A stretch of DNA of 64,000 bases from an uncultured Clostridia bacterium (GCA_947589015.1 CANPZF010000001.1:53604-117603), one strand, 5' to 3'. Counted from the first letter of the stretch, positions 1 to 64,000 are shown. The notes: generated from the sequence alone by a model not told the origin. A program made the numbers and translations.

Positions 1-9556: not shown

Positions 9557-11380
9557 ATGGCTCAAAGTAATATAGATATATTATATGAAAAGTTAGCACA
9601 AATACCTATTACAAATAAAAATAAAAAAGAAATAGAAGAAATAAAAAAAGCTTTGGATGCACGAGATTTAAAGAAAGTTATTGAAAAAATAAAAAAATTA
9701 AATGTAGAAGATGATGAAGAAAATAATGAAACAGAAAAAGAAGAAACACAAAATGAACAACAATTAAATAAAGAGAATGAAAATAAAGAGCAACAAAATG
9801 AAGAAAAAAACGGCGAAAATAAAACGACATTTACAAATACACGAAATAATAAAATAGAATCTAGATATCCAAAACAATTAAGTTTACCAGAATTAGAAGA
9901 AACGTATGTAGGATTATTGTTGTATAATCCTAAGTTAATTACAAAGTTTTACATAATATTCGAACAGTGTGCATTTGAAGATGATAAAATTTTAAATTTA
10001 TATAAAAGTGTATTATTTACAGAAGGTTCAAAATATGCATCAGAAGTTGCGAAGAGACATTTCAATTTTAGTAAAGCAACACATGAATCAAATATATTAA
10101 AAGAAGAATTAAAGAAAAAAGTTTCTCTAAAAAAATATGACATGGAAAAAATATATGTAGAGTTAAGAAAATTGTTTTTATTAAGACAAAATTACGAAAG
10201 AACACCTATAAAAGAAACTCAAGATAAGATTATGGAAATAACAAATTATGAATTGTATAATCAAATGTCAATAGAAGAAGTAGAAAGTGCTATAAACCAA
10301 GTAAATGTAACTGGAAAATTTAAGCAAGCAATATTAAATCAAAACCTAACAAACTTTTTAGAAGATGGAGCTAATAATTTAACAGAAGGATTACAATTTC
10401 CATTTCCAATATTATCAGGTGTATTTAAAGGAATGAGAAAGGGAGAAACTATGGCATATGCAATGCCATCCAATGCAGGAAAAAGTAGGTTCACAATAAA
10501 TATGGCTGCAAATGTTGCCTTTGTACATAAAAAGAAAGTATTAATTATTTCAAATGAAATGTCAGAAGAAAAAATGAAATTGTGCTTAATTACTACTATT
10601 TTAAACAATCCAGAAATTCAAAAACTTCATGGTGAAAAGTTAGAAAAAACAGAAGGAGAATTACTAGAATTTAAATTTAGACCAGATTCGACAAAAAATG
10701 TAGAAATAGATGAAGATGGTTTTGTAATAAAAAAAGAAAATGAATCGCAGAAACAATTTGTAGAAAGACTTTCAAGAATATCTACAGAATTTAATAAAAC
10801 AATAGCAATTACTAATTGGGTTAATAATGAAATAAATAATTCAATATACTTTGTAAATATTACAGATCACACAAATGAGGAACTACAAAAGGTTATTATA
10901 AATTATTATTATAAAGAAAAAATTGAATATATTTTTTATGATACATTAAAAACTGATACAGCAAATATTGGAATAGGAGAAGAATTAAAAAAGACAACAA
11001 CAATACTTTCAAATATAGCACAAAACTTTGAAGTTTTTATATTTGCAACATTACAATTAACAGAAAGTGCAACATTACCAATTAATTTAACAATCAATGA
11101 TTTAGCAGTAAGTAGAACTGTAAAAGAAGTATTAGATACATTGTGTCTAGTAAAACAAATTAATAATGATAATTTAAGTGACTATGAGTATTCTTTAAAA
11201 GAAGTAGATACGACATTTTATGACTTGAAAAAATATAAGAATCCAGATGTTAGATATTATGCTTGTGTAGTAGATAAAAATAGAGCTGGTGCTAAACCCA
11301 AAGTATTATTTAGATTAAATTTAGCTTATAACAGATGGGAAGAACTAGGATATTTAAGGCTAAAGCAACAAAAAAAATAA
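9557..11380 (+). CDS. Divergent DnaB-like helicase-domain protein
   Basis: Walker A-like AMPSNAGKS, ISNEMS, YDTLK, ATLQL, VDKNRAG in DnaB order; acidic N-terminal linker. Confidence 0.65.
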   Translation: MAQSNIDILYEKLAQIPITNKNKKEIEEIKKALDARDLKKVIEKIKKLNVEDDEENNETEKEETQNEQQLNKENENKEQQNEEKNGENKTTFTNTRNNKIESRYPKQLSLPELEETYVGLLLYNPKLITKFYIIFEQCAFEDDKILNLYKSVLFTEGSKYASEVAKRHFNFSKATHESNILKEELKKKVSLKKYDMEKIYVELRKLFLLRQNYERTPIKETQDKIMEITNYELYNQMSIEEVESAINQVNVTGKFKQAILNQNLTNFLEDGANNLTEGLQFPFPILSGVFKGMRKGETMAYAMPSNAGKSRFTINMAANVAFVHKKKVLIISNEMSEEKMKLCLITTILNNPEIQKLHGEKLEKTEGELLEFKFRPDSTKNVEIDEDGFVIKKENESQKQFVERLSRISTEFNKTIAITNWVNNEINNSIYFVNITDHTNEELQKVIINYYYKEKIEYIFYDTLKTDTANIGIGEELKKTTTILSNIAQNFEVFIFATLQLTESATLPINLTINDLAVSRTVKEVLDTLCLVKQINNDNLSDYEYSLKEVDTTFYDLKKYKNPDVRYYACVVDKNRAGAKPKVLFRLNLAYNRWEELGYLRLKQQKK

Positions 11381-11428
11381 AATGATTATTTAAACAAAAA
11401 TAAAAAGTATATAGGAGTAAAAATGTAA

Positions 11429-12343
11429 ATGTGGGAAAGAAAAGACTTAAAATCTAAAGCCAAAAAAGTAGTTAAAAAAAATTATTGGACGGCAGTAGTG
11501 GTATGTTTTTTAATAGCTTTGTTTACAGGAGAATTTGGGACTTCTATTTTAGGAATATGGCAGTCAGATGATTCAGTAATACCAAATTATATAGAAATAA
11601 AAGAAAATAGAGAAAAACCAATGATTATAAAAAATAATGATAATACTATAGAATTTATAACTAAAGAAGGAATAAAGAAAACATTAGATGAAAATCAAGT
11701 AAAATTAATAGAATCTATAAATGCAAATTTAAATAGTTTAACCAAAACTCAAAAATATATATTTAAAATATGGGATGCTATAGTATCATTCAATATGAAT
11801 AAAATAGGGATAGGAGTGACATTAAGTATAGCTGCATTGATAGCTTTTGGATTTACAATATTGATTGCAGATCCACTAATAGTTGGGGGAAAGCGATATT
11901 TCATAAAAGCGAAGAACAATAGTAATGCAAAAGTAGACATAATGGTAGAAGTCTTTAAAAACAAAAACTGGCTTAATGTTGCTGTAATAATGTTTTTAAG
12001 AAATGTATATAATGCCTTGTGGTATTTAACAATAATAGGTGGTGTAATAAAAACATATGAATATAGAATGATTCCATATATATTAGCAGATAATCCCAAA
12101 ATAAAAAGAAAAGAAGTATTTGAACTTTCAAAACAAATGATGAAGGGAAATAAATGGAAAACTTTTATATTAGATATATCATTTTTTGGATGGAATATTT
12201 TATCTGTTTTAACCTATGGACTGTTAAGTATATTATATGTTAATCCATATAATATGGCAACTATAACAGAATTATATTGTGAACTAAAAAAACATGCTAT
12301 AGATAATAAATATGAATATTATGAGAGTTTAAAACAAATATAA
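11429..12343 (+). CDS. DUF975-family membrane protein
   Basis: MWERKDLK..AK start; IIGGVIKTYEYRMIPYILADNP..S..MMKGNKWK; YVNPY. Confidence 0.75.
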   Translation: MWERKDLKSKAKKVVKKNYWTAVVVCFLIALFTGEFGTSILGIWQSDDSVIPNYIEIKENREKPMIIKNNDNTIEFITKEGIKKTLDENQVKLIESINANLNSLTKTQKYIFKIWDAIVSFNMNKIGIGVTLSIAALIAFGFTILIADPLIVGGKRYFIKAKNNSNAKVDIMVEVFKNKNWLNVAVIMFLRNVYNALWYLTIIGGVIKTYEYRMIPYILADNPKIKRKEVFELSKQMMKGNKWKTFILDISFFGWNILSVLTYGLLSILYVNPYNMATITELYCELKKHAIDNKYEYYESLKQI

Positions 12344-12544
12344 TAATAAATAATGGTAGTAATGTAAAAATTACTACTATTTTTTTGCAGAATAAAAAAT
12401 ATCAAAAATAAATGAATCGAATATTGTTGAATTATGAAATAAAAAATAGAAACATATAAGTATATGGAAAATTATATAGAAATATTGAAGATTTTGCGAT
12501 GAAAAAAACTTGCAAACATAAAGTATCAGTAGTATTATAAAAAA

Positions 12545-12892
12545 GTGCAAAAGAAAAAGGGGGATATAGTTTTGAAAATTTTTTTTGGAGGTACATTTAT
12601 AAATAAAGAAGATTTAGAGGAGGTGAAAATAAAACATCCTATAAAATTAGAATATTATAAAAGGATAAATGAAGAGGAATTTATAAAAAATGATAAAGCA
12701 AAATATGGTATAAGTGTAATAAAAACAGAGTATATATCAAGTAATACAAAAGTCGAAAATAAAGATATACCATATGTTACGAATGATGAAAGAAAAATAG
12801 ATAAAATTTTAAAAATATTTAAAGATAATATAGTAACTCCGATTGCGGTAGAAGATATAATATCAGATTTTTCAAAAGAATATTTAATTTAA
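12545..12892 (+). CDS. Small conserved protein upstream of topA (DUF6514-like); start may be TTG 12572
   Basis: ORF track; YGISVIK and IVTPIAVEDII pattern. Confidence 0.55.
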   Translation: MQKKKGDIVLKIFFGGTFINKEDLEEVKIKHPIKLEYYKRINEEEFIKNDKAKYGISVIKTEYISSNTKVENKDIPYVTNDERKIDKILKIFKDNIVTPIAVEDIISDFSKEYLI

Positions 12893-12972
12893 AGTGCAAA
12901 AGACTTGAAAAATAAAAGAATATGTTCTAGAATACTATAAGTGAAATAAAAATGGCAAAAAAGGAGGTAAGT

Positions 12973-15051
12973 ATGGCAGAAAAACTTATTATAGTTGAAT
13001 CACCAGCAAAGGCAAATACTATAAAGAAATTTTTAGGAGGCAGTACAAAGGTAGTAGCTTCAATGGGCCATATAAGAGATTTACCAAAATCAAAACTAGG
13101 AGTAGATGTAGAACATGACTTTGAACCTGAATACATTAATATCAGAGGAAAGGGAGATTTGATAAAATCTTTAAAAAAAGATGCAAAAGAAGCAAAAAAA
13201 ATATATATTGCAACTGACCCTGATCGTGAAGGAGAAGCAATAGCCTGGCATTTAGCAACGATATTAAATGAAGAAAAAGATAAAATTACAAGAGTAACAT
13301 TTAATGAAATTACTAAGACAGCTGTGCAAAAAGCTATAAAAGAACCAAGAGATATAGACAATGATTTAGTAGATGCACAACAAGCTAGGCGTGTATTAGA
13401 TAGAATAGTAGGGTATAAAATGAGTCCTGTTTTATGGAAAAAAGTAAGAAGAGGACTATCAGCAGGAAGAGTACAATCTGTAGCTGTTAAGCTAATTGTA
13501 GATAGAGAAAATGAAATAGAAAAATTTATACCAGAAGAATATTGGAATATATATGCGAATCTAGAAAATAAAGAAAGTAGAAAGGTATTTCAAGCGCATT
13601 TCTTTGGGAAAAATGGAAAGAAAATAGAAATTCATAAAGAGGAAGAAGTAACTGAAATAATAAAAAGTATAGAGAAAGCAAAATATATTGTTGCAGATGT
13701 AAAAAAAGGTGAAAAAAAGAGAACACCAGCACCACCTTTTACTACTAGTACAATGCAACAAGAAGCATCTAGAAAATTAGGTTTTACATTAAAGAAGACC
13801 ATGTCTGTGGCACAGGGGTTATATGAAGGAGTTAAAATACCTGAAAAGGGAACAGTAGGTTTAATTACATATATGAGAACAGATTCAACAAGAATTTCAG
13901 AAGAAGCAAGAAAAGCAGCACACGAACATATATTGAAAACATATGGAGAAAGCTATTATGAAAATAGGTATTATAAAACAAGCAAAGACTCTCAGGACGC
14001 ACATGAAGGTATAAGGCCTACTTATGCAGATATAGAACCTGATTCAATAAAAGATGTATTAAGTAAAGATCAATACAAATTATATAGATTAATTTATAAT
14101 AGATTTATGGCAAGTCAAATGTCTGCTGCAATATATGATACTATTTCAGTAAATATTAAAGCTAATGAATATGATTTTAAAGCAAATGGGCAAAATTTAA
14201 AATTTAAAGGATTTATGGTATTATATGTAGAAGGAACAGATGAGAAAGAAAAAGAAGAAGAGGGAATGCTACCTGATTTAAAAGTAAATCAAGAGGTGAA
14301 ATTAAAAAAATTAGAAACAAAACAAAGTTTTACAGAACCACCTCCAAGATACACAGAAGCAAGTCTGGTAAAAGCATTGGAAGAGAAGGGAATAGGTAGG
14401 CCAAGTACTTATTCTCCAACAATAACTACTATATTGGAAAGAAGATATATAGAAAAAGTACAAAAACAGTTAATTCCAACAGAATTAGGAAAAATAGTTA
14501 ATAAATTATTAACAGAAAACTTTACAGATGTTATAAATGTCGAATTCACAGCAAAGATCGAAAATGAATTTGATGAGATAGCTGAAGGAAAAGAAGAATG
14601 GAAAAAAATGATTAGAGAATTCTATGGACCATTTGAAGTTGAAATTCAGAAAGTAGAAAAAGAACTAGAACATGTGGAGTTAGTAGATGAAGTATCTGAT
14701 GTACAATGTGAAAAATGTGGAAGGATGATGGTATATAAATTTGGAAAGTATGGGAAATTTTTAGCATGTCCTGGTTATCCAGAATGCAAAAATGCTAAAC
14801 CAATTATAGAGACAATAGATGTACCATGTCCTAAATGTGGAGGAGTTGTACAGGTTAGAAAAACTAAAAGAAGAAGAAATTATTATATTTGCGAAAATAA
14901 TCCTAATTCTTGTGATTATATTTCATGGAATAAACCTAAAGTTGGAGAGGTATGGAATCCAGAAGAAGCAGAAAATATAAAAAAAGAAACGACTAAAAAA
15001 GTTAGAAAAAAAACCAAAAGTAAAACTAGTAGTAAAAAAACAAAAAAATAA
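12973..15051 (+). CDS. topA: DNA topoisomerase I
   Basis: IIVESPAKA, ATDPDREGEAIAWH, GLITYMRTDS, C-terminal zinc ribbons; AAGGAGG RBS before ATG 12973. Confidence 0.97.
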   Translation: MAEKLIIVESPAKANTIKKFLGGSTKVVASMGHIRDLPKSKLGVDVEHDFEPEYINIRGKGDLIKSLKKDAKEAKKIYIATDPDREGEAIAWHLATILNEEKDKITRVTFNEITKTAVQKAIKEPRDIDNDLVDAQQARRVLDRIVGYKMSPVLWKKVRRGLSAGRVQSVAVKLIVDRENEIEKFIPEEYWNIYANLENKESRKVFQAHFFGKNGKKIEIHKEEEVTEIIKSIEKAKYIVADVKKGEKKRTPAPPFTTSTMQQEASRKLGFTLKKTMSVAQGLYEGVKIPEKGTVGLITYMRTDSTRISEEARKAAHEHILKTYGESYYENRYYKTSKDSQDAHEGIRPTYADIEPDSIKDVLSKDQYKLYRLIYNRFMASQMSAAIYDTISVNIKANEYDFKANGQNLKFKGFMVLYVEGTDEKEKEEEGMLPDLKVNQEVKLKKLETKQSFTEPPPRYTEASLVKALEEKGIGRPSTYSPTITTILERRYIEKVQKQLIPTELGKIVNKLLTENFTDVINVEFTAKIENEFDEIAEGKEEWKKMIREFYGPFEVEIQKVEKELEHVELVDEVSDVQCEKCGRMMVYKFGKYGKFLACPGYPECKNAKPIIETIDVPCPKCGGVVQVRKTKRRRNYYICENNPNSCDYISWNKPKVGEVWNPEEAENIKKETTKKVRKKTKSKTSSKKTKK

Positions 15052-15222
15052 TAATTTTTAAACAGTTGATATATTAATATTGGAGTTAAACTATAATAGA
15101 ATATTTTGATTTAGTTTAATTTTCAAAGTATTAAAATATCAACTTTTAAAATTTATTTTGATAAATAGTTGAAAAGAAAATAATAAATATGATATAATTT
15201 AAAAAATTATAATATAGGTGTA

Positions 15223-15489
15223 TTAATCTATGTCTTTTTTATCTTCTGAAGAATCTACAATATCTTTAAACATAGGATCATTAAAAAAATCCATTAAGTT
15301 AGTATCAAGACCTTCAATAAGATGGAGCAATGTTGGCAAACGAGGAAGATTATTTGTTTTAGCTCCTAACAAAGCATTAATAGTAGATTTTGGAACACCA
15401 GTTGTCTTGTATAAATCCCATAAAGAAGATAAGCCTTTTTTGTGAAGAAAATATTCAATTCTAATTATAATAGCTTCCTTAAGTAGCAT
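15223..15489 (-). CDS. XRE-family helix-turn-helix protein
   Basis: LYKTTGVPKSTINALL...PRLPTLLHLIEGL...DFF. Confidence 0.7.
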   Translation of the reverse strand: MLLKEAIIIRIEYFLHKKGLSSLWDLYKTTGVPKSTINALLGAKTNNLPRLPTLLHLIEGLDTNLMDFFNDPMFKDIVDSSEDKKDID

Positions 15490-15734
15490 AGAATCACCTT
15501 TTAATAAAATGTTATATATAGTATAACAATTTTTTTTATCATAATAGGCTACAAATATAGCCTAAGCAAAAACATATTAAGGCAACGAAAAAAGAATATT
15601 GCATTTTACATTAGGTATAATTGCATTAGTTGTATTATTTCCATTGATGACAATTATATACATTAAGAACTATGACAAATTTAAATAAAGGTAGTGAATT
15701 TGTAAAAAATTTTTAAAGAAATGAGGAGAAAGAA

Positions 15735-16388
15735 ATGTCTAATAAAGTAGTAATAATAGGAGCAGGAGGTCATGCAAAAGTTGTAGCAGATATCATTGAA
15801 AAATCTGGAGATATTGTTTATGGATTTTTAGATGATGGAATTGAAGTCGGTACAATTATTGCTAATAATGAAAAATGGAAAGTTATAGGAAAATCAGAAA
15901 TGAGATTTGAACTATCAAGAAAGCACAAAAATTTAAAATTTATTATTGCAATAGGAAATAATAAAGTGAGGAAAAAAATAGCAAACGATGAAGATAATAA
16001 CATAAAATATTATACAGCAATACATCCTTCAGCTAATATAGGAATTGGAACATCAATAGGAGAAGGTACAGTAATAATGGCAAATTCATGTATAAATTCA
16101 TCTGCTAAAGTAGGAAAACATTGTATAATAAATACAGGTGCAATTATAGAGCATGATAATATAATAGAAGATTTTGTACATATTTCTCCTAATGCGACAT
16201 TGTGTGGAACTGTAAGAATAGGAACACTTACACATGTTGGAGCAGGAGCAACAATTAAAAATAATACAGAAGTAGAAGAAAATAGTATTATAGGAGCGGG
16301 GGCAGTGGTGGTAAAAAATATAGAACAAGAAGGAACATATATTGGAGTTCCAGCTCAAATAAAAACAAAAATAAATTCTAAAAATTAA
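15735..16388 (+). CDS. NeuD/PglD-like sugar O-acetyltransferase
   Basis: IIGAGGHAKVV, AIGNNKVR, IHPSA, hexapeptide repeats, GVPA. Confidence 0.88.
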   Translation: MSNKVVIIGAGGHAKVVADIIEKSGDIVYGFLDDGIEVGTIIANNEKWKVIGKSEMRFELSRKHKNLKFIIAIGNNKVRKKIANDEDNNIKYYTAIHPSANIGIGTSIGEGTVIMANSCINSSAKVGKHCIINTGAIIEHDNIIEDFVHISPNATLCGTVRIGTLTHVGAGATIKNNTEVEENSIIGAGAVVVKNIEQEGTYIGVPAQIKTKINSKN

Positions 16389-16390
16389 AT

Positions 16391-16438
16391 AAAAAATAAT
16401 AAAGCAAGAAGACTTAATTTCTTGCTTTATTATTTTTT
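16391..16438. terminator. Bidirectional terminator
   Basis: 20-bp stem aaaaaataataaagcaagaa / ttcttgctttattatttttt between convergent genes. Confidence 0.75.
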
Positions 16439-18811
16439 CTAATTGATAGGTGCATAGCATGGTTCAAATGTTTTATCAGAATCTCTCCATGTTACATGTA
16501 ATGTTAATCCATCGTCTGAAAGTTTTGTATTATCCACTTTTTGTTTTTGACCATTTTCATATACATACCAGCCTACAAATTTATATCCATCTCTTGGTTC
16601 TGGTGCTTTTTGGTAGAAGTCTGATACATTAGAACGCAATGTAGTAATCCATTTTGATTGTGAATTTTTTGCCATAAAAGTATCAACTACAAAAGAAAAT
16701 CTCCATATATAACCTGATTTTCCAATGTGATGTTCTAGATTACAATCTGAACAAATATAATCATTTACTTGATCTCCCTTAGGATTTAATATCCAAGTGT
16801 GACCTTTTCCATAAGAATATGTGTCCTTATAAGTATTAGTGTATTCACATTCAGTACATTTTTCTTCAACTGTAGCACCTGTACATGTAATTTCAGTAAT
16901 TGTCTTTGTTATAGAATGGTGACCATTAGAAGGAATTGTTTTTCCTTCTTCTACATAAGAACATCTAGTACATTTTTTACTTGCTGTTTTTCCCTCTTTT
17001 ATACAAGTAGCAGCAATAGCGTCATTTTGAATCTCCAATTTATGTTGTTTTGAATTTTCTTTCACACGAGTACTTGTTTCACTGCAACGATCACATGTAG
17101 AAGTTTCTGTACCATCTTTAGTACAAGTTTCATCATTATTATATATATAATTTGTAAAAGAATGTCCTAAAGCAGGTGATTCAGTTGATAATACATTCTG
17201 TGCATTACATTTTGTACAAACTCTATAAGTCATTTTAGGTTGAGTACAAGTTTGTTCTGAATGATGTTCTTCTGACCAAATGTGTCCAGTTGGTTCAAGA
17301 ATAGTTTTACTTCCAGGTTTAATATCATTGCATCCTTCTCTAGTACAGTGTATAGATCTCTGACCTTCTTCTGTACAAGTAGGTTCTTTATCAGTAGTAT
17401 ATTCGTTTGAATAAGTGTGACCTAAAGGTGGTACTAAACCATATACGTTGCCACAAACTGTACATTTCCTGTAATTATTGTATCCCCATGTTGTACATGT
17501 AGCAGGAGAATCCTTGCTTGGGTCGCTTACTAAAGTTGAACCACATTCATTAATTACTTCAGTTTCTTTTTCTCCACAAATTGTACAAGTTCTAACTCTT
17601 TCACCTTTCTTTAAGCATGTAGCAGGTATAGTAGTTTGCCATTCAGAAAACTTATGTTGTGTGTGTTCTTCTGGATTTTCAGGATCTGGATTATCATTGT
17701 TATTAATTGGAACTATAATGATTTCTAGAGCTTCAATTTGTTTAGCTCTACCAGTAGTTCCAGCAAAATTCAATGTGTTAGAGTTAACAGAAGTTTCAGC
17801 GGTAACCCAATCCATCCATCCAATATCTTCAACATGTGTACGATATTTTAATTCATAATTTTCAAGATTTTCTACAACTATTTGTATAGCTTCCATTGGC
17901 TTAGCTTTACCAGTAGTTCCAGCAAAAGCTGTACCCACTTTATTATCAGCAGTAACCCAATCCATCCAACCAATATCCTGAACATGTGCACGATATTTTA
18001 ATGTTAATCCTACAGGAGCATTTATTTCTAAAGCTTCCATTTGTTTAGCTTTACCAGTTGTACCTACAAAGTTATTTGATGTAGGTGTTGATACATTTAG
18101 TTCTGATTCATTACCTGCAGGTTTCAAAGTATTTTCCCAACCGTAATCTTCAATATGAGCTCTGTATTGTAATCCAGAAGTAGTCGTTCCAGGATTACTA
18201 CTTTCACCAACAGGAACTATAATAATTTGTAAAGCCTCCATTTGTTTGGCTTCACCAGTTGTACCAGCAAATTGATTTTTTAATGTTGAAGCATTAAGAG
18301 AATTTTCAGCAGAAACCCAATTCATCCAGCCATAATCTTGAACGTGTGCACGATATTTTACTTGATAACCTTCAAGACCAGTTACAACAATTTGAATACC
18401 TTCTATTCTCTTAGCTTCACCAGTTGTACCAGCATAGGTTAATGATGTTACATTATCAGAATTTTCTGCAGCAACCCAACCCATCCAACCATAATCTTGA
18501 ACGTGCGCTCGGTAATTTAGTTCAACTCCTTCAGGTGCCTTAACACTTATTTGCAAAGCTTCCATTTGTTTAGCCTTACCAGTTGTACCTGCATAATTAT
18601 CAGAAGATGGATTAGATATATTTAATTGATTCTCATCACCTGCTTTTTTATATGCATTATCCCAAGAATAATCTTGAACATGTGCACGATATGTTATTAC
18701 AGGTCTGGTTGTAGTTGAGCTAGCTTGTACATTTGACGGTATGTACATAACTGAAAACATCAAACCAAATGCTATGCTTAAAGGTATACTTTTAAGCAAT
18801 GATTTTTTCAT
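16439..18811 (-). CDS. Secreted surface protein with six ChW-type modules, Cys/His-rich repeats and a C-terminal InlB-B-repeat-like segment
   Basis: Signal peptide; repeated YRAHVQDYGW..W...AGTTGxAKxxEAL; repeated H...PTCT..G; GYKFVGWY near end. Confidence 0.8.
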   Translation of the reverse strand: MKKSLLKSIPLSIAFGLMFSVMYIPSNVQASSTTTRPVITYRAHVQDYSWDNAYKKAGDENQLNISNPSSDNYAGTTGKAKQMEALQISVKAPEGVELNYRAHVQDYGWMGWVAAENSDNVTSLTYAGTTGEAKRIEGIQIVVTGLEGYQVKYRAHVQDYGWMNWVSAENSLNASTLKNQFAGTTGEAKQMEALQIIIVPVGESSNPGTTTSGLQYRAHIEDYGWENTLKPAGNESELNVSTPTSNNFVGTTGKAKQMEALEINAPVGLTLKYRAHVQDIGWMDWVTADNKVGTAFAGTTGKAKPMEAIQIVVENLENYELKYRTHVEDIGWMDWVTAETSVNSNTLNFAGTTGRAKQIEALEIIIVPINNNDNPDPENPEEHTQHKFSEWQTTIPATCLKKGERVRTCTICGEKETEVINECGSTLVSDPSKDSPATCTTWGYNNYRKCTVCGNVYGLVPPLGHTYSNEYTTDKEPTCTEEGQRSIHCTREGCNDIKPGSKTILEPTGHIWSEEHHSEQTCTQPKMTYRVCTKCNAQNVLSTESPALGHSFTNYIYNNDETCTKDGTETSTCDRCSETSTRVKENSKQHKLEIQNDAIAATCIKEGKTASKKCTRCSYVEEGKTIPSNGHHSITKTITEITCTGATVEEKCTECEYTNTYKDTYSYGKGHTWILNPKGDQVNDYICSDCNLEHHIGKSGYIWRFSFVVDTFMAKNSQSKWITTLRSNVSDFYQKAPEPRDGYKFVGWYVYENGQKQKVDNTKLSDDGLTLHVTWRDSDKTFEPCYAPIN

Positions 18812-19024
18812 AAAAACTTCCCTCCTTTTAATATTATATATATGCTATTATAACATTTATATGTGAATTATTCAATGAGTTAGATTTGGTAAATTTTACT
18901 AATAATATAATATAATTTAATTTAATTTTATATAACACAAAAACAATAAAACAGCAATAATTTCCTTGACAGTTTCTTTTTTTGCAAATATAATGTAGAC
19001 AAATAAATAAAAGGGGGGAAATCA

Positions 19025-19705
19025 ATGAAAAAATATGTATGTGAATTCATTGGAACAGCAGTACTTGTATTATTTGGTTGCGGAAGTGCTGCAATTGCTG
19101 GAGAAGCATTAGGAACATTAGGAATTGCTTTAGCATTTGGATTATCTATTGTAGCTATGGCATATGTTATAGGAAATATATCAGGATGTCATATTAATCC
19201 TGCTGTGTCATTAGCTATGCTAATTAATAAAAAAATGACAGTGAAGGATTTTATTTGTTATGTAATTGCACAAGTATTAGGAGCTGTATTAGGAATTGCA
19301 ATTTTATATTGTATTATGACTTGTAGCGGATTAGATATAGCAACACAAGGATTGGGTGCAAATGGATTCAATGAAGCTTCTAGTGTTAATTTAAATATGA
19401 TAGGAGCAATTCTAGTTGAAATTGTTCTTACATTTGTATTTATTTATACGATATTAGGAGTAACATCAGACGAAAATAAATCTTCTGTTGCAGGTATTGT
19501 TATAGGATTGACATTAGCTTTTGTACATATTATGGGAATTCCTTTAACAGGAACATCTGTAAATCCAGCTAGAAGTTTAGCTCCAGCTTTATTCTTAGGA
19601 GGAGAAGCTTTAAAACAAGTTTGGGTGTTTATTGTAGCACCATTTGTAGGTTCTGCAATAGCAGCTGTTGTATTTAAAGTTTTGAATAAAGAAGAAAAAG
19701 AATAA
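19025..19705 (+). CDS. aqpZ: MIP family aquaporin
   Basis: SGCHINPAVS and GTSVNPARS (two NPA motifs). Confidence 0.9.
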   Translation: MKKYVCEFIGTAVLVLFGCGSAAIAGEALGTLGIALAFGLSIVAMAYVIGNISGCHINPAVSLAMLINKKMTVKDFICYVIAQVLGAVLGIAILYCIMTCSGLDIATQGLGANGFNEASSVNLNMIGAILVEIVLTFVFIYTILGVTSDENKSSVAGIVIGLTLAFVHIMGIPLTGTSVNPARSLAPALFLGGEALKQVWVFIVAPFVGSAIAAVVFKVLNKEEKE

Positions 19706-19785
19706 ATATTTTTATGATAATAAATATATTGTAAAAATATAAAGGAAATCATTAAAAGATGAAGAAAGAAAAAACTTGCAACACT

Positions 19786-19854
19786 AAAAAATCGTAAAAG
19801 CATTGATATATCAACACTTTTACGATTTTTCTATGGAAGCACACTCCGGTTTGA
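19786..19854. mobile_element. att-like displaced tRNA 3' fragment plus hairpin, direct repeat of 22928-22982
   Basis: aaaaatcgtaaaagcattgatatatcaac..ttttacgattttt..atgga(a/g)gc occurs here and at the tRNA-Cys 3' end. Confidence 0.7.
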
Positions 19855-19945
19855 TGTTTTTATAAAGTTAGTAGTATCAATGCTTACAAGGCATAGAATG
19901 TAAAAATTAATGTAGTGTTAATGTAGTTTTTAAAAGTAAATTTTA

Positions 19946-28661: not shown

Positions 28662-30062
28662 TTAAAGTCTATTATATAACATTTCCATATAAGAATATAC
28701 TTTAGTGTGCCAATCTTTGTCACTAGCATATCTTGTATTTACTCCTTCTAAGGTTGGACCATTGTAATACCAACTACTTGCTGTTTCTCCGTCATATATT
28801 TTTGTTCCAGATGGATTTAAGTAATATTTAACTAGAGATTTAGCAACAGTTTCAATTCCTTCTGAATAATCATCAAATACAAAAGATGACTCATAAGGTG
28901 TGCTATCATAAGAACCATAACCAAATAAGTTTTTCTTATCTTGAGCTATTTGTGATGTTCCCCAAGCACTTTCATGTATAGCCATAGAAGCTAAAAATAT
29001 ACCATTTATGTTATACTTTTTATCTATATTGTAAAATACTTCGGCATTGTTTTCAAAAATATGGTTAGTATCATTAGATAAACCAGTAAATATTTTCTTA
29101 TAATCATTTAAAGTTAAACCACTAGATTTATTTAAAGCCATATTCATGTTAACTTGTAATTTGATTTTTTGAATTCTGTTTTTTTCTGTTATATTAGGTG
29201 TTAAAAATCCAGAAGTTAAATCAGAAGTATGTAAATATCCTTCTATGGAGTCAAAAGAAACTTTGCACCAATCTTCATTAGGAAGTTCTAATAATTTAAC
29301 GTCTAAATATTGCTTTATTTCAGCTTTTTCAGTAGAGCTAGAGTCAGAATTTTCATATAAAGTAGAATCTTTATTTAAATAAATTTGATCTCCTAAATGA
29401 ACTTTTAATTTAGCTAAAAAGTCAGATGTTCCTAATTCTATAAGCTTTGGAACAGCTTCTAAAGTTGTTTCTTTGTTTAATATAATTTCTTCAATAAATT
29501 CACCGTTTTCATAAGTTTTTACTAAAGAAACATTTTCTTTACCATTTGAACCTTCTTGTGTAACAATTTCTTCGCCTTTTGGAAGTGAAGCATTAGGTGT
29601 AGTTGTTGTCTCGAATTGAATTTCTCTTTCTTCTACAACTTGTTCTTTTACTTTCTCAAAATTAGAATTTTCAGAAATAATTTTTTGCATATTTAATGCT
29701 TTTCTATTAATTTCAAAATTTGTAACAGTTAAATCTGTATATTCTTCTTCTTTAGCATAACTTTCTTGTACAGATGAATTTTTAGGGAAAATAGCAATAA
29801 CTGCAAGAATAACTACTGTACACCCTATTAATAAGTTTGATAGTTTAATTCCTTTTGAACTAGTATTTTCATCGAAATTATCATCTTGAACAATTGAGAA
29901 TGATGGCTGAATAACTTTAGCAGCTTTTTTGGCCTTTTTTACTTTTTTATTTGACATGGAATATTCAAGGGCTTGTTCATGTTGGATTTGTTTTAACTCA
30001 TTGAATACGTCTGACAAATTTCTGCTATCATTATCATTTAACATGGTAATCCTCACTTTCAC
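28662..30062 (-). CDS. G5 / SH3-like / GH73 glucosaminidase peptidoglycan hydrolase
   Basis: TM; G5-like QEGSNGKE..KTYENGE; SMAIHESAWG, NLFGY, RYASDKDW. Confidence 0.82.
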   Translation of the reverse strand: MKVRITMLNDNDSRNLSDVFNELKQIQHEQALEYSMSNKKVKKAKKAAKVIQPSFSIVQDDNFDENTSSKGIKLSNLLIGCTVVILAVIAIFPKNSSVQESYAKEEEYTDLTVTNFEINRKALNMQKIISENSNFEKVKEQVVEEREIQFETTTTPNASLPKGEEIVTQEGSNGKENVSLVKTYENGEFIEEIILNKETTLEAVPKLIELGTSDFLAKLKVHLGDQIYLNKDSTLYENSDSSSTEKAEIKQYLDVKLLELPNEDWCKVSFDSIEGYLHTSDLTSGFLTPNITEKNRIQKIKLQVNMNMALNKSSGLTLNDYKKIFTGLSNDTNHIFENNAEVFYNIDKKYNINGIFLASMAIHESAWGTSQIAQDKKNLFGYGSYDSTPYESSFVFDDYSEGIETVAKSLVKYYLNPSGTKIYDGETASSWYYNGPTLEGVNTRYASDKDWHTKVYSYMEMLYNRL

Positions 30063-30162
30063 ATAATAAATTTATACACCATTATTATACAATAATAGAC
30101 GGCATATGTCCAGAATTTTTGCAAAAAAGATATGTAGAAAAAATTGGGTGTAACCTAATAGT

Positions 30163-30319
30163 GTTTACAAGATGATTAAAAATATAGCTTGTGAAAATGC
30201 TTATATATTAATATATTTTGTCAAAACATATCTGGGGTGTAACAATCCGGGTCTTGACTGCAAATATTAATATATAAGCATTTTCACATATTCTAAGTTT
30301 GTAACAATTATCATGTAAC
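30163..30319 (+). mobile_element. MITE family A, copy 2
   Basis: 8-bp direct repeat CTAATAGT (30155-30162 / 30320-30327); asymmetric arms. Confidence 0.8.
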
Positions 30320-30398
30320 CTAATAGTAACAAAAAAATAAAAATAACTTGCAAATTTTAATAAATAGTATATAATAGAAAGGAATAAAGGAGGAAACT

Positions 30399-31073
30399 AT
30401 GAATTTAAAAGAACTAGAAGAAAACATAGGTTATAAATTTCAAAACAAAGCATTATTAGAAAAAGCATTAACACACACATCATATGCATATGAAAATCAT
30501 GTAGAAAGTAATGAAAAACTAGAATTTTTAGGAGATAGTATTTTAGAATTTATATCAAGTAAATATTTATATAATAATTATACTAAATTAAAAGAAGGAG
30601 AAATGACTAAAGTTAGAGCAAGCGTAGTTTGTGAAGAAAGTTTATATAAGATAGCCAAAAAGCATAATTTTAGTGATTTCTTATTTCTAGGAAAATCAGA
30701 AAAACTATCAGGAGGAAAATATAGAGAAGCTATTTTAGCAGATAGTGTAGAGGCAGTAATTGCTGCAATGTACTTAGATGGAGGAATTGATCCAGTAGAG
30801 AAATTTATAATAGATAATTTAAAAGAAAAAATAGAATATGCAACAAAGCATGTAGGAATAAAGGATTACAAAACAGTTTTACAAGAAAAGTTACAAGTAA
30901 ATGGGGATGTAAAAATAGAATATGAAATTATAAAAGAAGCAGGTCCAGACCATGACAAAAGATTTGAATCACAAGTGAAATGTAATGGAAATGTATTAGC
31001 AAAAGGAGAGGGGAAAAGTAAAAAAGAAGCTGAAATGCATGCAGCCAAAAAGGCATTAGAAAATCTAAAATAG
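30399..31073 (+). CDS. rnc: Ribonuclease III
   Basis: NEKLEFLGD, LADSVEAVIAAMYLD, dsRBD DYKTVLQE. Confidence 0.97.
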   Translation: MNLKELEENIGYKFQNKALLEKALTHTSYAYENHVESNEKLEFLGDSILEFISSKYLYNNYTKLKEGEMTKVRASVVCEESLYKIAKKHNFSDFLFLGKSEKLSGGKYREAILADSVEAVIAAMYLDGGIDPVEKFIIDNLKEKIEYATKHVGIKDYKTVLQEKLQVNGDVKIEYEIIKEAGPDHDKRFESQVKCNGNVLAKGEGKSKKEAEMHAAKKALENLK

Positions 31074-31088
31074 AAAAGAGGTAATTCT

Positions 31089-32165
31089 ATGAAAAAACAA
31101 TATATTATACCCATATTTGTTCCACATCTAGGATGTCCTAATGACTGTATATTTTGCAATCAAAAATCTATAAGTGGGCAAAAAAAACAAATGACAAAAG
31201 AAGAAGCAAAAAAAATAATAGATGATTACCTAACAAATACAAAACCAGAAGCAAAACAAACAGAAATAGCTTTTTTTGGAGGAAGTTTTACTGCAATTGA
31301 TGAAAAACTTCAAGAAGAATTATTACAAGTAGCATATGAATATATAAAAGAAAATAAAGTATCTAGTATAAGAATTTCTACAAGACCTGATTGTATAGAC
31401 AAAAAAACATTGAAAAGGTTAAAAAAGTATAAAGTAAAAACAATAGAATTAGGAGTACAGTCTGCTAATGATTACATATTAAAAAGAAGTAATAGAGGAC
31501 ACAACTTTGAAGATGTAAAAAAAGCATCAAAATTAATAAGAAGATATGGCTTTATATTAGGACATCAAATGATGATAGGGTTACCAGAAAGCACAAAAGA
31601 AGATGAAATAAATACAGCCAAACAACTAATAAAATTAAAACCCAAAATAGTAAGAATATATCCTGTATTAGTTATAAAAGGAACTAAATTAGAACAAGAA
31701 TATAAAGAAGGAATATATAAACCATTACCATTAGTAAAGGCAATAGAAATTTGTGGACAATTAGTTAGAATGTTTGCAGATAAGAAGATAGAAGTAATAA
31801 GAGTAGGACTTCAAAGTACAGAAGAAATATCAGACCCTAAAAATAAAGAAAGCGAAGTAGTAGCGGGACCATATCACCCAGCACTTAGACAATTGGTTGA
31901 ATCATCAATGTGGCATGAAGCAATTTTAGAGAAGATAAAAAAATTAAATGTAAAAGTACAAGAAGTTGAAGTTACAGTTAATCCAATGGATGTTAATAAT
32001 GTTATTGGACATAAAAAAGAAAATATTAAAAATTTGAAAGAATATTATGATGTAGATTTAATAGTAAAATCAGATGAAAAAGTAAAACAGGGAAAATCTA
32101 AAATTGAAATTACAAAATTATATAAGGATTTTTTAGAAGAAAAAGAAACAATAAAAAGTAAATAA
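31089..32165 (+). CDS. Radical SAM protein (Elp3/YhcC-like) downstream of rnc
   Basis: HLGCPNDCIFCNQ, STRPD, ELGVQS. Confidence 0.85.
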   Translation: MKKQYIIPIFVPHLGCPNDCIFCNQKSISGQKKQMTKEEAKKIIDDYLTNTKPEAKQTEIAFFGGSFTAIDEKLQEELLQVAYEYIKENKVSSIRISTRPDCIDKKTLKRLKKYKVKTIELGVQSANDYILKRSNRGHNFEDVKKASKLIRRYGFILGHQMMIGLPESTKEDEINTAKQLIKLKPKIVRIYPVLVIKGTKLEQEYKEGIYKPLPLVKAIEICGQLVRMFADKKIEVIRVGLQSTEEISDPKNKESEVVAGPYHPALRQLVESSMWHEAILEKIKKLNVKVQEVEVTVNPMDVNNVIGHKKENIKNLKEYYDVDLIVKSDEKVKQGKSKIEITKLYKDFLEEKETIKSK

Positions 32166-32213
32166 TTGTATAAAATCACCTATAATACAAATAATTGTAA
32201 TATAGGTGATTTT

Positions 32214-33074
32214 ATGTTTGTAAAAGAAAAATATAATATAAGAAAAATAATAGTAGAAATTATTGGAACAGTTGTAGGTGCTTTTGTTATGGCATTTGGA
32301 ATATCATTATTTTTACTACCTAATAAATTATCATCTGGTGGACTATCAGGTGTAGCAACCATAGTATATTATTTGTTAAACATTCCAATGGGAACAACAA
32401 TTCTAATTTGTAATATACCATTATTTGTAATAGCAGTTTATAAATTGGGGAAAACTTTTTTTGTAAAAAGTTTGGTAGGAACCATATGTTTATCTGTTTT
32501 TATTGATTTGTTAGATAAGCTACCAGCTTTAACTGAAGATAGATTTTTGGCTTGCATATATGGTGGAATAATTATTGGTATAGGAACTGCAATTATATTA
32601 AAAGTAGATTCTTCAACAGGTGGAACAGATTTAATAAGCTATATAGCAAGAGAATATAGACCTACAATGAGAATGAGCAATGTAATTATAATGATAGATA
32701 TAGTAATAGTAACTTTAAATATTATATGTTTTAGAATAATAGAAATAGGATTATACTCTGCTATAGCTATATACTTAATGGGGAAAATTATTGATATTTT
32801 ATTTGAAGGAATATATTTTACGAAATTAATCTTGATAGTGTCAGATAAAAATCAAGAAATAGCAAAAGAAATAGGTGATAAGGTTCGAAGAGGTACAACA
32901 GGATTGTATGGAAAAGGAATGTATACACAAAATGAAAAATTAGTATTGATGTGTGCAGCCTCTAGAGGAGATATTGGAAAAGTAAAATTGGTTGCTAGAA
33001 ATATTGATCCTAAATGTTTTATTATAATTACTAATTCAAGAGAAGTTGTGGGAATGGGATTTAAAAAGACTTAA
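32214..33074 (+). CDS. YitT-family membrane protein (DUF161/DUF2179)
   Basis: LSSGGLSG, STGGTD, RGTT..GKGMYT; ATG 32214 preferred over TTG 32166. Confidence 0.88.
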   Translation: MFVKEKYNIRKIIVEIIGTVVGAFVMAFGISLFLLPNKLSSGGLSGVATIVYYLLNIPMGTTILICNIPLFVIAVYKLGKTFFVKSLVGTICLSVFIDLLDKLPALTEDRFLACIYGGIIIGIGTAIILKVDSSTGGTDLISYIAREYRPTMRMSNVIIMIDIVIVTLNIICFRIIEIGLYSAIAIYLMGKIIDILFEGIYFTKLILIVSDKNQEIAKEIGDKVRRGTTGLYGKGMYTQNEKLVLMCAASRGDIGKVKLVARNIDPKCFIIITNSREVVGMGFKKT

Positions 33075-33441
33075 TGAGGATTTATTGTTAAACAAAAATG
33101 TTAATGCTTATTTTTAATGTGCTAGGGATGTACGTATTACAGTGCTTAAAAAAATATTAAAATATCAACTTTTTACTTTTAAATATTACAGAAATGTTAC
33201 AAAAATATAACAAAAAAGGAAAAAAGAAGAAAAAGCTTGAAAAAGAAATATGCTTAAAGTATAATATAAATATAAATTATAAGCTATTTTTTATAAAAAA
33301 GAAAGAACCTTGAGAAGGGAGAATTCTTATAAAAAAAGAAAAAAAGCAAGTAAAAAACTATTCAGGGAATAAAAAGATAAAAAATGGAAATAATTTAAAT
33401 AGTAAGAAATAGCGAAAAGACAAAAGAAGGGAGAAAAAGAA

Positions 33442-34719
33442 ATGGGAGAAAGGAAAGAAATGCAAAAGAAAAGAGGAAAGGAAAATATGGGAATAACGCT
33501 GATAGCCTTAGTTATCACGATAATAGTGTTACTAATTTTAGCAGCAGTAAGTATAGCAACATTAACAGGAGAAAATGGAATATTAAATCAAGCGTCAAGA
33601 GCAGCAGATAATACAAAAAATGCAACAGAGAAGGAGCAAGTACAATTAGCATATGATGCGCAAATGTCAAAAAATATGGAGAATGGAAAATACACAGTAG
33701 GCACAGATGAAGATGACATAAAAGGATTGCAAGAAGAATTAGATAATTTGGATACAGGAGCAACAGCAAATGGAAATGGAGAAAAAATAGAAGTAGTATT
33801 TCCAAACGAAAATAAGTATAGAATACAAGGAGGAAAAGTAAAAGGACCAATAAAGCAAGCAAAAGTAGGAGAAAAGGTAGAAGGAGAAAATAAAGAATAT
33901 ACAAACGAAGGAACGGCAGTAATCCCAGTAGGATTTGCAATAGTGCCAAATTTAGATAATGTGTCAGAAGGATTGGTAATATCAGATGTAGCGAACGATA
34001 AGAATGATGAAGGAAATCAATTTGTGTGGGTGCCGGTAGAAGATTTTAGTGAGTTTGTAAGATATGATTTTCAGAATGATAAAGCTCTTAATGATAATTT
34101 TACAGAGCCAACACCTGATAATATCGATAAAACTATAACAGGAGAAGAAACAATAGACGAAGTAAAAAAAATGTATGCAAGTGTAAAAGAAAATGGAGGA
34201 TTTTATATAGGAAGATATGAGGCAGGAAAGGACGATGAGAATAAATCAGTATGTAAAAAAAGAAAAACAGTGTGTATTAATATAAAATGGGGAAACAGTA
34301 TGACAGACGAAACAGGAGGAGCAGTAGAGGAAGCAAGAAATTTTGTAGAAGAAACGTATACGGATAAAGTAGGAGTAACAAGTACATTAGTATATGGAGT
34401 ACAATGGGATGCAGTAATGAGATGGATAAGTAATGACGAAAGTTTAAAGGAGTGTTTAAAAGATAGTAAAGGAAAAGGAGTCTATGATACAAATAAACTA
34501 GTCAACACAGGAAGTAATTATCAAATGAAAAATATATATGATATGGCAGGAAATGTGAATGAATGGACAATGGAATCCTATTTGGCTGAAGTACGCGTTG
34601 TGAGAGGAGGCGCTTACTATCGCTCTGCCGACAAGAATCCAGTTTCTAGCCGTGATTGGCTCAGCCCGGGCTCTGGCAGCGAAAGTGTTGGATTTCGCCT
34701 AGCGTTGTACGTTAGGTAA
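33442..34719 (+). CDS. Pilin-like N-terminus plus C-terminal CLec (FGE-sulfatase-like) domain; probable DGR target
   Basis: G|ITLIALVITIIVLLILA; NIYDMAGNVNEWT..VVRGG....R.......VGFR; GC-rich last ~140 nt. Confidence 0.82.
   Translation: MGERKEMQKKRGKENMGITLIALVITIIVLLILAAVSIATLTGENGILNQASRAADNTKNATEKEQVQLAYDAQMSKNMENGKYTVGTDEDDIKGLQEELDNLDTGATANGNGEKIEVVFPNENKYRIQGGKVKGPIKQAKVGEKVEGENKEYTNEGTAVIPVGFAIVPNLDNVSEGLVISDVANDKNDEGNQFVWVPVEDFSEFVRYDFQNDKALNDNFTEPTPDNIDKTITGEETIDEVKKMYASVKENGGFYIGRYEAGKDDENKSVCKKRKTVCINIKWGNSMTDETGGAVEEARNFVEETYTDKVGVTSTLVYGVQWDAVMRWISNDESLKECLKDSKGKGVYDTNKLVNTGSNYQMKNIYDMAGNVNEWTMESYLAEVRVVRGGAYYRSADKNPVSSRDWLSPGSGSESVGFRLALYVR
34579..34719 (+). other. Putative DGR variable region (VR)
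   Basis: Abrupt rise to roughly 50% GC; codons such as GCT, CGC, GCC, GAC, AGC, CTC, GGC fit mutated AAY positions. Confidence 0.65.
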
Positions 34720-34764
34720 AATTTTGAAAGAGTTCGAACGAAGTGAGAACTCTTTCAAAATTTT
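34718..34764 (+). terminator. 18-bp-stem hairpin abutting the stop codon (terminator and/or DGR target hairpin)
   Basis: aaaattttgaaagagttc / gaactctttcaaaatttt. Confidence 0.7.
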
Positions 34765-35112
34765 ATAGCCAAAATGGAACATTTTGGTGATTTAAGCTAA
34801 TACCATATAGTAGGTGGAAGTGTCCTACCTGGTAAAGTCTAACTAACAGCCAGTATCTAGTCTTGGTTTTGAAGCAGTAATGCCAAAAGTAAGTGTAGAC
34901 AAGATAACAAACGAGCCGCAATGCGAAAGCGTGAAACTGTAGAGTTCCGAAATTATGATAATATGCTAAAATAATGTAATTTATTTAAGTGAAATATAAG
35001 TGAATTTTTTTATTAATATACAAAAAATTATCTAAATATAGTATAATATATTTGGATAATTTTTATTTTTATATAAAAAAACAAAAGGCTACTATAAAAG
35101 GAGAAAAAGACC

Positions 35113-35982
35113 ATGCAAGAACAAAAAATAGTATTAGAAAAAGTAGATTCATTTGAACCCAAAGACATATTTGACTGTGGGCAATGCTTTAGGTGGAATG
35201 AACAAGAAGAGGGAAGCTATGAAGGAATATTCAAAGGAAATGTTGCGAAAGTAAAAAAAGAAGGAAAAGATATTATAATAGAAGGAATATTCAAAGAAGA
35301 TATCAAGAAAAGTGTAGAAGAATATTTTGATTTAAACAGAGACTACAAACAGATAAAGCGACAACTAGGAAAAATAGATAACAACATGAAAACAAGTGTA
35401 GAATATGGGGCAGGAATAAGAATATTAAATCAAGATTTATGGGAAACAATAATTTCCTTTATTATTTCAGCAAATAACAATATACCAAGAATAAAAGGAA
35501 TAATAGAAAGATTATCAAAAAAATATGGAAACAAAATAACATGGAATAATAAAGAATATTATACTTTTCCAACAGCAGAACAACTAAAAAATGTCACAAT
35601 ACAAGAATATAGAGAATTAGGATTAGGATTTAGAGATAAAAGACTATATGAAACAACTCAAATGATTTTGAATAAAAAAGTAAATTTAAATGAAATGTAT
35701 AAAAATCCAAATACAATGGAAGTAAGAGAACAACTACTTGAACTATCTGGAGTAGGACCAAAGGTAGCAGATTGTATATTGCTATTTTCAGATTTAAAAA
35801 GATTGGAAGTATTTCCAATTGATGTTTGGGTCAGAAGAGTAATAAATGATTTATATATAAAAGAGCCAAATGAAAATAAGGTAAGTAAAGCAAAAATTGA
35901 AAAACTGGCAAAAGAAAAATTTGGAGATATTGCAGGTTTAGCACAACAATATTTATTTTATTGGAGAAGAGAACAAGCATAA
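35113..35982 (+). CDS. ogg: 8-oxoguanine DNA glycosylase
   Basis: FDCGQCFRW, GIRILNQD, SANNNIPRI, GVGPKVADC, FPIDVW, AQQYLF. Confidence 0.9.
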   Translation: MQEQKIVLEKVDSFEPKDIFDCGQCFRWNEQEEGSYEGIFKGNVAKVKKEGKDIIIEGIFKEDIKKSVEEYFDLNRDYKQIKRQLGKIDNNMKTSVEYGAGIRILNQDLWETIISFIISANNNIPRIKGIIERLSKKYGNKITWNNKEYYTFPTAEQLKNVTIQEYRELGLGFRDKRLYETTQMILNKKVNLNEMYKNPNTMEVREQLLELSGVGPKVADCILLFSDLKRLEVFPIDVWVRRVINDLYIKEPNENKVSKAKIEKLAKEKFGDIAGLAQQYLFYWRREQA

Positions 35983-36042
35983 GCCTAAAATATTTAATAG
36001 AAGAATACATATAAAGTGGATGAATAAAGGGGAAAACAGGAG

Positions 36043-38185
36043 ATGAAAATAAAATTTAAAGCAATAATATTATTAGTTTTTACTATGTGTATTATGCTAG
36101 GATTAAACACCAAAACACAGGCAAAAAGCTATACCATAGAAGATATGGATATACAAGCAACTATTCAAAACAATGGAGATGTATATGTTAAGCAAAATAT
36201 AACATATGATTTTAAAGGAAGTTATAATGGAATATACATAACAATACCATATGTTTTAAATGATACAGAATATAAAAAAGCTGTACAAAATAATATAATT
36301 GACGAAGAATTATATTATGGAACAGGAGTAGAAGTGCAAAGTGTTTTTATGACACAAAATGGTATAAAAATACAATACAGCGAAAGAAATCAATTTGATA
36401 TGACAACTAGCCAAAATAAAAGTTATACAATAACAGAAGAAAGCAACTTAAAAAAAATAAAAGTATATTCACCTTCAACAGATACAACAAAAAGCTTTGA
36501 AATAAATTATATCATTAAAAATTTATGTGTAAAACACAATGATGTAGGAGAACTATATTATAATTTCATTGGTGGAGAATGGGATGTAGGAATAAAAAAA
36601 TTAAACATAGATATATATTTAAATCAAAACAAAGAAGAAATTAAAATTTGGGGACATGGACCATATAATGGAATCTCAGAAATTATAAGTCCAAATCATG
36701 CAAACTTTAAAGTAGAAGATATAAAAAAAGGGCAATATGTAGCTACAAGAATAATGTTTAATAAAGATAATATTATAAATTCGACTAAAACATCAGGCAT
36801 AAATGCAGAACAAATTATATTAGCTGATGAAAACGAAATATATGAAAATAGAGAAGAAAAAAATAAATATACAAACAAAATGGCAATATTTGCAGGATGT
36901 TTATTCATTTACTGGGTAATATTAATGCTAATTTTTGAAAAGGACAAGAAATATTTTGTAAGTGATATAGATGAAGATGAATTATTTAGAAAATATAATC
37001 CTATATTAGCAGGGTGTATACAAGGAAGTAGAAATATATTAGCAAGAGACATTATAGCAGTTATTTTAAATTTAATTCAGAAAAAATGCATTAATTTAGA
37101 AATAATACCATCATTAAATAATAAAGAAGATTATAGATATGAAATTTCAAAAAATACAGAGTTAGAATCAAATATGGATTCAATAGAAAAGTATGTATAT
37201 GATTGGGTATTTGAAAAACAAGGTAAATTAGATTTAAAAAATAGACTAGAAGAAATGCCTAAAGAAACACAAGCAAATCAAAAATTTAAAGACTTGAACA
37301 ATATAGTAGAAAATAATCTATCTAAAATAGGAGCAAACAAAGCTAGTGTTCCAATGGTACTAAGAGGATTTAACATATTTTTATTTATACTATCAATAGT
37401 ACTAATAATTAAACATATATCTTTTAATGGATTTGATATATATAATTCAGAAATTTCAAATATTATAATAAAAAATATCATTGAAATGATAATAATTTTA
37501 TTGCCATTAATTATGGGAATACTTATGATACCTATCAACTTAATAATAATGCTTAGACATAAAATGAACAAAACTATACAAAGGATTACAGGACAAAAAG
37601 TAGTAACAACAACAATGAGTATAATTTTAATATTTGCAATAATTATAATAGCAACAGTTTTTATAACAAAAGCAAGATATTTAATAGTAGATGAAATATT
37701 AATATGCATAGGAACTATATTAATATTAACAGATAATTTAATGTTAAAAAATAGTGTTACAATGATAGAAGATTATAGCAAATTAAATAGTTTAAAAACA
37801 AAGATAGAAGAATACAGCTTAATGGAAGATAGAGATATAGAATATATTACACTTTGGGAAAAATACTTAGCATATGCTGTAAGCTTTGGAATAGCAAATA
37901 AAATAGTAAAAAGAATAAAAGGATTACATTTAGATGATGATTTAGAAAAAATAGTTAACAGTGCAAATATTAGCAATTTTATCACATCAGACTATTATTA
38001 TTTCTATACATATGCAAGTTTAGATAGAAGATTTGCAAAATCATATTGGAAAGCAACAAAAGGAATCACAAAAACATATATATCTGCCGCAGGTTCTTCA
38101 AGAAGCGGAGGTGGCGGAGGCTTCTCTGGTGGAGGTGGATACTCTGGCGGAGGTGGCAGAGGAGGAGGCGGACGGAGCCTTCTAA
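36043..38185 (+). CDS. DUF2207-family membrane protein, ~713 aa ending GGGGGAF if the C at 38173 is skipped
   Basis: ELYYNFIGGEW, WGHGP, WEKYLAYAVSFG, Gly-rich tail; +1 at CGG gives GGA GCC TTC TAA, zero frame adds 20 atypical residues to 38238. Confidence 0.85.
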
Positions 38186-38247
38186 ATTGTAATTCCAAAA
38201 TATCAAGAAAGGATTTAGTTAGAGTAGAACTAACATAAACAAAGAAA

Positions 38248-41200
38248 ATGGGAGTAAAAATAATATATGGAAAACCAGGAAGTGGAAAAAGTGAATACTG
38301 TTATTCTGAAATAGCAAATATAATAGGAAAAGAAAAGAAAATATATATGATAACTCCAGATCAATTTTCATTTACAGCAGAAAGAAAATTAATGGATAAA
38401 ATATCTTCACAAGCCACTGTAAATGCAGAAGTAATTTCACTAAGTAGAATGGCTTATAGAGTAATGAATGAAGTAGGAGGAAGCACTAAAACATATTTAA
38501 CAAAATGTGGTAAAGCTATGCTTATTTATTCAATATTAAATGAAAAAAAGAAAGAGTTAAAATTTTTAGGAAAGTCAGAAGAAAATATAGAATTATGTAT
38601 GCAAGCTATTACAGAATTTAAAAAACATGGCATAGGTTGTCAAAAATTAAAAGAAGAAATTGAACAAACACAAGATAACTATTTAAAAACAAAGCTAATT
38701 GACATGACAACTGTATATGAAGAATTTGAAAATTACATTATGGGTAAATATATAGATGAAACAGATTTATTAACAGTTCTAGCTGAGCAAATAGATAAAA
38801 CAGATTTAGTAAAAAATAGCATCATCTATATAGATGAATTTTCTGGATTTACATATCAAGAATATGAAGTATTAAAAAAATTGGCAAAGCAAGCAAAACA
38901 AGTAAATATAACAATTAATATAGATGAATTAGAAATAGGAACAAATCCAGATACAGACATATATTATTCTAATAAACAAACACTAAAAAAATTATTAGAC
39001 ATATTTGGAAAAAATATTGAATACAAAAAATTAGAAAATCAATATAGATTTAAAACTCCAGAATTAAAACACATCAATGACAATTTATATAACATAAAAT
39101 CCACAAAATATGAAAAAAATGTGGAAAACTTACAATTATTTTTAGCTAAAAACCCATATTCAGAAATAGAAAATGTTGCAAAACAAATAGTAAAATTAGT
39201 AAAAGAAAACGGATTAAGATATAAAGATATATCAATAATAACAAAAAACATAGAAGGTTATTCTTCATTAGTAAGAAGTATATTTAAAAATTATCAAATT
39301 CCGGTTTTTATAGATGAAAAAAGAGAATTAAATCAAAATATAATTGTGCAATATATTTTAGCAGTTATAGAAATATTAAGTAAAAATTTTTCAAATGAAA
39401 GTATATTTCATTATTTAAAATTAGGATTTTGCGATATAGAAAAAGATGAAATTTTTAAGTTAGAAAATTATTGTAATAAATGGGGAATAAATAAGAACAA
39501 ATGGAAAAAAGATTTTATATATGGAATAGAAGAAAATAAAGAGATAGTACAAAGACTAAATGAAATAAGAAAGCAAATAATAAATCCTTTGTTAGAATTA
39601 CGAAACAACTTACAAAACAATAAGACAGGAATTAATTTATCAAAAGAGATATATCAATTTTTACAAAATGAACAAATAGAAGAAAAAATAAACAGAAAGA
39701 TAAAAGAATTACAAGAAAACAATCTAATAGATTTAGCAAATGAATATAGATCAAGTTATAAAATAATTTTAGATATCTTGGACGAAATTGTATTAATTTT
39801 TAGAGATGAAAAAATAACATTTGAGCAATACAGTAAATTACTAAAAATAGCATTAAGTAGCAGTGGATTAGGGAAAATACCTGGAACCAATGACCAAGTA
39901 ACTATGGGAGATGTAGATAGATCTAGAAGCCATAAAGTACAAGCAGTTTTTATAATAGGAATAAATGATGGAATTTTCCCAAGTGTAAGCAAAGAAGAGG
40001 GATTTTTTAATGATGCAGATAGAGAATCTTTAAAAGAAAATGATATAGAGCTAGCAAATGGAACAATAGAAAATTTATATGAAGAAAGATTTAATATTTT
40101 TAAAGCATTTACAACTTCTGAAAGACAAATATTTTTATCATATGCATCTGCTGACGCAGAAGGAAAAACACTAAGACCATCAATATTAATAACAAACATC
40201 AAGAAAATGTTTCCTAATTTAAAAGAAGAAAGTGATGTAATAAATAAAAAATATGAGATAGTAAATGAAAACATTACATATGAAGAACTATTAGGAAAAA
40301 TATCAAAATTAAGTAAGAAAGAAGAAATAGAAAGCATATGGTATAATGTATATCAATACTATAGAAATCAAAATGATTGGTCAGAAAAATTAAAAAAAGA
40401 CTTACAAGCCATATCTTACACAAATTTACCAAAACAAATAAAAAAAGAGAATATAGATAAACTATATGGAAATACTTTAAATACAAGCATATCAAAATTG
40501 GAAAAATATAGAAGTTGTCCATTTTCATATTATTTACAATATGGATTAAAATTAAAAGAAAAAGAAGAATTAAAAATACAAGCATTTAATACAGGCTCAT
40601 TTATGCATGAAGTAATAGACGAATTCTTTGAATATGTACATGATAATAAAATAGCCTTAACAGAATTACAAATAGAACAAATTGTTTCAAATATAATAGA
40701 GGAAAAATTAAAATTAAACAAAAACTACATATTTACTGCAACAGCTAAATATAAAGCTTTAGTAAGAAGATTAAAGAGAATAGTAAGTAAAGCTTTAAAA
40801 TATATTATAGAAACACTAATATATAGCGATTTTTCAATAGAAGGAACAGAAATTGAATTTGCAAACAATGGAAAATATAAACCAATAGTATTAGAACTAG
40901 AAGACGGAAAAAAAGTTGAAATAACGGGAAAAATCGACAGACTAGATGTTGCCATTGGGGACGCTCTTGAATGGCAACCAGATGAACCAAAAGATGACAA
41001 TGAAGATAAACCTAAAAGTCAAAAATATTTAAGAATTATAGACTACAAATCATCAAGTAAAAATATAGATTTAAATGAAGTATATGCAGGATTGCAAATA
41101 CAACTTTTAACATATATGGATGCAGTGTGCAAAGAAGAAGATTTGATGCCAGCTGGAGTGTTTTATTTTTCACTTTTAGAGCAAATGATAAAAGCTGATA

Positions 41201-41631
41201 AAAAAATTTCAGATGAGGAGATAGAAGACCTAATAAGGAAAAACTTTAAAATGAAAGGTTTAATTTTAGCTGATGTGAAAATAATTAGAATGAATGATAG
41301 AACTCTAAAATCAGGAAGTTCTAAAATGGTACCAGCAGCTATTACAGCATCTGGAGAAGTAAATGAAAAGTGGACTAATGGTGTAAACAAAGAGGAATTT
41401 AAGATTTTACAAAAATATATTGATATTATAATAAAAGAAATATCAAAAGAAATTTTAAGTGGAAAAATAGACTTAAAACCATATAATAAAAAGGGAAAAA
41501 CACCGTGTGAGTATTGTGGATATAAAACAATTTGTGGATTTAATCCAAAACTATATAAAAATGAATATAATTATATTGATAAAAAATCAAAAGAGGAAAT
41601 TTTACAAAAAATGAAAGCAAAGAGTATATAA
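38248..41631 (+). CDS. addB: ATP-dependent helicase/nuclease subunit B
   Basis: YGKPGSGKS, SISKLEKYRSCPF, GKIDRLD, IIDYKSS, CEYCGYKTIC. Confidence 0.92.
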   Translation: MGVKIIYGKPGSGKSEYCYSEIANIIGKEKKIYMITPDQFSFTAERKLMDKISSQATVNAEVISLSRMAYRVMNEVGGSTKTYLTKCGKAMLIYSILNEKKKELKFLGKSEENIELCMQAITEFKKHGIGCQKLKEEIEQTQDNYLKTKLIDMTTVYEEFENYIMGKYIDETDLLTVLAEQIDKTDLVKNSIIYIDEFSGFTYQEYEVLKKLAKQAKQVNITINIDELEIGTNPDTDIYYSNKQTLKKLLDIFGKNIEYKKLENQYRFKTPELKHINDNLYNIKSTKYEKNVENLQLFLAKNPYSEIENVAKQIVKLVKENGLRYKDISIITKNIEGYSSLVRSIFKNYQIPVFIDEKRELNQNIIVQYILAVIEILSKNFSNESIFHYLKLGFCDIEKDEIFKLENYCNKWGINKNKWKKDFIYGIEENKEIVQRLNEIRKQIINPLLELRNNLQNNKTGINLSKEIYQFLQNEQIEEKINRKIKELQENNLIDLANEYRSSYKIILDILDEIVLIFRDEKITFEQYSKLLKIALSSSGLGKIPGTNDQVTMGDVDRSRSHKVQAVFIIGINDGIFPSVSKEEGFFNDADRESLKENDIELANGTIENLYEERFNIFKAFTTSERQIFLSYASADAEGKTLRPSILITNIKKMFPNLKEESDVINKKYEIVNENITYEELLGKISKLSKKEEIESIWYNVYQYYRNQNDWSEKLKKDLQAISYTNLPKQIKKENIDKLYGNTLNTSISKLEKYRSCPFSYYLQYGLKLKEKEELKIQAFNTGSFMHEVIDEFFEYVHDNKIALTELQIEQIVSNIIEEKLKLNKNYIFTATAKYKALVRRLKRIVSKALKYIIETLIYSDFSIEGTEIEFANNGKYKPIVLELEDGKKVEITGKIDRLDVAIGDALEWQPDEPKDDNEDKPKSQKYLRIIDYKSSSKNIDLNEVYAGLQIQLLTYMDAVCKEEDLMPAGVFYFSLLEQMIKADKKISDEEIEDLIRKNFKMKGLILADVKIIRMNDRTLKSGSSKMVPAAITASGEVNEKWTNGVNKEEFKILQKYIDIIIKEISKEILSGKIDLKPYNKKGKTPCEYCGYKTICGFNPKLYKNEYNYIDKKSKEEILQKMKAKSI
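40948..40978 (+). repeat. 31-bp REP-like palindrome inside addB (in frame)
   Basis: GTTGCCATTGGGGACGCTCTTGAATGGCAAC; same family at 53592, 53642 and 59983. Confidence 0.75.
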
Positions 41632-41709
41632 AACTTATATTTCAGGGAGGAAGGTTGAAAAATAATTATAATTTTTTTCCAACCAGGATTATGCCTTAGA
41701 AAGAAAGGA

Positions 41710-42561
41710 ATGAAATTAAAAATGGATTTATCTAATGACAATATAATACATGTAAAAAAGGGAGGAATTGAATTTTTGCAGTTTAGGCGATTGCTAGAAT
41801 ATAAAGACATTATTAATCATGCTTATAGCATAGGAACAGATTGGAACTTTAGAACAGCAAGGGCAAATAAACAAAAATTAAGTGATGATGAATATGAAAA
41901 AGCTATAGAAGCTTACAATAAACTATGTATAGAAATAAACACTAAAGCAAATAATTTAGTAAAAACGAATCAAAATCACACAAAGGAAGTAAAAATAATA
42001 CAAAAAAAAATAAAAGAACAAGAACCTGACTTTAACTTAGAAAGATATAGCAACACAGATGGTCTAATAACTGACAAAAAAAATATAATACTTTCTACGA
42101 CAAACGCAGATTGTATATTGCTATTATTTTTTGATCCAGCAAAAAAAGTAATTGCAAATACACATTCTGGCTGGAAAGGTACACTTCAAAGAATTTCTGT
42201 AGTAACAGTAAGAAAAATGATAGAAGTATATGGTTGTAATCCACAAGATATAATTTGTTGTATATGTCCAAGTATAAGAAAATGTCATTTTGAAGTTGAA
42301 AATGATGTAAAAGATATGTTTGAAAATGAATTTCAAGATTTAAAACCTTTTGAAAATTGGATAGAGGAAAAAATACCAAATCAAAAATGGAATATAGATA
42401 CAATTTTTATTAATAAGCAAATATTGTTAAAAGAAAATTTAAAAGAAGAAAATATAATAGATAGTGGTATTTGTAGTGTATGTAATTCAAATTCAATTCA
42501 TTCATTCAGAGTAGAAAAGGAAGGATATGGTTTAAATACAGCTTTAATTGAATTAAAATAA
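41710..42561 (+). CDS. pgeF: PgeF/YfiH-family purine nucleoside phosphorylase
   Basis: QNHT, TDGLIT, NADC, HSGWKG, CPSIRKCHFEV. Confidence 0.85.
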   Translation: MKLKMDLSNDNIIHVKKGGIEFLQFRRLLEYKDIINHAYSIGTDWNFRTARANKQKLSDDEYEKAIEAYNKLCIEINTKANNLVKTNQNHTKEVKIIQKKIKEQEPDFNLERYSNTDGLITDKKNIILSTTNADCILLLFFDPAKKVIANTHSGWKGTLQRISVVTVRKMIEVYGCNPQDIICCICPSIRKCHFEVENDVKDMFENEFQDLKPFENWIEEKIPNQKWNIDTIFINKQILLKENLKEENIIDSGICSVCNSNSIHSFRVEKEGYGLNTALIELK

Positions 42562-42634
42562 TAGTTACTAGCAAAACTAATTCGAAAAAATAAATTAGGA
42601 AATAGAAAAAAATAATACAAAAAGGAGAGTAACA

Positions 42635-43555
42635 ATGATAGTTCCAAATAAATTAAATATTGGGGATACAATAGGAGTTATAGCACCTTCTGATCCAATT
42701 ACTGAAAAAAATATAGAGGAGATAAATCAAACTAAATTGATGTTGGAACAAAAAGATTTTAAAATTAAATATTCTAAAAATCTTTTCTCAAATAAATATG
42801 GTTATAGTAATAGTGCGAAAGAAAAGGCAGAAGATATTAATGAAATGTTTGCAGATAAAGAAGTCAAAATGATATGGTGTGCTAAAGGAGGAGAAAATTC
42901 AAATACAACATTTGAATATATTGACTATGAATTAATAAAACAAAATCCAAAAATTTTATGTGGATATAGTGACATAACGGCTATAGCTAATATGATAACT
43001 CAAAAAACAGGACTTGTGACATTTCATGGAATAAACTTTAAGACTATAGCAACTTCGGAAACAGATTATGGATATAGAGAAGCAATAAAGAGATTTGTTG
43101 ACAAAAATCTAGAAATAGGAGAAAACGAAGAATATCAAACTATACAAGAAGGAAAAGCAGAAGGAGCATTGATTGGTGGAAATTTGAGTTTGATAAGAGC
43201 TTTAACAGGTGGAAAATATAAAGTAGATTTTGAAAATAAAATCTTATTTTTAGAAGAATTAGGATTAGAAACATCACCAGCACTTGCAAGTAATTATTTA
43301 TCATATATGAAGCAAAATGATGTATTTAATAAAATAAGGGGATTATGGATAGGATATTATGAACATGAAAGTAATATAAGTTTAGAACAAGTAATTATGG
43401 ATATATTAGGAGAAAATTATAAATTTCCTATTATAAAATCAAATAATTTTGGACATTTGGATAGAAATACAGTTATTCCAATAGGAACGAAAGCACAAAT
43501 AGATACAACAAAAGATAAGAAAGTACAATTAATAGAAGAATGTGTGAAAGGATAA
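42635..43555 (+). CDS. S66 LD-carboxypeptidase family protein
   Basis: IGVIAPS, AKGG, CGYSDIT, GGNL, LFLEE, FGH. Confidence 0.88.
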   Translation: MIVPNKLNIGDTIGVIAPSDPITEKNIEEINQTKLMLEQKDFKIKYSKNLFSNKYGYSNSAKEKAEDINEMFADKEVKMIWCAKGGENSNTTFEYIDYELIKQNPKILCGYSDITAIANMITQKTGLVTFHGINFKTIATSETDYGYREAIKRFVDKNLEIGENEEYQTIQEGKAEGALIGGNLSLIRALTGGKYKVDFENKILFLEELGLETSPALASNYLSYMKQNDVFNKIRGLWIGYYEHESNISLEQVIMDILGENYKFPIIKSNNFGHLDRNTVIPIGTKAQIDTTKDKKVQLIEECVKG

Positions 43556-43561
43556 AAAGAA

Positions 43562-44119
43562 ATGTTGCAAAAATGGGAAGAATTAGAAGAAGTAGTTAAA
43601 AAATGTAATAAATGTAAATTATGCAGAACTAGACAAAATATAGTGTTTGGAGTAGGAAATAAAAATGCAAAAATAATGTTTATAGGTGAAGGACCAGGTG
43701 CTGACGAGGATAGACTAGGTGAACCGTTTGTGGGAAGAGCTGGCAAACTTATGGATATGGCTTTTGAAGCAGTTGGAATAAAAAGAGAAGATGTATATAT
43801 TGCTAATATTGTAAAATGTAGACCTCCAATGAATAGAGATCCAGAAGATGATGAAGTTGTAGCATGTTTAGATTATTTAAGAAATCAAGTTGTTTTAGTC
43901 AAGCCTGAAATAATTGTCTTATTAGGAAGAATTTCGCTTCAAAATATTTTAGGAAAAGAATATAAAATAACAGCATCTAGAGGAAAGTGGGTTGAGAAAA
44001 AGGGAATAAAATATATGCCAACATGGCATCCAGCAGCTTTACTTAGAGATGAAACTAAAAAGATAGATTTTATTCGTGATTTAAAACTTGTAGTAAAAGA
44101 ATTGCAAGTTAATAATTAA
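43562..44119 (+). CDS. Family 4 uracil-DNA glycosylase
   Basis: CNKCKLC, GEGPG, PFVGRAG, KCRPP, TWHPAALLR. Confidence 0.92.
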   Translation: MLQKWEELEEVVKKCNKCKLCRTRQNIVFGVGNKNAKIMFIGEGPGADEDRLGEPFVGRAGKLMDMAFEAVGIKREDVYIANIVKCRPPMNRDPEDDEVVACLDYLRNQVVLVKPEIIVLLGRISLQNILGKEYKITASRGKWVEKKGIKYMPTWHPAALLRDETKKIDFIRDLKLVVKELQVNN

Positions 44120-44135
44120 AAATTAATAAAAGGTT

Positions 44136-44290
44136 GTCACAAGATAATGCTTTAAAAATTAGCTATGAAAATGCTTATATATTAATATATTTTGTCAAAA
44201 CATATCTGGGGTGTAACAATCTGTGTCTTGACTGCCAATATTAATATATAAGCATTTTCATAGCTAATTTTTAAAGCATTATCCTGCAAC
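44136..44290 (+). mobile_element. MITE family A, copy 3
   Basis: 8-bp direct repeat AAAAGGTT (44128-44135 / 44291-44298). Confidence 0.8.
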
Positions 44291-44404
44291 AAAAGGTTAC
44301 ATAAAATTTAGAAATATATTGCTAAAATGGCAAGAATATGCTATAATTATTAATGTATTAAATAGTAACATAATATTGTCTTTTAATTTATAGGAGGGAC
44401 AAAT

Positions 44405-44719
44405 ATGATAATAGTTAATCGGGAAACTATAACAGGTTCTTATGTAAAAATCAGAAAAAATGGTGAAAGCTCAAAAAAGTTCAAGAAAAACAAAATAGTG
44501 TACGTGATAGAAGATGCTAAAATGAAATCAAAAGAAAAAGACATAAAGGATTATGATGACTTTTTGAAATTATTAGGGGGCATAAGCGCAATAATAGTAA
44601 ATGAAAAAATAGTAGAATTGTATTTTAATGAAGCTAATTATTGGAAAAGGACACCAGAACTTGAAATTATCAATAATATAGGCATTGTACATGCCTTGAA
44701 CCGATTGTTAACTAAATAG
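44405..44719 (+). CDS. Hypothetical protein (104 aa) with in-frame CGG at codon 6
   Basis: GGAGGG RBS; open zero frame; hairpin gggcaccca/tgggtgct downstream. Confidence 0.65.
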   Translation: MIIVNRETITGSYVKIRKNGESSKKFKKNKIVYVIEDAKMKSKEKDIKDYDDFLKLLGGISAIIVNEKIVELYFNEANYWKRTPELEIINNIGIVHALNRLLTK

Positions 44720-44857
44720 TCAAAATGCATGGGCACCCAAAGTTTGGGTGCTTCTTTGCGTAAAAAATTAGTTACGTAAAATTGAATATAAATGTTGATA
44801 TATTAACATTTTTGTTATATAATACACACAATTATATAATTTGAGAGGAGCGATAAA

Positions 44858-47266
44858 ATGGGGTACAACTTCAATGAAATCGAAAAAAAATGGCAAGATT
44901 ATTGGGATAAAAATAAAACATTTGCCACAGACGTGTGGGACTTTTCAAAACCAAAATTTTATGCTTTAGACATGTTTCCATATCCATCTGGACAAGGATT
45001 ACATGTTGGACATCCCGAAGGATATACAGCAACAGATATAGTTTCTAGAATGAAAAGAATGCAAGGATATAATGTTTTACATCCAATGGGGTGGGATGCT
45101 TTCGGTTTACCAGCTGAACAATATGCAATAAAAACTGGAAATCATCCTTCAGAATTTACACAACAAAATATAGCAACATTTAAGAAACAATTAAAAATGT
45201 TAGGATTTTCTTTTGACTGGGACAAAGAAATTTCTACATGTGATCCAGATTATTACAAATGGACACAATGGATTTTTAAACAATTGTATCTAGATGGATA
45301 TGCAAAACTTGTAGATATGCCTGTAAACTGGTGTGAAGAATTAGGTTGTGTACTATCTAATGACGAAGTAATCAATGGAAAAAGTGAAAGAGGAGGATTT
45401 CCTGTTGTTCGTAAAAACATGAAACAATGGGTTTTAGATATTCCTAAATATGCAGATATTTTATTGGAAGGATTAGAAGAAATTGACTGGCCAGAATCTA
45501 CAAAGGAAATTCAAAGAAATTGGATAGGTAGATCAGAAGGAGCAGAAGTAAAGTTCAAAGTTGCTAATAAAGAAAACATTGAATTTACAATATTTACAAC
45601 AAGACCAGATACATTATTTGGAGCTACATATTGTGTATTAGCACCAGAACTTGAATTAGTAAATCAAATCACAACACCAGAACAAAAACAAGCTGTTGAA
45701 GAATACAAAAAGCAAGCAGCTAGTAAATCAGATTTAGAAAGAACAGAACTAAATAAAGATAAGACAGGAGTATTTACTGGCGCATATGCTATAAATCCAG
45801 TAAATGGCAAAGAAATTCCAATTTGGATATCTGATTATGTATTAGCAACTTATGGTACAGGATGCATTATGGCAGTTCCAGCACATGATCAAAGAGACTA
45901 TGAATTTGCTACAAAATTTAACTTACCAATCATACAAGTAGTTTCACCTAATGGAAATGAAAGTAAAACATTAGATTGTGCTTTTACTGATACAAATTCT
46001 GGAGTTTTAATTAACTCTGACTTTTTAAATAATTTATCAGTTAAAGAAGCTCAAACAAAAATAGTTAATTGGCTAGAAGAAAATAAAATAGGAACTAAAA
46101 AAGTAAATTATAAACTTCGTGAATGGATTTTTGCTAGACAACGTTATTGGGGAGAACCAATTCCTATTGTATATTTAGATGATGAGATGAAAGCACTTGC
46201 AGATGAAGATTTACCTTTAATTCTACCAGAATTAGAAGATTATGCACCTTCAAAAGAGGGAAATTCTCCTTTAGATAAGGCAACTGACTGGGTAAACACA
46301 GAATTTGAAGGTAAACCAGCTAAACGCGAAACAAGCACAATGCCAGGTGCTGCGGGTTCTAGTTGGTATTTCTTACGATATATAGATCCAAAAAATCAAT
46401 CTGAAATAGCAAACAAAGAATTAATGAAACATTGGTTACCAGTGGATTTATATGTTGGTGGTCCAGAGCATGCTGTAGGACATTTATTATATTCTAGATT
46501 TTGGAATAATTATTTATATAATAAAGGGATTGTACCTGTTAAAGAACCATTTTATAAACTTCGTCATCAGGGAATGATTTTAGGCTCTAATGGAGAAAAA
46601 ATGAGCAAATCAAAAGGGAATGTTATTAATCCAGATGATATGGTAAAACAATATGGAGCAGATAGCTTAAGAATTTATGAAATGTTTATGGGACCAATTG
46701 ATGCCGCTAAACCATGGGATCCAAATGGAATTGATGGTTCTAAAAAATTCTTAGATAAAGTTTGGAGATTATATACAGAATCAGGAAAAATTAAAGAAGA
46801 AAAAAATAATAATTTGGAGTGGGCTTATCATTATACTGTTAAAAAAGTTACTAATGATTATGAAACAATGAACTTTAATACAGCAATTTCTCAAATGATG
46901 ATATTTATAAATGCTGTAAATAAAGAAGAAATTTTTCCTATTGAATATGCTAAAGGATTTTTACAATTATTAAATCCTGTTGCACCACATATAACAGAAG
47001 AATTGTGGAGTAAATTAGGTAACAAAAATACAATAGCATATGAAAAATGGCCAACTTATGATGAGGCAAAGACAGTTTGTGATGAAATAACTTTACCAAT
47101 TCAATTTAATGGAAAGCTAAAAGCAACTATAAAAATAACACAAGATGAAGAAGAAACTAGTATAAAGCAAAAGGTTCACCAAGAAATAGATTCAAAACTA
47201 GAAGGTAAAACTATTATAAAAGAAATTTATGTAAAAAATAAAATTTATAATATTGTAATTAAATGA
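44858..47266 (+). CDS. leuS: Leucine-tRNA ligase
   Basis: [26 protein letters not shown]. Confidence 0.97.
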
Positions 47267-47354
47267 TTTGTAACATAAATGTAATACAATGTTAATATTT
47301 TTGAAATATTAACATTGTATAATATATTATAGATTATTTTAAGGAGTTTTGTAG

Positions 47355-48455
47355 ATGAGTGTAAATTCTGAACTAAAGAAAGCAGGTATTGAAGTCATTG
47401 AAGAATTAGATACTATGAAAATTAATTCGATAGCAAGATATATTTCTTCTTCTATATGCGAGAATTTTCCAAACTATGGATTTAATCAAAATGAGCTATT
47501 TATTAGATTATGCCGTGTTAACATGTACCGTGCTAAAATGGCAGAAGGAATGGCAGAGGCAAATTACTTTTACAAAAATAATTCGATTTATTTTAATGAA
47601 CATATTGAACCTGACGATATTGAAGAATTTGCAATTCATGAATGTATACATTTTATTCAAGAGGTAAAAGATAGAAAAAATGATTTGATAAAAATGGGAC
47701 TATGTGATTATACTGAATTTAAAGTATATGGTTTAGGTCTTAATGAGGCTGCAGTTCAGCTAATTTCTTCTAAAATAGTTGGTATTCCTAAAGAATATGT
47801 TAAATATTTTAATATAAGTTTTGAAACTACAAGCCCTTCTTATTATCCTTTAGAATGTTGTTTGGTTAGCCAATTAGGATACTTAGTAGGCGAAGATATT
47901 TTATTTGAAAGTACATTGAAAAGTAATAATAATTTCAAGAATAAATTAATAGAAGCTATTTCATATAAAGCATTTATGACTGTACAAAATTCTATTGATG
48001 ATATTCTTTATACAGAAGAAAAGATTATAAAATTAAATAATAAAATTATCCAAATTGATGATAGAAATAAAAAAGTTGATAATATGTTAAATAAAATAAA
48101 TGAGTTAAAATCTAATATAACATCGACATTTATAAGCACTCAAAATCTTATTATATCCAGCTATTTTGATAATTTATTTGATAAAATAACTAATATGGAG
48201 AATGTAGAAAAATTTAGAAAAAAATTATATGAATTTAAAAGTTATTTAGGATTTACAGAAGGATATACTTTCTTTAACAATTACTATATTGAAATGATGT
48301 CAAAATTAGAGCATAAATCTAATATCATTGAAAATGGTGGTATTGAAACTGCAATGAATATTAATAGCAAAAAACAAAATAAGTTTATTACTTTATTAAA
48401 AGCTATAAAAAGATTAATTTTGGGTGAAAAATATAAAGAAAAAAATTATGAATAA
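47355..48455 (+). CDS. Hypothetical protein with HExxH motif
   Basis: AIHECIHF followed by GLNEAAV. Confidence 0.7.
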   Translation: MSVNSELKKAGIEVIEELDTMKINSIARYISSSICENFPNYGFNQNELFIRLCRVNMYRAKMAEGMAEANYFYKNNSIYFNEHIEPDDIEEFAIHECIHFIQEVKDRKNDLIKMGLCDYTEFKVYGLGLNEAAVQLISSKIVGIPKEYVKYFNISFETTSPSYYPLECCLVSQLGYLVGEDILFESTLKSNNNFKNKLIEAISYKAFMTVQNSIDDILYTEEKIIKLNNKIIQIDDRNKKVDNMLNKINELKSNITSTFISTQNLIISSYFDNLFDKITNMENVEKFRKKLYEFKSYLGFTEGYTFFNNYYIEMMSKLEHKSNIIENGGIETAMNINSKKQNKFITLLKAIKRLILGEKYKEKNYE

Positions 48456-48471
48456 AATATAGAAAGAGCAC

Positions 48472-49797
48472 TTAGATTGTTTCTAAGTGCTTTATAATTT
48501 GCTTTGCAGCTTCTCTTCCAGATTTTGCGGCCCATGCAACAGTTCCTTTTATTCCAGCTAAATCTCCACCTGCAAAAACTTTTTCATCTGATGTTTGATA
48601 GTTATCATTTATATTAATATTTCCAAATTTATTTAATTCTAATCCTAATTTAGATGTATATTCGTCTGGCTTTGAGCCTAAAGCTAATACAACATAATCT
48701 ATATCTATAAAGTCATTACTACCTTCGATATTAATAGGTACTAATCTAGTTTCTCCTTCTTTTTGTACTAATTGTGTTTTTATTGTTTCTATTTTTTCTA
48801 CCTTATCATTACCAATAATTTTTATCATATTTGTTTGGAATATAAATTCAATTCCCTCTGACATTGCATCTTCTACTTCTTTATCTTCTGCTGGCATTTG
48901 CTCTCTTGCCCTTCGATAAATTACTTTTACATTTTTTGCACCCAACATTTTTATAGTTCGAGCACAGTCCATAGCAACATTTCCACCACCAATAACTGCA
49001 ACTGTTTTACCTGTATAATTAGGATGTAATTTGTATTCTAAAAGCTCATTACCGCCATAAACACCTTGCAAATTTTCTCCTTCAATTTCCATTTTACAAG
49101 ATACATTTGCTCCAATACTTAAGAATATTGCATCATAATTTTGTTTTAAATTTTCTAAATTTAAATCTTTTCCTAGTTGCTTGTTATATTCTACTTTTAT
49201 TCCTAAATCTAAAATTCTATCTATAGATTCTTTAACTATTTGTTTTGATAATCTAAATTCAGGGATACCGTGTACTAATAAACCACCTAAATAATTATAT
49301 TTTTCGTATATTGTAACTTGAACACCGCTTTTTGCTAAAAAAGCTGCACATGTAAGCCCAGCAGGTCCGCCTCCAACAATGGCGACTTTCATTTTACTCA
49401 ATTTTTCGTCAATTTTTATATGTTCTTTAAGAGTAAAGTTATTTTCAATTGCTTTTTTAAATATAAATGCTTCAATGTCTCCTATTGAAACAGGCTTATC
49501 TTTTATTCCTCTTACACAAGAGCCTTGACATTGCTTTTTATGTGGACATATTAATCCACATATACCTGGAAGTACTGAGGTTTTTGAAACTATTTCATAT
49601 GCTTTTTTGTAATTTTCTTCTTTTACTGCTTGTATAAAGCCTGGTATATTATTTCCTAAAGGACATCCTTTTATTGAACATGGTTTTACTTTACAGTTTA
49701 AGCAATAATTTGCTTTTTGTTTTATTTCATTTATTTCTTCCATTTTTAATGCAATCCTTTCTAAATATATTTTAGTATTTTTTGTATTTTTAGTCAA
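48472..49797 (-). CDS. GltD/NfnB-like Fe-S flavoprotein oxidoreductase; start probably ATG 49743
   Basis: CLNC..PC..GCP, ICPH..QC..SC, VGGGPAG, IGGGNVAMD, FAGGD. Confidence 0.87.
   Translation of the reverse strand: MTKNTKNTKIYLERIALKMEEINEIKQKANYCLNCKVKPCSIKGCPLGNNIPGFIQAVKEENYKKAYEIVSKTSVLPGICGLICPHKKQCQGSCVRGIKDKPVSIGDIEAFIFKKAIENNFTLKEHIKIDEKLSKMKVAIVGGGPAGLTCAAFLAKSGVQVTIYEKYNYLGGLLVHGIPEFRLSKQIVKESIDRILDLGIKVEYNKQLGKDLNLENLKQNYDAIFLSIGANVSCKMEIEGENLQGVYGGNELLEYKLHPNYTGKTVAVIGGGNVAMDCARTIKMLGAKNVKVIYRRAREQMPAEDKEVEDAMSEGIEFIFQTNMIKIIGNDKVEKIETIKTQLVQKEGETRLVPINIEGSNDFIDIDYVVLALGSKPDEYTSKLGLELNKFGNININDNYQTSDEKVFAGGDLAGIKGTVAWAAKSGREAAKQIIKHLETI

Positions 49798-64000: not shown

Follow-up and report, generated by a model that had tools for sequence, protein, structure and literature searches.

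Is a gene whose last codons turn abruptly GC-rich a target of a diversity-generating retroelement (DGR), and if so, is it still being rewritten? This question is raised by P0001 (also P1), a gene on a 64-kb stretch of DNA from an uncultured Clostridia bacterium of a rabbit-gut metagenome; the whole stretch, which has a GC content of 26.7%, is called the window here. P0001 belongs to a very large family in Clostridia, and its neighbors in the window encode RNase III (rnc), a radical-SAM protein, a YitT-family protein, an OGG glycosylase (ogg), and a DUF2207 protein. A GGGAG ribosome-binding site can be read 9 nt 5' of its ATG. The promoter candidate further upstream is a consensus match only, and such sites are no commoner in the region than in shuffled sequences. 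The features of the locus are compiled in Table 1.

Table 1. Features of the P0001 locus (positions are counted from the first nucleotide of the window)
Feature	Position	Strand	Basis or remark
Sigma-70-like promoter candidate, TTGAAA-17-TATAAT, 11/12	33237-33265	+	Some 180 nt 5' of the ATG
Variable protein gene (P0001, also P1), 425 aa	33442-34719	+	ORF call
Prepilin-like leader (16 aa, Lys/Arg-rich, final Gly) and hydrophobic helix, GITLIALVITIIVLLILAAVSIATL	33442-33567	+	Sequence
Helical stalk (residues 47-80 and 90-102) and small beta domain (residues 108-137)	33580-33852	+	Structure models, column entropy
FGE-sulfatase/C-type-lectin-fold domain, residues ~150-425	33890-34716	+	Pfam (C-terminal part), AlphaFold model, Foldseek
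Variable region (VR), codons 379-416, 23 hypervariable codons	34576-34689	+	Entropy, paralog divergence, composition
3' constant block, GGATTTCGCCTAGCGTTGTACGTTAGGTAAAATTTTGAAAGAGTTC, candidate IMH-like region	34690-34735	+	Common to at least 6 paralogs
Long hairpin, 20-bp stem including the stop codon, 11-nt loop region, then TTTTAT	34716-34766	+	Folding
Second small hairpin, 9 bp, CCAAAATGG AAC ATTTTGG	34768-34788	+	Folding; likewise after P0034
Multi-copy repeat with a sub-threshold group II intron RNA match, RF02005 (34817-34946)	34785-34953	+	Truncated here

The protein starts with MGERKEMQKKRGKENMG followed by ITLIALVITIIVLLILAAVSIATL (KENMG/ITLIAL at the junction), i.e., a Gly and then a hydrophobic helix, and residue +5 is Ala, not Glu, which agrees with the pilin-like N terminus lacking Glu5 that had been described from the sequence alone. 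This part of the protein is almost unchanged throughout the family alignment, and in one related MAG the same leader/helix module starts up to five genes per 12 kb. P0001 thus has the prepilin trait of a basic leader ending in Gly before a hydrophobic N-terminal helix, and it resembles the type IV prepilins, pilins, and pseudopilins (ComGC, PulG, and PilA) in having such a short leader with about 25 hydrophobic residues behind it. It differs from them in the Ala that replaces Glu at +5, in a helix broken at GENG (residues 43 to 46), and in the lack of a pilin fold match. Neither N_methyl (PF07963) nor TIGR02532 matched P0001 at an E value of ≤1 in searches of Pfam and NCBIfam, and one distant homolog fell just short of the Pfam N_methyl threshold (19.1 versus 21.2 bits). 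A phmmer search returned weak matches to the N-terminal domains of Geobacter pilins (E values of 0.14 to 0.23), and one homolog has been named PilA by JGI.

A structure model of residues 1 to 150 (pLDDT, 78) consists of the helix broken at GENG, the helical stalk, and the small beta domain, and it matched no PDB fold, pilins included, at an E value of ≤0.001. Stalk and beta domain vary in both sequence and length between homologs, as judged from column entropy. Besides, no prepilin peptidase or pilus assembly gene was found among the neighbors of P0001. The sequence-only reading had proposed pilus-tip or adhesin proteins, and the pilus-tip claim is left unsupported, since only the leader and the helix are pilin-like and there is neither a Glu5 nor an HMM or fold match nor an adjacent pilus gene. 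We consider it justified to regard P0001 as a membrane-anchored, surface-exposed protein, for which the name surface-anchored variable binding protein is warranted. The leader and the hydrophobic helix would anchor it in the membrane; alternatively, they might let it enter a putative pilus-like fiber. It is rare, according to PMC11661182, for a G-type pilin domain to hold a VR. In Bacteroides, type V pilus adhesins are diversified by a DGR (bioRxiv 10.1101/2024.11.15.621889), and they are likewise a case of a chromosomal DGR of gut commensals acting on a surface adhesin associated with a fiber, an association that is putative for P0001. The two cases differ in phylum, pilus type, and fold context, and type IV pili and Firmicutes are unmentioned in that report.

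The C terminus was predicted to adopt a C-type-lectin or FGE-like fold, and both Pfam and structural comparison confirmed this. The Pfam FGE-sulfatase match in P0001 is confined to residues 365 to 421 (E value, 4.6e-7). The AlphaFold model of the protein, which was built with 63 homologs, has a pLDDT of 91, and Foldseek matched it best to TvpA (2Y3C), followed by CarF, PorK, FGE enzymes, TaqVP, and Mtd, so that DGR variable proteins are among the matches. In the VR, the hypervariable codons alternate with an invariant scaffold (R385, R388-G-G, P400-V-S, R404, P409, and G-F-R).

The composition changes sharply at the end of the gene, in accordance with the GC jump noticed earlier. The GC content of positions 34580 to 34699 is 55%, versus 26.7% for the whole window, and the 130-nt segment at 34577 (54.6%) is the maximum among 6387 such segments of the 64 kb; the sole other stretch within 2 GC points of it is a Gly-rich tail near 38051 to 38081. 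Adenine accounts for 18% of the VR versus 46% of the remaining gene, and codons ending in C make up 30% versus 5%. The sequence-only reading had further seen NNC and NNT codons at positions where AAY would be expected. This holds statistically, with C or T at the end of 16 of the 23 hypervariable codons versus 29% of codons in the remaining gene (Fisher P = 1e-4), but it fails for the other 7, which end in a purine (TTG, GAA, GTA, GTG, AAG, TGG, and GAA). Residues E383, K398, W406, and E414 are unreachable from AAY, as is the Leu encoded by TTG.

The relatives of P0001 tell what kind of variation this is. Among 8000 candidates scored, 6668 were homologous to P0001 at an E value of ≤1e-3. The family alignment is conserved over its full length except at codons 379 to 416, and only there does entropy exceed 2.5 bits, namely, in 23 columns. 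These columns are filled almost wholly with residues that adenine changes can reach from AAY: Lys, Glu, Gln, Met, and Trp make up 3.4% of the residues in them and are absent from them in 40 of 63 members. In one locus, L154, a target with the same leader is followed by a MutS_I protein, bAvd, an RVT_1 reverse transcriptase (RT), and a 134-nt template repeat (TR), and 96% of the 24 mismatches between TR and VR fall at TR adenines. The corresponding figures are 21 mismatches, 95% of them at A, in L210 and 18 mismatches, 89% at A, in L211. The same cassette occurs in L139, L111, L145, L210, and L211, and L148 and L153 have it with an RT that shows an internal deletion. Furthermore, when VRs orthologous to that of L154 were taken from other human-gut samples and compared with the L154 TR, 21 to 28 mismatches were counted, 79 to 92% of them at A; the L154 lineage is therefore actively diversifying. 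In BRZ_CS bin95, the cassette-linked copy L111 stands alongside two remote copies, L116 and L118.

These cassettes are of the type with a MutS-like accessory gene (MSL), and P0001 homologs are their targets in L154, L139, L111, L210, and L211. Both MSL and nonadjacent targets have been described (Wu et al., 2018; PMC5758913), so that MSL cassettes and remote targets are already published. The cassettes and targets of the family adjoin housekeeping genes, and only one locus of the family was found in 2.9 million IMG/VR contigs. The assignment to a chromosomal, non-phage DGR family thus stands, and a phage-borne origin of the feature was rejected, as viral contigs are all but devoid of the family. 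The relatives show that its members are truly targeted by chromosomal DGRs of low-GC gut Clostridia. The imprint that we infer for the window copy, based on composition, codon pattern, and homology, is the same in kind, and segment 34576-34689 was very probably written by a DGR.

How would such a segment arise? The helical stalk would carry the FGE/C-type-lectin head, whose final 38 codons would form the variable surface that contacts a ligand. An RT that is error-prone at adenines, together with Avd and the MutS-like accessory protein, would reverse-transcribe the RNA of an AAY-rich template repeat, and the resulting cDNA would replace the VR. The expected outcome of such rewriting is an A-poor, GC-enriched, NNY-rich segment inside an AT-rich gene.

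No machinery of this kind lies near P0001. In agreement with the earlier statement that the window lacks an RT, avd, and a template repeat, blastn and a scan for A-specific mismatches detected no TR-like copy in the 64 kb, and a motif scan and tblastn with the family's own cassette proteins detected no RT, Avd, or MutS-like gene there. In contrast to the MSL-type cassettes, the window copy is thus without cassette genes for about 30 kb on either side. A search with the pattern "VR base or A" gave no match in IMG/VR or in a genome collection without the source genome. At 28 related genome loci, an RT motif scan, tblastn, and an A-specific repeat scan found nothing within 10 kb of the targets, the sole exception being L111, which terminates in a partial RT.

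The rabbit-gut sequencing runs of this organism hold RT contigs of the same clade at 6.3x and 5.1x, close to the depth of the organism, and these have 80 to 90% nucleotide identity to the L154 RT, with assignment to the source organism not possible. A search with the L154 RT protein returned 6611 matches, the best 120 of which all show 74 to 96% identity. Because this clade is so large and conserved, the RT of the source genome could not be singled out. Several candidates were rejected. A TR-like contig from the rabbit runs, which has ...IGFRIA at its end, is that of another target type and another organism, an 849-nt RT contig from the same runs continues into unrelated sequence and could not be linked to the genome, and the putative RTs P0202 and P0133 are both from other samples.

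Counting paralogous targets had been suggested in the sequence-only reading, and the organism has at least seven with common VR flanks. The ENA assemblies that contain P0001 also contain P0003, P0004, and P0034, at similar coverage, and P0002 and two further copies also belong to this dispersed set; the count draws on at least six distinct Logan contigs, from four runs of the sample, that share the block at 34690 to 34735. This 46-nt block, which spans the stop codon and enters the left arm of the hairpin, has a depth about 4 to 15 times that of the unique VR contig and occurs in six distinct Logan contigs; it is a candidate IMH-like region. Several of the paralog contigs align to both flanks of the VR but not across 34580 to 34686. 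For instance, the identity between P0001 and P0003 is about 97% as far as 34576 and 96% from 34686 to 34735, whereas about half of the positions between these flanks differ, the divergence starting at 34577. The flanks of the paralogs are mosaic, with the hairpin present or absent and with differing downstream modules. P0034 has the entire downstream module of P0001, namely, the long hairpin, the small hairpin, and the repeat.

We used third codon positions to distinguish freshly written VRs from decayed ones. Retrohoming copies all non-adenine bases of the template, so that VRs with a common AAY-type TR must have the same third bases in their codons. This applies to P0004 and P0034: over the 23 hypervariable codons, they differ at 18 first, 11 second, and 3 third positions, whereas 34% of the third positions in their gene bodies differ. 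Judging from this codon pattern, both seem to be fresh copies of a single AAY-type template. The VR of the window copy, on the other hand, differs from each paralog at 12 to 14 of the 23 third positions, which is near saturation and exceeds the 26 to 38% of the gene body, and divergence is as high at its third positions as at the first and second ones. We extended the comparison of C/T patterns to about 50 VRs of the family. The freshest of them, including all cassette-linked ones, have 0 to 2 purine-ending codons and agree with the consensus C/T pattern at 15 to 21 of 23 codons, and the cassette-linked VRs agree with the C/T pattern of the L154 TR at 21 to 23 of 23. With 7 purine-ending codons and an agreement of 8/23 with the consensus pattern, the window VR falls in the tail of about a dozen family VRs that look decayed. 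Besides, its IMH-like block differs from that of P0034 at 4 of 15 nt.

These results suggest that the window VR looks like an old, partly decayed DGR imprint. The decay argument is based on 23 codons, and the codon data would alternatively fit a divergent TR in which some codons are not AAY. By residue count alone, P1 is no statistical outlier, because several other family members have a similar score for unreachable residues. The VR is still very GC-rich, and any decay is thus incomplete. On balance, we favor the reading in which the window copy is a remote target that was written formerly and would now be rewritten no longer or rarely, evolving by ordinary mutation instead. The proposal of active diversification in trans is to be tempered for this copy, since by the codon test it would be a relic or rarely serviced.

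We regard a currently active P0001 as less likely than such a former or rarely serviced target, though as a serious competitor. According to this explanation, a single chromosomal DGR of the MutS-like-Avd-RT-TR type elsewhere in the genome rewrites the VR and its paralogs in trans. Remote targets are established for non-phage DGRs, being known in 45 of 372 DGRs and numbering up to 7 in Treponema (PMC5758913). The sharing of VR flanks and of the IMH-like block by at least seven paralogs speaks in its favor, as do the apparent common template of P0004 and P0034, the clade RT contigs at similar depth in the same runs, and the mixture of one cassette-linked copy with remote copies in related MAGs such as BRZ_CS bin95. 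Furthermore, the fresh-looking P0034 has exactly the same hairpin and downstream sequence as P1, and any cis elements located there are therefore intact in P1. Against it stand the absence of a matching TR from the window, IMG/VR, the genome collection without the source genome, and the rabbit-run contigs; the purine-ending codons together with the unreachable Lys, Trp, two Glu, and TTG-encoded Leu residues; a third-position pattern uncorrelated with those of P0004, P0034, and the TRs of the clade; and the differences from P0034 in the IMH-like block. A further point against it, although a weak test, is that a 1569-bp contig of an independent metagenome assembly, retrieved by an exact look-up of the P0001 protein, is identical to the window, and that the window VR is represented by one contig at a depth of 4.2 without variants, as seen in assembler contigs, which drop rare variants. 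A strain comparison of P0004 and P0034 contigs, all of them identical except in a multi-copy transposase, is uninformative as to the stability of the VRs, and the exact-protein look-up behind it is biased.

If a DGR elsewhere did service P0001 and its sisters, the organism would possess a hypervariable multigene repertoire at its surface, similar to the one known from Treponema denticola, in a little-known lineage of gut Clostridia and on a prepilin-like scaffold barely described by DGR surveys. The TvpA system of T. denticola is the nearest known case. TvpA shares the C-type-lectin fold of the FGE type and likewise carries its VR C-terminally, and its system resembles the P0001 family in being a chromosomal, non-phage DGR with several dispersed paralogous targets (seven remote ones; PMC5758913). 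TvpA is a lipoprotein, whereas P0001 has a prepilin-like leader and helix, and for TvpA the TR and RT have been identified and the mismatches are adenine-specific, whereas the VR of P0001 looks partly decayed. As a methodological gain, the third-codon-position pattern and the test for AAY-accessible residues separate fresh from relic VRs without a TR.

An extended version of this idea is that one MSL-type DGR keeps the seven or more C-type-lectin paralogs with a prepilin leader in trans, continually recruiting and dropping copies so that VRs range from fresh to decayed, and that a portable 3' module (the constant block, the 20-bp hairpin, and the group II intron-like repeat) serves as the homing site; we think that this is unlikely.

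It is quite improbable that the VR owes its variability to other causes, i.e., to diversifying selection and/or gene conversion between paralogs, with the GC-rich tail being a recombined foreign segment. The mosaic flanks of the paralogs would suit this explanation, and so would third positions in P1 that have diverged as much as the first and second ones. However, the variable columns coincide exactly with those that proven TRs rewrite in relatives, the residue spectrum of the family is the AAY spectrum, and selection would hardly produce an excess of C/T-ending codons with adenine depletion in a genome of 27% GC. We rejected the reading of the GC-rich tail as foreign or intron DNA.

As described from the sequence alone, a long hairpin follows the coding region of P0001; its stem has 20 bp. 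The fold of positions 34700 to 34800 has an energy of -36.8 kcal/mol (z score, -7.1), and none of 200 shuffled sequences was equally stable. An identical long hairpin lies downstream of P0034, whereas the hairpin is missing behind P0003 and P0004, and the cassette-linked targets of the family have a short hairpin of 7 bp in its place. A simple scan for intrinsic terminators did not call the hairpin, whose loop and GC content are outside the rule. The simplest role for the hairpin is that of a transcription terminator, and it may at the same time be a DGR target-site structure.

The repeat behind the hairpins starts about 65 nt past the stop codon of P0001, and a fragment of it also lies behind P0034. 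Its depth is 35 to 110, versus 4 to 8 for unique sequence, and it occurs in up to 7 to 8 contigs; because of this multi-copy repeat, a metagenome contig ends at 34814. The match of this ~170-nt fragment to RF02005 reached 42.8 bits (E value, 5e-11), short of the gathering score, which is 49. No other intron model matched the window at gathering thresholds, and no domain V/VI or intron ORF was found there. Bacterial class C group II introns insert after terminator hairpins. The repeat resembles them in its likeness to intron RNA and in its position just past a long hairpin, and it differs from them in being a sub-threshold fragment without catalytic domains or an ORF in the window. Most simply, it would be a truncated group II intron of the terminator-inserting kind. 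Nothing was found that ties the repeat to the DGR, and the repeat is probably outside DGR function.

It is extremely improbable that the hairpin and the repeat are a functional mobile retroelement behind the gene with the GC-rich tail as its part, as the RF02005-like match, the copy number, and the position of another copy directly behind a different long hairpin might suggest, because the GC-rich segment continues the reading frame, specifies the conserved C-type-lectin scaffold, and is kept by every homolog, even where the repeat is missing, because the repeat begins about 65 nt past the stop codon and has neither domain V/VI nor an intron ORF in the window, and because P0003 and P0004 have the same VR architecture without it.

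In the metagenome contigs, one copy of the repeat abuts a different long hairpin directly. Other copies run on with GGCGAATAAACAATGAAAAAAAT, which resembles the start of an ORF.

Using the reverse transcriptase (RT) of a canonical cassette (target-MutS-like-Avd-RT-TR, where TR is the template repeat) as a query, we obtained 6611 protein-database matches below 1e-20, and the best 120 were all 74-96% identical. The RT clade of this cassette type is very large and conserved to an unusual degree, whereas the targets of its cassettes share a mutual identity of only about 30-50%.

At one locus of MAG Lapin-007__bin29 (L095), an identical leader and hydrophobic helix, KGITLIALVITIIVLLILAGVSIATL, opens five genes inside 12 kb, on both strands. 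This MAG holds at least seven loci of the target family, and no RT was found within 10 kb of any of them. The paralog P0004, from the same organism as the window, is located beside genes for TraC-like, VirB4-like (DUF87/AAA_10), and ParA/CbiA-type ATPase proteins, and an apparent IS256-type transposase lies 3' of it. Given these neighbors and the transposase reading, P0004 may reside on a conjugative element.

In two independent canonical cassettes (L210 and L211), an additional C immediately follows the Arg-Gly codons in the TR and the variable region (VR) alike. This base puts the distal VR half, the one resembling the family (…GFRVALYL*), into the +1 frame with respect to the remaining target gene. 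The additional C would represent either a template mutation spread by the diversity-generating retroelement or a frameshift in use. In a degenerate cassette (L148 and L153), an internally deleted RT forms an in-frame fusion with the translated TR (…NNNGSNNPASNRNNNNPTNSNNNIGFRPALILF), and 79-80% of the differences between the neighboring VR and the TR are still at adenines.

Features of the window and of related loci
Feature	Location	Strand	Remarks
P0004 surroundings	L123 478-5317 and 7276-7698
TR/VR pair with additional C	L210 1067-1198 / 3384-3515		canonical cassette
TR/VR pair with additional C	L211 1247-1381 / 3529-3663		canonical cassette
Degenerate cassette	L148 11712-12224; L153, same region
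Cluster of family-leader genes	L095 1099-8500	both
Group II intron RNA-like repeat	window 34785-34953; L207 3609-3720	+ (window)	RF02005 match, slightly below threshold
OLE (ornate large extremophilic) RNA, full-length	window 5381-5979	+	337 bits, E 2e-95
tRNA genes (three)	window 1412-1484, 22979-23049, 23259-23329	-
Gly-rich C-terminal tail (GGGGGFSGGGGYSGGGGRGGGG) of DUF2207 membrane protein	window 38051-38238	+

The RF02005-like repeat was found downstream of two paralogs and in up to 7-8 contigs in the rabbit-gut metagenome runs of the source sample. Further copies continue into GGCGAATAAACAATGAAAAAAATAAAAAAC, in contigs 2.5-4.2 kb long, and one copy directly adjoins another, different long hairpin. 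Elsewhere in the window, only one other stretch comes near the VR in GC content, namely the tail of the DUF2207 membrane protein, and an open reading frame (5904-6590) overlaps the 3' end of the OLE RNA.
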